Position numbers and translations under genes: made by a program
Shown: positions 1 through 64,000 of the stretch, piece by piece
Layout: every line of letters begins with the position of its first letter
How positions within the stretch are numbered: position 1 is the stretch's first letter
The notes under the pieces: model-generated
Seen by the model: only the letters and a program-made list of their open reading frames with translations
Databases searched by the model: none
Told to the model about the DNA's origin: nothing
Assembly: GCA_029953675.1 (NCBI GenBank)
Contig: JAMWBK010000005.1
Span: 868,001-932,000, forward strand
DNA length: 64,000 bases
From: Rhodosorus marinus CCMP1338
Lineage: Eukaryota > Plantae > Rhodophyta
Reading direction: 5' to 3'

Positions 1-1925
1 CGAGCTCCCGAGCAGAACGTGCCGCGTTCGCGGCGTTGTGAGCTTGTGTCGCCTGACAGAGCGAATTCGACAATGCGAGGCCAGTGTCAGCAAAAATTCA
101 AAAGGTAGGCGCAAAAAGCTTAAAACGAAGCAGAACGGCACATTTCACCTTTTCCAGAATATCGGCGAAGACTTTCACGTTGAGATCGAAATATTCAGAC
201 ATCTCCTCCTCGACAATCTTTCTCATGAAATCTCGCACTTCAGGGTTGCCCAGCTTAGTCTTTGTCTGGCCCTCAAATCTGCGGGATGTGAAACAGGATG
301 AAGTGAATTCTTAGTGGTGCTGTTCTTGAAAAAGGCAAACCTGAGCAATCCAAGGGCTTACTCAGGATCCGGTATTTTAACCGACAGGATAGCCGTGAGG
401 CCCTCCCTGATAAACTCTCCGCTGAGGTTCCCAATCGAAGACTTGAGTTTCCCAGTAGATTTCCCAAGGTTATTGATCGCCTTGGACAGAGCAAACTTAA
501 ACCCGTCGATGTGGGTCCCACCGTCTAATGTCTTGATGTTGTTAACAAAACCAAAAATGCTCTCAGAGTACGAGTCAGAGCACCACTGCAAAACCACCTC
601 CGCCGTCATTCCATCGCGAGTTGCGCTGAAATAAATTGGTCTTGTGTGGAGATTAGTCTTATCCTGGCACATCAGTGCGACATATTCCTTGATGCCCTGG
701 ACCATGTGTAAGAACTGGTTCAGAATAAAATGCAAACCGACGACGTTTGGATTCCAAAACGTGTCCCTACCCCGTCATGTTTGTATTCAACAGACCGCTT
801 TTGGTCGTGGTCCTCGCCCTCCGGAATACGATCATCTTTCAGAACTATTCGGAGTCCAGCATTCAAGAAAGATAGCTCCCTCAACCGGTTCGCTAGGACC
901 TCACGTTGGAACAGAAGTTCTCTTTCAAATATGTGCGGATCTGGGTGAAACCGAACAGTTGTACCGTTGCCTCTGCTGCTGTCTTTTGCTTCGAGCAATC
1001 CAGTCTGAGGAATACCCCTAGCAAACCGCATGGAATATTTTTTGGCATCTCTCCACACGTGGATCTCGAGTTCGTCGCTGAGAGCATTCACCACGGACAG
1101 ACCTACACCGTGAAGTCCTCCGGAAACCTTTGTCATCCAATTAAAGTAAGGTAATATTATCAGGGCGAAAGTTGTCCAAAGAACTAGCCTACTCTGGTAA
1201 GCCAACTGTACCTTGTACCCGCCGTCTCCGAATTTACCACCCGCATGAAGCACTGTGAGAACTGTCTCTAGAGCTGACTTGCCAGTCTTCGCGACTGCTG
1301 CTACTGGAATACCCCGACCATCATCTGAAACCTCCACAAACCCATCCGCTCCTATCCTCACCTCAACTTTGCTACAGTGTCCTGCCAGCGCTTCATCTAT
1401 AGAGTTGTCTACAACTTCAAAAACCAAGTGATGATAGCCTTTCGTTCCAGTGGATCCAATATACATTCCCGGGCGCTTTCTCACAGGCTCCAAGCCCTCC
1501 AACACCGTGATCTTATCTGCGTCGTAAGTCTCAGCTGCATCGAAATAAAAAGGCACGTAAGTAGATGCAACCTAATCCAAGGTTCACAAGGAGGTTGCCT
1601 GTACGCTTACTGACGACTGTAGAATCTCCAGACTGGTCAACCTTCGCAGACCCAGCTGAACTCTTCGGGCCCACAGTTACATTCAGAGTTGAAAGTCTCC
1701 GAGTTCCCCTCGCGATGTATGGACTCCCTGCAGGTCAATCAAAGACAATTCAAACGAACAGCTGGTTAGATCCGGAAGAGACTACAGGAAGAGATACAGA
1801 AATAACCGAAACAGGAATTCTGCGCCGAACTTCGTACCGCCCGCAGCTCTTGCAAATGTACAAAAATGCAGTTCTCCCAGCTGCAGAGCCAGTTTCTGCG
1901 GCAGGGAGGCAACAAACCCGAACAT
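1..1925 (-). CDS. gyrB: DNA gyrase subunit B, organelle-targeted, multi-exon; 3' end runs off the window start
   Basis: Motifs [71 protein letters not shown] and (after splicing) [15 protein letters not shown]. Frames are joined by GT-AG introns (e.g. donors near 1836, 1610, 360). Likely start ATG at 1925 gives [10 protein letters not shown], a transit-peptide-like N-terminus. Confidence 0.95.
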
Positions 1926-3913
1926 CTTAAAAGCGTCGCTCTACTGCGCCGCGCACACTACACACGGCCGATAACCAAAACCCCTCGGCCCCACAGAGCA
2001 CGCGACAACTGTGGAACCTCCCTCAGCCTACCCTCCTATACCCCTCCAGCATCCGTGTCACTAACCACTCCGCCAAAACAAAACCATACACCTAATTACC
2101 ACAACATCCTACCGGGCGGTCACGCCCAACCCCGAACATACACCGGAACGAAATTCGACTGACCTCGTTCCTTCTCCCAGAATCTTCAAGGGATTCTCTT
2201 AAAGAATCAGCATCCAAAAACTCTCGATTCGCTCCTTCCTCACCTTCACAAGAAAATAGCACAGCTCCCTCAACCCTCCCCCTGCCTCCACAAGACCTCT
2301 GCTTCAAGACTCAACATTACATTTTATACTTCGAACCGAACTTTCACCACCATGTTCAATCCCATTTTTCCCCCGTTGCTTTTTACTCCTCCTACAAAGG
2401 CTCAATAAAACATCAAATAAACCCGATAAAGGATCGTCCTTTTCACTGAGAAAAAGTAGGATTTTGTCTAAGCCTTGAAATTTATAAATATAGAGAGTCT
2501 TGCCATCTTGATGGGTCTCGCTCAATGGTTTGGTTGTGGAGGGGTGGGATGTTTGAAAAATGAGCAAAAAAGTCAATCGCTCGTCAAAAGCTTAATAAAA
2601 CTTCAAAATAAACCAGAAACTGGATCGTCCTTATTTCTCCGCACAATGCGATATTTTGGACAGCTAGGAAATTTATTCTAATAGACATGAAGCGTCCCAC
2701 GTCTTGATGCGTATCGCGGTGGTGGAAAATGAGCGTTCGAAGCAAAAATATATATAAACAAAAAATTTGCAAAACAAAATAAATGGAATATGAGAATTAA
2801 CTCGTATTCAGCGTCTTTCCCGTCAAGCGGGTTTGCATGAGAGATTTTTTTGTTTTCAAAATTCGCTTGACGACGTCAAACTCCGGGTGATCCATTTTAT
2901 TTCGAACATATATGAAAAGGGTTCTCCATCGTGATAGGTCTCTCAGCATTAAAAATAACGAATAAACACGATTGTCATCCGGACGTCTAAGGGAACTTTA
3001 GACCCAGAAAATTTAGGGGTAGGTTTTCACGCCTCTTCCACGTCCGGTTCAGGAAAACTTTCTACAAAATAGTTTGATTTGACTCGGATTTTCCCAGGGG
3101 TGGATGTAGTTCAGGTCCATCAAGCTCTTCAGGGTGAGTTGATGTTCTATCCGAGATAGGCGGGGTAAATAGCCCTGAAGCACGGATGTTCCGGTGCTCG
3201 CTGAATGTTTAGGCTAGCCAAGTCACCCGAGATAACCCTGAACCGAGCTATTCATTGGAACAATGCTGGATCTAGTTCACCCAGCCATACAGTCATAAAC
3301 TTGACGCTTGGGCGAGGGCGCTTTCATGCTGACTAGAACAGTACGTAGTATCAACCCTACAGTTCGCATCGACTCGCATCACCAAGCCTACCCAAGGATC
3401 AGCAGAATCGAATCGAGGATACGACCACGGCCCCTACGAATTCGACCCATGCGCCAGGAGCGTTGATGGTTACAATGGAAATCTCGCGTGGCCATCAATC
3501 CTGAAACTCCGAAGATGACTCGCAATCTAACCAACGACAAGAATGCAACAAACCCGGATTAATGTTATCCATAAGAGCACCATGCCTGGCAAATCCCGAA
3601 GGACCCCAGGGCAACGACTTTGTCAACGTCCGCCGCGTCAGTATTTGGCTTCTCGCAGCCCCAACAGGAAAGAAAGGAATTCCACACTCTTCATTCTTTT
3701 ACGACCCAGATCCAAGAAAAAAACCAAGCGTTTGCGGTGATGAAAATCCTCCAGTCGCTTTCCTCAATGCAAACCTAATTAACTGATCCTTCGGGAGAGG
3801 TGATAAGACCGTACCAGCCGGGGGAGGGAGCCGTATCGACTATGTTGCTCAGGGGAAGAATCCAAACGACCGAGATTCGATGAAATTGAAGAGCTGAGAG
3901 TCTGCGCATCGTG

Positions 3914-6677
3914 ATGCTAGCCAAGAAGTGGCACAGGGCTTTGTTTCGCCCTGATGCCGCATCTTCGCTACGTTCGACCATAGGCGGCCTTTCGAGTGGA
4001 GGTCCGAGTAATTCAAGTTCGCAGAAGTTCACGGCCTATAAGAAAATTTACTGAAAGGTTCACTCCTTATCCCGGTTTCTTTTTTCTCGAAGGATTTGCT
4101 CCTCTCTATTCGAAGGCAGCCAGCTCAGCATTGACTCCATATGACTCGTTGGAGGCTGTACGGAGCGAGCCACGATTGAATCCGCTATATAACGCGCTGT
4201 TTCAAATAGCGCAAGGCTACGCAATGTTCCATGACGCACTGATACACAGCAATCGCGATATTCCGAAAGCCACGAACAGGTTCATTCTGAACGCGCTTTC
4301 GTCTCTGTCACCCCACGTGAACTCAAATCCTGAAAAGCTGCTGGATTTGATCCGAGAAGGGTTCTACCACCGTGAGCTGCTGCAGGCTACGTTCGGGGTA
4401 AGAAGACCAGCTGAGCTCTGCTGCAATCTGCCAGCTCTAATCTCATGTTGTGCATGAACCCGTAGGAAATTATGGTAGAAACTCTTCCCTGTCCCGCTGG
4501 TATCGCGGAATGGGTTCCCATGGTAAGTTATCAATGTATAAAGAGAAGCATTAAGAACCTGACCCTGCTGTTGTCTCGATTATCGGCATTAACTCGCCCA
4601 ATCTCTCCTCCCGCTCCCCGGTGCGCCCTGTAAACAAATGTAGACTCTGTCGGAGTCCGATATTATCCAAGCCGGACAAGTTCTGAGGTATTGCGAGGTG
4701 TAGGCCTGACTCTCCGAGCTCGTTTACCCCCTTCCTGAACCCGTGGGCCTTTCCCTTCCTTTAACTTTCAGCGACGCACGGAGATCCAACGGCGTTGCGG
4801 GAGATGAGCAATTGCTCGCTGAGTTCATGACCGTGGGCCTTCGAGGGCTGTCCGAAATGCATCTAGAAACGCTCAACCTGCTGGAAAGCGTTGAGTATAG
4901 AGCGACGGAGGAGACAGAGGTTTTCGATTTCGTAGCAGAAGTAAGCGCCTCTTCGCAGCGAAGAATGGATTGGGACCGTCCTCTATGACTTAATGTTGAA
5001 AACGGAACCGCACGGCGACAGGCCATCTCTCATGTTGCTTCACAGGAACTAGATGTGGCAACGATTCTCAGCTTTTTGCACATCACTGGGCAAACTGTGG
5101 CCAATTCGTTGAGTGAACTCTCGAGTCTAGAAACCAAAGCGTTTGGGACGAAGCAAACTGTGAGAGTCAGGACTTCTCCAGTTGCCGGAACGGGGATGTT
5201 GGTTGCTGGCACGACCACTTCGTAAGAAACGTTAAGGCCAAGTGAAAATTGCCCCCCAGCCGCGGAACCTGATCTTTTCGTCGACTGGTGTGCATGTCTT
5301 CGACAGCGATCTTGAGGTTTTGCTGCACTATGCCAAACGACACAATGTCAACGTGTACACGTACGGTGATCTGATCGAGGCTCACAAGTACTCCCGGTTG
5401 CGCTCTGCGAAGGTACTTATGATAGCCTTGAAATCGTCGCACCATCCTCTTACGCGGTCCAGCGCTCTGATCGGAACGCCTTGGGTTCTAAATCTCAGAA
5501 TTTGGTAGGACACTACGGACGATCAGCGGAACACCAACAGGAGGATTTCGAGAACTTCCCTGGCTCGATAATTGTGGTACGCTTGTCCTCTTCCAACTCG
5601 TAGCGAAGGTGAAAACACCTGTCTAACAGAGCCGTGCACGTGTTCAAGGCTTCCGGGATGCTGCTTCCTGTCCGCAAGTCATACGCGAACAGGCTATTCT
5701 CTATGAGCAATTTCTCAGCACAGGGCGCAAACGACGTAGGTGGCACGTCAACGACGCATTTAGAAGATATTTCCACGGTAAGGACCCCTAGTCATGAGGA
5801 GACGCGTCCCAGCCCCTCTGACGATCGCTGCTTTTGACCCGTTTCGAAGAGGGCCGGATTAGATTCTTGCTTTGGGGAGGATGCTGATGAGGCGAGAGTT
5901 GAAGTCGTGCACTACGATGTCGGTGAAGTAGCTGCGCAGCTTGCGGATGGAGTTGTTAGCGGATCCATTCGCCATGTGTTCTTGCTAGGAGGCTCAAATG
6001 GCGCAAGGCTTGAAAACGACTATGTTTTGCAGGTATAGTCACGGTTCCACACTGCGTGGTAGCCGCTTCACCTCAAGGGAAACGGATCATGGATGGGTTT
6101 CCCCAGCTTAACAGCGCATAGTGAATTGAACCTCTCCCGTATGCGTAGTTCGTGAACCAAGCACATGATGATTCCGTTTTCATAACGTTTGGGTCCGCAA
6201 AGCATGCGCTGGGTAACCTCGTGAAGCCCGAAACCTGTGGTACAATCAACGGAGGCGCATTGCCGAGGTACGAGATAGCCTTGCTACCCACAATCATCCA
6301 TGGGGGTTGTTCTCAACTTCCTTCGTCTTCGTTTTCTGCACATATGTATCATGGCTAGAATCATCGATTTAGGACCTTTGGAGAAAACAGTCGACGCCCT
6401 GCAGCTGGTTCGTGAATTTGAGAAGCAAATGATTCTTAGGACAAGGTCTGATAGGGTACCCCTTTCGACGCTGTACTGGTTGAGTTGCCAGAAGTCGTGC
6501 GCTTGCCTGCTCGCCCTGCTAGCGGACGGCGTGCGAAATATCTACGTCGGGCCAGAGTTGAGCCCCTTCATGAGCGATAGTGTTCAGACTTACTTTTCGG
6601 ACGCATACAAGCTGTACCCTATCTCAACACCGGAAAATGACATCAAGAAAATGTCGACTTTAACGATATCCGACTGA
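3914..6677 (+). CDS. hcp: Hybrid cluster protein (prismane/HCP) homolog, highly divergent, lacking Fe-S cluster ligands; about 12 exons; putative mitochondrial presequence
   Basis: Manually spliced translation is collinear with HCP as recalled: FILNALSSLSPHVNSNPEKL (cf. FFSTLTNVNFD), NVNVYTYGDLIEAHKY (VNVYTHGEMLPAHGY), NLVGHYG..QQEDFENFPGSII (HLVGNYG..QQVEFARFPGPIV), IRHVFLLGGSNGAR (LRHIFLLGGCDGAR), LPRIIDLG (LPRLVDAG), LLALLADGVRNIYVGPELSPFM ([22 protein letters not shown]). Phase-compatible GT-AG introns were found at every junction. Start ATG at 3914 is inferred. Confidence 0.9.
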
Positions 6678-8471
6678 CGAAAGTCCAAGTTCTGAAAAGG
6701 AGAATGCGAAAAGTCTGTTGGAGAGCGCGAACGACATTTCCAAGAGCTTCGGAACTGGGTGCTATGCTCATGCTAATTTGATTCAAACCGCGGAGCTTGT
6801 CCCAAAATGCAAACGGATCGCCATCCGTTGGGAGTACTGCGCAGCACTAGCGCGCGATACATCGGAACTGGGGTATTGCGGTTTCATTGTTCATGCGGCA
6901 AGGTGTCCTCCGTCACCGAGCGTTTCGATCCTTCCGATTTTCTTTGTGATTCTTAGTATTTCGTGGGGTTTGTTTAGACCGGGCAGATGCCTTGCCTAAT
7001 ATGCTTTTCGTTGCCGCTTTGTTGAGCTCTGCTAACGCTTTTCAGAGGAGCGATGCGTTGGCACGGTCCGACTCATGAGCTATCACGACTCCGGACCTTT
7101 CGATATCAATCAAGGAACTAGCGCCGCAGAGCGGATCCCACTTACGTCCACAACTCTCAAGTTTTCTGGAGTGGATGGCCTAGTCATGTACAAGGCCACG
7201 CAGCTCTGGGAAGCTGCGGACCAGTCGAGCGCACTATACACGAACACCCTTGTAAAGCAAAAAAAAAAAAAAAAAAAGGAAGAAAACCAGCGCATTCAAT
7301 TGACCATATCACTTTTACAAAAGGTAGCTCCCAACATAGTATAGTGTAAACTATACCAACAAAGCCAACCAGTCCACACCACAACACGTACACCAAACCA
7401 TATTCCGTACACCAAACACCCCTGAGGCAAAATTTTGATTACAACGTCATGCAATCCAAAGGAGAAGACTGAATCGTCCAAAATCAGATCCGTTCGAGTT
7501 TTCAATCAACATCATAGAATTAATAAATTTCGACTATTTTCAAACACCTAACGGGGATATTGTACGAATTTTATAGAAAACATTTCAAACAGCAGCTTTC
7601 CCCCCCACGCCATTCAACGACAATTCATGTGGCCGTTGGCGAATGACCAATTAGGAGGTACGCAACGAGTTATTTGTTTTGTTTTTTTCCAATACCTGGA
7701 TATAAGTGGAAGGGAAAGAAACTATTTTAACCCCCAGGGTAGGTTCTGCATTTCCTCCCCTTCCAGAGAGGAAAAGCAGAGCTCATAGGTCTGGTTTTCC
7801 ACACTATCTCGATTGCGGGAGGTTGCCGTAAAATGTTAAAAATTACTTTACTGGAAACCGGTTAAATAAAAGTTACAAAAGGGGGGGGGGAGGGCCGGTG
7901 GGGGAGGCGGTGAGGGGACGGAGGGAGGGTTGGTTGGACTTGTTAAAATCGAGGGCGCAACCAAAAAAAAGGCCGTGTCCTTGTTATTAGACAAAAAAAA
8001 GGATCCAATAATAATTTTTGAATGTAAAAATAAACAAATTGAACCCAGACCTAATTTAGATCGGTCTCTAGATTAGATTTTTGTGTCAGTACTTCAAAAA
8101 TATCCCATCTATGAAATGATAGGAATGTTTTGAGGTAGTTTTCGCTTAATTTTTTTTGTCCCATATATATTTGGAGGGAAAGAAAAATAAACGATAATTT
8201 AAAAATGCGCGCGGAGGTGGGGGGGGGTGACATTTTGAGCGATTGAGTTGTTTTCTCCAAAGGGGGGGGCGGGAGCACATATGTTTGTATTTTGTTTTGT
8301 CTTTTTTTGTTTTTTTGATATATGAGGAAAAAGCCTTTCTTCACGTTTTGATTAGAGGAAGTCCTTCTTGTTTTGTTTTTAGGGTTTTTTTCGTTCGCGA
8401 TGGGAAAGAGGTTGGCGAAACGCGTATATAAATACCATTTATGTCCTTTTTTTTTTTTTTCATTCTTGACG

Positions 8472-8473
<2 letters not shown>

Positions 8474-8525
<52 letters not shown>
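8474..8525. repeat. (GA)26 microsatellite
   Basis: Uninterrupted GA dinucleotide run about 350 bp upstream of the EamA gene start. Confidence 0.97.
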
Positions 8526-8529
<4 letters not shown>

Positions 8530-8874
8530 ATCCTTTCCTTGAGAGAGTTGAAAGCGTTTGGGAGGGATTGGGTTGTAGGAAGTGGTTGTTGTTTTTTTTT
8601 GTTTTGGGTGTTGGGGAGGAGTCGGCGGGGAGGGTTGGGATTAGTTTCTAGGGTTGTCCTGTTTGTGGTATTAGGAGGAAGCGGGTGGAAGCTGTGTTGA
8701 GGGCGTTCTAGGTTGGGAAGTACGAGGATTGGTTTTGTTTGGAGCTGGATGGACTGAGTTCTGAGTTTCACGGTCTTTGGATTTGTAGCTGTGAGTTTGG
8801 GGTGTGTGCGTGCGTGTTTGTGTGCGTGTGAGTGTCTTGACCGGTCTTTGGCGGTTGCTGTATCTCAGACAGGG

Positions 8875-10285
8875 ATGGGGGGGCTCGAGGTAGGATGGGT
8901 TCCTGGTGTGAGTTTTAGGCCCAAGAAGGGAGAGGATAGATTGGCTTGTAGGGAGAGGAGCGCCGGCAGGGGTCATCGATACGTTGTCTCGAAGGTGAAG
9001 GTTGGCGCCGAGGAGAACCGGGTTAAGGATGGAGTGGAGCGCTCCGAGGGCCCTCCGGAGAATCCGAAGCCCGAAGACAATAAGCCGGGAATGGCCGTCT
9101 TAGAGATGTTCAATTGGAGAGTAGAAGTGCCTGGCAAGCTCTTGTTGATATCCGTGCCAATTTTGTGGGGCTCGTTTGGCCCGGCCGTAAGGTTCTTGTA
9201 TTCCATTGAGCACGCGCCCCGCCCTTCGTTGTTCAACGCCGAGCGATTAAGTCTTTCTGCACTAGTATACGCGTTCGTGCTCGTCCAGGATCTCTTAAAG
9301 GACAGAAAACCTGCTGAAGCTGCCGATAGTGAGGACGCTCCGGCGGACGGAAGCGCAGAGGAGCAGACAAGCTGGCTTGACGAAAATAAAACGTGGATTA
9401 TTGGCGGATTGGAACTGGGGACATACGTGTTCTTGGCTAATGTTGCTCAAGTGCTTGGACTGCAGTCCGTTGGGGCCGGTAGGGCAGCATTTTTGAACCA
9501 AATGCAAACTGTGATCGTCCCCATCGCAGGGTTAGCGCTTGGGATAGAGAAGAAATTGAGCTTCAGAACTCTAGCTAGTTCATTCATAGCTGTGTTCGGA
9601 GTCGCAATACTGGCCGCCGATAATGTGCGTTTAGTCGAGCCTGGAAACAGAATCGCGTCCAGAATTCTGACAGATTGCTCGTTTCCTCTACTGTTTGTTA
9701 TAGAATCCGGAAGTTGTTTCGTCCTTGAAAGGCGACGTCCTTGAATTGACGTCCGCTCTCTTCTTCTCGTTGTACATACTAAGATTGACCACATATTCCA
9801 AGAGGACGAAGCTGCCCCGATTAGTTGGCGGCAAGGTACGTAGCTGTTGTAAAATTTTATCCAATCAATCATCGTCGGACTTATCAGTTTGAGTTTTTCA
9901 GGTCATTGTACAAGCAGCTCTGGCTTGGATCTGGACATTTCAGTCGTTTGCCACTCTGCAGACGACCATCCATTTTTACCCGGACGGTGGCTTGCACGAC
10001 CTGCTGGCATGGGCTGCAGTAATTGGCTGGACAGGTTTGATGAGTTCTGCTCTTAGTGGTTGGCTTCAAACGGCGGCACAAAAAGTAGTTAGGCCTTCAG
10101 ACGCAGCCGTTATTTTTGCGAGTCAACCGCTGGTTGCAGCTGCTTTGTCATGGATTCTCCTGGGGGAGAATCTAGATCTTCAGGCCGGCGTCGGCGGGCT
10201 GTTTATTGTTGGCGCGGCTGTTTGGTCATCTGTTGGTGGCCCCGAAAGCGAGGAGGGCAAGAAAACAGAAGCAAAGACTAAATGA
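8875..10285 (+). CDS. EamA/DMT-family transporter, multi-exon, with a long N-terminal extension (possible organelle targeting)
   Basis: Hydrophobic helices with EamA-like motifs: ILWGSFGPAVR, GGLELGTYVFLANVAQVLGLQSVGAGRAAFLNQMQTVIVP, LQTAAQKVVRPSDAAVIFASQPLVAAALSWILLGE (ORFs 8791-9744 and 9992-10285). Start inferred at ATG 8875. Confidence 0.85.
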
Positions 10286-11469
10286 GGGGCTCAGGGCTTG
10301 CGGGGAAGTTTTGAGAAGAGGAAGGTCTGTGTTCGTGGGCGATGATGATGATTATTGTTTTTGTTTTATACCCGTGACTGGAGTTAATGATCTGTACATA
10401 GATTTCAGGCCTTTCGGGATCTCTCTACTGCAGTGGAAGGCACTCCCCCGAAAGCCCAAGACACGGATTCAAATTCGTTATATTTAAGGTTTACCGACTG
10501 CTCAAGGATTGGGGCAGCGATAATCGATACAAAAGCGTCCCTGTCATATAAAACATGCAGAAGAGTGTTGTTGTTGTTTTTTTCCCAGCACGCGTGCTTG
10601 TATGATGGCGAAGATCGCACCACCCGCGCTTGAGGACGGGCGCGTTTACATCCCACATCTACCGGGATTGTCGAACCTGAGCGAAGAGCCTTGCTTTTGG
10701 AGGTTTGGTTGTGGGCCTCTGCGCTTCTCCCTCCCTCGAAAGGAAAACACCTCAAATCAAGTTCCTTTCAGACTGAACAATCGCAGAAAAGGTCACCGGT
10801 CGGGGGGGAAAAAACTCAGCTAACTCTGCAATACTATATCCAACGCGCTTAGCACACCCTCGGAACCACTGTACACGTCCAAAGGCTATTGTGCTGTGCT
10901 TTAGCGCCGAGCTACAAAGCCAGACACGCTCATCCGGAGCCTATCCGCGGTGCGATTGGCTGGTGGGCATGATCCCCTCGTAGCAACGGCTAGCGACGAG
11001 CAGCTCGGACCTGAGTAGGAATCATCGTATCGGAGATGAAAAGCCGTAAACAAAATGGTAACTAGTTTTCGCAGTCACGCAGAGATTGGAACAGCACTCA
11101 CTGGTCTGTTTCTGATTTGCGCTAATTTTTCCGCGATTGACTCCGGATTATCTCTATACGCTCTATGTGCAAATGCAGACGACGCACAGCAAGAAGTTGC
11201 TCGGCGTTAATGGGGTTCTGCTTCTTAAACCTCAAAAGTTCACGAGGTCCGGTGAGTAGGGATCCACTTACTGAACTACTTCCTCGAGCTTTTCCAGATT
11301 CCTGGTAGCAACCCTGCTCACGAAAAAAAAAATCGACAACCTAGTGATCAGCTTATCGCCCGCAACACTCGCAGAAGCGTGAATGACCATACCTTCTCCC
11401 TCTGTTACAGAAGTGCTTCAACGGCGTAAGAAATACGCCAGAGAGAGAGGACAATTCTACCTCACTCAG

Positions 11470-12783
11470 ATCCTAGTCAAGGGAACGTGATCGGCATGAT
11501 CTAAGGACTGGGGTTGACGAGCAGGATTACGCTGAGGAACTTACGAGCTGTGTCATCAACTTGTTCACATCTCTGTGTAGATCCCTGTTCAATCGAGCTT
11601 CGACGTTAGTATCGCTCACTTTCAAGGCTTCCTGTTCGTCTTCCGGATCCGAGTCCTCTGTAGGTGATGCGCACTCTTGTCAGAGCTTGAGTCCGAAACT
11701 TATCCTTCGTTGGTTCCAGAACCGATTCCTAGCCCCCTTACCTTCATACGAAGGAGCCTCTGAGACCGATTTGTGCGTCGATTCGAGCCTGCGTATAACT
11801 GTCCAAGGTCCCACTGGGCTCTGTTTGCCCTCGCTCCAAGCTTTTCGTTTTCTCAGACCATTTCCGCTACGGTTTGCCCCGATGGGGGACTTGCTAGCCT
11901 CCTCCGGGTGTTCACGAGCATCTGCATCACCTCTGGCAGGACTGCGGGTCACGGAAGAGTCCTGAAGGATCTCTGGCTTGTTTCGACTATTGTATGCAAT
12001 CCTTTTTGTCAGGTAAAGCGTAGACTCTACCACAGTCTCCAGGTGGTCCTTAATATCCTCGTGCATCATGTCGAAGAGCTTTCGAAATGAGGATATCTCC
12101 AAAGCACTGGCTTTCAGAGCCTTATGAAGGCGCTCGATCTGCAACTCGAGATTTTCCGGCGGGTCCTATTTCCGAAGAGATCGAGCGCGGCCAGGTCAGC
12201 TTACTGGTGTACAAGCACCGCGCAGTTTGAGACAAGAAGAGACCTGTCTGCATGCAACTAGAAGGTCCGAAACGCCCAGGACGGCATCCATAAGTGCTTC
12301 AGTCACGGTAATCCGTCTCTCAGCAGCATGAAAGTGGTTCTTAACGACGGCTTCCAGGGACTGAGTCGACTCGTCACAGACTCTTATTCCTGTAATTCGG
12401 TGTCCGTAGGAGGCGAGTGGTAGTCCTCAGAAACCGGTTGATCATTCTATAAAGGCTCTCTGAGGTTAAAATAGTAAGACGGGAGGCGCGTGCTGACCGG
12501 ACTTGATCTCGCCAAGCGCATTTTTTAACGCCGTCTTCTTCGATTCATCAACCGCATCAGCTTTCGCCGTGTTACTGCCATTGGCCTTATCACACATATC
12601 GTAAGTAGCAAACAGATTGTCAACCCCTCTTCCAGACGAGAAAGACGCGGGTGCAAGAAGCAATCGAGACTGCCTTACCACTTTGCTCTTCAGCTGCTCA
12701 CGCAAAGTCGCAACCTTCTCCTTCAGAAAATCGCACTGCGCGGCTTTGATCCTTAGCGTTGTCCACTCATCGCTGGAGCTCAT
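11470..12783 (-). CDS. Hypothetical multi-exon coiled-coil protein
   Basis: ORF 12783 starts MSSSDEWTTLRIKAAQCDFLKEKVATLREQLKSK. Further exon-like segments (IRVCDESTQSLEAVVKNHF..., DPPENLELQIERLHKALKASALE..., EDSDPEDEQEALK...) are flanked by GT/AG sites. No family recognised; 3' end approximate. Confidence 0.5.
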
Positions 12784-13281
12784 GCTGTTCTATTCTGTCA
12801 AAAGGGCCAACTTCCGTCAAGTACAAACCATCAGCTCGACGCGAAGAAACATTCGCTCTTCTTCGTCAAGACTACTCCCAGGGACAGTAGCACTGAAAGC
12901 TTCCGTGTCAAAAAACTTCAGGGGAAGCAGCAATAGTCTCTTAAACAATGCTTCTATCCAAGTCAGAGGTTCTCCTTCCCTCCCCTGCCTGGTTTATCCT
13001 GACGGCTCAGCAGGAGGGTGGATAGAGTGCAGTGAGCTCCGTCAAGAAGCTGGGTAGATGGTGATGCTGAATGCGTGTATTAACTTACCCTCGATTGACG
13101 TATAGATTCTGGTGCTTATGTATCTCTGGAAGAGCTTTGAGCGAGGGACTTTAACATCGATCTACGGCTACATGACGCTTCAAGCGCAGGACAGGGACTG
13201 ACGATCCTGAATCGGTGGTTTTGCCAAGTCAAGATCTAGCTCCTCTCTTCGACTTGTTGTATACTTTGAGTGTCACCGAGC

Positions 13282-15713
13282 ATGATGACTCTGCCTGTAT
13301 CTGTTCTGCTAGCGGTCCTCGTTCTCGTTATATACGGAGATTTTGTTAAAGGGGAGCTGCAATGGGGAACGTACAACCCCGGATCGATCTTCTCGGTGCG
13401 GGCGCGGGTGCCAGACTCACCGATGGTTGGCATCGCTTGGGCTCCGTCGAAGAAACAACAAGCTATCAGATCCGGTATTGGAGATGCCTCCGGCCCGACA
13501 TTCTTTCGGTATCACGACGGTGCATCGTTTGCGACTGAAATCATAACTGACGAAGAAGCTGGCGTCGTTGTCAATGCCACATGGGTCCACCTCGACAAGA
13601 AAGCGTGGGCTTTGAGGGTCGAAGGAACGTCCAAAACTCTGGACCGTTCGGAGCGAGATTTGAGTTTCTATGTTTATACGTCAATGGTGAACGACCACCC
13701 AAAGGAGGGCGAAGAGAGCACCGGAAAAGTTGAAGTAGAAATCGAAAGCGAAGAGTATGCCGCATTCGTGGCAAGCAAGAGCAAAATCGGACCTTTCCGT
13801 GTGGAGTTCAGAGAACCCGCCAGCGGCGCCGTGACTAGAGGTACACCTAGTTCTTCCCTCGAATCGGAAACGTTCGCCTCCTCAAAGAGAATTTCATCTA
13901 CTGTGCCCTTATTCAACCACCATTCTCATAAACGGCGCTCTACAGACAGATCCTCGAAGCATTCGCGACTTCAGGACGTTACGAATGATCTGTCGGTGTT
14001 TCACTTTCTCGGCCTGGAGGTTATGATTCCCAGTCGTTTTGAGATCTCCCTTCGACATTCCATACTCTCGTCGATGGTAAGAGTATATTCACGACTTTCA
14101 CGATGGCGAGGTGCATCGGATACCCGTCAATGCTGAAAGGTTGATCCTCTATCGTTTCTACCTACAAAAAGCCTACGGACTCTCAATCCAGAGGAGACAA
14201 GCGTGGACATCCCAAGGGATTCATTGCACTACCAGACCTTGAGGCCCAGAATAGCAACCTAGCAATTGTACAGCGATATCTTCGTACTCCTTTCCAGTTT
14301 GACGTGGTTTTTGAAAGCTCCGCAGCCGATGACGCGGTCTCCGAAGCGGTGGAGGCGCACAGAAGAAGCTTCGAGAGCAGGTTTCGTCATGTGTTCAATC
14401 TGGAGGAGTTCAGCGTGGCGCAGATTGAATTTGCCCAGATCACGCTCTCCAACCTGCTCGGTGGTTTTGGTTACTTCCACGGCCCGCTTACGATCAACTC
14501 TACAGACGCAAGACCGGGTGAGGATCGACTAAAAGCCTCTAGCGAGGCTTCGCTCTTATCAGCTACGCCGTCCCGCGAATCCTTTCCGCGCGGATTTCTT
14601 TGGGATGAGGGCTTTCACCAAATGCTTGTCCAGAAATGGGACCCGGAACTATCGAGGGAGGCCCTCAAATCCTGGTTGGCGACAATGGAACCAAGTGGGT
14701 GGATTCCACGCGAGCAAACTCGTGGTGCTGACGCGATAACGCGTTTTCCGCAGCATATTCAACACTACATGATCCAATCGCCGGACGTGGTGAACCCACC
14801 AACGCTCGTTATGCCAGTGAGGGCGTTGATGCTATCAGAACCGGTACAAGTGGATGGGAAAGGAGGGATTATACGCTCAGGATTCGTCAGCGATGCCTTC
14901 GAAAGGCTCTCAAAGCACGTGATGTTCTTGGCAATGTCACAAGCAGGAAAAGTAGAGAACACGTTCTACTGGAGGGGAAGGCAGGAGACCGATGGCGTAA
15001 TCCATACATTGGCGTCAGGGCTAGATGACTATCCACGTGCGAAGAACATAAGTGAAGCCGAAATGCATCTGGACCTTGCCTGCTGGATAGCATGGAGTCT
15101 TAAGAGCGTAGCCACTCTCGCACCGACACGGAAAGCTCAAGAAGCGGACATGCTCAGGGCCGCCGCGAATCAGATTACAACTACGCTTTTCGAAAAGCAC
15201 AGAGGACCAGGTTCATATGAGTTGCTTTGTGACCAAGGAGCCAATGGTTCTGCCTGCCATGAAGGCTATGTCACACTCTTTCCGATGATTCTTGGATTGG
15301 AAGATGCGTCGTCACCGCGATTGGGGTCTATTCTGCGGCTAGTCCGGGATGAGGATAGATTGTGGTCCAAAGGAGGTCTCAGGTCGCTGTCGAAACAGGA
15401 CCCGGAATACGGGAAAAACGACGGATACTGGACTGGTCCGGTATGGATGCCGATTAACTATCTTGTCCTGGCCTCGCTCAAGACAAAGTACAGCGTGGAA
15501 AATGGTCCATACAAGGAATTGGCGAAAGATACATACGAAAGGCTAAGAAAGACGATAGTTGGCAACGTCTATTCGGAGTATAAGAGAACTGGGACCGTAT
15601 GGGAACAGTATAATCCAGAAACTGGCGGAGGCCAACGTGGACGCGATTTCACGGGATGGACCTCGTTGGTGGTGCTGATCATGGCAGAGGAATACGCCGG
15701 GGTGATTGTCTGA
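13282..15713 (+). CDS. GCS1: Mannosyl-oligosaccharide glucosidase (glucosidase I, GH63)
   Basis: N-terminal membrane anchor followed by WGTYNPG. C-terminal GH63 motifs SATPSRESFPRGFLWDEGFHQ, GWIPREQ, TLASGLDDYPR, YWTGPVWMPINYL, VWEQYNPETGGGQRGRDFTGWTSLVVLIMAE. Intron(s) around 14020-14300. Confidence 0.95.
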
Positions 15714-15824
15714 GCGAGCCCTTAATCGGTAACACACGGGGCGCATGGCCCACGGGCAAGATTAATGGCATTGCAAAATATTGGAGTTGCTATAATATCC
15801 TAGTTAGTGGAACGCCTGTCCTCG

Positions 15825-17717
15825 TCAATCTGGACCGGCTGAGTGGGATCTCAATGTCGCACGACACTTTTCTAGAGAAATTTTGCCGTCGCTAACAAAG
15901 GATGAAAACGGTGGATCAATCGTGTCTTCGGCGAGGATCTCGAACGTCCCCAGTCCATGCGCTGTATCCGCTTCACCCTCGATCAGTGAAGCAAAAATGC
16001 TGAGATAACTCAGCATCAATCCAGAGTCGAACGTTGAGCTGACGATAACGCGAGCGGCGCTCGCTCCTTTCCGAATCAGGTCAACGGTAGGTACGAGCCC
16101 TCCAATAACGGTTGGCTTCACAACGTACGCGGCCAATCCGTCTTCCACCGAATGCTTCCACCACGTCTCGCTCTCAACAAGGTTTTCGTCCAGAGCGAAT
16201 CGGAGCCCTGTTCGGGCGTAGAACTGCGGCAGCTCCTCAGGGTCTTCCAGCGGCTCTTCGATGAACTCTATGAGATGAGGTCTTTCCAAACTCTTCCAGA
16301 AGCTCGTGGCCTCATCGAGCGTCCAGGAGCGATTTGCGTCTAGGCGTAGCCGGCTTCCGTGGTCCTCCAGTGCCTTGCACAAGAGGTTTACGTTACTTGC
16401 GTCATCTTCCAAGGAGCCGCCACCAACTTTCATCTTCATGACGGAGTATCCTTGTCCAACCAGCGATAGAGCGTACGCTGATGGATCGACTACTCTCGGA
16501 ACAACCGAGTTTATAAATACATGCGCTTTGGGCACTACCGACCAGCGAAGACGAAGAATCGTAGCCATCACTAAATCCAGCTCCGAGTCGACCTGAGCCG
16601 CAATCAGTTGCAGGGAGGCCATTTCCATAGCACACTGTACTGTTGGCGTTGAGCGAAGTCTGAGAAGCAGTTGAAAGGTTTGTGATTCACCCAGAACATC
16701 TTCGCACGCTTTGGAGACTTCAGCAACGTCCTCGAGCAGCGTTCCCTTGTGAAATCCGGGCAGCGGGGAAGCTTCTCCAACTCCATGCTTGGAGTCTTTG
16801 GCTTTAAGGATCACAACTAGCCCCTCTCTGTGATCGACAGTAGACCTTCCAGCGACGCTCATCTTCTTCCTCAGAGCCAGTGAGAAGCGTCGTTGCTCGA
16901 TTGTTTGAACGCAAGGAGTCGACATCGTCCTGAGAATTCGCTTGAATGTGACAGTAGTGCGCACAACCGCATCGATAGCTTGATGAAGACAGTTGTGACC
17001 AGCATCTGGAACAACTGCTGAAAAGTGTCTTTGCGATGCTCTTCGTGTGATGGCAACGTACTTCCGATCCTCTGAACCGCAGATCATCAGCGACGGTGGA
17101 CTTGCAGGCCCGAGAAGGAATTCCCAGAGGCTCGTCATTCGAGCTGGTGAGTAGGCGACCACAGCTTTCGACATGTTCCGTTGGGTGTTAACGCGTTTTA
17201 TTCTTCTGATCCAAAGCTGTTTGGATTCCTCGGAAAGACTTGAGCCCCAGAGGCCTGCCGAATACCAGCCGTGTAAGAACTGGTCGAAGTTGGCCTGTAT
17301 CTTCCTGGAGTATTCTAGATCGCGCTCCATTCGGTCAGATCTCTCGCTTCCTGTAGATGGTAGACCAGGATCGGAGCTGATCAGGATCAGATTCTCAACT
17401 AATCCATGCTCCACGCTTGCGGCCAAGCTTAGCGCAACTCGTCCTCCGAGGGAGTATCCCACAACGATGCAGGACCGAATCTCCAGATCATCGGCCGTCT
17501 CCCGCACCAATGCGGCGGCCTCTGCAACGTCCTCGACAGACACAGATGCTGATTCTCCGTGAAGCGGGAGATCAATCGCGACTACACGTTCTCCATCACC
17601 AATGCGACTAACAAACGCCTCGAAGATCGGCTCCTTGTCTCCGAGGAAGCCATGGAGAAGGAGCCAGACACCAGAAACAATCCGTCGATCGCCAGCTTCT
17701 GTAAAAGCAAGACTCAT
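15825..17717 (-). CDS. menH-menC: Fusion of MenH (SHCHC synthase, alpha/beta hydrolase) and MenC (o-succinylbenzoate synthase); single exon
   Basis: N-terminal half: LHGFLG, GYSLGG (nucleophile Ser), GSEDRKY (Asp), AGHN (His). C-terminal half has enolase-superfamily OSBS motifs GEASPLPG, KMKVG, RLDANRSW, IEEPL, ALDE, VVKPT, GLGT. Confidence 0.9.
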   Translation of the reverse strand: MSLAFTEAGDRRIVSGVWLLLHGFLGDKEPIFEAFVSRIGDGERVVAIDLPLHGESASVSVEDVAEAAALVRETADDLEIRSCIVVGYSLGGRVALSLAASVEHGLVENLILISSDPGLPSTGSERSDRMERDLEYSRKIQANFDQFLHGWYSAGLWGSSLSEESKQLWIRRIKRVNTQRNMSKAVVAYSPARMTSLWEFLLGPASPPSLMICGSEDRKYVAITRRASQRHFSAVVPDAGHNCLHQAIDAVVRTTVTFKRILRTMSTPCVQTIEQRRFSLALRKKMSVAGRSTVDHREGLVVILKAKDSKHGVGEASPLPGFHKGTLLEDVAEVSKACEDVLGESQTFQLLLRLRSTPTVQCAMEMASLQLIAAQVDSELDLVMATILRLRWSVVPKAHVFINSVVPRVVDPSAYALSLVGQGYSVMKMKVGGGSLEDDASNVNLLCKALEDHGSRLRLDANRSWTLDEATSFWKSLERPHLIEFIEEPLEDPEELPQFYARTGLRFALDENLVESETWWKHSVEDGLAAYVVKPTVIGGLVPTVDLIRKGASAARVIVSSTFDSGLMLSYLSIFASLIEGEADTAHGLGTFEILAEDTIDPPFSSFVSDGKISLEKCRATLRSHSAGPD

Positions 17718-18579
17718 AGTTGCTCAGCGATCGATTAATATTTGATTTTGCTCTCCTATCTTCTAGACAGAATCAATTCTGTAAAGTTCTCGCCCCGAAA
17801 CCTTCGCGCTGTCAGCCGTTGTGACTAGGAACTGAAACGTCTGGATTCGGAGAAGACAAAAAAGCCGAGCTGGATATTCTATACGAACAATGTACGAACA
17901 GACCTTCTAATCATACAGACTAAGTTAGACTGAGGTAAACTTGGTTGAGAGTTGAATTGAACCGCGATTTGGGCGGCTACGCTTTTACCTCATCAAGAGA
18001 GCTGTGGAGAGTACCAGGCCTCAAGAGCGGATGGTATTGAGCTCTGCCGGATAGCGCAGTGGTGTCCGAGTCTTGCTCGATTCGGAGGATTTCAACCCGG
18101 TATCTTTTTGACTAGAATGACTTTGATTCTGTCACGAGGAGCTGCTGGGGTGAGTCTGCAGCTTTGCTGGTTTCTAATGTGGGATTTTCGGTTCATAGCG
18201 ACACACGGCTTGGTGGCTAATGAGTACAACGATTCAACTCCCTGAAACGCGTAGTAGGAGTACGCAGCATTTCATGCTCGCTCTCCGGATCGCTTTAAAG
18301 TCGGGGTGTTGAGGCCATACTTCCGGCGACAGTCTGTAGAAGGGGACCTGTAAAACGGTAGCTCAATCTTGTTTTTGCCCACTGCGCAAATGAAGACTAG
18401 TCCCACTCTCATTGCACCCGCCCCCCCTTCTACATTCTCCAGAGCAGCCACGCACGTCGGCCGGCATAAAGCAGCACTATTCCACGCGCTATTGCCGTTG
18501 AACGTTATCAAGTTGTTCTCGCCTTTAATTTCTTAAAACAAACCTTCTAGAGCACTGTTTATCATGGAATTCAGCACAC

Positions 18580-20224
18580 TCATTCTTCTTCTGGTTCTTC
18601 AGCCGGCGGCTCTTTGTCAACAGTTGCGATGGTCCACTTGCTCTTCAGGATTTCGACAACCGCATTTCTTTGCAAGTTTGCGAAGACTTTGTCCCTAGCT
18701 GATTCCTCGTCAAGTTCCTAGGATATGTCAAAAAAAGCAGAGCGGACTAAGCCTCTGGTTCTAATAAATCGATCCGCTTTGGGGAAACACCTCTTCAGCA
18801 TACCTCCTTCAACTCTGCGCGGAGAAGATCAAGCTGTGCATCGACTTCCTCGTCCTCGATCGTCACGCCCTCCTCATCAGCGATCTGCTGAATCGCAAAT
18901 GACTTCATGAGCATCTTCTCAACGTTGCCTCGGGCATTCTTCGCGTACTTTTCGTAGTTCTCCTTGGTGATCATGCTCTGCACCTGCTCATCCGATGCTC
19001 CGCTCTGTTTGAAGTCCGACATCATTGCCGCGAACTTGCTCCTACTCTGCTGGTCGACCAAACTCTCCGGAAGCTCTACTTCTATAATGCCCGCGAGTTC
19101 ATCCTCCATGGCCTTCACCATGGCAGCCTATACAAGAGAAACTCACCAGGTTAGCTAAGGGGAACTCAAAAAAAAAAGCCAAGGCGGTGAACAAAAGCTG
19201 GCCGCATGCGTGGGTTGAGATGACGCACATCGTTGGCCTGATCAACTTCGAAACTCAAACGGCTCCTTAGGTCCTCACGGAGCTCGGCAAGGTCTTTCTT
19301 TCCAGCTGCAGTCAGAGCAAGCTCGTCATTAAGCTCGGGCAGCTTACGATGCCTAACTTCCAGAACCTCGACGTCAAAGATAGCCTTCAAACCTGAGAGC
19401 TCCTTCCTTGCAGTCTCGGGGAACTGAACGGGTACTTCCCTGGTCTCATTCGCTTTCGCTCCAACGAGACCCTCAACGAACCCGGGCATGAACTTTCCCT
19501 CCTCGAGAGTGATGTCAATCCCCTGACCCTCAGCAAAGTCCGGCAGCGGCTCTCCCTTTGATCCATCCTCCTCTTGATAAAAGCCCTGCATGTTGGCAGC
19601 GGCCTGGTCTCCCATTTCCAAGCCGACGTCCTCTTCGGTTGCTACATATGTCGCTTCTCTCCTGCGGAATTCTTCGAGGGCGTCTTCCAATAGGGACTCA
19701 TCAAAAGGTTCCTGCTCGACGGTGATCGATCTCTCTTTCCAGTCCTCACTGAACGTCGGGGTGGGCCACACGTCAACCTTGATCTTGTAAACAAACTCGT
19801 TCTTCTCTGAGAAATTGTTGATCAGCTCGTCAACGTCCGAGTCAAGGGAAGACTGACCAACCGCGCTGATTCCTTCAGCTTCCATTGCCTCCTTCGCAGA
19901 AGACTCTACCAACTGCTCAACAACACCGGCCGCTATCCTCTCCTTTCCAGCCGCATTGATAATCAGCTGCTTCGGGGCGCTTCCTTTTCTAAATCCAGGC
20001 ATGTGGGATTGCTTCACCAGCCCCTGCACATACTTATCATAGGCCTTCTTCGCGTCCTCCGCGGGAACGGTGATCTCCAGCCCAACCTGGGAACCAGGAA
20101 GAACCTCCTTCTTCACAATCACGGCCATCATCACCGTCGCAGCACGCCTCCTACTACATACCGCCTTCCGTTCCCCTAAACCAGACCCACCAACAACCTT
20201 ACCATTACCAAAAACGAACGCCAT
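18580..20224 (-). CDS. tig: Plastid trigger factor (chaperone/PPIase), 3 exons
   Basis: MAFV transit peptide, ribosome-binding signature MPGFRKGSAP, FKBP-like GKFMPGFVEGLVGAKANETREVPVQFP, and C-terminal domain (VELPESLVDQQ...). Last exon ELDEESARDKVF...EEE* ends at 18580. Confidence 0.93.
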
Positions 20225-22160
20225 CTCTCCAACCAAATCAAAAAGACACACACAGACACACACAAAACAAAAAAAAGAAGAAACCTAATAAACTCGTACA
20301 CGCTTCAGTGTCATCTACTCTACAGCTCCAACCTTATCTTCACGATTGAAAACACCCTTCCTACCACGACCACAAACAGCAAAGCCCCAACCCCCAATCC
20401 CCTCATCCAGTACCCTCTGCAAACCCCCAGCACCCCCGCCCACCCCCAAAACAATCAATCCCCTTCTCCTTCAGCAACCAAACCGACCAATTTCGATAAT
20501 CGAATTTCCAATACTCGACCACCCCCCCTCCCTTCAACCAAAAATTTCCTACCGTGCGGTAAATCCTTCCCAAAACATCCAAAAAAAAATTATTTGGGGA
20601 AATAGCCTATTGAAAACAATATTTCCAACCCCCGCCCCGTTTCTTTCTTTAAATCCATACTGGTCCAAAATATTTTCACTAATTTGTAACTGTTCAACAA
20701 ATGAGATTTTTCAATCTCACCAAATAGATTAAATCGAACTGGCCGGTGGCTACTGAATTTTCGATTTTTTGAGGGCATCGAAAGTAAAGGGGGGGGGTAC
20801 GCGTGTTCACTGCATAGGGTTTTTTTTGAGGAGAAATATAACGGGACAGACTGTCTGTTCAGACCGTTAGTTATATAGATTTGATAAATTATTTTCAGCA
20901 TCTGTCATAAAATAAGATACTGGACGGGCAATCTTCAATCATAATAGAGTTCCTAGTCCAATTAGGGAAGATAATGTTTTGTTCTTGACTTAATAAACTT
21001 TTATTTTAATTTTATTCAGTATCATGTCTGGGTGGGGACAAGGGTGGGTGGATGGATTCGTTATGTTGACTGCACATATTTATTTTATTGTGATATTTCA
21101 AAGTCATGTTGACTGTACGAGGTCGCAGGTCACGGCGGTCATAGCGTATATCCGTCACGCGTCTCGTTTAATCAATAATTTTATAGAGTAAACGGATGAC
21201 GGATTCCTGAGTCTACGCTTCGCAACCCCCCAACCCCCCTAACCAAATTGTCCAGGGAGTAAGTTTTTAATATTAATGTAAATTTTCATCGATATTGAAA
21301 GTCTCGGGCACTTCTTAGGCCTTAATATATTAGGATATTTGTTTCGTTTATCCGGTATCAGTAGCATACCGTCCCCTTCAGACTCTCGGACTGGGCTGAG
21401 CTCTAAGGGCTGGATGGCTGTGGCATTTGAGCGGGCATTGATGATGGCAATAAGCCGCATCTGTGTAACTTCGCTTCGTTTCCAACTGCGCTGAAAGCTG
21501 GCAACCTGAAGATTGAAGTGTTGTGAGACTCAAGTATGCAAGCACCCCAAAACAAAGTCTCATCCCGGAACAGATCAAGGAAGCCTTTAAAAAAACACGG
21601 AGATAGAACTAGCTGGCTAAGCGCACCGGAATAACAAATGCAGCTGGTTGTTTTCCATCGCTTGACTAGGACAGAATACATCCGAATGCGCTGACCAACA
21701 CACACCCCAGAACTAGTACCGGTACTACAACCGCAGCCAAAGGCTCAGGTGGAAGGGAAGAGATTGTTTGCCCGACCACGAGACCCAGACCCAGTCAAAC
21801 CACGGGCAAATCCAAAACTTGGGGCGAAAATAAATATCGACTGGCCTCACAAGGACTGGCCTACAACAGACGTCCACCTTTCCATCGGAAGGCTTCCAAG
21901 GTGAGGAGTCTCAGCGCTCTGCCCAAGGAGCTCAAATCTCTGCTTAGGAAGAAAATCTCGTGGCCAAAATTCCGATCAATAGGTTTGGCTCTGATGAAAG
22001 TTTTGGGGGGGAGGTCCGGGCTTGATACAGTAGATGTAGGAATCGATCCGTTTGACTCATCAGAGAGGTGCGTAGTCAATGGGTTTGTGCTGAACAACTA
22101 GCTCTGGTGTTGAGTTTCCTGGCCGGGGGGGGTTGGGGAGTTGTTTTCTTTTGAGAAACT

Positions 22161-23349
<1,189 letters not shown>

Positions 23350-24259
23350 TCGAAAAACATTAAAGAGTTGATCGTCTTTCCTTTGCCTTTTCCGACGAAA
23401 CCGGCGAAGCTCCCAGGAGACGACAGCTGCTACGGCCTAGGCGAAGGGTTCTTAAGTAGTTCGCCGCCACATTACAATCAAGTCATGCCGTTAATAGCCC
23501 AACCATCACGCGGCTGCATGACGCGTGCTGTTCTTAGAAAACTGTGCATGTCCTCTTCGGGGGCAGATACAGGACAGCATCAAACCGTAATATTATATTA
23601 TACTACGACGCACTGTAGAGCAATCCGTACGGCAATAGAACTTCTCTGTTAATCCACCGAAGGAAGTATCCGACAAACTCCCAGGTTTCCTCTGTCCAAG
23701 CGTCTTCAGGCAAGGCTGGGAACACAACGCCGACATGTATCAAAGCAGGAGGCGTCTGGTACCATCAGGAGCCAGGAGATGGTACAAGACGCTTCCTGCT
23801 TTGCAGCCTCACTCTGCACAAGAAGCTCTCTAGTTCGTCTTCCTCAGAAAACCGAGAACGGAGTTGATCGCAGCTTCACTTCATAGACTGGCACACTTGA
23901 CTGTGCCATATGACGAGCAGAAAAGCGCGCTTCCTAGTCAAGCTCTGACTTGTAGCAACGGACTGGACGTATGCGTGATTTTTCCAATCGTTTAAATTGC
24001 AATCATCTTCAACGTATTTGACACTTTAGATGGATCAGAGCCATCAAGGAGGATTGACGGAAGGACTTGTGGATCGGCACTGGAGGAAGTAGGCTAAAGG
24101 TTCTCTGAGAGCCCGAAAGGCGAAGAATAAACTCGAACTGAATCGCTTCTTGGAGGAGGACGTACTGTGTGGTCGCGGTCCATCCAAAACCTTCCATGTG
24201 CATATAGACGGGAGGTTAATGCCCGGGGTGTTTTCGGGAATGACAAGCGGACGGTAGAG

Positions 24260-25791
24260 ATGAGCAGTGACGGCTTGGGCAGGCCTGGGTCTGAATCTAG
24301 TACAGTATGTCCAAGGGATTTCCGCTTTTCTCATTTTCGCGCTTGTTTGGGCTCTTGTCTTGGTTCAATGCTTACATGGGTCTTGTTTACCTCGTAGTTT
24401 GGAAATCGAGCGGTGTCTGTGCCGTGTTTTCAGTTTGAGCGAGACGGATCGTTCACACGGAGGGAGATATCAAAGGCGGAGATAATTGAGTACGCTAGGA
24501 AGAAAACTGCGCTTCCACCGCCTAGACTTATCAAGCGATGGTTGAACGCATATAATGACCAGAGCCCGAATCTGGACATGCTTTCCGAGCAACTTGATAT
24601 TAAGGGTGATTACAAACGACAACGAAAAGTCCTTCGAAAGTACTTGAAAACATCGTTGCAACCGCGCGACCTGAGACAGGTTGACCCGGCGTTTCCGCAG
24701 AAACCCGCCATATGGGTCCGGCACAGCGCTATCATTGCCTCCCTGGAGCAAGTGAGGTCTATAATTTTCCATGATACGATGTTACTCTTTGATCCAGACA
24801 ACTCTGTTGTGAAGCGGTGCACCCAGTTTGTTCAGGAGACCTTGTACAGCTCCGGCTACGAGGAAATGTTCCTCCCTTTTGAGTTTCGTGCTCTGGAGGG
24901 TTTCATTATTTTTGTAACCACCGTGCTGGAGTTTGACTTTCTCCGAGTTTCTGAGGAAGTGAAAAAGAGTATTGGTGATCCCCGCTCCATGCTGACGACA
25001 ACGGTTCTGGAGGACATGCGGATTGACAAGCAGAAGCTTAGTCACTTCATATCACGCGCATGCATTGTTCACGATGTAATAACAGAGCTCTTAGAGGATG
25101 ATGAGGATATGGCGAACCTGTATCTCACTGAAAAGCATCGCTCTCCTTGGGTGATCAGAGATTCACTGGATCATGAAGAAGCGGAAATGATTCTTGAATC
25201 GTACCTCCAGGTAACCTGATTTGAAGAACTGAGTCGTTCTTCCGAGTACTCTCTTTTGGATGGAATGATGAACATAAGACAATGGAATCAGCGCTGAGAA
25301 TTTCTGTCTGCATTCGTCAACCTCCTGCATAGATCATGGACGACTTAACGACCAAAGCAAAACTACTGGACCACGAAATCGACGACACTGAGGACCTTGT
25401 GTCTATTCATCTCGACACACTACGTAACAGATTGATTATGATGCAAATGCTCCTGTCCGTGATTGGGCTCGGGGTGGCGTTGGGAAGCTTGGTAGGCCTA
25501 TCAATACAAGCTCGAAGCTGGGAAAGCTTCATAGCAACTGACACCATGTGTTCCATTTGTTGATATGTACTGAAAAACCAACGATAACAGATTGCCGGAA
25601 TGTTTGGGATGAATCTTCCAATCCCGATATTTGAGAGTGAGTTCAGCCAGTGGTGGTTCCTTGGCACATCCGTGCTAATAATTGTTCTGTTAGTAGTTGT
25701 TCCCTTCTTTTCCGTCACCTACCTGCGAAAGCAGAGCTTGTACAGCGGATCTATAGGAAGTCCAATGGGTAACTTTGACGGTGTAGATTGA
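24260..25791 (+). CDS. MRS2: MRS2/CorA-family Mg2+ transporter, multi-exon
   Basis: LQPRDLR, LPFEFRALE, DDEDMANLYLT, EEAEMILESY, LDTLRNRLI and GMN motif (MFGMNL) between two TM helices. First exon MSSDGLGRPGSESST|GTATGT inferred at 24260; the 5' end could extend further. Confidence 0.9.
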
Positions 25792-27079
25792 TGGTCCTAC
25801 TTCGGAGCGTAGTTTTGACAACGGCTCATCAACGGAGCACGGCAGCCTTGTTCGTTTTTTTCTTTTTTTCCGTTGTCGATACTAAACCAAATGGAGCTTA
25901 GTACACCCCGCGCGCGGGATCAATTTCTTTGGTGGACGCTGTTTTCATCCTTTCGCGGTTGTTAAACCAAGCTTTCAGGGGATGAGGTGGTACGCTGCTC
26001 AGGGAGCCAGGAGAACAAAAGCATATTGTCCTCGACTTCCCGCTTGAGCAGATCTTCCAGCGGCTCTGAGCACCAACACGGAAGAACTGCTGAACCCCTA
26101 GATGAGCCTTTCCCAACCATACTTTGATCTCAAATACCTTAAAATATGCCATTCTGGCTGTAGCTTTGACTAGATCTGTTCTTTCACCTTCAACAATAAA
26201 ATTACCTAAGGGTCGGCGGACCCAAACCTTCGCGCCGGGCCAAGCTTGGCCAGGAAAAATCACCCGAACGCTGAGGTTCCTTGTTTTGTGACCTTTTTCA
26301 AATGTGGAGATTGCAATCACCTCCTAAATGGGTGTCAACGGCCCAAAAAAAACACCGAGAACATATACAAGCCCCCTATTTTTTTCTCTGATAAAAATAA
26401 ATCAATTGTTCGTGGACATCACCACCCCCCCCCCTTCCCCCCCCAAACTCCGAGTGGACTCCCCCCCCACCGCGGCATGCTTTCATCTTAAAGAAAAAAA
26501 AAAGCTGGTCAAGAAAATATTGGAAAAAAAGACGGCATCTTGTCGTCTTTAGACGAAATAATTTTGTTTTCAGGCTGCGGGAAGAAACTTCCCGTCAGCG
26601 AAAACTACTTCTAGTGTCACGTACGATACAGTCAATAAAAATGCGCTCAAGACAGCCTGTTTACAAATAAATACATGAAATAAAATATATTCCTAGACAG
26701 CTTGTCCAAAATCGATTATTTTGACTGGAAAGAGTAGGTGACACTATGAGGTATTTTCAGCGCAGATAGGGTTTGACGGCCATTACCTGTATTGGTAGCG
26801 TTGGCAGGGTTTTGGGGTGATGGGGGGGAGGGTAAAGCGAGTTGGGTTGGTTTGAGGAGGATAGTGGGGAGATTGGAGCTGCAAGTGGCTTTAACAGGGC
26901 TTTATTCTTTTGATCTTGAGATCCCTGCTGGGAGAGAGTCTTCTGGTGATTTAGGAGTTTTTTTGGTTCTTTGTTTTATGTTGGTTTGGCTTTTCCTGGT
27001 GGCTTGCGAACTTTTTAGGCGTTAAGGCGGGGAGGGGGGGGGGGGTGGTTTGGGTCTGGGGGCTGGGTGTTCGGAAGGT

Positions 27080-28828
27080 ATGGATCCGATGTTAGGGTTT
27101 GTTGGGTCCGGGCTTGCGCTGGGACTTGGTAGAGGACGCTGTGGGAACATGTCTGATAGAAGGAAAGGGGCAACTATTTCGATGAATGAGGGTGGAAAGC
27201 TGGTTACCTATGGCGACCAGGCTCGTCTGAAGCTGGTGGCGGGGATTGACGCTGTGGCGGATGCGGTGAAGGTTACCCTGGGACCCAGGGGAAGAAATGT
27301 TGTGCTCTACAGGGAATTTGGTGTACCTCAGGTTGTCAATGACGGGGTGACTATTGCCAAGGACATTGACCTGGCGGATCTGGAGAAGAACGTTGGAGTT
27401 AATCTTGTTCAGCAAGTCGCTTCGAGGACTGACATCATCGCTGGGGATGGGACCACCTCCTCTACTGTTCTGTGCCAAGCCATGGTGAAGGAAGGAGTAA
27501 GGGGCATTAATGCTGGAAGAAATCCCGTTATTATGAAGCGCGGAATCGATTTTGCCTCAAAAGCTTTGATCAAGGAGATCATGAGGCTCTCCAGGCGGAT
27601 TACTGGGATCGAGGATATCAGGAGCGTCGCCACGATCTCGGCCGGAAACGATGAGAGACTAGGCAACATCATTGCCACTGCATTTGAGAAAGCAGGACCC
27701 ACTGGTTCAACTATTGTTGAAGAGTCACAAGGTATAGAAGATGAGGTCTGGTTTACTGAGGGAATGGAATTTGAGAGAGGCTACATCACGCCGTATTTCG
27801 TAACCGATCAACAAATGCAAACAGCGGTGCTGGAGAAGCCAAGGGTTTTGATCACGGACCGCAAAATTTCGTCCATAACCGATATCGTGAAGGCGCTTGA
27901 AGCGGTCTCCAAGAGCAAGGAACCCCTTCTCATCATCGCCGAGGACGTCAGCGCACAGGCTCTCTCAACTCTTGTTGTGAACAAGATGCGTGGGACACTA
28001 CAGTGTGTCGCGGTTAAGTGTCCTGGTTTTGGAGAGCAACGAAAAGCGTACTTGCAGGACATCGCATCCCTTACCGGAGCTGAATTCATAAACTCCGAGC
28101 TCGGCATGGACGTGGAAGACTTCTCCATCGAGCAGCTTGGCATCGCGGACAGAGTAATCGTTGAAAAGGAGCAAACAACGTTGATTGCAGCCGCGGAAAA
28201 CCAGGCCGGTATTCAACAACGCATAAAGGCGGTTCAAGCGGAAATGGCTGCTGGTGGCTCAACTTTTCAATACGAGCAACTCCAACAACGACTCGCTAGA
28301 CTCAGTGGAGGTATCTCGAGGATCAAGGTCGGGGCGGCGACGGAGACCGAGCTGAAGGACAAAAAACTGCGCTATGAGGACGCCTTGAATTCGACGAAAG
28401 CAGCAATCGAATTGGGAGTAGTCCCAGGGGGGGGAACAACCATTCTCCACGCTGCAAAGGTCCTGACAGCGATACATGACGCGTTGACAGACGAGGATGA
28501 GCAGTACGGTGTTTTGATCGTTAAAAGGGCGATGAAGGCTCCGGTGAAGCAGATTGCTTTGAATGCAGGTGTTGAGTCTGAGGTAGTCTTAAACGAAGTC
28601 CAGAAGCTCGAGTTCGGCATGGGGTATAACGCGAAGTCTGATGAGTACACAAATCTATTTGAGGATGGAGTTGTAGACCCTACTAAGGTAGTTTGTTGGG
28701 GCATTGAGCACGCGTCATCTATTGCGGGAATGGTACTCACGACGGAGTGCATGGTCACCGAGCTTCCCGAGGAAGAAGTCGAGGAAGAAGAATTTGATGA
28801 TGCGCCAAGCTACAATCCGTACTGGTAG
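27080..28828 (+). CDS. groEL: Nucleus-encoded plastid chaperonin 60 (GroEL family), intronless
   Basis: VKVTLGPRGRNVV, VNDGVTIAK, AGDGTT, GMEFERGYITPYF, KCPGFGEQRK, RIKVGAATETELKDKKLRYEDA, GVVPGGG. MDPMLGFV transit-peptide-like start. Confidence 0.97.
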   Translation: MDPMLGFVGSGLALGLGRGRCGNMSDRRKGATISMNEGGKLVTYGDQARLKLVAGIDAVADAVKVTLGPRGRNVVLYREFGVPQVVNDGVTIAKDIDLADLEKNVGVNLVQQVASRTDIIAGDGTTSSTVLCQAMVKEGVRGINAGRNPVIMKRGIDFASKALIKEIMRLSRRITGIEDIRSVATISAGNDERLGNIIATAFEKAGPTGSTIVEESQGIEDEVWFTEGMEFERGYITPYFVTDQQMQTAVLEKPRVLITDRKISSITDIVKALEAVSKSKEPLLIIAEDVSAQALSTLVVNKMRGTLQCVAVKCPGFGEQRKAYLQDIASLTGAEFINSELGMDVEDFSIEQLGIADRVIVEKEQTTLIAAAENQAGIQQRIKAVQAEMAAGGSTFQYEQLQQRLARLSGGISRIKVGAATETELKDKKLRYEDALNSTKAAIELGVVPGGGTTILHAAKVLTAIHDALTDEDEQYGVLIVKRAMKAPVKQIALNAGVESEVVLNEVQKLEFGMGYNAKSDEYTNLFEDGVVDPTKVVCWGIEHASSIAGMVLTTECMVTELPEEEVEEEEFDDAPSYNPYW

Positions 28829-29803
28829 GATTTTCTTTTTCAGTTCGTCGTCTGATCTCAATGAGAACGGAAACTTAGGACGACATCGAGTCATTGAACA
28901 AGGATTGCGAAGAAGCACTCCATCAATTAACGTCATGCCGTTCCCCTCCCGGTTTGGTTCCGCTCCATGCAGTAGGATCACCGACTAGAAGGGACGAGGA
29001 ACGTAGTTTAGAGCAAACTAATAAATTACTCTTTATTCAACAAACCCACTGGCCTCTGAGGAAGATTTCAGCTGGCGACACGCACGGTCAAAAGCAGCGT
29101 GCGAGGAAACTTCGGTCGCAAAGGAACGACGGATTACAAGTGAACAGAGCGTGATATCCGCCAAACCGGAAGTATACAATCCCATGTGGACGAGGTGGTG
29201 GTGTCTGACGGGCGCATTGGAACTCTTAACTGGCTGTTAACCACCTCAATCTCAATCCAACTCTATGCGGAAGTGTTCGATGGTAATGAGAGCCAAACGC
29301 TTTCTCCAGGTTCAGTTCTCGGCCACTCGTGGAAAGTCTTCTCATGCATCTCGGGCCTAGTTCGTCATCAAAATTTGGATCCATCTTAGTTTATTTCAAC
29401 TTGGGTTTCCTGAAACTCTTGGAGTTCAGAGAACTCATCGCTCCGGGACCTCGGTAGGAATACTTTTGGCCATACTCGGCTCTCCGTAGTCCTTCAAATA
29501 CCTCGTCAACGCCTATGGCGGTTGAGCACAACTGGTGGAGTCATATCACATCCCACAGCTTCCCAATCCGTCATTGTTTGGAAAGTAGTTTGCAGCCAGC
29601 CAAGCTCGCGTCTTTCTACTGTGAAAGTCTTTTCTTGGGCGGTGGCAGAACGGCGGCTGAAGCGCTCATGTCCAGTTGAATCTTAAAAAGTCGACAGTCT
29701 CCGAACGGGCTAGCTTCTACTCCTTGATACACATATTTTTCAGGAACAATGATCGCCGGCTACCAGTTATTTCTGTAATACAGATCAAGTTTGAGCGAGG
29801 TTG

Positions 29804-30301
29804 TCATCCCAGGGCGTGGACTTGATTCCCGTCAGGGTTCCTTTGCTCATGTGTAGTCGGACCTTGGCCTGTAACCGCTTCTACAGAACCTTGAATTCCT
29901 TCTGGAACAGATTGTGCCTGATCCGGATTCATCAGAGCAACCGGCGGTCCCGCGCTGTAGGCGACGGGGTAAGCTCCAGTGCTATCCATAGGCGGCATCT
30001 GGTTCGGATCTAGAGCCACTGGCGGCATTTCCCCGGCCACAGCACCAGCCTCCCCAGTAACGGCTACTTTTACCGGAGCTTCAGCAAATCCAAAAGTCGG
30101 TACAACCAATCCACTCATCACCTTCACCTCAAATTCGTCGATCACCCTATCAATCTCCCTCTGTGTCCTCTTCCCGACGTACTCCTTGTAATACTCACAA
30201 GCAGCCTGCTTATGTCGATTGCCATCGTTGTGCTGCTTCCTCACCGCCGGGGAATCATGAGTCAGATAGACATCACAATAATCACAGTAGTACTTGCCCA
30301 T
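29804..30301 (-). CDS. SNRPC: U1 small nuclear ribonucleoprotein C
   Basis: Diagnostic matrin-type zinc finger MGKYYCDYCDVYLTHDSPAVRKQHNDGNRHK followed by a Pro/Gly/Met-rich tail. ATG at 30301. Confidence 0.95.
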   Translation of the reverse strand: MGKYYCDYCDVYLTHDSPAVRKQHNDGNRHKQAACEYYKEYVGKRTQREIDRVIDEFEVKVMSGLVVPTFGFAEAPVKVAVTGEAGAVAGEMPPVALDPNQMPPMDSTGAYPVAYSAGPPVALMNPDQAQSVPEGIQGSVEAVTGQGPTTHEQRNPDGNQVHALG

Positions 30302-30527
30302 TCTCTCAAGATAAAAACAAGTGCGCAACTCTTCAACTCCACGACTCTCCCCAAACAACCAAAAAAAAGGCCCAATCAAAATGCACTTGATTTTTTGCAA
30401 AACACTCTCCGAAAGCCTCCTCAAACGCTACACTTGCTCACACTTCCCCAAAAAGCCAGCACAACACGTCCCCACTCTCTACCACCCTTGCCAACCTAAG
30501 CAAGTCCTTCCCTTCCCAACCTTCCAA

Positions 30528-31075
30528 GCAAAATCCAACCACTTCCGCAAGGACCTTTCCCTCCAAACCTCTCCAAGCAAATCCACCACGTCCAGCAAGA
30601 CCTTTCCTTTCGAATCCTTCAGAGCAAATCCACCACGTCAAACAAGACCTTTCCCAACCCTACCAAGCAAATCCACCCACGTCGACCAGGCCCTTTCCCT
30701 ACAAAAACTCTCCGAACAAATCCACAACGTCCAACAAGACTCTTTTCCTTTCGAATCCTTCAGAGAATCCACTACGTCAAACAAGACCTTTTCCCTTCCC
30801 AAACCTTCCAAGCAGATCCACCCACCTCCAACAAAAGACCGCTTCCGTCCAAACCTTTCAGATGCAAATCCACCACGTCCAACAAAGACCCTTGCGTCCT
30901 AATCCTTCAGAGCAAATCCCTCTCGTCCAAACGAGACCTTCTCCATCCGAATCCTTCAGAGCAAATCCTCCTCGTTAACACGGGACTTAAACTCCTTCCA
31001 AACTCTTCCAGACCAAATCCACCAAGTCGAATAGGGCCCGTTCCTTTCAGTCCCAGAAGACTCTTCGAGCAGATT
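30528..31075. repeat. Degenerate minisatellite, about 12 copies of a ~43-56 bp unit with core GCAAATCCACCACGTCCAACAAGACCTT
   Basis: Unit starts read at about 30528, 30577, 30624, 30667, 30716, 30765, 30812, 30864, 30912, 30961, 31013 and 31069. Two tail variants recur (ccaaacc..ccaa and cgaatccttcaga). Confidence 0.9.
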
Positions 31076-32261
31076 CACTACTGAAACTGCAACCTTAGCA
31101 GTCGTCGGTCAATGTAAGAGAATGTTGGGACACCTCGAAAAGACCCACTCATGTCGACCGATGAGTAGGAAGATGGTCCCTTTTGAGCTACGTGATAAAG
31201 ATTGACTCTGCAATCAACTCATGCATAGTGAAACGCTTCTTGGAAGGCGACGATTGTAATCGTTGTAAAGGCGACGGGCAGGAAACCTATCTCTGAAAAT
31301 TTTGAAAGCTTCTTGTTTTCCAGACGGTTTCACCACAAAGACGCGGCTTTCAGTAGTCGTCTGGTACGATCCCAACAGAATGACTACGACTCCTCGAAGA
31401 CATTTCCCACGGCAATGGCCAAGTCCTTCGCTGACGTCACGATCACTGAACCTCACCATGTTAAACCATGTATCGTGGGAAAGGAGACGAGAAGGAGATG
31501 TCGGCGGTCGACCAAAACAGAACTGTTCTTTTGGACACCTGGAAGGTCGGTCCAATGTCACCAGAGAAAGACTCGTTACCGGTCTAACCGACGAGAAGGG
31601 AGAGATGGTGATGGCTCGGTGAGCTCTAGGGTGAAGGACAAGGACCAACCTGTATTTGTTTCGACTCAATTTAGCAAACCAATCTTACATGACATGGAGA
31701 GGCGATGAGAAGGAAGATTTTCTCTCAATATCTGGTGAAGAAGACGAACTGCACCAAAGTTGGTAGGGAATCTTGCACGAGAATAAGTTTGCACTCATAG
31801 CTGTTAAGGCTTCTTCAAAGTTGACGAGTTGAGTTGAAGGGGGTTGGCCCAGGTGGGGGCGAGGAGGAGTCGGAATGGGAGAGGGGTGCAAATAAATAGA
31901 CCAAGGTAGGTGACCCGCACAGTTTTGAATGATCGTCGACTGTTTGATTTGGAGCATGAAAGCTTAGAAACTTTCCGCGTTATTTTTGCTCACAGGATTC
32001 TTGAGGATAGAGAAGCACATTCATCTGTGTTTCGTTCCGAATGTGGGCAAACCGTGCCGCCAAGTTGTAACTGACGGGCGCAGCTTGTTGCAGAAGCAAT
32101 TCACCGGTGAGAAACCAAAGTTGGGAGGTTGACGATGGATGCGGACGTGTTGTTCGGGAGGCGTAGAATGGAAGAGCCGGAATGCCGCCAACTGCGAGGG
32201 GGGGCTCTTGCTTTTTAGGTCTGTTATTATCTCCTCTTTGAGGAGGGGGGCGTGACCGGAG

Positions 32262-33260
32262 ATGGAGCCGGAGTCTTCTAATTCGATAGCTGAGGAGGTG
32301 GTGTACTACAATGAAGCGGTTGTTGAAGTTGTGGGTGAAGCTGAAGAGACGTTGAAGACGGAAGAGGAAGAGGAGCGTCGACTGAAGCGAGTTTACGAGG
32401 AGAATGTGGACAAAGTTATAACGGAGCTGGAAAGAAGGAACTACTTCCTTGGTTACGACCAGGCGCAGTCAAGGGATCAGTTCTTGCTTCACAAGAAAGT
32501 GTTGAAGAGATACAAAGTAGAACTCGTGCCTTACCGGGAGTCGTGGTCAGTGGATCTGTTTGCTGTTGGGCACAACACCGTGAAGACGGAGATTCTAGAT
32601 ATGTACGATATCGTCCGGTCGTTAGAAGATCAGGGAAGGGAGGTGGGGAAGGGCCCGGTTTTGTACTTTTGCGGATGGTGGAGTACTTTCCTTAGCGTGG
32701 TCACGGAGTTCCTGGATATGGAGGACCAAGTTATCTATCCTTGGATTGAGAACAAAGCCGACCTGGGCGGGACGAGGCTCTCGAAATCGAATCGGACGTC
32801 CACGAGGAGGCAATTGAGAGATCTTATGTTGAAAGCAGTAGCTCAGGAGTCGAATCTGGACTACATACCTCCATCAGAGGTTGTTCTAAAGATGCTAGAG
32901 GTGCTGAACGAGTTGGACGTTGTCCTCTTGACGTATATTAACCACGTAAAAGCGAAGATTCCGCAGCTTGTGGAGGAGAAGTTCACAGAGGATGAGTACC
33001 GCTGCGACCTCCTACCAGCAATCTCAAGCCACCTCCACAGTACAGAAGACTGGAATAAGGTCGCACCCATCACGATCCGCTGGATGCGGGAGGACCAGGC
33101 TGCATTTTGGCAATCTGAATTCCTCACGAGGCGCGACAAACGCAAGTTTTCGAACTGGAGAAGGCTCGTTGAACGAACGCATTGGGAGCTGAGGGACTGC
33201 GTCGTTGAGCGACGAACGCCAAAGACCAGAGAAGCGCGAAAGGTCCTAGAGGGTTCATAG
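32262..33260 (+). CDS. Hypothetical helical protein with a hemerythrin-like (HHE) region, degenerate
   Basis: 332-aa ATG-started ORF. DLFAVGHNTVKTEILDMY and EFLDMEDQVIYPWIE resemble the H-x-x-I-x-x-E and H-H-x-x-E-D-x-x-I-F-P elements of HHE domains, but most His residues are absent. Confidence 0.5.
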   Translation: MEPESSNSIAEEVVYYNEAVVEVVGEAEETLKTEEEEERRLKRVYEENVDKVITELERRNYFLGYDQAQSRDQFLLHKKVLKRYKVELVPYRESWSVDLFAVGHNTVKTEILDMYDIVRSLEDQGREVGKGPVLYFCGWWSTFLSVVTEFLDMEDQVIYPWIENKADLGGTRLSKSNRTSTRRQLRDLMLKAVAQESNLDYIPPSEVVLKMLEVLNELDVVLLTYINHVKAKIPQLVEEKFTEDEYRCDLLPAISSHLHSTEDWNKVAPITIRWMREDQAAFWQSEFLTRRDKRKFSNWRRLVERTHWELRDCVVERRTPKTREARKVLEGS

Positions 33261-33584
33261 AGTTTTGTTGTCAACATACCTGGGGACTCGGGATCACCAT
33301 TGCGATGCACATTTTTGTCCTCTATTTCCCTTGTAGAGTATACGTTGGTAATTGTGGATTTATTTTTTCGTTCTTTGCTGAACAGTTGTAAAAAGAACAC
33401 TCCTCTCACCCGCCATACTTCGTTTTATAACTCCAATCTGTGCACCTCTTTTTCGATGTTCCTATTCCTCGAAAGCCCTTTCAGGCTCAGGTTTTAAGCC
33501 AATGAGGACGGGCCACTGTGTTCATCTTCGCCACAAAGGCTAGCCCCGACCGGACTCTGTATAATTTTTGCGTCCCCCGAGGCC

Positions 33585-35285
33585 TCAGTGGTTTCGACTG
33601 CCCGGGACAAAGATGTACGGCTTCTGCCGGGGATGAACAATACACGCGACATGGCCAGGTTTAGATGACAAGAGCTTTGCCTCCTTTACCATGTCCATGG
33701 CCTCTCCTGCCGATAGTTTCTCAAAGTCTCCACTCGAGGGTCTCAATGGGAAGCAGTTGCTACGAATGGCGAGCTGTCGAAATGTGGTTCCGGGTTCTCT
33801 TCCGTGGGACTTGCCAGCTTCGAAGTCTGTTCCAAAGCCTCCGATGACGACGATCTTTATGGGTCCCGAAATGGGGGCCCACGGCCTCGCTCGAGCGAGT
33901 TCGTGAGCGATATCATACGTCTCCTCAATCTCCTCGAGAGACTGCGGAAGGATGATAAAGAGCGATGCCTTATTGGATACGGCGCATTCCAACGCCATCT
34001 TGGCCGTTGAACTGCGAAGAGCAAGCACGCCTTTCCTTCCAGCTGCAGGTGCCGGGACAGTCTGCCTCGAAAACGCATCGTCAGCCTCTGTAACAATTTC
34101 TCTCATCGTCGCAACTGACTTTTCTGGGAATCTACCACCCGCTGATTCTCCTGAGAGCATGGTTGCGTCTGCTCCGTCGAGCACCGCGTTAGCAACATCC
34201 AGGGCTTCGGCTCTAGTGGGACGCGGATTATCCATCATGGAGTCAAGCATCTGTGTACAATTAATGACGAACTTTCCCGCCTCATTCGCCCTCTGGATCA
34301 TCAACTTCTGCATCAGAAACAGCTTTTCCGTTGGGATTTCTACGCCCAAGTCCCCGCGAGCGACCATGATGCCTTCCACCTCGTCCAGAATCTCATCGTA
34401 GTTGATCAGCCCTTCTTCGTTCTCAATCTTCGCCACGATCCCAACTTCCTTTCCGTGGGGACCGCAGTTTTCGTTAAGATACTTCCTAAATGCTCGAATG
34501 ACATCCGGTCCTCTAACGAAGGATGCAGCAACGAAATCCACTCCCAACTCTCCAACACCGTGGTCCAGGTCCATCTTATCCTTCTCGGTCATAAACTCTA
34601 CACCCGTAGCAACGCCAGGCAGGTTGAGGCCTTTCTTCTCGCCCAGGATTCCGCCTTCGATCACCTCGCATTCAACTTTTCCTGTACTGATCGACTTCAC
34701 GACCAGCTCAATGACTCCGTCATCGACAAGGACCACGTCGTTGATCGTGAGCTCATCGTGAAGTTTCGGATACGACACAGAAATCTCGCCTGAGTGGCCT
34801 TTATATGAGTCGTAGACAACATCCGTACGGATCGTAATTGGCTTGCCTTTCTCAAGCTGGACCTTGTTCTTTCCCTTCAGCGGACCCTCCAAAAATCCAG
34901 TTCGAATTGACGGGCCTTTGATATCCAAAAGGACCGGTACCGGAACAACGGCCTGTTCTACCCCATTGTGGGACACGGCCTTCTGCAATCTTTGTATTCT
35001 GTTCTTCTGCTCTTCAAACGTCGCATGCGAGCAGTTTATTCTCATACAAGTCATACCAGATTGAACCATCCTCGGGATCATCACCTCCGATTCTGAAACA
35101 GGCCCGATCGTACAGACAATCTTAGTCGACGGAAGCAAGCCCTCCTCCCGCGCAACCGTCTGGCTCCGCACCAAGTTCCCAAGATTCATCATCGAGGACA
35201 TGGAACGTTTCGAACCATAACTCCATACTGCCCTACCGGTACCTGTCGCAACCGATCCAAACCTAACCCAGCTACGCACGGACAT
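33585..35285 (-). CDS. pyk: Pyruvate kinase with putative mitochondrial presequence, intronless
   Basis: [61 protein letters not shown]. First ATG at 35285 gives an Arg/Ser-rich acid-free N-terminus. Confidence 0.96.
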
Positions 35286-37143
35286 CCTCACCGGGAACCC
35301 TTATAAGTATCCCAAGACCACACACAGAAATCAAAGGATAAACTGCCACTTCCAACAGATTAGCTTGGTCAGCTCTATCTGAAACTCTCAGAATTTAAAG
35401 TTTCCTCACCAATCTCTTCAAGTAGAACAGAACAAATGCCCGGTCCGACCTCTTGGCACTTTCCTCACCAGGTCAGGAAGCCGATCTCAGCATGGGACCG
35501 GCCTTTGTCAACGGTCGACGAAAATATCCAATAAAATAATAAATAGACGAATAAATCGGATCCTTGAGAGGAATCCGATCCATCGAACGCGAATGGAATG
35601 GATTGAGCTGGTCGTTGGTCGTAACTTAGAATCTCTAGAAGAGTTTCAGATCCATTCATTCGGTCTTGGCATTATCGGTGGGTTTGTCGATGAAAAATTT
35701 AACCAGCTTTCCTGAAGGAGACCCGGATATTGAAAATTTGTCTCGTTTTGATAGTCTGTGAACTGTACCCGAGCTGAAACAGAACTATCAGAATCCAGAA
35801 CTCAATTTCCGCTGTAGGCCATAGTGGAAAGCGCTTTAGAGAGGTCTTCATGTGGTTCGCATCCTCAGCCGTAGCATGTTCTCCGATGATTTCCAGCACA
35901 GAGCATCGGACCACTTTATGCAGGCTGGCGCCGTTTTTAAGCTGGCGTTTTGGAGCGAAGCAACAGCCCAGAACTCCCGTTGCTGATTTGTGATCGCAGT
36001 TCGCTGAGGGAATCTGTGCTCGACGTTTTCATGGACACCGCCGGTGGCCATTGGAGACGGCTCGGTCCTCGAGAAGGCAGCCAACGAAGACCCGAGAAAA
36101 AAAAAGTCGTTCCGTCTTGCGAAGCCGAGGCATTGAAACCCTTTCAATCAAGCGAAAGGCTTAGGGCATTGTCAAACACACTGTTCTAAGAACGTCTCTC
36201 GCTTACTGTGAGTGTTCAACGATTCCAGCCAGCAGTATGGTGCGTTCCTGTTCGTCGAACGCACTATTCGATACGGGTTCTCACACCGAGAGAAGAGACC
36301 AGCCGATGCGGTCTTCTTCAGATCTTCATTAGGAAGACAAGAGCTAAAGTCGCTCGAGGAACAGCTAGTCCCTGCAGTGCAGCTTAAGTTTGTGCACGAA
36401 CTTTTATCGACGGTCAAATTCAACTTACAACTGAGGCTCAGCGAGCAGATTTTCTTCGGTGTACAAAGCCGTTGCGGTTTCATTCGGAGCACACACACGA
36501 AAGGTGTTCAGAGCATCTCAAGCGCCCGACTCTCCATGTTCAGACTAGCCACGATCTTCGAGGCAACGGGGTACCATGTGTTTTTTTGGTATGGAACATC
36601 GCTCAACAGCTTCAGCTGCGGCGAGCAAGTGCTCGACGACGTTTGTAAAACACTACAGCCCGCATCTACTTTCTATCGTAGCAGACGTTAAAAGCTCATC
36701 GAAACGTTTGAAACCCCCCAGAGAAACAAACTCTTCCGCTTCTGGGACTATTCTACCCCGCTCAAACGCGTTTTGTCTAAGCGAGAACTTTCCATGGCAT
36801 TCTAAGGAATACGACGCTGCTTCGGCTATTATCATAACATGACTCAAAGCTCTTGGATGCGTTTCAATAACCCTTGCTCTGGTGACCATCCGCCCAAACC
36901 CCTTCTGGACAAGTGAAAAGATCTTATCTCCGCCGACGGTGATCCATTTACGGTTTGTGGGTGATGAAGACGTAGCTTTAGCTTTGGGAGCTTTGAGGAA
37001 GACTGCATACAGTATTTCTTATCTTTCTACTTCTGAGATTGTGTACTTAGGTCCTTTTGGTAACTGTACCAAGTGAACAAAAGGTTTTCATAGGGCACTG
37101 GGAGCGAAAAGTCTGGTTTTGAACGAGAATTTTGAGGAAGACG

Positions 37144-37973
37144 ATGGCAGCTTTCGCTGTTGGCAGCGGTGGAGTTGGAAGCTCTCGGTTTGCAGGGCGA
37201 CGGGCAGAGTTGTGCAAGGTAGAGAGACGATCACAGACCCTCGGTAGTAATGGTTTGGGGCGAGTATCCATGATCGCAGCCTTTGGACCCCATCGATGGG
37301 AGGTTGGGAGAGAGTATGAAGAGGATTACATGTATCAGTACCTCATCGATGTGCCGGAAAACCTCCATGAGGTTACTATGTTCGATATTGATATGCGGAG
37401 ACTCGATTTCTCGTCGTTCAAAGGTTAGCAGATTTGTCCAAAGCCAAGCGCCGCAGTCCTGGATTTGTTGCTTGCCATCGACTGCGTCATCTCCGCGGGA
37501 GAATTCCGATATCCGTTCCCTTTCCTATAGCTAATTTTTTCCTCTACCTGTTGGTCGTCTCAGGAAAAGTTGTTTTCGCCATCAACGTTGCGTCCAAGGA
37601 CACGAAAAGCGAAAAGTTTTACAGACTGCTCGTGGACCTTCATGATCGGTACCATGCCAAGGGCCTAGAGATTCTAGCGTTCCCGTGCAACTCCTTCGAT
37701 CAACGAGAGCTTGCTGGTAACGAGGAGGTGAAGAAGTATGTTCAAGAAAAGTACGGAGTCGAGTTCACAATGATGTCCAAGTCCTTCCTAGACTACAATC
37801 CGGTGTTCTGTCTAGGCCACAAGAGTTTCCCAGGCGAGATAGTCTGGAACTTTTATGGAATGTTCATCTTCGATCGAGAAGGAATCGCTGCGGATCGCAT
37901 TCCCGCGGACGCTCCAGAGGAGCTGATTGAGCTGAAAATTCAGGAAGTTCTGGAGAGACCTTATAATCCTTAA
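37144..37973 (+). CDS. Glutathione peroxidase-like protein lacking the peroxidatic Cys, plastid-targeted, 2 exons
   Basis: Intron 37424-37563 (G|GTTAGC...TCTCAG|GA) joins FSSFK to GKVVFAINVASKDT. GPX motifs GLEILAFPCN, YGVEF and IVWNF are present. MAAFAVGS transit-peptide-like start. Confidence 0.85.
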
Positions 37974-38191
37974 CAAAAAGCTTTACAGGCCTGCTTACTC
38001 CGCACCAGGCTAGAGAAAGAAGGGAAAGAAAGCCCGCCCACTGTAACCCATCCGAGAAGAAAATTATTACGTAACCAGCTATGAATAGACTTAGCGTGTA
38101 AAATCGAAAACATGAAAAAGCCCAATGTGTAAGAGAAGAGAGCAGGACCTAGTTCACCGTTTGCAAACGCTGCCGCAAGACCGGTACAATG

Positions 38192-38566
38192 TCATTTCCT
38201 CTTAAAATCTTTTTCAATATCTTCTATTCGCGCCCCGACGTCAAGTAAACTTTTAACGCAGCCCTTTCTTCTGATCAGGAGCCGTGCAAGGTCCTTGGCG
38301 AGAGGTCTATTATCATTCTTGATCGCCGTCGTCGTAAGATCCCGCGACACTTCAACTCCGTCGACTTTCAGCGTACTTTGAGTCACTCTCTCGTTCAGCT
38401 CCCTACATTTACTACGCACATCATCCACATTGCTCGTGCCTTCCCAAATCTGCTTCTCCAACTCCGTCACCTCATTCTCCAGCTGCTTAACCTCGTCTTT
38501 CAGCTTCGAGAGTTGCACTTGAGCAGCATCTCGCTTTTGGATCACGATGGTTAGCTCGTCTGACAT
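38192..38566 (-). CDS. Hypothetical 124-aa coiled-coil protein
   Basis: ATG-started ORF with clear heptad pattern (LSKLKDEVKQLENEVTELEKQI). No family recognised. Confidence 0.65.
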   Translation of the reverse strand: MSDELTIVIQKRDAAQVQLSKLKDEVKQLENEVTELEKQIWEGTSNVDDVRSKCRELNERVTQSTLKVDGVEVSRDLTTTAIKNDNRPLAKDLARLLIRRKGCVKSLLDVGARIEDIEKDFKRK

Positions 38567-41389
38567 TAGGACGCAGATGAATCGATACCCGTACTACCCA
38601 GAATCTTTTCATCTACCACCTTCCATCCACTCCCCGTCTATCCATCGATACGCCTCTGTCCAATCAGGTAGACACTCCAGCACGGCCTCGAGGTGATCAC
38701 CGGAGATCATCGAAGGGACCATCGATGAGGCAAAATAGATGAGTGTTCATCCCAGGTTCATGTTCGTCTGTCATCTACTTGCGCTCTAGTCTTCCTCTTA
38801 CATCAGGAGGGAGCCGAAGAGCCCGGACCAATTTGTGGATGCCATACCCAGTTGTGGTCTTCCGGCATTGTGAGGAGACCCGACCTTTTCCGCGAGGTGA
38901 ACGAGGAAGGAAAACTACTAGACTTCTTTATGATTTTCCTTGCTTCACAGTTGTAAAAGCTCTGCTCTCGTTTGTCCAATATAAATCCAAAAAGCATTTG
39001 GTTAAAGCTGAAGAAGGATACACAGTGACGTCAATCTACACATCGGACAGGCGAGGAATTCAGAAAGGAAAATTAAACAATAGTCTAGTGAGAATTTTTT
39101 GGCACCTTCACAGTTGCTCTGTGCTTAATTGGTTGTCGTGCAATCAATATGTAGTTATTGACCACTAGAAAAGTCGTGAAGAGCAATAATGACTGACCTA
39201 CGCGAAGATCTCTGAACAATAACTAGTGTCCAAGGCTGTGTGAGAGGATGCACACTTGGAGACAATGGCATGAAAGCCTGTGGAAACTTCCCATTGAAAT
39301 CTCTTTTATACGCAGCTTCGATCCCGGATATTCGACCGAGGAATATAGATCTGGCAAAAATGGGACATCATCAACTCCGGCGATTTGAACAAGTTAAGTT
39401 CTCACCAACAGGAAGCGTGTGGCGAGAAGCACGTACTGACCAGTGACTACCGCTTGATTTATGCACTCCGACTGATATCCAAGATTACCCTGGGACCTTG
39501 AACTAGTGGATCTGTAGGTTGCCTCGACGCTCAAAAAAAAAAAGAGGTGCAACGGAGCTGAAATACTGAATTCTTCATGGAGAAACAGTTTTCCTGATCC
39601 GCGAGGGCCTCGTTCCAGCTCGACTGCTTGACTAGACCTTGACCTAGCTAAACTCGAGCTCAAGCCCTGCTCGTGCGTGGCACACTGACAGTTTCACTCC
39701 AAACACACGTCAGTCGGGTACTGACAGATACGTTTTTGGAAAACTTAGGACCAAATGAACCTAGTTCTCCAAATATAGTCCGATATCGTTCAAAGTTATT
39801 GAAAATAAAATATATTTGGTTCATGAACTACAGTGAGACTACATCAGTTCTGTTGGAGAAGTGCGCTTTAACCCGCACATTGAGCATAACGTGGAAGTCA
39901 TAGTATAGCCGATGGGGAAATAGTATACGATCGATAGAGTGCGTCGTAGACTCCATAAGGTATACGACCGCGTAGACGGTACTCGTATCCAAAATAGAGA
40001 GTAAATTGACCGCATATGCGACTACATAAGCCCAAAAAAATAGTGGGCTCGCTAGACAGGGGACAATAAAGAAAACCACCAGCAAAACTAAGGTCAACTT
40101 CACCATTTCGAAGCGAGACCCACTATATTTCTTACAAGTTCTAGCCCAAAAATTAGTAACGCGTCGAACGTCGGTCCGTCCAAATGAAATATATTCGGGA
40201 TTGTTTACAAATAAAATCTTTAATTAAGAAAATATATTCTTTATTTTGAGATCATAGGGCCCTAGATGGAGCAGGCCCATGTCAGCGTAGCAGAAGATCG
40301 CCCAAGACAGTCTTTCAATAATTTTAGAAACTATTTGTTTCCTGTGACGAAAGCAAAACTTTCAACAACAAAAGTGGAAAAGGTGGAGAAGGGGGTGGGG
40401 AGATTGGTTCAGGGGGTCTGCCCCATCCTCCAGAGACCAAACGGGATAGTTCTCAGTGGCGTTGTCGTAGATTCTCTAAGCGAGGTAGTCCCACCTAGCT
40501 CTGGAAGTAGAAGAGAATGATTCGCATCTCATATAATGCGAAAAATCCATCCGCCGATTGTCCCAATCGATTTCTATCCGAGGTGACTTCTCCAACCCTT
40601 CTCGTCACCGTCTCCAACCAGCGCCCATTTTCCTCTTTCCTCTTCCCTCCCCCTTTTTTCAAACTCCGAAAACCTATCGAATTATTTTATTATACATAGA
40701 AAAAATCGTCCATATAATATTTTTGGATACATTTTGATTTTTCTTTTTTATTCAGATACTGGTTTTCAACCCAAAAATCTATAAAACGTACGCACGGATT
40801 TCTAACTATACTAAAAACCTATAAAACGTACATAGGAAATTGTTTCAGTTCCGTTATGGAGATTTTGGGGTGTTAGGAAGGCCGTTTTGGGGCAGAGGTG
40901 GTATAAACGAAGTGGAAGAGCGTTTCGGACTTGTCGGGGGGGAAGAGGTGCGGGCCTTCGAAAGGTAAATGCTTAAGCTAGAGACTTGGAAGGAGAAGGT
41001 ACAATATCTAAGAAGTGGGTATATGACTAGAGAAGCTGGTGAGCGGTGGCAAGTTGTGGGGATTGGGGTTGGATGGGAGTTTTTTGTTGTTTTTTTGGTG
41101 TGAGGTGAGAACTGGTTGAGTATTCTTGTTTTGGGACGTACTGAGGTATTTGTTTCTGGTACTCTGAGGAAGGGCGGCTGGTTTTGAGTGAAGATGTTAT
41201 TCGTTTTTGAGTTTGGGTTGAGGGAGGGTGAGAAGAGGAGGAAGTTTTGGGCGCGATAGACTGCGTTTTGCTGTTGGTAGAAAAAAAACCTTTTTGTTCT
41301 GGGACATCGTCTTGAAGGACTGAAGGGAGAGGGCAAAGGTCTTTTCTGGCAGGTCCTGTGGTGTTCTCCGCACGTATCCTCGCATCGAG

Positions 41390-42355
41390 ATGGCTCGAGA
41401 CGGGAAGATCAGAGTTAGGTCCCGTGACTTGGTCAAGGTATTGGCCACGGTCTTGTTAGGTCTGTCTTTTGCGGGGGGCGTATACCTGGTTGACGGAAAA
41501 GCGGACCGATGTATTGAGTATTTGACCGGCTACGTTGTGGAGCTATCACTTTCTGTGGATAATTTATTTGTTTTCTTGCTTATTTTTAACTACTTCCACG
41601 TCCCTAGAGAGGCACAGGAGCCGGTCCTATTTTGGGGTATCCTTGGGGCCATGATTTTCAGAGGATTGATGATCTTTGTTGGCGGGAAACTGACAGAGAG
41701 GTTCCGATTAGCTCAGCTTGGTTTTGCCGCGATCCTACTCTACTCAGCTATCAAGTTGTTAGTAGAAGGCGAGGAGGATGAGGATCTTTCGAACAACAGG
41801 ATTATTAAGTAAGCAAAAATGGTGTTGGCATTGGAGTAGAGAGCGAGACGTTCGTTTGACACACTCCAACCGACTTTTCTTGTGTTTTTTCTCTGAAGGT
41901 TTGCCAAGTCGGTTGTACCCGTCTCCGATACGTATTACGGGACAAAGTTTTACGTCAGGGAATCAGAGAAGATCATCTGGACTCCTCTCCTTGTAGTTTT
42001 ACTCTCAATCGAACTCTCCGATGTCGTTTTCGCCTTTGATTCAGTACCTGCTGTTCTCGGGATCTCCGATGATATTTTCGTGATATACACGTCAAACGTC
42101 TTCGCTATCATTGGGTTGAGGTCACTGTATTTTGTCATCGCGGATGCGATCGGAACACTACGCTTCTTGCAACCGTCGCTGGCATTAGTATTGGGGTTCA
42201 TTGCGCTGAAGATGATTTTCGCGGTTGTCGGTGTGCAAATAAGCACTAAGCTCAGTCTGGGTTTTGTTTTGCTGATTCTGAGCGGAGGAGTGGGCTTGAG
42301 TTATCTGTACCCTGCTGCCAAGGAGGAAGTGAAAGAAAACGAGGATGAATTATAA
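41390..42355 (+). CDS. terC: TerC-family integral membrane protein (putative Mn/metal transporter; plant TERC-like), 2 or more exons
   Basis: YLTGYVVELSLSVDNLFVF, VLFWGILGAMIFRG, and after the intron (about 41809-41898) IELSDVVFAFDSVPAVLGIS and YTSNVFAIIGLRSLYF. A possible extra 5' exon starts at ATG 41073 (MGVFCCFFGVR|GTGAGA), phase-compatible with the acceptor at 41352. Confidence 0.92.
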
Positions 42356-43668
42356 AAAACATTCTGGATCGATTCTGGCATAGCTGGCAGCTTTCAACTG
42401 TAGACCTGCGTCCCGTCAGGCCGACAGTGGATAGCATCTGCAACAAACACAGCCGCTTGCAGTATCAGTCGATTTTCGAAGTTGTTCTTGTCCTTGTGAC
42501 AACGTGTATAGATCCTCGGTACGCCGAGAGCAATCTTCGTTTGAGGAGAATTTTTGCGGAGTTGTGCAATAGAAGGGGTAAATTGTATGTCGAGCTGCTA
42601 GAGGGAACAGACGGAGTGGCACTATCGTGGACATTCTACTTGATTTGAAAGTTTCTCAGAATCTTTCTCCTGACGAGAACCGATTTGTTGCTGCTCGGCC
42701 TCAACTGCCAGCAAGGCTGTGAAGTTTTTGACATTAGAAACTGCAGAACTGGCGTCTTGAATAAGTAGTCGACCTCTGCTGCTTCTCGCAGAGGCGGAAT
42801 TTAAACGGGAGGGCGTTCGAGACGAGCACAAGGCACTTGCAGGAAAAAGAATGAAAGACCGCAAAAATCGCGAAGGAAGAGCAGCGGTGAGGCTTGGACG
42901 AAAATACAGACCAGCACGTGATTTAGTTTTTCAACCAACTTCCTACAAAAGAAACAGCCATGGTACTAAAATCTCGAGATGAACGCGGACGAGGTTGCAT
43001 ACCAGAAATCCATCTGCGAACGTGAGTAGCATCGACTATATCAAAGGGGCAACCACACGAGCACCTAAAAGCTAAGCGTATTGGAGGAAAAGTACACAAG
43101 GCAAATTGACAACAGGCAATTGCGCCTGACCGGAAACATTCTGCGCAGACCCCTACAGAAGAGCCTCCAAACTCGGGAGAAACTAATCCAAGCCCAAAAT
43201 CCTCGAGCCTTTCGCTGCGCTATCCGAATCGTACTAGGCAGCGGTCGCAAATTCGAAACCTGGTGACATCCATGTTCGACCCAACCAATCATATCCCTTA
43301 CTGCAATAGGCCGTTACTCTTTCACCAATAAAAATAACTCCCGCGTGGCAGTTAATCACTTAAAAAGCTGCATCGTAAATTTGATATAATTACATCCAAT
43401 AATAACTACATAGATAAGTGTAAGTTAAAAAACTCGTAGTTAATGATTGGTTAAAACATTGTGTTTTATTTAATATTAATTAGAATGATGGGTGTAGATA
43501 CTTTTCGGCTAGAAACAGAGGTTTTTTTGGTATTTTCTTGAAGGATGTGGAGTTCGGGCGGGTGAGGTTGGAGGGTACGGTAGTGATGTTCATAGCTTGA
43601 GTAGGGCATCGAGAGAGGTGTGGTAGAGCTTTGCCGGTCCAAAGCATTGGTTTTCTATTACAGACGTA

Positions 43669-46600
43669 ATGGCACATCAAACTAGAATCTCCAGATTTTT
43701 CCAGAAGGCTCCGGCGGTTAAGGTGAAGGAGAAGGAGGAGGAGGAGGAGGAGGTGGTGGTGGAGAAACGGGTACGGAAGGCATTGGAGGATGGGGATGAT
43801 CGTGGAGGTACCGAGGTTGAGCTAAAGTTTCCTGAGTCTGAGCGTGCTGCGAAGAAGACTAGGATTGTCGCTGCTGACCCTAAGCCAGCGAAGAGGGATC
43901 GTTCTTCGAGGAAGAGTGTAGTGGAGTCTGTATTGGACAGGTATACACGGGATGGGGCTGGTGAGGATGTGGTTAGGAGGAATGAACAGAAGAGCAGGAG
44001 GTTCAAGGATAGAGTACTCACATGGAGACGAAGGGAACCCGATCGCGAGAAGGCCCAAGGAGAAGCGGGCGAAGGAGGGGAGAAGGAATCAGTTGAAAAG
44101 GATGCCAATGCCGGAGGGTCAAAGGGCGCTAAGGGAGGATCGAAGTTTACTCCTCTGGAGGAACAGTACGTGAAGTTCAAAGAAGAAAACCCAGATACTT
44201 TGCTGTTCATAGAATGTGGCTACAAGTTTCGATTTTTTGGGGAGGATGCTGAGGTCGCGTCGAAGATTCTAAGAATTTATGCCCACTTCGACCACAACTT
44301 CATGACGGCCAGTATTCCAACGCACCGATTACCTTATCACCTGGAGCGACTTGTTCGAGCAGGCTGTAAAGCTGGCGTCGTGCGTCAGATCGAAACCGCA
44401 GCTCTGAAGAAATCGGGCAGCAACAAGACTGGGCCTTTTGTGCGAAAGCTGACCGAAGTATACACATTGGGAACGCTGGTTAGTGACTCCCTCGGGGGTA
44501 CAAAGCTGTTGAACGACGTCAACGAGCTCTCAAGGATTTCGACAGCCTACCTTGCGGCAGTTTTTGAGGTGGAGAAGGCACCCGGCGCGGCAGGTCCGAA
44601 AACTGGCGAAACAAGTATTGAGTTTGCTGCCCTAGACGTGTCGACCGGCGAGCTGATTTTTGACTTTTTCGAGGACAACGCGCTTCGACAGAGCTTGGAG
44701 TCGATTCTGACATCTCTCGAGCCCGTTGAGATCGTCATACCAAGCACCGGTATAACAGAAAGAACTGAAAAGGTCGTGCGCGCGTACACATCGCGGGAAA
44801 TTGTCCGGCTGCAACACCTTGGGAGGCAGCAGTTCCTCGCTGAGGACGGAGAGGGGGTCGACGATTACCTCCGCAGGGCTGAGAACTCTGAAGTGAAGAA
44901 TTGCAGACGTGCACTCACGGGGCTGTATCGATACATCTGCGAGTTCAACCTACAGCGGGCTATATCTGGAATGAACCACATCACAAGATATGTAGAGCGG
45001 GACTCAACTTCTTTAACATCGTCGGTTATACAGAGCTTTGAAGTGTTCTCAAACAGTGAAGACGGGTCGAGCAACGGAACTCTCTTTTCGCTGTTGAACC
45101 GCACTGGAACTCCGTTCGGATCAAGGGAGCTGCGGAGGTGGCTCTTGCATCCGCTGATCACCGCTGAAGGAATTCGACGGCGACAGGATGCGGTGCGAGA
45201 GATTTCTGATATGCTGCCTTCTAAAGGCCAAGCTGGAAACGAAATGAGTGCGCTGTTGAAGAAGCTCGACTCGCTACAGGATTTAGAGAGGAGCCTGCCG
45301 AAGATTCGATATCAAAAGTGCAGCCCTGCAGAGTTTTTGAGCACAATACAAGACTTTCTGAGCCTTTCCTCTCTGATCGACGGGGCAAGAAAGCACGTGA
45401 AGTTCAGATCAGAGATGCTCAGCTCAATGCTTGCGGAGGTGCCAGACGTAACTCCGATTGTTGAGCGAAACGTCTGGAAGCGAATCAACAAGGAGAGTGC
45501 TCAAAAAAACGACTATTCGTGCCTGTTCAAGGATGGTCTGCGCTGTGAGGAGGTGGAGGATGACGATACCGCGGCGAGAGCGAGCTATGAAAGAGAGCAG
45601 TGCATGGTGCAGGAAGCTCTTGCCGTGAAGGCTGGTGTGGACGTACTTAAATTCTTAGAAGATGAACTAGAGCAGCACTTGGTTCAGATCCGCTCCGAAC
45701 TGAAGAAACCTGCTTTACAGTGGAAGAAGATTCACATAGAGGAGTACCTGATAGAACTTCCAGTCGACGAGACCAAACTTGCCGGGGCGGACTGGTCGAG
45801 AATCAATCAGACCAAAACGTTCGTCAGGTTTCGTACACCAAAAACGGCGCGCCTATTGCAGACAATGGCTGAACATCGAGAACGCGTCGAACTCTCCGGA
45901 AAGACGGCATGGAGAATGTTCCTGGAACTTTTTGACCAGTATTACGACGACTTCCGTGCTGTTATTCGATTCATCGCGGTCTTGGACGTGCTCGCGGCTT
46001 TGGCGCGGTTGTCCGGGCTGCCCGACTATTGTTACCCTAGAATCCTGGACATTGATGCAGGCTCCAGTGGAATACTAGCTCGTGGAGCCAGACACCCGGT
46101 GGTAGACTCAGTGAATCCCACGTTCGTGCCCAACGACATCGAGCTGGGATTGTCTGGGAGCACAGAGCGTGTTATGGTAGTAACTGGGCCGAACATGGGA
46201 GGAAAGAGCACGTATGTTCGGTCTGTCGCTCTTCTCTCTATTATGGCCCAGGTCGGATGTTGCGTACCAGCCTCGGAGATGGAACTTGCTCCATTCGACA
46301 GCTTTTTCGCGCGTATAGGGGCTTCGGACAACATAAGCAAAGGCCTGAGCACGTTCATGGTTGAGCTAACGGAAACTGCAGAAATATTGAGGACAGCCTC
46401 GAAGAGATCTCTCGTTGCGATTGATGAGCTCGGAAGGGGTACTAGCACCCACGACGGAACCGCGATTTCTTACTCAACCCTCGAGTTCCTCCTCGAGGAG
46501 ACGCAGTGCACAACTCTGTTCGTCACACACTACCCGATCATTGCCAAACTTGCAGACGCCTACCCACGTTTGACAGGAGTGTTCCACATGAGCTACATTG

Positions 46601-46920
46601 AACAGCGAGAAGGCGTGGATAAAACGGAAGGCAATGAGTGTTCCCGCATCACATTTCTTTACAAGATCAAGCGCGGATTGGCGAGGAAGAGCTACGGCTT
46701 GAACGTCGCTAGGATGGCTTCTTTGCCTCCGGAGGTGATACGAACAGCATCAAAGCAGGCTGGGCGTATGGAGAACGCGACGATCCGCCGATCGATGCAG
46801 GCGGAGTTTGCTCAATCGCTTAGAAACGTAGCCCAAATTTTGCGTAGGGAAGATACGCCCTCGGAGGATGCCTACAGGGCTCTCTTGGAGGAGCGGCAGG
46901 ATCTTCCTGACCTTATTTAA
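43669..46920 (+). CDS. MSH3: DNA mismatch repair protein MSH3 (MutS-beta subunit), intronless
   Basis: N-terminal PCNA-binding box QTRISRFF. MSH3-type mismatch domain TPLEEQY...ECGYKFRFFGEDAE...NFMTASIP. Walker A TGPNMGGKSTY, STFMVEL, DELGRGTSTHDG, FVTHY, SYGLNVARMA. Confidence 0.95.
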   Translation: MAHQTRISRFFQKAPAVKVKEKEEEEEEVVVEKRVRKALEDGDDRGGTEVELKFPESERAAKKTRIVAADPKPAKRDRSSRKSVVESVLDRYTRDGAGEDVVRRNEQKSRRFKDRVLTWRRREPDREKAQGEAGEGGEKESVEKDANAGGSKGAKGGSKFTPLEEQYVKFKEENPDTLLFIECGYKFRFFGEDAEVASKILRIYAHFDHNFMTASIPTHRLPYHLERLVRAGCKAGVVRQIETAALKKSGSNKTGPFVRKLTEVYTLGTLVSDSLGGTKLLNDVNELSRISTAYLAAVFEVEKAPGAAGPKTGETSIEFAALDVSTGELIFDFFEDNALRQSLESILTSLEPVEIVIPSTGITERTEKVVRAYTSREIVRLQHLGRQQFLAEDGEGVDDYLRRAENSEVKNCRRALTGLYRYICEFNLQRAISGMNHITRYVERDSTSLTSSVIQSFEVFSNSEDGSSNGTLFSLLNRTGTPFGSRELRRWLLHPLITAEGIRRRQDAVREISDMLPSKGQAGNEMSALLKKLDSLQDLERSLPKIRYQKCSPAEFLSTIQDFLSLSSLIDGARKHVKFRSEMLSSMLAEVPDVTPIVERNVWKRINKESAQKNDYSCLFKDGLRCEEVEDDDTAARASYEREQCMVQEALAVKAGVDVLKFLEDELEQHLVQIRSELKKPALQWKKIHIEEYLIELPVDETKLAGADWSRINQTKTFVRFRTPKTARLLQTMAEHRERVELSGKTAWRMFLELFDQYYDDFRAVIRFIAVLDVLAALARLSGLPDYCYPRILDIDAGSSGILARGARHPVVDSVNPTFVPNDIELGLSGSTERVMVVTGPNMGGKSTYVRSVALLSIMAQVGCCVPASEMELAPFDSFFARIGASDNISKGLSTFMVELTETAEILRTASKRSLVAIDELGRGTSTHDGTAISYSTLEFLLEETQCTTLFVTHYPIIAKLADAYPRLTGVFHMSYIEQREGVDKTEGNECSRITFLYKIKRGLARKSYGLNVARMASLPPEVIRTASKQAGRMENATIRRSMQAEFAQSLRNVAQILRREDTPSEDAYRALLEERQDLPDLI

Positions 46921-47905
46921 AGACAGGAGTTGAAACGAAGAAGAGCGTCAGAGCACAACGGGGGAATTCTTCTGAAAGCCACCAGAAAAAGAGAGAGTAA
47001 TCAACATCTTCTGCACTCTGAGAGTGTATGACTAACACCATCAATCGCGTTTCATCTGGTCCAGCAGAGTGGTCCATCAGGTAGATAGCAAACTTAGTCA
47101 AAGACTTTATCTAGACCCGTCATAGACTTAGACCAGCTACAGATGTACGCCGGTCAAGAACGAGAGGGCCTTTTTACAATTGTAGGACCGTAGAACTAGA
47201 CTTCCTAGTTAAGCGAGGGTTTGCGAAATCTTACAGCGGGCGAGTCCAGCGGAATCAACCTTTTCGAGGGCAGATCCAGGTCCTGATCCCTTCAAGCTCG
47301 CTGCTTGTCAGGACAGAGAACGATGCACCAACTTTGTGTGAGGCGAAACTAACCGGACGCAGCTGGCGGGACGGGTGGATCATGACAAGATTAATATTTG
47401 ATCCCCGATCGATCTCCTTGATCCGAAATGTCGGTTCTTGAATCACGCCATTTACGCCACGTCCGGAATCTTTGGCATCACACGACCTTGAGGAAAGTTC
47501 CGGTTCTGCAAATCTCGCTATCAAATCGCTCGGTCAAGAGACACCAGCGTCTCACAAGGTCCGCTGACCCGCCCCTCGTCCGGCCGCGTAGTCCCCCCCG
47601 TCGCTACTGGCCAACACGACGTTCTTGTCCACTACCACTACGGAACTTCAAAGACATGCTCCTCCACCCGCGCAAACCACCAGCGACAGTACCGACAAAT
47701 CATGAACGGACACGAAGAAATTTCCTCAGGCGCCGCCGCCGGTGGCACCGGACGCGACGACATGCGAATCCATGTCTTGGCCGAAGGGAAAAGCCTCTAC
47801 TGATCGCCTCATCCGCAACAGATCCGCCTTCTCACGACATCGAAGCCTTAACTACAACAGCTGCTCGCCACCAAAAAAAAAAACAGGCTAAGCTCTTGCT
47901 CTTTC

Positions 47906-48150
47906 GTTCATCTTCCTCATCAGGAAATCTCGGAAGGGAATTTGCTACAGGCTCGTGTTTTTGTTTTCACCTCAAGTCCATCATCTTCAGCAGCAAAAGT
48001 CCACTCGGCTTTCTACAGCTTCCCTGTTGACCCAATGTCCGCACATCGCCATCATCTTCTTCATCAGGGAAATCGCGATCTCGAAGGGAAATTGCTTCTT
48101 TGCGTCTGTCAGTTTTCTTGTCAACGTGAAGTCCATCTTCTTCAGCACCA
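47906..48150. repeat. Diverged local duplication (two ~90-100 bp copies about 145 bp apart)
   Basis: tcttcctcatcaggaaatctcggaagggaatttgct...caagtccatcatcttcagcagca (47906-47995) versus tcttcttcatcagggaaatcgcgatctcgaagggaaattgct...gaagtccatcttcttcagcacca (48051-48150). Confidence 0.75.
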
Positions 48151-48525
48151 GAGGTTCACGTGGCTTTCCGCTAGTTGTTGACTCATAATGGTCAGGGTAT
48201 CGTCACCATTTGAAACAGCGGGGCGGAGGGGTGGGTTTCAATTGTTGAAGCCGCTTTGGAGTGCCAACGACGTCGTCAAGGCGAATGAACAAAAGGGTCA
48301 GCACAGCTTGGGGAGGGTGGAGTTCACGAGATGCCGCAATGAGGATGCCTAGCCTACTTCCATTAGGGGACATTTTGGCCATCTGAACATGTGAGAATCG
48401 AGGTGATTCTTGAGCGGACCTGTGTGAAAGAACGGAGCGTGTGCTCAGAGGACAATGTATTGAGTTGATTATAGAGAGGGCAGTTGTCCCAGACGAACAG
48501 AGCATTCTCTTGCGTCTTTTTCGCA

Positions 48526-49265
48526 ATGGGGTCACGTGGAGGGTTTCGTGGAAGAGGCCGAGGACGAGGGTCTAGATTGAGGCCTCCTAGTCCCATCAGT
48601 AGAGCTCTACAAAACCTTACCAATGAAGATGGGAAGGGAGCGCTTATGTTGGATGAGGCTGGCAGGTTTCCGATTTTGAAGGAAGGGTTTACCTCGAGGT
48701 GGGATTCTCCGGAGACTCCAGTGGACCTATCTGAAATGAATCCACCGCTAAGGGTTCGTCCAATTTTGTATCTTCTAGGGCCACCCCATTGTCCTCTAGG
48801 GAAAGAGATATGCTCATGTCGAACGTTCGACTTATCAGTAGCTACAAGAAACTGTACGGAGTAGTCAGGGAGAAGACTGCGGGGACGAGGCCCTATCGGT
48901 ATCGTGATCGAAAACGCGATCTAAAGGATCGAAGAGAAAAGGGGAACGACGATAAAGACTGGTCTTTGAGGGAAGACCAGATCTTCCTAAGCGTGCCGGA
49001 GAACGACGCCAAGGAGTTCAATGAGCCAGAGCAGAAGCGGTTAAAGATTGAAGCGGAGAGTAGCCCTCAGGAAGTTGCAAACGAGGATCCGCTGCAAGTT
49101 GATTCCCAAGAAGTGATCGAGAGGAATGTACCCGATGAGGGTGTAGACCGAAGGCTTGATGCAGTTGAAGTGGATGAGGACGACGATTACGGACGCGAGG
49201 AACACTTTGACGACGACGATGACGACTATCATCACCAGAGCGGGGACGATGAGGCCGTGTTGTAA
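48526..49265 (+). CDS. Probable RNA polymerase III subunit RPC7/C31, 2 exons
   Basis: N-terminal MGSRGGFRGRGRGRG and acidic C-terminus DEDDDYGREEHFDDDDDDY...GDDEAVL resemble the C31 tail pattern. A phase-2 intron at about 48699-48778 joins the two ORFs. Confidence 0.6.
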
Positions 49266-49352
49266 ACTATACGCTCCGGATTCTCCCTTTTTCTTTAGTC
49301 ATCATCACCCTTTTCCGGGAGAAGCAACGAGGGAAAAAAAATGTACAAAACC

Positions 49353-50519
49353 CTAACAGATGAACGCCTTCTCCGAATTAATCTCACTGCATTCAAGGCA
49401 AGGATTTTGCGCGAACTTCTTCTCCACCATCGCCGCGCGTACTTTCGTCACTGTCTCAATGTATGAACCGTCCGGATTCTCCTTCAAGACTGTCACCAGC
49501 GTATGCGTGAGGGCGCCAAATGCGTCACCTCCTGGTGGACGCACATCAGCAGATGTCTCGTGTGCTTGGCATCCGGTAATCAGGATACCCTTGTCAGGAC
49601 TAAGGGGATCTGGTTTCGGAGGTGCTGAGGTGGTAGGGGTATGCGCCGCCTGTGTCGCAGGAGCGGAGTCACCTCCCACGGCCGATGCTACCTGGCCTAG
49701 TAGGCTGCCGAATCCACCACCGCCACCGCTCGAGGGTGGTTCGGCGGGAGCACCTCCACCAGAAAGAGCTCCGACAAGGCTCGACATAGCACCTCCAGTG
49801 CCACCGGAGCCTCCAATTCCCAGAATTGACAGAAACTGGCTAGCCTCTGGACCAAAGATCGATCCCAATGAACTGCGTATGTCCCTAGTTCCAACCGTTC
49901 GCCCGAGTTTCTGCGAAAGGATGCTGGCCACGAGATCTGGTTTGAGCTCGCGGCTCTTAACCCCGACTTCCTCGGGGTCGATATCTCGAGATCCGCCTAG
50001 GAAGGAAATCAAGGAAGACGGCTCCGGCAGGTGCTGACCTGTTCCTCCAGCCTTTGGTCCATCGATTTGCACCGCCGAATGATCCAGCATAGAACCACTG
50101 TGACAGCAATCAGAAATGAATGTGAAATCAACTCCGTCCGCAATTTGAGAAACGATCGCCTTCAAATCATCGTCGACCAGCAGGTTCATATCCGTAGGGC
50201 AGATCGCTTCATCCTTGTGATCATCCTCTTGATCGTCACCATCGGACGCTACCTGAGTTCCATGCCCCGAAAAATGGAACACCAGGACATCGCCAGGTTG
50301 CGATCCACTGCACATCGTCGTCAGCGCCGATTTGATGTTTGCTCCAGTCGGGGAGGTATAAGAATCATCCGTATCAATCAACACGGTGATATCATCATCC
50401 GAGAATCCCTTGTACTCCGTCAGGAAACCCTTGATCATGAACGCATCGTTCACACACCCGGCCAATTCAGCCTGCGAACCAGGGTAATTACACCCAACCA
50501 GAACAGCTTTTTTTGACAT
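49353..50519 (-). CDS. Metacaspase with type II architecture (no prodomain, long p20-p10 linker), intronless
   Basis: KKAVLVGCNYPGS..LAGCVND, HFSGHG (His86), DMNLLVDDD, ISDCCHSG (Cys139), a ~165-residue linker, GILITGCQAHETSAD, GALT, and C-terminal AFIC. Confidence 0.95.
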   Translation of the reverse strand: MSKKAVLVGCNYPGSQAELAGCVNDAFMIKGFLTEYKGFSDDDITVLIDTDDSYTSPTGANIKSALTTMCSGSQPGDVLVFHFSGHGTQVASDGDDQEDDHKDEAICPTDMNLLVDDDLKAIVSQIADGVDFTFISDCCHSGSMLDHSAVQIDGPKAGGTGQHLPEPSSLISFLGGSRDIDPEEVGVKSRELKPDLVASILSQKLGRTVGTRDIRSSLGSIFGPEASQFLSILGIGGSGGTGGAMSSLVGALSGGGAPAEPPSSGGGGGFGSLLGQVASAVGGDSAPATQAAHTPTTSAPPKPDPLSPDKGILITGCQAHETSADVRPPGGDAFGALTHTLVTVLKENPDGSYIETVTKVRAAMVEKKFAQNPCLECSEINSEKAFIC

Positions 50520-52388
50520 CCCTCAACACACCAAAAAAAACAACAAACCAGCAACTCTATAAGATCCCCAACACCCCCTCCCCCCCCCCCTCAACCCAAC
50601 AACCCACAACCTCTCAACAGTTAAGCAAATACAAATCCTACCTTCAAAAAGCCCCCAGCTCCAATACACCCTCACCAGCTCATCGTCGACCAGCAGCCAA
50701 ACCCAGCGCACCCTCCCCACACAAATGAATCCTTTATGTACGCAGATTTCCTCATACACAAGACTATAGCCTTGCGCACCCGTCCACGCAGATCCAACGG
50801 CAGACACGACCTCCACCTCCTCTTCTATCCAAAAACGCTCTTGAATCTAAAGATATCATCCAAAACTAGAATCTTCATTACTTTTAAAACCAATATCCTT
50901 TCACCAATCCCAATTTCTTTCCGTTACAAACAAAACAGCTTACATTATCTTTCGTACCTCCCCCCCCTCTCGTTTCCTCCAAGATTTGCATTCCTTTTTT
51001 CGATTACCTTTAGGATATATGGGCTGGATCACTTTCTATTTCCCCACATATATTTAATATTGTAAATATCTGCAAGTATTCTAGGAAAAACATTTTTAAT
51101 ATGTAGCTGGGGTGGGGTAGATTGTCTCTGTTTTATCTACCCCCCCCCCTTTCGATCTTTCTGTCGATAATGCTTTTTTTACTGAATTGTGGATTTATTA
51201 TAATGATTGATGATCGGAGAAAGGTCGATATTTCTTTGCAAAATCGGATATTATAATGATTGATTACTGTCATTTTGAATGAGAATACTGTGTATCGGTG
51301 CTGGTTGTTGTGTTGATTGGCATGAGCCAATTGGGGGGCCCGATGGCTGACTGGTAGCTTTCCCGTCGTAAGTTGTAGCGATGCGAATAATATCGGTGAA
51401 TACAAAGGCGCCTACCAACGCTAAGGCCCTGCAGTCCACCGCTGGTCATCGATTTGTCCCATTAGTTGTAGGGGGCTTCGTCTTGGAGGCGTGCTCTCTG
51501 TGCCCTTCCTTGAGTCCCACATTCGGGGATGTTGATTTCCGCCTAAACCGATACATACAGATTGGTCTGACACGTTTCCTGAAGGTTTCCCTTACGAGTA
51601 GAGGTTCTATGGAGATAGCATCCTATGGAAGGGTGAGTGAGAGCATGATGCTGTGATTTCGTCGTCTGACTCGGCACATCGCACATCGACCAAGTGCAGT
51701 TCCCGATCTCCCGAAGCGCCTGCGGCTCTCGCCCCCAGCCCAGATTTCTAGAGCAGTACATCGTGGCTCGTAAATCTTCAAGTCGGCAAATGATCGCTGA
51801 GTGTGGTGACTAGAGCCCTCGTCTTCGGAGAGTCTAGGTGAAAACGTTCGGGTAGTTGGTGTGGTCACTGTCGGTGGTTGTGCGTATAGTAGATTGGTTT
51901 TGCTATTCATGTTGGGATTTCTGCCTGTAAAGCGCCTGCACATCTTCCGGATCGGATGGTCTGGCGGTGCCAGCGGCTGCGTCAAAGGTCAAAGGATCCA
52001 GGGCCCTCTGCTTGTGAAACCAGTCCTGCTGTGTTTTACAAGTCGCAGTTGAACGGTTGTTGTACTTTTTAAATCTATTCCAAGAAGCCTCGGGGTGTTT
52101 CACAGCATCGGGATGATATGGGTTTAGAGTATAAAAAAAAAATGCGCTGTGTATCCATGGGAGCTTCTCATCCCGCTAATGCGTACTGCCCGGGAGACCA
52201 CCAGCGACTCAGCCGCGCTCAAGCCTGACTCTGAGGCCCTTCGATGCGTTGTGGGTGCAAGTGTAGGTGATGGACAGGTCGAGAGTCGGAAGTCAAGAGT
52301 AGTTCTATTTCTTTTGGATAAACGCTAGTGGGTGGGCACGGCCCAAGCCATCCTTCACTCATGCTCTTCCTTTCTATTAGATACCGTT

Positions 52389-53150
52389 TCATTTTGCTTC
52401 CACATCCCCTTTGATGGATTGAAGCATCTGAAGGATTTGGTTAAGAAGCTTCTTGTCCTCGGCTTGCTGGCTTAGCTTCGTCTCCTCAAGCTGTAGCTTC
52501 TTCTCCTCTATTTCCCTCTGCTTTCTACGATCCTCGATCTCCGCTTGGAGTCGGATTTCGTCCAGGTCTATTTTCTTTCGCTGCATCTCGTTCGCGGCGC
52601 TGTCCTTCTCCTTTAAATAAGATACAAACTGGTTGAGCGACTGCATATCTCGCACGCGCTTAGCGTCTGGGTCATCAGGGTCACCAATGTATCCACGTTT
52701 TCGGTCGAAACCACCAAACGAATCTCTCTTGCCATCTCGCCTCTCTTCTTTCGCCATGGCAAACGTGTCCTTCCTGTTCACAATATCGCTGAGAAGGTGC
52801 TCTCTGAGCTCGAACACCTCACCTGCACCTCTCCTCAAGTTGTCCAGGTCATGTTTCTTCAGCCAGCGCTCAAGGATAAGAAACCTGTCCCTGGCCATTC
52901 GCGAATCCACTTTCCATGGGAAAGAGCCGCTGTTGTTCAGTGCGTCCGTCACCTCCTCCCATGTCTCGTTGACCTTTCCGTGGGGAGCAGCGTACGGCTG
53001 CCGAGCCCCAACCTCCCGCAGTAATATTACATCCAAATTAGGGTTGAACCGCTTCCTCGACTTTCGTTCGCTGTCGGGACCACTACTGCCCCTACCGTCC
53101 CGGTCACCATTAACGCCCTCTCCATCGATCACCTCAATAGGCTGCTCCAT
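52389..53150 (-). CDS. Myb/SANT-like DNA-binding domain protein with C-terminal coiled coil
   Basis: RKRFNPNLDVILLREV...PYAAPHGKVNETWEEVTDALN...VDSRMARDRFLIL resembles Myb/SANT-like (trihelix-type) domains. Basic and coiled-coil tail (EIEEKKLQLEETKL). 253-aa ATG ORF. Confidence 0.7.
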   Translation of the reverse strand: MEQPIEVIDGEGVNGDRDGRGSSGPDSERKSRKRFNPNLDVILLREVGARQPYAAPHGKVNETWEEVTDALNNSGSFPWKVDSRMARDRFLILERWLKKHDLDNLRRGAGEVFELREHLLSDIVNRKDTFAMAKEERRDGKRDSFGGFDRKRGYIGDPDDPDAKRVRDMQSLNQFVSYLKEKDSAANEMQRKKIDLDEIRLQAEIEDRRKQREIEEKKLQLEETKLSQQAEDKKLLNQILQMLQSIKGDVEAK

Positions 53151-54587
53151 CGTAGATTTACTTTCTACCGCTACCCAAATTCTCCCTTCAACCCCATCGT
53201 ATATTTCCCCCCATCTATAACCAACCTATCCTTCCCCACCGTTCAAATATACGAAACCAAATCCACAAAAACGTACCAAATTTTCATCCTTTTCAAACGC
53301 CAGGCTTCCAAACATGCGAAACCCTTCGAAAACACCACAAAATCACGCTTTCCAAGAGTCCACCAAGAGAGAGAAATTGTCCAATATTAAAACGACTATA
53401 CTATTTCATACCCCCCCTTTAATAGTCCACATTATCTCAATATTCACTATTAGTTGAACAAATTGCTCGCTAATTCTACCTGAAACGATATCGTTTCCAC
53501 CCTTGTGAGAGTTGGAACAAGAAACTCGGTTGAGGATTGGTTATGCCCTAATGGTATGACGAATTGTAATAGCACGCGTGTCCTAAAAGAACCCAATCCG
53601 AATAGATAGAAGGTTTTAATTGGATGGAAATCGTCCCATGGGGTATCCTGGAAAGGATTTATTTGTATGAAAACGTCAGAGTACGGTCAGCAGTAGAGGA
53701 ATATTTCTTGGCTATGTAATGACTGACTTTCAGCCAATTTATTTAAATTGACTGATGCTTATTGTGTCAGGACCTTTTTAGTGGTGAAGGGGTGGAAGAA
53801 AAAGGCTGCTGCCCCATTTTCGAGGGTGGGGGGGAAGGGGGTCGTAGAACCGCTGCTCTTTGAGGTGGTCGACGGGCTCGATGAAGAAACTGAGGCTCAA
53901 CCAAAGGAATTTTTTGAGCACGGCCCTGACCATACCTGTGTTCCTACTGTTACCACTGAGTAGACATCCGTCCTCCGAAGCCCGTGCTCCTGAATATGCG
54001 TCGTTGTTTCGGTAATCGGTTGCTTGGAATCAGGCTTTGAGCGATGCTGAAAGCGCTTGGTTTCCATTTCATCAAATCGGATAGGTGTCTCTACGAATTA
54101 GAAAAGCTGTCGCTGGTTTGTGCACGTCGGTGTTGCTAGCTAGGTGGGCGGACACGGACGAGATCGGCTGCGATGTCAATGCTCCTCATGAGACATTCCA
54201 GTGAACAACGGTCGCGAAACCCGATGTGTATCATATTCTATCGAAATTATACACTGGCGGGGAAGCTCCGCCACTGTGCTCAAGGTTCTACCTTCGGGGG
54301 CTCCATGATCCGCCCAGGGCAGCTCCTAGGTAATTAGCCGGGCGGCTTAGCAGTTTCGTAATACAATACCGACCGTTGTTGAGGCGTTTTTCGCTATCTA
54401 CTGTCTCGAGAACGGGTGAGGCCCTTCTCTCGCTGTGCTAACAGACTACTCTAACGAATGAATGCGCCCTATTCGGAGATTAAACTAAACCCCGAGGATA
54501 AAAAAGACTAGTTGACGTGAAGATCCCGCGCCTCCAACATCAAAGCAGCGTTCTTGCGCCACAACAGGAAAACTACAACGGGTTAAC

Positions 54588-54781
54588 GAGGACTCAAATT
54601 GTGCGCATCTCAAAGTTGAGACCTATCATGTGCCCAGGTTTAGATTCCTTTTTCAAACTTCGATGATCTACTTGGCTGAATTGGAGGACTCAAATTGTGC
54701 CCATCTCAGAAAGCTGAGACCTATCATGTGCCCAAGTTTAGATTCCTTTTTCAAGCTTCGATGATCTACATGGTTGAAATT
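54588..54781. repeat. Near-identical 96-bp tandem duplication
   Basis: gaggactcaaattgtgc...cgatgatctac at 54588 and again at 54684, with only a few substitutions/indels. Confidence 0.93.
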
Positions 54782-57403
54782 TCGATTGAACTGTACGCCA
54801 TTGTTTGTTTTACTGCCTCTATTCAGCTGCCCCTGATAAACTGCGGAGCTGATAACTACGTTCTCGTTTCCAATTTACCCGGAGTTGTTACGAGTCCAGT
54901 GCCGGGTAAATGCTCCTGCGAACTCTGAAACGTGCGAGCACCCGATGATGCATCCACGATTTGCGGAAAGATCTGATCCTCGAGAATCCAGTAACTTACG
55001 TGCATCTAGATGCTGAAACAAATACGACAATAATTGGCTTGTCCTGACAGCAGGCTATCAAAGGTTACAAAAATCTGATCTGCCGGAGCCGGTTGCGGAA
55101 ACCCTTTGGAAAGAGCTACTCTTACCAGGTTATAGGTGCTTCAACCAGCGGGCGGAAGACAAAGCGACCACGACTTGGAATATAGCTGCCATTCAATTTT
55201 CAGTTTTTGAACAAGCAACAAGCTCTCCAACAATGGCAGCAAGTTGTAGAATCCATAATGACCACGTCAAGAAGTTTTAACGCGGCAACTAGGACCTGCA
55301 TGCACTTAAGCAAACTCCTGCAAACAGATCAGGATCTCAAGTCCATAAGGCAGAAACTTCGTTTCTTTCGAACGTAGCATGAGACCCCGGTAGCGGGGTT
55401 AGCGTAAGCTTTTCCCTAGATAGTAGTAGCACTAGTGATACGCTGCAGTAGGCAGCTGCCCAGTAAAGTTGCAGCTTCCCAGTAAAGTTTACGGTTACTT
55501 CCTGCTTTCAAAAACTCAGTCAAAACGCAACTGAAATCGCCACATTTCGCCGGAGTCAAGAAAGTGTCACCCGCCTCCCCGGGTAATCGGACAAATACTA
55601 GGAAGCTTGCATCCCAATTGCACACACAGCCGATTGCCATACCGAGAAAACAAAGATTTCCACACTTTCTCGTTATGGTTTTTCCTATTACCTAAGAAAG
55701 TTCGAATAAATATTAAACCCTAAAGGTGAAAAGAAATGAATACTTAATTAAACGTGAACAAAATTTTCTAATACAATCTGTAAGCAATTGAAACATTGAC
55801 ACGTGCCCTTAACAATCAGAATGGATCTCTAACCTTCGTATTTGATATGAAAACCACCATTTATAGAATTAGCGGTTTTTACTAATATTATTCGCTTCTC
55901 ACAAGATGAATTCATTCAAAAACTTTCCACGACTCCTGTTCGTGCTCTTCCGCAAAAAAAAAAAATTCAATTGTTCGAGAATGGTCGCTCTGAGTCGCCA
56001 CACTAAGTCCTTCCAATAAACAAGATCCCCCTCCCCCTTTAGGGCCAGCAGTGAACTTCAAAAAAAGCAAGCACCACTATAAAAGTCATCATCCAAGCGA
56101 AAACTAATATATTTATTAATTTAATTTTATTCAATACAAACCTCTAAATTATATGTGACACTTAAAGTTAGTCATCCGAAACGAGGGAAGATTGTTAGGA
56201 CCCTATTGTGATAGGGGGGGGGGTTAGTTTCTCGGAGAATTGTCCTCCGCGGACTATGAACCATAAAATGATTTTGAATAGTAATTCCGCGCACAGTCTA
56301 ATTTATTTATAAAACAAGTATTCTCCCACATAACCAATTTCCGTATAAATTGGTTAGATATTGATGAGAAGACCAAGATGAGAAGACCAATGACCGGTTC
56401 ACTGGGAATTAGCTTTTCATTTTTCCGCTTACAAACTGTGTGTGTGCTCACGTAGCAGGAGGGATTCCCGTCCCCTGCTCTACTACCAGGACGGCGTTGG
56501 CTCTATTGTTTCCGTAACATTTGCTTACGGAAATCGGTTTGGTGTGGCCCAAAAAAAAATTCGTTTAAACAACAAGCATCCACTTTTTATTTTGTTTCTT
56601 GCTTTCTCTTTGCTGAAGCAAAAAATTTCAAGGTTTTTTTTGTTTTTTGGTATGTTGTGGAATGCTCCATAAATGAGGAAAGAAAAATCCACCCAAAACT
56701 CTTGTGCAAAAAAAGTAAAAAAAGTTGCTGTTAGAGGAACTTCCAATTGCCCAAGGGGGGGATTTGTGCTTCATTTTTAAAGTGCAAAACAGGAAGGAAA
56801 AAAGAATGTACAGAAAGAAAGAAAAAAATTAGAAGGGCGTGGTCGTTGGGTCAATAGACGGGATCGTCTCTGCGTGTCCACTCCTTTCCTCCCCCCCCTT
56901 CTCTCGCTACTGTCAAAACTTGTGCTCGACTATGAGTAACTTCTCAGGGGGAGTATAAATGTACGAAATCTTAATTTTTATTTGTATATTAAGATATATA
57001 TCTTGCGGGGATGAAATTCTTACCCTCAGTTAAGAGGTGGTGGATACGAATGGGAAAGCTTGTAGGGCTCCATATGTTATTCCTATCATTGCTGCCGTTT
57101 TGCATGTGTGGGTGGCAAGTCTGGTGGAGGTGTTGAAAACCTCGAGGAGTGGAGAAAGGAGGGGAGGGGGTCCAGAGGTGGGGGGATGGATGTATGAAGG
57201 GAGGTGGGTATCCTCGGATCTGGACTGCGGCGTGGGTATGGTGAAGTCGGGGAGTGGGTAGGGGTTGTATTCTGTCCGTTGCTGCGACTCGGGGGAGTCT
57301 GGTTGTCTGTGGTGTGTACTGTTTTCCCCACACCGCTTGTGGATGTACTGTGGATGAGAATTTGAGAGCAGTCCTTTTTTTTGGTTGAGGTAACCTGGTG
57401 GTT

Positions 57404-60400
57404 ATGGAAAGATCAAGAATGATAAGCCATAGGGTAAAGCCGTTCGCCAGTGCGACACTGGTGTTGCTGGTTCTCTTTGGTGTTTTGTTACCGTTTTCGG
57501 CTGCTCAAGATATTAAGATCAATTTTAAGCCAGTAGGGAGTGCAGCAAACGTTGCCACATACTCTCCAGATTACGGGTTCGTGTATGGCGAGCGAAGCGT
57601 TGCGAATAGGTGCTACGGGTGGCTGGTGGCAGGAGCTTACGCGGGGGTGCCCGATCAGGCCGAGTTGTCAATGGAGAATAGTATTCCGCCACTGGTCCGA
57701 AGCAAGATCTGCTTCACAGGGACGGAGAAGTGGTACGTGCTTGTAACGAAGGGAAAATACAATTTGACCGCGGCTATCGGCAACGGAAATGCTCCGCAAA
57801 CTCTGCTTGTGAATAATGTCATGACCGTGAACGGCATTGCTCCGAACCCTGGACGGCACGCTGTTGTGAGAAGGATTCAAACCACTGCGGCAAACGCACC
57901 CCCGCTCATTCAGGAAGGTGATAACTGTGGATGCCAAAACTGCGGGGTTATTCGAGTCAATGGGCCTGCGGGTACTTGCATCAACTGGTTAGAGCTTAAG
58001 AAAGTGGCCAATGGTGGTGGAAACCCGTCTCCGTCTCCTAGCCCTGGAGCGGGCTGCGTACCCTTTCCTTCCGTATTAGGAATGAAGTCGGTCTCTCCCA
58101 ACCCCTGTGACACGGTCCGTGTGGCAGCACCTTGGACAGCTGATTTCAATAACCAAAAGCAAGATTCGCTCGTAGATCGGAACGGCAACAAGATTGGATT
58201 CACCATGGTGCTTCCTTCTACGACGTCGCAAAAGTATCTACGACCACAGCTGCTGCGAGCAAAAGGGGGTGCATTGTTCATTACGCCAAATGGTCAGCAA
58301 ACGATGTTCAGTACGAGCAACAACGCTGTGAACGCGATAGGAGTCGGTCTTGAGCAACCCGGTGAGGACGTTACGGTTCAGGCGAACATTTTGATCCCCC
58401 CGAGCACAGGGAAGGTGATGAGGTTTTGTCTGTTCTTTGCGGTGAGCGACAAACACCAGGTGTCTAACTGCGTTACGACGGACGTCAACGATAACAGCCT
58501 GCTCGAATCTATCTACGAAGTGGATGACCGGAAAAGAAGATTTATTTCCCGATCCGTCTCAGTTGGATCAAGCCGAATCATCAACTTGGGAATGGAAGTA
58601 TCAAGTCAGTTGAATCGAATTGTTCTTACTTTCCAAACGGGCGGAAGGAACAAGGTTGTGCTTGCCGCAATCGATACCGAGCCAACGCTCCATTCCAAGG
58701 ACGGTGCGCAGCTCGACTTTCGAGTCAAAACCGCTAGCTTTGCTGGTGTGCACGCGTCAGGTCCCCAGAATGTTGAGTACAAGCTTAATGCGTTCGAGGT
58801 CGAGGCTGTTCGGAACAATGGATCTGGAGATCTCGGAGATGAAGACTTTGATTTTAGTTGGGTCATCCCGGAGATTAATTTCCCTACCTCAATGAGGTTC
58901 TGCAAGGATGGAAAGCTGTACGTTGCGTCGGCACTTGGAGACTTGTACATACTCACTCTCGACAGAGGTACGAGGCAGGTGACTCGAGTAGTCAAGAAGG
59001 TTGTAGGACAGAGGCTGATCCTCGGAATAGAATGTCAGCCTGATTTGCCGGCGAATGACGTTCGTTTGTGGATAAGTCACACTCACCAAAGTCAGGAGCA
59101 GGCGCCTGCGAATACGGGTATGATATCTGTGGTATTTGGGCCGGGTCTCTCGAACAGGCGCAACGTGGTGATGAATCTACCCCGCTCCTTCGCGAACCAT
59201 GGGAATTACAACATCCGCTTCGGACCAGACAAGATGCTTTATTGTGGAGTGGGCAGCAACACTGCGGCCGGAGCTTCGAATACGTTCATCGACTCTGACT
59301 TCTCTAAGCGATCGGAGCAGCTATTCTCCGCCGCAATCTTGAGAATGGATGTGTTGAATCCAAACTTCAGAGGGGAATGCTTGACAGATCCGAAACCCGA
59401 CAGGTTGGACACGACCGGAATGTGTAACCGCAAGTCTGATATCTTGAAACTCAGGCCGAATTTCGACAAACAATGTCAAATTGAGATTGTTGCGACGGGT
59501 CTACGAAGTCCATACGATTTCAACTTTTGGGACAAGTACATGTTCGTGACTAACAATGGCGTTGGTGGTGTGGGGACAATTCCTTACATCGGGGAGAACA
59601 ACGAGCTAAGATCGAATTGCCGCGGAGTTGTGACTCCCCAGTTTAGAGAGGTTACCGCGTCGGGAAGAAGAGACGACGTTCTGCACAGAATTGATCTAAC
59701 CGAGGACGTTGGAAAGTACTATGGGGGTCATCCGAATCCTTGCAGAAATGAGTGCGTCTTCCAAGGAGGTAATCCAACGAGGGAATTGGACTTTGGAGTG
59801 CCAAGGAGCTCTTCGTTTCAGGGCGGAAGCTACTATATGGAAAAGCCTTCGTACAAGGTTGGTACGGAGCCGACTAAAAATTTTCATAAGGCGGCATTCT
59901 CTTTCGGTGAATCCGTCTCTCCCAATGGCATCATTCGGTACGCCGGAAACGCATTTTGTGGCTACCTGAAGGACAACTTGCTTGTGACGTACTACTCGCA
60001 ACTGGACAGAATCCAGGTCCTGGAGATGGACAATGAGTTCGACGTGAAGAAAGACCGGCCTCTGCGTCGCTCTGACATTGCTACGGGAGGTCAGTTGCTG
60101 AAGAACCCGCTGACCCTCGTAGAAGACCCCTTCGGCAATATCTTCGTTGCTGAATTCTTCGGAGCTAGAGTGAGAGTGTTCGATCCAGTCGGCCCGAACT
60201 GCTACGTGCCAACGGAGGACGGTCCAAAGGAAATGCCCTCAGGACTATGGAAATCGTCAGTGGCCGTTGACGCCGACAAAGCTTATGTTTTCGGAGGGCA
60301 GTTTGCAAACGGCACACTTTCGAACAACATGTATATGTATGACGGGTTCTCGAATTCTTGGAGTCACCTTCCGCAGCCTCCATTCCCTGGATACCAGATG

Positions 60401-61105
60401 AACCCTGTGATGAATACTGCTATGGTCATTCATAACAAGGTCGCGTATGTTTTCGGCGGCCTGAGAGCGACTGGATTACCAATCCCCGCAGTACTTTCAT
60501 ACAACATTCAGACACGGAAATATGTGCGAGAGAGCCAACTGACATTGCCAATAGCTCTCGGCGGTTCAGCTATAGTAAACCTCGGTCCGCGCGTGGTAAT
60601 AGCTGGCGGTACAAACCAGCAAAAGGGAGTTTTCAGCAACGGCTTGTGGGCAATGAATCTGGACTTCAAGGAGCGAGGATGGAAGAGAGGACCCAACATG
60701 TCTAGGCCCCGCGCACACGCTCAATATTTCGAAGCGGGAAGGAAATTCTACATCTGCGGTGGTTTGACAACTGGAAACCAAATTCTTGCTGATTGTGACG
60801 TTTACGATCTGGTCAACCTGAAGTTTGTTGAGAAGCTGCAGCTCCCCGCACCCCGTTACGGAGGAACTGCGGTCAAGGTCGCAGATGACGTTGCTGTGTT
60901 TATGGGTGGCTATACGACTGGTAAGACTCTCATGAGGGGTGTTCATCAATGCAACTTGACAACGAAGGAGTGTTCCGCATTGAAACCGTTGCCGAAAAGG
61001 AGAGGGTTTCCGATAGTGGCAAGGCTTGGCGGTACAGCAAACTACATCTTTGGTGGAAGAGGAGCGCAGGCACATAGAGATGGGAATGTGCTCATGTACA
61101 TGTAG
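57404..61105 (+). CDS. Large secreted multidomain protein: signal peptide, carbohydrate-binding-like beta-sandwich, glucose/sorbosone-dehydrogenase-like propeller, six Kelch repeats; intronless
   Basis: Hydrophobic signal ending ...PFSAA|QDIKINF. Propeller motifs FPTSMRFCKDGKLYVA, NYNIRFGPDKMLYCGVG, IVATGLRSPYDFNF. Kelch GG motifs AYVFGG, AYVFGG, VVIAGG, FYICGG, AVFMGG, NYIFGG. PSPSPSP linker. Confidence 0.85.
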   Translation: MERSRMISHRVKPFASATLVLLVLFGVLLPFSAAQDIKINFKPVGSAANVATYSPDYGFVYGERSVANRCYGWLVAGAYAGVPDQAELSMENSIPPLVRSKICFTGTEKWYVLVTKGKYNLTAAIGNGNAPQTLLVNNVMTVNGIAPNPGRHAVVRRIQTTAANAPPLIQEGDNCGCQNCGVIRVNGPAGTCINWLELKKVANGGGNPSPSPSPGAGCVPFPSVLGMKSVSPNPCDTVRVAAPWTADFNNQKQDSLVDRNGNKIGFTMVLPSTTSQKYLRPQLLRAKGGALFITPNGQQTMFSTSNNAVNAIGVGLEQPGEDVTVQANILIPPSTGKVMRFCLFFAVSDKHQVSNCVTTDVNDNSLLESIYEVDDRKRRFISRSVSVGSSRIINLGMEVSSQLNRIVLTFQTGGRNKVVLAAIDTEPTLHSKDGAQLDFRVKTASFAGVHASGPQNVEYKLNAFEVEAVRNNGSGDLGDEDFDFSWVIPEINFPTSMRFCKDGKLYVASALGDLYILTLDRGTRQVTRVVKKVVGQRLILGIECQPDLPANDVRLWISHTHQSQEQAPANTGMISVVFGPGLSNRRNVVMNLPRSFANHGNYNIRFGPDKMLYCGVGSNTAAGASNTFIDSDFSKRSEQLFSAAILRMDVLNPNFRGECLTDPKPDRLDTTGMCNRKSDILKLRPNFDKQCQIEIVATGLRSPYDFNFWDKYMFVTNNGVGGVGTIPYIGENNELRSNCRGVVTPQFREVTASGRRDDVLHRIDLTEDVGKYYGGHPNPCRNECVFQGGNPTRELDFGVPRSSSFQGGSYYMEKPSYKVGTEPTKNFHKAAFSFGESVSPNGIIRYAGNAFCGYLKDNLLVTYYSQLDRIQVLEMDNEFDVKKDRPLRRSDIATGGQLLKNPLTLVEDPFGNIFVAEFFGARVRVFDPVGPNCYVPTEDGPKEMPSGLWKSSVAVDADKAYVFGGQFANGTLSNNMYMYDGFSNSWSHLPQPPFPGYQMNPVMNTAMVIHNKVAYVFGGLRATGLPIPAVLSYNIQTRKYVRESQLTLPIALGGSAIVNLGPRVVIAGGTNQQKGVFSNGLWAMNLDFKERGWKRGPNMSRPRAHAQYFEAGRKFYICGGLTTGNQILADCDVYDLVNLKFVEKLQLPAPRYGGTAVKVADDVAVFMGGYTTGKTLMRGVHQCNLTTKECSALKPLPKRRGFPIVARLGGTANYIFGGRGAQAHRDGNVLMYM

Positions 61106-62868
61106 TCTTCTGGTCACAGAGCTTAGCGCGTTGAAGTTCGCTGAGTTTTCGCTGAATCTTTGCTGAATCCTCATTGTAGTGTATGTTTCATGAAGTAAAT
61201 ACTAAAACATTGACTTACTCAGTTCGCCGTCATGCGATGTCTCGGCTGGTCAGGGGTTGATGAAATCGAAAGTACAACGGAACACTAACAATCCAACGCT
61301 GATATGCGAAGTTCCTTTGCAAAGTCCCTTGTCCAGACTACCCCCCCCCCTAAATAATGGATCGATCAACCTTCATAGGACAGAATGTAAGCTCACAGTG
61401 CAGGTCAGGACCAAGGGGTTCACATCGATGAACGTCAGCAGACTTGATCCAAAATTAAAAGAGCCGCTCGTAGCTGTTCCTAAATCCCGCAGTTAAGGAT
61501 GTCGGAGCTTTCAAGAATAGCCATGATTGATCGATAAGTCCGAGCATGGTGTGCTGGTAGATTAGCAGAAGAAGAACCACAACACTGACCTACGATGGGT
61601 TCCTACGGAAGAACTGACGAGGGGGCTGCCCCTTATGGCTCTAGGGGCGAAAGAGTAGTAAAAACTCATCTAACCTATGCTGGCAGGCTGAGGAACATCT
61701 TGCACGTTGTCTGATTCGGCTTACTAGTTCGACCAAGTCTACAACAGCACTGAATATTACTACACCAGAACCGGCTATCGACCTGCTGAAAGCCTTGAAG
61801 ATTATCATCGAGGAAGAATCCAAGCAATCCACAAGCAAGCCAACTCCGGGTCGATACTGACAAAGTCCCACAAAGGCTCCAATCATTATCGGAAAGTCAA
61901 TCTCTACAATCAGTCAATGTCTAAGAAGAAATTCAAATACCACCTTTTCGGAACGGCCCAGTCTGGGGGGCCGTCGTAAGACCGCCAACAACACGATATA
62001 TTGTATTTAGGTAGAAAAAAGAAGCAATATGAATTCAAAAGTGTTGTTCCACAACGGGTAGGGAATTGTATAGAAAACTTTTGGCCCAAGAAAATATATG
62101 TTCCAAAAATGGAACGTGGAGCCGGACGTCAGTGTTTGGTGAAGATTGAGTGAGTCTTTCGTCACGATAGGTTTCTCCGGGTTTGATCCGACACGTCTAT
62201 TAGGTGCTTTTTAACGTCGCGACGTGAGACTCTGCTAGGAACGAAAAAAACAAAAAACAGTTATGTTGTCGGGGGGGCGAGAGGATGCGCTGACAGATGA
62301 CTCTTGAAAGTAATTTGTGAATGAGAAGAAAAGAAAAAGAAAAAAGGAGTGGCAGTTGTTGTTGTTGATGGTGAGGGCTGGTTGAATGGGTTGGTAGTGG
62401 ATGGAGACGAAGAAGTGGAGCGTATGCTTGAGAAGATATTGGATGAACGCTTGGTTAGAAGGCGGGGAATGACTTACGGGTCTTTTGGGGATGATTTGAA
62501 ACGAGGAGGTGAGGAGTTACTAAGTCTCCAAAGTTTGGTCCCCGTCGCTTCCAGGACGCAATCTACACGATCGGTTAGTTTTTTTTTGGGTTAGTTTTTT
62601 TTTGGGTTTGTTCGTCGGTGTTCTGCTTGTGTTCTGAAAAAGTAGCCATTACGTCTCGGTAGTGCCAAGCAAACAACGAGATTGATTTTGACGTCGTTCA
62701 TGAAGAGAACGAAGGTGGGATTATTGCTGTTTCTTGTTTTGATTTGGATTGAGGTTGCACTGTGGCTTCTTACTGTTCAGGCCGGGGACTAGATTGGTCC
62801 GACCAGTCTTCATTTTCTTTCGAAAGCCGTTTCTGACGAGTTGCAAGTTTCCAAATATTCCAGGAGAA

Positions 62869-64000
62869 ATGGTAGATGCCGAGGAGGTCGCCCCTCCATC
62901 AGAGAATGGAGAGGTTCAGACTGTGAAAGCTGGAGGTGGTTTGAAGTCGTGGATTACAGATTTCATGAACCTTCTCAAAGCTTTTATAGGCTTGAATTTT
63001 ATGTACATATCGTTCGCCATGTCAAAAGCGGGGCTAGTCAGAGGCGTAGTGGGCATAACTGTCATAGCTTGGTTGACTTACATTTCCTGCATCATGTTAG
63101 TCAAGGTAAGGATGAAATGCAGTCCACTGGCTGTTTGCTTGGCGGAGAAGGATCTGGTTGGTTTTCAGTCCTAAGTGCCAAGCTTCGCTCCAGGTCAAGA
63201 ACGCGCTGCCGAAGGAGGTGAGAGCTGCGAATAAGCACTTAACATACGGCGATGTGGCTAGGATCACTTCTGGACCTAGGGCTGAGCTCGTTGTCAACGG
63301 TGCACTTATTTTAACTCAATTTGGATACTGCACGGGATACCTGATATTCCTTGCTCATACGGTAAGGTTGTTTCTGTCTGATACAAAGCACTTTATTTCG
63401 CGACTCAAATTCAGGGCGATCCTGAATTTTTTGCTCTGTTCCTTCAGACTCATGATATGGTGCAATCTTCCTGGCCCAATTGGGGCTTTGTTCTCGTACC
63501 TCTGCCGCTGCTTGTTCTGATTGCGCAACTCCGATCAGTTCGTTCACTGGGACCATTCTCGGCGTTTGCGAATCTTTCCCTCTTGGTTGGATTTGTCGCT
63601 GTCGTGGTAAGCAAAGGCTTGCAAATCAATTGAAACTTCCCCGCGCCCATGCTAATCTTGAAGTGACAAATACTATGCACTCTCCAGGTATACATTAGTA
63701 TGAATTTCGAGTTCCAGCCGACGAGCCCTCCAATATCCGCGTTTCCAATATTCTTCGGACAGGTACTGACTATCGACATGTTCGTCTCAGAGCGCGATTT
63801 CGCACGTGCTAAGCTTATCGGCTCCTCTCACGTATTCAGGTCACTGCCGCTCTCGAGGGCATCGGGCTGGTCCTACCCGTTGAAGCTTCTATGTCGGATC
63901 CGAAGTACTTTGACCGCGTCTTGGCCCTGGCTTTGTCATGCCTGACTTTTGTCCTAATGACGGTTGGAGTTCTCGGATTCGTTACCTTTGGGGAGGACAC
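62869..64000 (+). CDS. Amino acid transporter (Aa_trans; SLC36/AVT-like), multi-exon; 3' end runs off the window
   Basis: FMNLLKAFIG, LTYGDVA, TQFGYCTGYLIF, LRSVRSLGPFSAFAN, FPIFFG, EGIGLVLPVEASM...GFVTFGED. A splice acceptor just before ATG 62869 means an upstream exon (around 62400-62575) is possible. Confidence 0.9.

What the first reader, a model, noticed from the sequence alone, without database searches (positions are those of the whole stretch)
3914..6677. A 'cluster-less' hybrid cluster protein: all Fe-S ligand positions lost or altered in an intact 12-exon gene with a mitochondrial-type presequence
Seen in sequence (manual splicing): the N-terminal Cys-x2-Cys-x(n)-Cys-x(n)-Cys [4Fe-4S] motif is replaced by LYSKAASSALTPYDSLEAVRSEP, with no Cys. 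The hybrid-cluster ligands change as follows: SGHD to AGTT (His to Thr), HGEM to YGDL (Glu to Asp), TSNC to ASGM (Cys to Met), GGCDG to GGSNG (persulfide Cys to Ser), LACGK to FGSAK (Cys to Ser), GQCND to GPLEK (Cys to Leu), WFEQK to WLSCQK (Glu lost). Established: these residues bind the two clusters HCP needs for NO/hydroxylamine reductase and S-nitrosylase activity. The frame stays open over 11 phase-compatible GT-AG introns to a normal C-terminus, which argues against a decaying pseudogene. The N-terminus MLAKKWHRALFRP..SSLRS looks like a mitochondrial presequence. Inference: a repurposed HCP pseudoenzyme (scaffold, regulator or partner of an active HCP, or binder of another ligand) in red algal mitochondria. 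I know of no description of such a subfamily but cannot search to confirm.
Basis: partly seen in the sequence, partly recalled or inferred. Interest (0 to 1): 0.82.

Follow-up and report, generated by a model that had tools for sequence, protein, structure and literature searches.

The report
Red-algal hybrid cluster protein without clusters
A nuclear gene of the red alga Rhodosorus marinus encodes a full-length relative of the iron-sulfur enzyme "hybrid cluster protein" that has lost every metal-binding residue, yet it is transcribed, correctly spliced and kept by natural selection, so it is a repurposed dead enzyme and not a decaying gene.

Summary
Window 3914-6677 (+) holds a 12-exon gene with GT-AG introns. 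It encodes a 600-aa Prismane/HCP-fold protein (Pfam E 2e-45; AF2 pTM 0.87, TM 0.81-0.84 to solved HCPs). All 4 cubane cysteines and all 7 hybrid-cluster ligands are replaced.

The organism is Rhodosorus marinus (NCBI NDN08_001229, "hypothetical protein"). A full-length MMETSP transcript ORF from a sister lineage (88% identical) is colinear with the exon chain and carries the same replacements. A partly spliced transcript contig confirms three junctions and gives dN/dS 0.21 (CI 0.13-0.33), so this is not a pseudogene.

The closest relative is the canonical, presequence-bearing HCP of Bangiopsis, a red alga of the same class (273 bits; NJ bootstrap 76%). The Rhodosorus branch evolved about twice as fast. 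No canonical Rhodosorus HCP turned up.

The protein fails NCBIfam's hydroxylamine-reductase cut-off (239 against 367 bits). Positions that were invariant in HCPs but replaced here now drift at background rate, while the retained structural core is tightly conserved. This favours an abandoned active site in a conserved scaffold.

Mitochondrial targeting is plausible but untested. Other degenerate HCP lineages (diatom-related, several bacterial) arose independently. I found no paper describing any of them. It is a new variant of a known kind, of moderate interest.

The parts
3914..4007 (+). Exon 1. ATG at 3914 and residues 1-31 of the presequence-like N-terminus. The NCBI model uses an alternative donor at 4001.
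   Evidence: An in-frame TGA lies at 3887. Sister-lineage ORFs P0153 and P0154 read GGPK|VAPL across this junction.
4093..4397 (+). Exon 2. It holds the end of the presequence-like region (to about residue 41, nt 4121), the Cys-free remnant of the cubane-binding loop (about residues 34-57, nt 4098-4169), and the first helices of domain 1.
   Evidence: Residues 42-140 are 98% identical between the two Rhodosorus lineages. AF2 predicts residues 1-53 as disordered.
4466..4522 (+). Exon 3
   Evidence: P0154 runs through exons 1-2-3 and then reads into retained intron 3.
4644..4687 (+). Exon 4
   Evidence: colinear with P0153.
4772..4940 (+). Exon 5
   Evidence: P0128 covers this exon and then reads into retained intron 5.
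5022..5221 (+). Exon 6. It includes codon 5211-5213 (Thr287), at the position of the His ligand (GHD>GTT).
5307..5412 (+). Exon 7. It includes codon 5368-5370 (Asp311), at the position of the first Glu ligand (HGEM>YGDL).
5499..5576 (+). Exon 8
   Evidence: The exon is 92% identical to L001, while the flanking retained introns are about 81% identical.
5649..5777 (+). Exon 9. It includes codon 5658-5660 (Met355), at the position of a Cys ligand (TNC>SGM).
   Evidence: The 5777|5850 junction is spliced in L001.
5850..6032 (+). Exon 10. It includes codon 5994-5996 (Ser443), at the position of the persulfide Cys (GGCDG>GGSNG).
   Evidence: The 6032|6149 junction is spliced in L001.
6149..6267 (+). 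Exon 11. It includes codon 6194-6196 (Ser471), at the position of a Cys ligand (ACGK>GSAK).
   Evidence: The 6267|6359 junction is spliced in L001.
6359..6677 (+). Exon 12, ending in the TGA stop. It holds Leu502 (6378-6380, for a Cys ligand), Cys538 (6486-6488, at the second Glu ligand position, with a one-residue insertion), and the lineage-specific Cys542 and Cys544 (6498-6500, 6504-6506).
6678..7246 (+). 3' untranslated region, as far as the sister-lineage transcript contig aligns. A genomic A19 tract follows at about 7259-7277.
   Evidence: (71% identity with gaps).

Best explanation
This is the Rhodosorus descendant of the organelle-targeted hybrid cluster protein of stylonematophycean red algae. 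Before two Rhodosorus lineages split, it lost both iron-sulfur centres: the N-terminal cubane and the hybrid [4Fe-2S-2O] cluster, together with much of their second shell. It kept the three-domain HCP fold. It has since been held under purifying selection as a non-redox protein, that is, a pseudoenzyme.

Shown: the gene structure, its transcription and splicing, the loss of all ligand residues, retention of the fold (predicted), purifying selection, the accelerated branch, and its closest relative.

Inferred: it no longer reduces NO or hydroxylamine. It acts by binding a partner protein or a ligand, using the conserved scaffold and especially the N-terminal segment and helical domain (residues 42-140), and not by chemistry in the old active site. 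It is imported into an organelle, most likely the mitochondrion.
For: - Fold and family: Pfam Prismane 155.7 bits against a cut-off of 27. PDB HCPs match at E 3e-39. The AF2 model has pLDDT 83 and pTM 0.87. Foldseek TM normalised to the target is 0.81-0.84 for 8CNR, 1E2U, 1GN9 and 7DE4.
- Cluster loss: 0 of 4 cubane Cys and 0 of 7 hybrid ligands are kept. Only 42% of the 170 columns that are at least 90% conserved in canonical HCPs are retained, against 74% in Bangiopsis, and the losses cluster around every ligand. The protein scores below both NCBIfam hydroxylamine-reductase equivalog cut-offs: 238.9 against 367 and 227.8 against 360.8.
- Not a pseudogene: the ORF is intact in two lineages that are 88% identical, with the same replacements. 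Spliced transcripts exist. Over 286 codons, dN is 0.061, dS 0.284 and omega 0.21, with a bootstrap CI of 0.13-0.33.
- Origin: the best non-Rhodosorus hit is the canonical Bangiopsis sp. CCMP1999 HCP at 273 bits, against at most 231 bits for any other. An NJ tree groups them with 76% bootstrap. Tajima relative-rate tests give 110-117 unique changes in Rhodosorus against 42-53 in Bangiopsis, p 8e-6 to 3e-9. No closer canonical HCP ranks among the 120 best relatives of the Bangiopsis protein.
- Abandoned site, conserved scaffold: between the two Rhodosorus proteins, canonical-invariant columns that are retained differ at 2.8%. Canonical-invariant columns that were replaced differ at 13.6%, which is the same as ordinary columns at 11.3%.
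- Targeting: residues 1-41 are only 73% identical, while residues 42-140 are 98% identical. The first 20 residues carry 5 Arg/Lys and 1 acidic residue, with an amphipathic peak. The Bangiopsis relative begins MSYRVAASRLLRRSV....
Against: - No biochemical, localisation or interaction data exist, so absence of metal binding is inferred from sequence alone.
- The seven ex-ligand positions themselves are identical in both Rhodosorus lineages. Two pocket-lining stretches (residues 325-378 and 521-550) are 100% conserved, and three new cysteines (C538-x3-C542-x-C544) sit at the old Glu ligand site. A new site in the old pocket therefore cannot be excluded.
- dN/dS covers only the C-terminal 48% of the protein and rests on one pairwise comparison.
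- The Bangiopsis grouping comes from a distance tree with two long branches.
- Absence of a canonical HCP in Rhodosorus rests on a ranked word-index search, not on a scan of the genome.
Confidence: 0.72

Rival explanations
1. Neofunctionalised pocket. The old hybrid-cluster cavity now binds a different metal, cofactor or small molecule, for example through Asp311, Met355 and Cys538/542/544. The protein would then be a new enzyme or sensor, not an inert scaffold.
For: All seven ex-ligand positions are identical in the two lineages, and the surrounding segments 325-378 and 521-550 are 100% conserved. Three cysteines were gained at or next to the former Glu ligand; they are absent from Bangiopsis and from canonical HCPs. 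Polar residues invariant in the family are kept: K471, R493, D496, Q537 and K538 in 598-aa numbering.
Against: Taken together, the canonical-invariant positions that were replaced now vary as fast as ordinary positions (13.6% against 11.3%), which is not expected of a newly optimised site. AF2 confidence dips at the loops that once carried two of the Cys ligands (blocks 441-450 and 471-480). No coordinates were available to test the geometry.
Confidence: 0.2
2. It is still a working HCP that binds its clusters through non-canonical ligands.
For: The fold is retained and Glu>Asp is a conservative change. Six conserved cysteines remain in the protein.
Against: No Cys lies in the cubane region. 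His>Thr, and four Cys change to Met, Ser, Ser and Leu. The second-shell motifs are also replaced. The protein scores far below the equivalog cut-offs. [quoted passage not shown]
Confidence: 0.03
3. It is a young, still-intact pseudogene or a transcribed relic with no function.
For: The protein evolved about twice as fast as its nearest relative. Some transcripts retain introns. An omega of 0.21 is not especially low.
Against: The 600-codon frame is open across 11 introns in two lineages separated by dS 0.28. The upper bound of the omega CI is 0.33. Differences at the three codon positions are 22, 14 and 50. The structural core is conserved at 97%.
Confidence: 0.03
4. It is a paralogue that works alongside a canonical HCP in the same cell, as a regulator or partner, and is not the sole degenerated orthologue.
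For: In the diatom-related lineage, degenerate and canonical forms sit in one clade, so such pairs may exist. The Rhodosorus genome itself was not scanned.
Against: Among the 120 best relatives of the Bangiopsis HCP, nothing exceeds 43% identity and none is named Rhodosorus, although the R. marinus NCBI proteome and MMETSP data are in that collection. No second HCP gene lies in the 64-kb window. Bangiopsis shows no degenerate copy in the exhaustive search.
Confidence: 0.1
5. The protein is imported into the plastid, not the mitochondrion. This rival concerns location only and is compatible with the main explanation.
For: According to the review PMC8003979, three of the four Chlamydomonas HCPs are predicted to be chloroplast proteins. 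The N-terminus is rich in Ser and Ala and has aromatic residues at positions 6 and 11.
Against: The first 20 residues carry 5 basic and 1 acidic residue, with a short amphipathic stretch. The closest relative has a classic Arg-rich presequence. HCPs are mitochondrial in Acanthamoeba by microscopy, and mitochondrial homologues are predicted in many eukaryotic lineages (PMC13632651). No predictor was available.
Confidence: 0.3

Closest known systems
Class I/II hybrid cluster proteins (hydroxylamine/NO reductase; Desulfovibrio vulgaris 1E2U, D. desulfuricans 1GN9, Methanothermococcus 8CNR, E. coli 7DE4)
   Same: It has the same Prismane/CODH-superfamily three-domain fold over about 540 residues, including the middle region that class III lacks. 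Alignments show 22-30% identity, E 3e-39 by sequence and TM 0.81-0.84 by predicted structure. Many structural Gly, Pro and aromatic positions are kept, as are K471, R493, D496 and Q537-K538.
   Different: It has no cubane cysteines and none of the seven hybrid-cluster ligands, and the second-shell motifs are replaced. It retains only 42% of family-invariant columns and scores below the NCBIfam equivalog cut-offs. It is eukaryotic, has 11 introns, and carries an N-terminal extension.
Canonical organelle-targeted eukaryotic HCPs: Bangiopsis sp. CCMP1999 (EukProt EP00190_P007500), Chlamydomonas HCP1-4, Acanthamoeba mitochondrial HCP, Guillardia, Phaeodactylum
   Same: They are nuclear-encoded with an N-terminal targeting extension. 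The Bangiopsis protein is the nearest relative of all (32% identity, 273 bits; NJ 76%) and comes from the same red-algal class.
   Different: Those proteins keep all 11 ligand residues. Bangiopsis passes the hydroxylamine-reductase cut-off at 493 bits. The Rhodosorus branch is about twice as long.
Other degenerate Prismane-family proteins seen here. These are a diatom-related eukaryotic group (P0007/P0315, P0116, P0325), Lachnospiraceae HCP+DUF1858 proteins (P0068 cluster), a Methylococcaceae MAG protein (P0030), and the 'incomplete active-site' structural groups of Ni-CODH catalogued by Inoue et al. 2019 (PMC6344411).
   Same: They are homologues with cluster ligands partly or wholly replaced, and they are still annotated 'hydroxylamine reductase'. 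P0068 shares the Ser, Ser, Leu replacements at three Cys positions.
   Different: They arose independently. P0007 and P0116 group with canonical P0099 at 97% bootstrap and never with Rhodosorus. Most keep the cubane or some hybrid ligands. Rhodosorus is the most complete loss seen (0 of 11). None appears to have been discussed in the HCP literature I could search.
Pseudoenzymes derived from metalloenzymes in general. From my own knowledge: IRP2 versus aconitase, and gamma-carbonic-anhydrase-like subunits of plant complex I that lack Zn ligands.
   Same: A cofactor-free homologue of a metalloenzyme is retained under selection for a non-catalytic role.
   Different: No partner, complex or activity is known here. 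The analogy is a lead from memory, not a test.

Membership tests
Prismane/CO dehydrogenase superfamily (Pfam PF03063) | Significant full-length match to the family HMM above the gathering score | tested here: met
   155.7 bits against a cut-off of 27; residues 65-591 cover profile positions 32-513 of 513.
Hybrid cluster protein (HCP, class I/II architecture) | Three-domain HCP fold including the middle region absent from class III | tested here: met
   AF2 pTM 0.87. Foldseek TM (target-normalised) is 0.81-0.84 to 8CNR, 1E1D, 1E2U, 1GN9 and 7DE4 over 541-559 columns. This rests on a predicted structure, not a solved one.
Hybrid cluster protein (functional enzyme) | N-terminal four-Cys motif that binds the [4Fe-4S] (class I/III) or [2Fe-2S] (class II) cluster | tested here: not met
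   The aligned region has no Cys at all. The sister lineage has a single Cys there.
Hybrid cluster protein (functional enzyme) | The seven hybrid-cluster ligands (1 His, 2 Glu, 4 Cys including the persulfide Cys) | tested here: not met
   The positions read Thr, Asp, Met, Ser, Ser, Leu and (Ser)Cys in both Rhodosorus lineages.
Hydroxylamine reductase equivalogs (NCBIfam NF003658, TIGR01703) | Whole-protein score above the curated cut-off | tested here: not met
   238.9 against 367 and 227.8 against 360.8. The control, Bangiopsis HCP, scores 493.3 and 465.7.
Hydroxylamine/NO reductase (activity) | Reduction of NH2OH or NO, and a Fe-S-O cluster detectable by EPR | not testable with these tools
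   This needs purified protein.
Pseudoenzyme | Homologue of an enzyme that lacks its essential catalytic or cofactor residues | tested here: met
Pseudoenzyme | Intact, expressed gene under purifying selection (as opposed to a pseudogene) | tested here: met
   A full-length transcript ORF and spliced contigs exist. Omega is 0.21, CI 0.13-0.33, over 286 codons.
Pseudoenzyme | Demonstrated lack of the ancestral activity, and a defined non-catalytic role | not testable with these tools
   No biochemical or interaction data are available.
Pseudogene | Frame disruptions, loss of splice sites, or neutral evolution (omega about 1) | tested here: not met
   There are no stops or frameshifts, all 11 introns are GT-AG, and omega is well below 1.
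Mitochondrial matrix-targeted protein | Cleavable, positively charged, amphipathic N-terminal presequence, and experimental localisation | tested here: inconclusive
   The protein has an N-terminal extension relative to bacterial HCPs. There are 5 basic and 1 acidic residues in the first 20, and a hydrophobic moment of 0.77 at residues 3-13. Residues 1-41 evolve fastest and are predicted to be disordered. No targeting predictor was available and no localisation data exist.

The most novel reading that the evidence does not exclude
The HCP scaffold has been re-used in Rhodosorus organelles for a genuinely new job. One possibility is a new metal or ligand site built from Asp311, Met355 and the gained Cys538-x3-Cys542-x-Cys544 motif. 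Another is a recruited accessory subunit of a mitochondrial complex, in a lineage whose mitochondrial genomes are fragmented into minicircles and whose mitochondrial proteins evolve fast (PMC10250338). In that second case the binding element would be the perfectly conserved, Cys-free remnant of the cubane loop (residues 42-57) together with the first helices.
Probability: 0.2. Interest if true: 0.7.

Novelty: new variant of a known kind. Interest (0 to 1): 0.5.

Why it matters
HCP is a widespread but still puzzling Fe-S-O enzyme, and recent structural work treats its ligand set as universally conserved. This gene shows that the fold can outlive both clusters and stay under selection. That gives a natural cluster-free HCP for asking what the scaffold does beyond redox chemistry.

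It also raises an annotation problem. Several independent degenerate lineages are labelled "hydroxylamine reductase" in public databases, including common gut Lachnospiraceae proteins and diatom-related ones, so metabolic inferences about NO or hydroxylamine detoxification from such labels can be wrong.

For red-algal biology, it suggests that Rhodosorus has given up HCP chemistry that its relative Bangiopsis keeps. The practical reach is modest, because only one genus is known to carry it and no function is in hand.

Tried and rejected
- The word-index protein search with the window protein found only itself and one bacterial HCP, so I ran the exhaustive HMMER search instead.
- The metagenome-contig scan with the sister-lineage protein found nothing. 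DNA for dN/dS came from an exact-protein look-up instead. It covers only exons 7-12. No DNA was available for the N-terminal half.
- A shared 'TPY' motif at the lost cubane site suggested common ancestry with the eukaryotic degenerate proteins P0007 and P0116. I rejected this. They are not better BLAST hits than canonical HCPs, they group with canonical P0099 at 97% bootstrap, and they grouped with Rhodosorus in 0 of 200 replicates.
- The Ser, Ser, Leu pattern shared with Lachnospiraceae P0068 suggested descent from a bacterial degenerate lineage. I rejected this because the tree places P0068 inside a bacterial clade.
- I looked for a second HCP gene in the window and found none.
- Literature searches for HCP with pseudoenzyme, red alga, ligand loss or Rhodosorus found no description.
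- No ML tree program, targeting predictor or model coordinates were available. The phylogeny is therefore NJ only, targeting is judged from composition, and pocket geometry could not be measured.
- I considered measuring omega of neighbouring genes between the two lineages as a background. I did not do it because it would not change the verdict.
Full report
**Gene model.** I translated the region in three frames and joined the open segments at GT-AG sites. This gives a 12-exon gene on the + strand: 3914-4007, 4093-4397, 4466-4522, 4644-4687, 4772-4940, 5022-5221, 5307-5412, 5499-5576, 5649-5777, 5850-6032, 6149-6267 and 6359-6677. The 11 introns are 68-121 nt long. The ORF has 600 codons, and an in-frame TGA at 3887 sits just upstream of the ATG. 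Intron 1 has several in-frame donors. Residue numbers below follow my 600-aa model unless stated otherwise.

**Organism and annotation.** The protein is 100% identical to NCBI 'hypothetical protein NDN08_001229 [Rhodosorus marinus]' (598 aa, on a 3.19-Mb contig). The window is therefore nuclear DNA of a stylonematophycean red alga. Its genome paper reports 8,392 genes and 24,821 introns (PMC10250338), so this gene is intron-rich for that genome. The neighbours are ordinary nuclear genes: a GyrB-like ATPase, GH63, a MenH/MenC-type fusion, Cpn60/TCP1, pyruvate kinase, MutS and a Kelch protein. No second HCP gene lies in the window.

**Family and fold.** Pfam Prismane matches residues 65-591 at 155.7 bits. 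Solved HCPs from Desulfovibrio, Methanothermococcus and E. coli match at E 1e-36 to 3e-39. An AlphaFold2 model built on an alignment with 58 canonical HCPs has mean pLDDT 83.3 and pTM 0.87, and only residues 1-53 are disordered. Foldseek returns class I/II HCP structures first, with target-normalised TM of 0.81-0.84. Class III HCPs and Ni-CODHs follow.

**Ligand loss.**
- The region that aligns to the Cys-x2-Cys...Cys...Cys cubane motif has no cysteine.
- The His ligand is Thr287.
- The first Glu ligand is Asp311.
- The four Cys ligands are Met355, Ser443 (the persulfide position), Ser471 and Leu502.
- The second Glu ligand is replaced, with a one-residue insertion, by Ser-Cys538.

Which residues are ligands is established knowledge from the Desulfovibrio HCP structures. 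The loss goes beyond the ligands. Of the 170 columns that are at least 90% conserved in 58 canonical HCPs, the Rhodosorus protein keeps 42%, and the losses cluster around each ligand motif. The protein also falls below both NCBIfam hydroxylamine-reductase equivalog cut-offs (238.9 against 367, 227.8 against 360.8), whereas the canonical Bangiopsis HCP passes at 493 bits.

**Expression and splicing.** An exhaustive HMMER search of 1.84 billion representatives found only two close relatives. Both are fragments of one MMETSP transcript family, and everything else is at most 33% identical. The 90% cluster of the larger fragment contains P0153, a 600-aa complete ORF from MMETSP Transcript_15800. 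P0153 is 88% identical to the window protein and colinear with my exon chain, without gaps apart from the two residues at the intron-1 junction. There it reads GGPK|VAPL, which matches donor 4007 and not NCBI's 4001. It carries the same replacements at all ligand positions. A sibling isoform retains introns 3 and 5 (P0154, P0128). A 1,566-bp JGI transcript contig (L001) retains introns 7 and 8 but splices introns 9, 10 and 11 exactly at 5777|5850, 6032|6149 and 6267|6359. Its 3' UTR aligns to about 7246.

**Selection.** I aligned L001 to the window over 286 codons (the end of exon 7 through exon 12). Nei-Gojobori estimates are dN 0.061, dS 0.284 and omega 0.21, with a bootstrap 95% interval of 0.13-0.33. 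Differences at codon positions 1, 2 and 3 are 22, 14 and 50. The retained introns are about 81% identical and the exons 83-92%. The gene is therefore under purifying selection in both lineages, and the cluster loss predates their split.

**Origin.** The representative P0009 belongs to a cluster whose full-length member P0157 is the HCP of Bangiopsis sp. CCMP1999, a red alga of the same class. P0157 has all 11 ligand residues and an Arg-rich N-terminal extension. It is the best non-Rhodosorus match to the window protein: 273 bits and 32% identity over 541 residues with few gaps. No other HCP in hand scores above 231 bits. A neighbour-joining tree of 49 sequences groups Rhodosorus with Bangiopsis at 76% bootstrap, on a very long Rhodosorus branch. 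Tajima relative-rate tests with four outgroups give 110-117 changes unique to Rhodosorus against 42-53 unique to Bangiopsis (p 8e-6 to 3e-9). When I searched with the Bangiopsis protein, nothing above 43% identity and nothing named Rhodosorus appeared among the 120 best hits, although the R. marinus proteome and MMETSP data are in that collection. The simplest reading is that the window gene is the degenerated orthologue of the red-algal organellar HCP, not an extra paralogue. A direct scan of the whole genome is still needed.

**Where constraint lies now.** I compared the two Rhodosorus proteins region by region.
- Residues 1-41 are 73% identical.
- Residues 42-140 are 98% identical. This stretch includes the Cys-free remnant of the cubane loop and the first helices.
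- Residues 325-378 and 521-550 are 100% identical.

I then sorted alignment columns by their behaviour in canonical HCPs.
- Family-invariant columns that Rhodosorus retains differ at 2.8%.
- Family-invariant columns that Rhodosorus has replaced differ at 13.6%.
- All other columns differ at 11.3%.

So the structural core is still tightly held, while the former first- and second-shell positions, taken as a class, have been released to the background rate. That pattern fits a conserved scaffold with an abandoned active site better than new chemistry in the old pocket. The numbers are small, however. The seven ex-ligand positions themselves, and the gained Cys538/542/544 motif, are unchanged between the lineages.

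**Targeting.** Relative to bacterial HCPs, the protein has an N-terminal extension of about 26-30 residues ahead of the loop remnant. The first 20 residues contain five basic residues and one acidic residue, with a short amphipathic peak. This part evolves fastest and is predicted to be disordered. HCP is mitochondrial by microscopy in Acanthamoeba, and homologues in many eukaryotic lineages are predicted to be mitochondrial (PMC13632651). In Chlamydomonas, three of the four HCPs are predicted to be plastid proteins (PMC8003979). Mitochondrial import is therefore the likelier reading but remains an inference.

**Comparison with what is known.** By fold and descent the protein belongs to the Prismane superfamily and to the HCP clade. 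It fails the defining features of a functional HCP. I found no paper describing cluster-less HCPs. [quoted passage not shown] In the sister Ni-CODH family, incomplete active-site motifs have been catalogued (PMC6344411).

The top 150 hits also contain other degenerate HCP-like proteins.
- A eukaryotic group (P0007/P0315, P0116, P0325) has presequence-like N-termini. It nests among canonical presequence-bearing HCPs whose cluster includes Phaeodactylum tricornutum XP_002179987.1.
- Lachnospiraceae proteins carry a C-terminal DUF1858 domain. They keep the cubane but have lost the hybrid-cluster ligands (P0068 cluster, 39 members).
- Other cases include a Methylococcaceae MAG protein (P0030).

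The tree and BLAST ranks show that these lineages are independent of the Rhodosorus case. Rhodosorus is the most complete loss seen, with 0 of 11 ligand positions kept.

**Verdict.** The gene encodes a cluster-less, selectively maintained HCP-fold protein that is specific, as far as current data go, to Rhodosorus. The most likely mechanism is a non-redox binding or scaffolding role in an organelle (confidence about 0.7 for 'functional but not an HCP enzyme'). A new ligand or metal site in the remodelled pocket is the main rival (about 0.2). It is a new variant of a known kind. The interest is moderate because the function is unknown and the distribution is narrow. The recurring, unremarked degeneration of HCPs across bacteria and eukaryotes adds some weight.

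Noticed in passing
L002 339-2150 (P0116), L003 1563-3320 (P0007); proteins P0315, P0325: A second, independent eukaryotic lineage of cluster-degenerate HCPs. The cubane Cys are lost and the hybrid ligands read H-G-R-S-L-S-E or H-D-R-G-C-I-D. The N-termini look like presequences. The group nests among canonical presequence-bearing HCPs whose 90% cluster includes Phaeodactylum tricornutum XP_002179987.1, so it is probably from diatoms or other ochrophytes. P0007 still passes the NCBIfam hydroxylamine-reductase cut-off (415 bits).
   Followed up: partly
proteins P0068/P0163/P0164 (Bilifractor and Lachnospiraceae MAGs), P0093, P0115, P0094: Bacterial Prismane+DUF1858 proteins annotated 'hydroxylamine reductase'. 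They keep the cubane Cys but have lost most hybrid-cluster ligands (for example D-D-D-S-S-L-D). The P0068 cluster has 39 members on many gut-type contigs.
   Followed up: partly
proteins P0030/P0177 (Methylococcaceae MAG), P0074, P0129, P0045, P0044, P0055, P0135: Further degenerate HCP-like proteins. P0030 keeps the cubane, His and both Glu, but all four hybrid Cys are S/T/D/S. P0074, P0129 and P0045 carry a long, charged, coiled-coil-like insert in domain 1.
   Followed up: no
window 3995-4010 (intron-1 donor): The NCBI model NDN08_001229 uses the donor at 4001 (598 aa). The sister-lineage full-length transcript ORF reads GGPK|VAPL, which corresponds to the donor at 4007 (600 aa). Other in-frame donors exist at 3971, 3995 and 4016.
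   Followed up: partly
L001 34-119 and 198-261; MMETSP Transcript_15799 ORFs P0154 and P0128: Transcripts of the sister lineage retain introns 3 and 5 (Transcript_15799) and introns 7 and 8 (L001), while other introns are spliced. Either splicing of this intron-rich gene is inefficient or pre-mRNA was sampled.
   Followed up: partly
window 358-1556 (-): ORFs on the minus strand translate to a DNA gyrase B-type ATPase (Pfam HATPase_c; GyrB-like motifs in the translation). It is presumably an organelle-targeted gyrase gene whose remainder lies upstream of the window start.
   Followed up: no
window 15825-17717 (-): A single 630-aa ORF combines alpha/beta-hydrolase (MenH-like) and MenC/enolase-C domains. 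It looks like part of a fused phylloquinone/menaquinone biosynthesis gene.
   Followed up: no
window 7259-7277: A genomic A19 tract lies just downstream of where the sister-lineage transcript stops aligning (7246). L001 itself has AATAAA near its end and no poly(A), so the true 3' end in this strain is unresolved.
   Followed up: no
protein P0356 (NCBI: Solemya velum, 151-Mb record): A bivalve genome record carries a canonical HCP with a long N-terminal extension. It could be a genuine animal HCP, a transfer from a symbiont, or contamination.
   Followed up: no

Follow-up and report, generated by a model that had tools for sequence, protein, structure and literature searches.

The metacaspase gene was located at positions 49,353–50,519 on the minus strand of the window, by which we mean the whole 64-kb stretch of Rhodosorus contig JAMWBK010000005.1 (assembly GCA_029953675.1) that was analysed. 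The open reading frame is real and as listed: a complete coding sequence in a single exon, ending with a TAG stop codon (49,353–49,355, minus strand), and the NCBI gene model on this contig gives the identical single-exon protein of 388 aa. The coding sequence is supported by the ORF list, the NCBI model and the matches to Peptidase_C14 and AtMC4 described below. An in-frame stop lies two codons 5' of the ATG, so that an N-terminal extension is impossible in this exon and, with the p20 domain beginning at residue 1, the protein has no prodomain, as the earlier note on this DNA had observed. The same start methionine was found in the product of a Rhodosorus marinus transcript. The nearest relative of the protein was a Rhodosorus marinus protein of 386 aa from the MMETSP0315 transcriptome (taxid 101924; Rhodophyta, Stylonematophyceae), with 91% identity. 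The window protein itself was encoded once in the public collection, on this 3.19-Mb contig. No significant tandem repeats were detected in the gene by a tandem-repeat search.

The next gene downstream (52,389–53,150; 253 aa) belonged to a cluster of at least 90% identity with the R. marinus UniRef entry A0A7S0BTB8. Among the other neighbours, Pfam scans identified a MutS homologue, a pyruvate kinase, a Cpn60/TCP-1 protein, a U1 zinc-finger protein, a GH63 glucosidase, a MenC/alpha-beta-hydrolase fusion and the trigger factor (tig). All of these are unremarkable for the nuclear genome of a eukaryote with plastids, and the GC content was uniform along the 64 kb. Two neighbours, pebA and tig, had been named previously; tig was recovered, but pebA did not appear in the Pfam scans of the window ORFs of at least 130 aa; it could be interrupted by introns, or its ORF could be shorter than this limit. 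The match of the metacaspase to R. marinus, the clustering of its neighbour and the Rhodosorus contig confirm the red-algal origin of the sequence. That the gene might be a contaminant, or the contig a chimera of green- and red-algal DNA, is extremely improbable, because the gene and its neighbour both match R. marinus, the surrounding genes are ordinary nuclear ones, the GC content is even and the contig is 3.19 Mb long; nothing in favour of contamination or chimerism was found in the contig, the neighbours or the GC content of the window.

A single Peptidase_C14 domain (PF00656) was recognized by Pfam over residues 3–380 (5e-34). In a phmmer search of the PDB, the best matches were the two type II enzymes AtMC4 (6e-60, 207 bits) and AtMC9 (5e-52), and type I metacaspases followed at a large distance (Yca1, 6e-34; Candida glabrata MCA1, 3e-33; T. 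brucei MCA2, 3e-29). The AlphaFold2 (AF2) model, built with 91 homologues, had a mean pLDDT of 81 and a pTM of 0.80. When it was compared with the PDB by Foldseek, type II structures matched at about 1e-29 (6W8R/8A53; AtMC4 3e-29, AtMC9 about 1e-28) and type I structures at about 1e-15.

Three parts of the protein could be delimited. The p20 catalytic domain (residues 1–153; 50,061–50,519, minus strand) aligned without gaps to residues 1–153 of AtMC4 (HMMER), so that the catalytic His86 and Cys139 carry identical numbers in the two proteins. Column conservation and pLDDT also supported this domain; the pLDDT was mostly 93–98, falling to 76 at residues 91–100 and to 88 at residues 141–150. Its key codons, all on the minus strand, are those of C22 (50,454–50,456), S84 (50,268–50,270), H86 (50,262–50,264), D137 (50,109–50,111) and C139 (50,103–50,105). 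The p10 domain (residues 307–388; 49,356–49,601, minus strand), which contains S323, D325 and the C-terminal FIC, aligned to AtMC4 334–418, terminal FIC included (HMMER), with a pLDDT of 82–97. Between them, the domain limits of the HMMER alignment to AtMC4 leave a linker of 153 aa (residues 154–306; 49,602–50,060, minus strand). Linkers of type II metacaspases measure 161 ± 33 aa, compared with about 30 aa in type I (Choi & Berges 2013), and the linker of the window protein falls within the type II range. The short motifs by which the protein had first been recognized were all present where they had been placed: DMNLLVDDD at residues 110–118, KSRELKPDLVASILSQKLG at 188–206, IRSSLGSIFG at 214–223 and FIC at 386–388.

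The protein thus combines the C14 fold and the His/Cys dyad with a p20 domain N-terminal to p10, a long plant-like linker with a basic P1 residue at the autocleavage column and, by sequence, the acidic S1 pocket residues S84, D137, S323 and D325. Type I membership is contradicted by the length of the linker, the lack of a prodomain and the weaker scores to Yca1, CgMCA1 and TbMCA2, and type III membership by the order of the domains, since in type III p10 precedes p20. Architecture, sequence, predicted fold and a tree rooted on fungal type I sequences (see below) all bear out the type II identity first proposed for it. The gene is intact, and its product is a type II metacaspase of the ordinary red-algal kind. 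On the strength of the sequence, the structural model and the analogy with characterized enzymes, the product of this Rhodosorus gene is very probably a functional type II metacaspase (MEROPS C14B, MCA-II).

The catalytic equipment was strongly conserved. The His86/Cys139 dyad and the S1 pocket were invariant or nearly so: in the columns of the S1 pocket, D137, S323 and D325 were found in all of the 120 homologues and S84 in all but two, S323 and D325 corresponding to S350 and D352 of AtMC4. Cys22, which had already been singled out as conserved, was invariant in all homologues whose N-terminus was present. The acidic L5 loop, a feature of the Ca2+-dependent AtMC4-8 that the Ca2+-independent AtMC9 lacks, is kept between D93 and E104 (D93, D95, D96, E98, D99, D100, D103, E104).

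The earlier note had placed Lys225, the self-cleavage residue of AtMC4, in the sequence SSPK and had concluded that the window protein lacks the canonical lysine. For a check of the numbering, the AtMC4 sequence was rebuilt from the residue-by-residue print-out of the PDB. In the rebuilt sequence, K225 sits in IHAKDK↓SLPLQTL, whereas the lysine of SSPK is K265. This numbering fits S84, D137, R180, R190, K210, H221, K223, K225, K237, K267, S350 and D352 of Zhu et al. 2020, and it is the only one compatible with their H221 and K223. The placement of K225 in SSPK was therefore wrong. In a HMMER pairwise alignment and in MAFFT alignments of 22 and 121 sequences, the column of AtMC4 K225 contained Arg190 of the window protein, in GVKSR↓ELKPDLVASIL. 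Its codon, CGC, lies at 49,950–49,952 (minus strand). According to the alignments, Arg190 is predicted to serve as P1 both in autoinhibition and in the first autocleavage. The column was basic in all 120 homologues (MAFFT), with Arg in 109 and Lys in 11; in the column of the SSPK lysine, Lys occurred in just 50 of the 120. In the Chlamydomonas enzyme CrMCA-II, the residue of the K225 column is also Arg190, which has been named as the conserved autocleavage site (Zou et al. 2023). At the level of the sequences, this match is an independent check on the equivalence of K225 and R190. Since K225 aligns with an R190 that is always basic, the canonical cleavage site is present in the window protein, and the reported absence came from an error of numbering.

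Arg190 lies in a type II-specific conserved linker block (residues 181–232; 49,824–49,979, minus strand) seen in both MAFFT alignments and modelled with a pLDDT of 81–94 over residues 191–230. The AF2 model showed short strands beside R190 and helices at residues 194–205 and 211–225. The block corresponds to the beta8-beta9-alpha5 autoinhibitory segment of AtMC4 (Zhu et al. 2020), and two motifs within it are kept among the homologues: (K/R)xLxxxxLxxxLxxxxG, which flanks R190, and IRxxLxxxFG.

The second half of the linker had a distinct composition. A basic cluster (K193, K204, R207, R212, R215) was followed by a stretch of 86 residues free of Lys and Arg (residues 216–301; 49,617–49,874, minus strand; basic-residue list, composition and pLDDT), the next basic residue after R215 being K302. 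From about residue 233, the linker was rich in Gly, Ser, Ala and Pro, and the composition thus agreed with the stretch described after EASQF; the block pLDDT over residues 231–300 was 45–56, and the region is predicted to be disordered. In AtMC4, the C-terminal half of the linker contains the secondary cleavage sites K237 and K267 (Zhu et al. 2020). K237 aligned to S202 of the window protein, with K204 two residues further on. The region of K265 and K267, SSPKVKKF in land plants, corresponded to FGPEASQFLS (222–231), and there was no basic residue at 225–232. The HMMER and MAFFT alignments differed at this place, K265 being aligned to E225 in one and to F229 in the other, and neither gave a basic residue. 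The disagreement has no bearing on K225. The two secondary cuts of AtMC4 are thus without a direct counterpart, because the window linker runs for 86 residues free of Lys and Arg.

The residue that had been mistaken for the counterpart of K225 is Gln228 (codon CAG, 49,836–49,838, minus strand; alignments). Position 228 is Lys in the R. marinus orthologue (CAG differs from the Lys codon AAG by a single base), and a basic residue, Lys or Arg, occupies this position or the next one in many red and green homologues. Judging by the sequences compared, red algae in general lack the secondary sites of the C-terminal half of the linker; the absence is not specific to this gene. The idea that the 86-residue stretch is special to the window gene was rejected: by length of the longest run free of Lys and Arg, the gene ranked 14th of 121, other red algae having longer runs, up to 197 residues in Chondrus.

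A protein that had lost its canonical linker lysine would have to be activated by another route. The absence of any basic residue from FGPEASQFLS, where land plants have SSPKVKKF and the R. marinus orthologue has Lys228, and the genuine secondary cleavage at AtMC4 K267 in that very segment, are the observations on which such a reading can draw. It is refuted for the primary site by the alignment of K225 with R190 in a column without exception basic, and the Lys column of SSPK is itself variable. Moreover, in the K237A/K267A double mutant of AtMC4, the cut at K225 persists and the activity on substrate is higher at low Ca2+, so that missing secondary sites do not predict an inactive enzyme. Activation by a wholly different route is accordingly very improbable. 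What survives of the claim that the enzyme is activated differently is limited to the secondary sites of linker-C, the C-terminal half of the linker: the counterparts of K237 and K267 are absent, and the primary site is kept.

For the functional protease that we prefer, the following sequence of events may be proposed by analogy with AtMC4 and CrMCA-II. In the zymogen, the linker would run across the active site, with the side chain of Arg190 held in the acidic S1 pocket. Cleavage after Arg190 would be induced by rising Ca2+, giving fragments of about 20.0 kDa (residues 1–190) and 19.6 kDa (191–388), and would release an endopeptidase specific for Arg and Lys. Further trimming at K193, K204, R207, R212, R215 or K302 might follow, although this is speculation.

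Proteolytic and non-proteolytic roles of a metacaspase are not mutually exclusive. It could be argued that the window protein has a mainly non-proteolytic role, for instance as a membrane-associated stress protector like CrMCA-II, with the linker as a flexible or condensate-forming spacer. A precedent exists, as the study of CrMCA-II reportedly described protease-independent thermoprotection by a type II metacaspase, and the long, disordered Gly/Ser-rich stretch, visible in both the AF2 pLDDT and the composition, would be in keeping with such a spacer. However, the catalytic residues, the S1 pocket and the cleavage site are strictly conserved, which argues for selection on the protease function, and we regard a mainly non-proteolytic role as unlikely.

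Homologues were found well beyond Rhodosorus. The survey of other Rhodophyta that had been suggested yielded type II homologues in six red-algal classes: the named sequences came from Stylonematophyceae (Rhodosorus, Purpureofilum), Bangiophyceae (Pyropia), Florideophyceae (Chondrus, Gracilaria, Gracilariopsis, Agarophyton), Porphyridiophyceae (Porphyridium), Rhodellophyceae (Rhodella) and Compsopogonophyceae (Compsopogon). No sequence from Cyanidiophyceae was among the named matches, and no metacaspase matches were obtained in Cyanidioschyzon or Galdieria by van Creveld et al. Homologues were also present in many green algae and land plants, and in the choanoflagellates Monosiga brevicollis (on a 348-kb genomic scaffold), Salpingoeca urceolata and S. 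kvevrii, with 45% identity.

A neighbour-joining tree was computed from the p20 and p10 domains of 40 sequences (234 columns, 200 bootstraps), with four complete fungal type I cores and Yca1 fragments as the outgroup. A search for type I outgroups with the Yca1 p20 fragment had yielded little besides incomplete fungal pieces, and the comparison made by the tree is thus one of type II proteins with type I enzymes from fungi alone. AtMC4, AtMC9, CrMCA-II and the red-algal proteins formed one clan, and all other sequences of the tree were separated from fungal type I with a bootstrap of 100%; with this sole outgroup, the window protein was placed in the type II clan. The red algae appeared as a single, weakly supported clade (56%), within which the Stylonematophyceae (100%) and the group of Bangiophyceae and Florideophyceae (83%) were recovered, and the branching order roughly resembled the red-algal species tree. 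The deep branches and the placement of the choanoflagellates had backbone values of 6–50%, and one Salpingoeca sequence attached beside the reds.

On the basis of these sequences, vertical inheritance within Rhodophyta is the most likely history of the family. The occurrence in six red classes and the species-like topology of the reds fit an origin of type II metacaspases no later than the ancestor of red and green lineages. The red-algal genes might instead derive from an ancient lateral transfer, either from a green alga, in the reverse direction or from a third lineage that also supplied the choanoflagellates. The patchy distribution, with Cyanidiophyceae missing from the named matches and from the results of van Creveld et al., the close homologues in choanoflagellates, which are unrelated to algae, and the low bootstrap values of the deep branches could all be explained in this way. 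On the other hand, the reds are nested in no green subgroup and make up one clade of six classes in an order resembling that of the species, and the window gene lies among ordinary Rhodosorus nuclear genes of similar GC content. A lateral origin is therefore rather unlikely, and vertical inheritance within the red algae is retained in what follows.

The distribution bears on statements made repeatedly in the literature. Type II metacaspases have been described as confined to plants and green algae, with none in red algae (Choi & Berges 2013), and as specific to Chloroplastida (Zou et al. 2023), so that a literature restricting them to the green lineage does exist, as the earlier note had said. 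The novelty that the note had attached to a red-algal member was nevertheless overstated. Vercammen et al. 2007 had stated in one line that green plants, glaucophytes and rhodophytes all have both metacaspase types, and database entries already bear names such as "metacaspase type II, MCP1" (Chondrus crispus), "metacaspase type II MCP1" (Gracilaria domingensis), "Metacaspase-4" (Gracilariopsis chorda), "Metacaspase-7" (Porphyridium purpureum) and "caspase-like protein" (Pyropia). Transcriptome papers on Pyropia report metacaspases induced by heat, desiccation and infection, the enzymes being given no type assignment. Literature searches on Archaeplastida, red algae and Monosiga or choanoflagellates found no analysis of red-algal type II enzymes beyond the line of Vercammen et al. 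2007 and these Pyropia transcriptomes. The occurrence of type II metacaspases in red algae is thus real, but public databases and some of the papers already record it.

The window gene has very little significance in itself, as it encodes a standard protein already predicted in NCBI and UniRef. As a by-product, its analysis corrects the repeated claim of green-lineage exclusivity, with type II enzymes in six red-algal classes and in choanoflagellates; the presence of red-algal and choanoflagellate members in public sequence data argues against an origin specific to the green lineage. The choanoflagellate copies also fit poorly with a purely plastid-linked origin of type II. The red-algal enzymes offer simpler unicellular models for the mechanism of autoinhibition. 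The case further illustrates how one wrongly placed residue number, that of K225, can create an apparent anomaly.

We tentatively propose, as a possible scenario, that the type II metacaspases were not an invention of green plants and date back at least to the red/green ancestor, or earlier if the choanoflagellate copies are considered. In the red algae, the Lys-rich helices of linker-C would have been replaced by a disordered spacer with neither Lys nor Arg, leaving only the cut at Arg190 available. The second-stage control of the AtMC4 type would then be absent, or would have moved to the K204–R215 cluster and K302.

Among the characterized systems, AtMC4 (AtMCA-IIa; PDB 6W8R/6W8S/6W8T) is the best match of the window protein in both sequence and fold. 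The two proteins share the lack of a prodomain, the H86/C139 dyad, the S1 pocket, the acidic L5, the C-terminal FIC and the basic P1 residue, K225 in one and R190 in the other, followed by a conserved strand and helices. They differ by the nature of P1 (Arg in the window protein, Lys in AtMC4) and in both halves of the linker. Linker-N measures 41 aa in the window protein as compared to 76 aa in AtMC4, and the region containing R180, R190 and K210 of AtMC4 is absent from it. Linker-C is disordered, Gly/Ser-rich and free of Lys and Arg, whereas in AtMC4 it forms a Lys-rich helical bundle.

CrMCA-II of Chlamydomonas reinhardtii has the same architecture, with R190 at the same number and in the same column, and 44% identity over the full length. 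Its linker-C is rich in Gly and Ala and, as in the window protein, poor in basic residues. The known membrane association and dimer-linked activation concern this green-algal enzyme only. The proteins of Chondrus, Gracilaria, Gracilariopsis, Porphyridium and Pyropia belong to the same family and the same clade. They have Arg at the K225 column and, like the window protein, a Gly/Ser-rich linker-C poor in Lys and Arg; their identity with it was 37–54% over the part aligned by BLASTP (59–100% of the query). The florideophyte members differ by much longer, repeat-containing linkers and by the absence of the Arg of the "IR" motif (R215 in the window protein).

AtMC9 (AtMCA-IIf; PDB 8A53, 9N3D-F) has the type II architecture and was the second match after AtMC4, in sequence and in fold. 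Its C29, in the numbering of the aligned AtMC9 chain, corresponds to C22 of the window protein. The linker of AtMC9 is short, its L5 has no acidic cluster and the enzyme is independent of Ca2+, whereas the window protein keeps both the acidic loop and the long linker. The type I metacaspases (yeast Yca1, T. brucei MCA2 and fungal Peptidase C14 proteins) share the C14 fold, the dyad and the acidic S1 pocket, but their p20-p10 linker is short and devoid of the type II block, and many of them have an N-terminal prodomain. Their scores to the window protein are much weaker (6e-34 for Yca1 and 3e-29 for MCA2), and a bootstrap of 100% separates them from the type II clan.

Full-length type II-like metacaspases are encoded by choanoflagellates, heterotrophs related to animals. 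Four such homologues lying outside the window, one from Monosiga brevicollis (P0012), two from Salpingoeca urceolata (P0008 and P0062) and one from S. kvevrii (P0024), showed 44–46% identity to the red-algal protein of the window. In these proteins the linker was long, and an arginine was conserved in the alignment column of Lys225, the autocleavage site of AtMC4. In the tree, the choanoflagellate sequences fell within the type II clan, their position inside it being without resolution. No paper treating choanoflagellate type II-like metacaspases was found in the literature searched.

The linkers of the Florideophyceae type II metacaspases, including Chondrus crispus MCP1 (P0089), were greatly enlarged and carried peptides of the SSNPLASMMGGGxSTT type repeated in tandem. 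The Chondrus linker extended for 272 aa beyond the cleavage site, and runs free of lysine and arginine reached up to 197 residues in the florideophyte linkers. In the window protein, position 228 is a glutamine (codon CAG, positions 49,836–49,838 in the metacaspase gene, minus strand), whereas the 91%-identical product of a R. marinus transcript has a lysine there, the two codons being one base apart. Many red and green homologues possess a lysine or arginine at this position or the next one. It is possible that position 228 marks a secondary cleavage site.

The metacaspase gene (49,353–50,519, minus strand) is convergent with a small gene on the plus strand (48,646–49,265; NCBI model of 179 aa, ORF 48,789–49,265), the product of which has a very acidic C-terminus. 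The stop codons of the pair are no more than 87 bp apart, which implies that the 3' ends of both genes must overlap or be very short. Two long antisense ORFs on the plus strand, of 225 aa (49,360–50,037) and 161 aa (50,031–50,516), overlap the metacaspase coding sequence. The likeliest reading is that both arose by chance, since neither matched a known family and the gene on the opposite strand is well supported.

Elsewhere in the window, the N-terminal (13,270–14,136) and C-terminal (14,304–15,713) domains of a GH63 mannosyl-oligosaccharide glucosidase occupied consecutive plus-strand ORFs 167 bp apart, an arrangement that suggests either a single gene interrupted by a short intron or a frameshift. 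The earlier note had named tig and pebA as neighbours. The former corresponded to a minus-strand ORF (19,166–20,263) with the bacterial-type trigger factor domains Trigger_N and FKBP_C, presumably a nuclear gene with a plastid-targeted product; Pfam scans of the window ORFs of at least 130 aa did not recover pebA. A 630-aa minus-strand ORF (15,825–17,717) fuses an alpha/beta-hydrolase (MenH-like) domain to MenC/enolase-superfamily domains, a layout similar to part of the fused PHYLLO-type genes for phylloquinone synthesis in eukaryotes with plastids.
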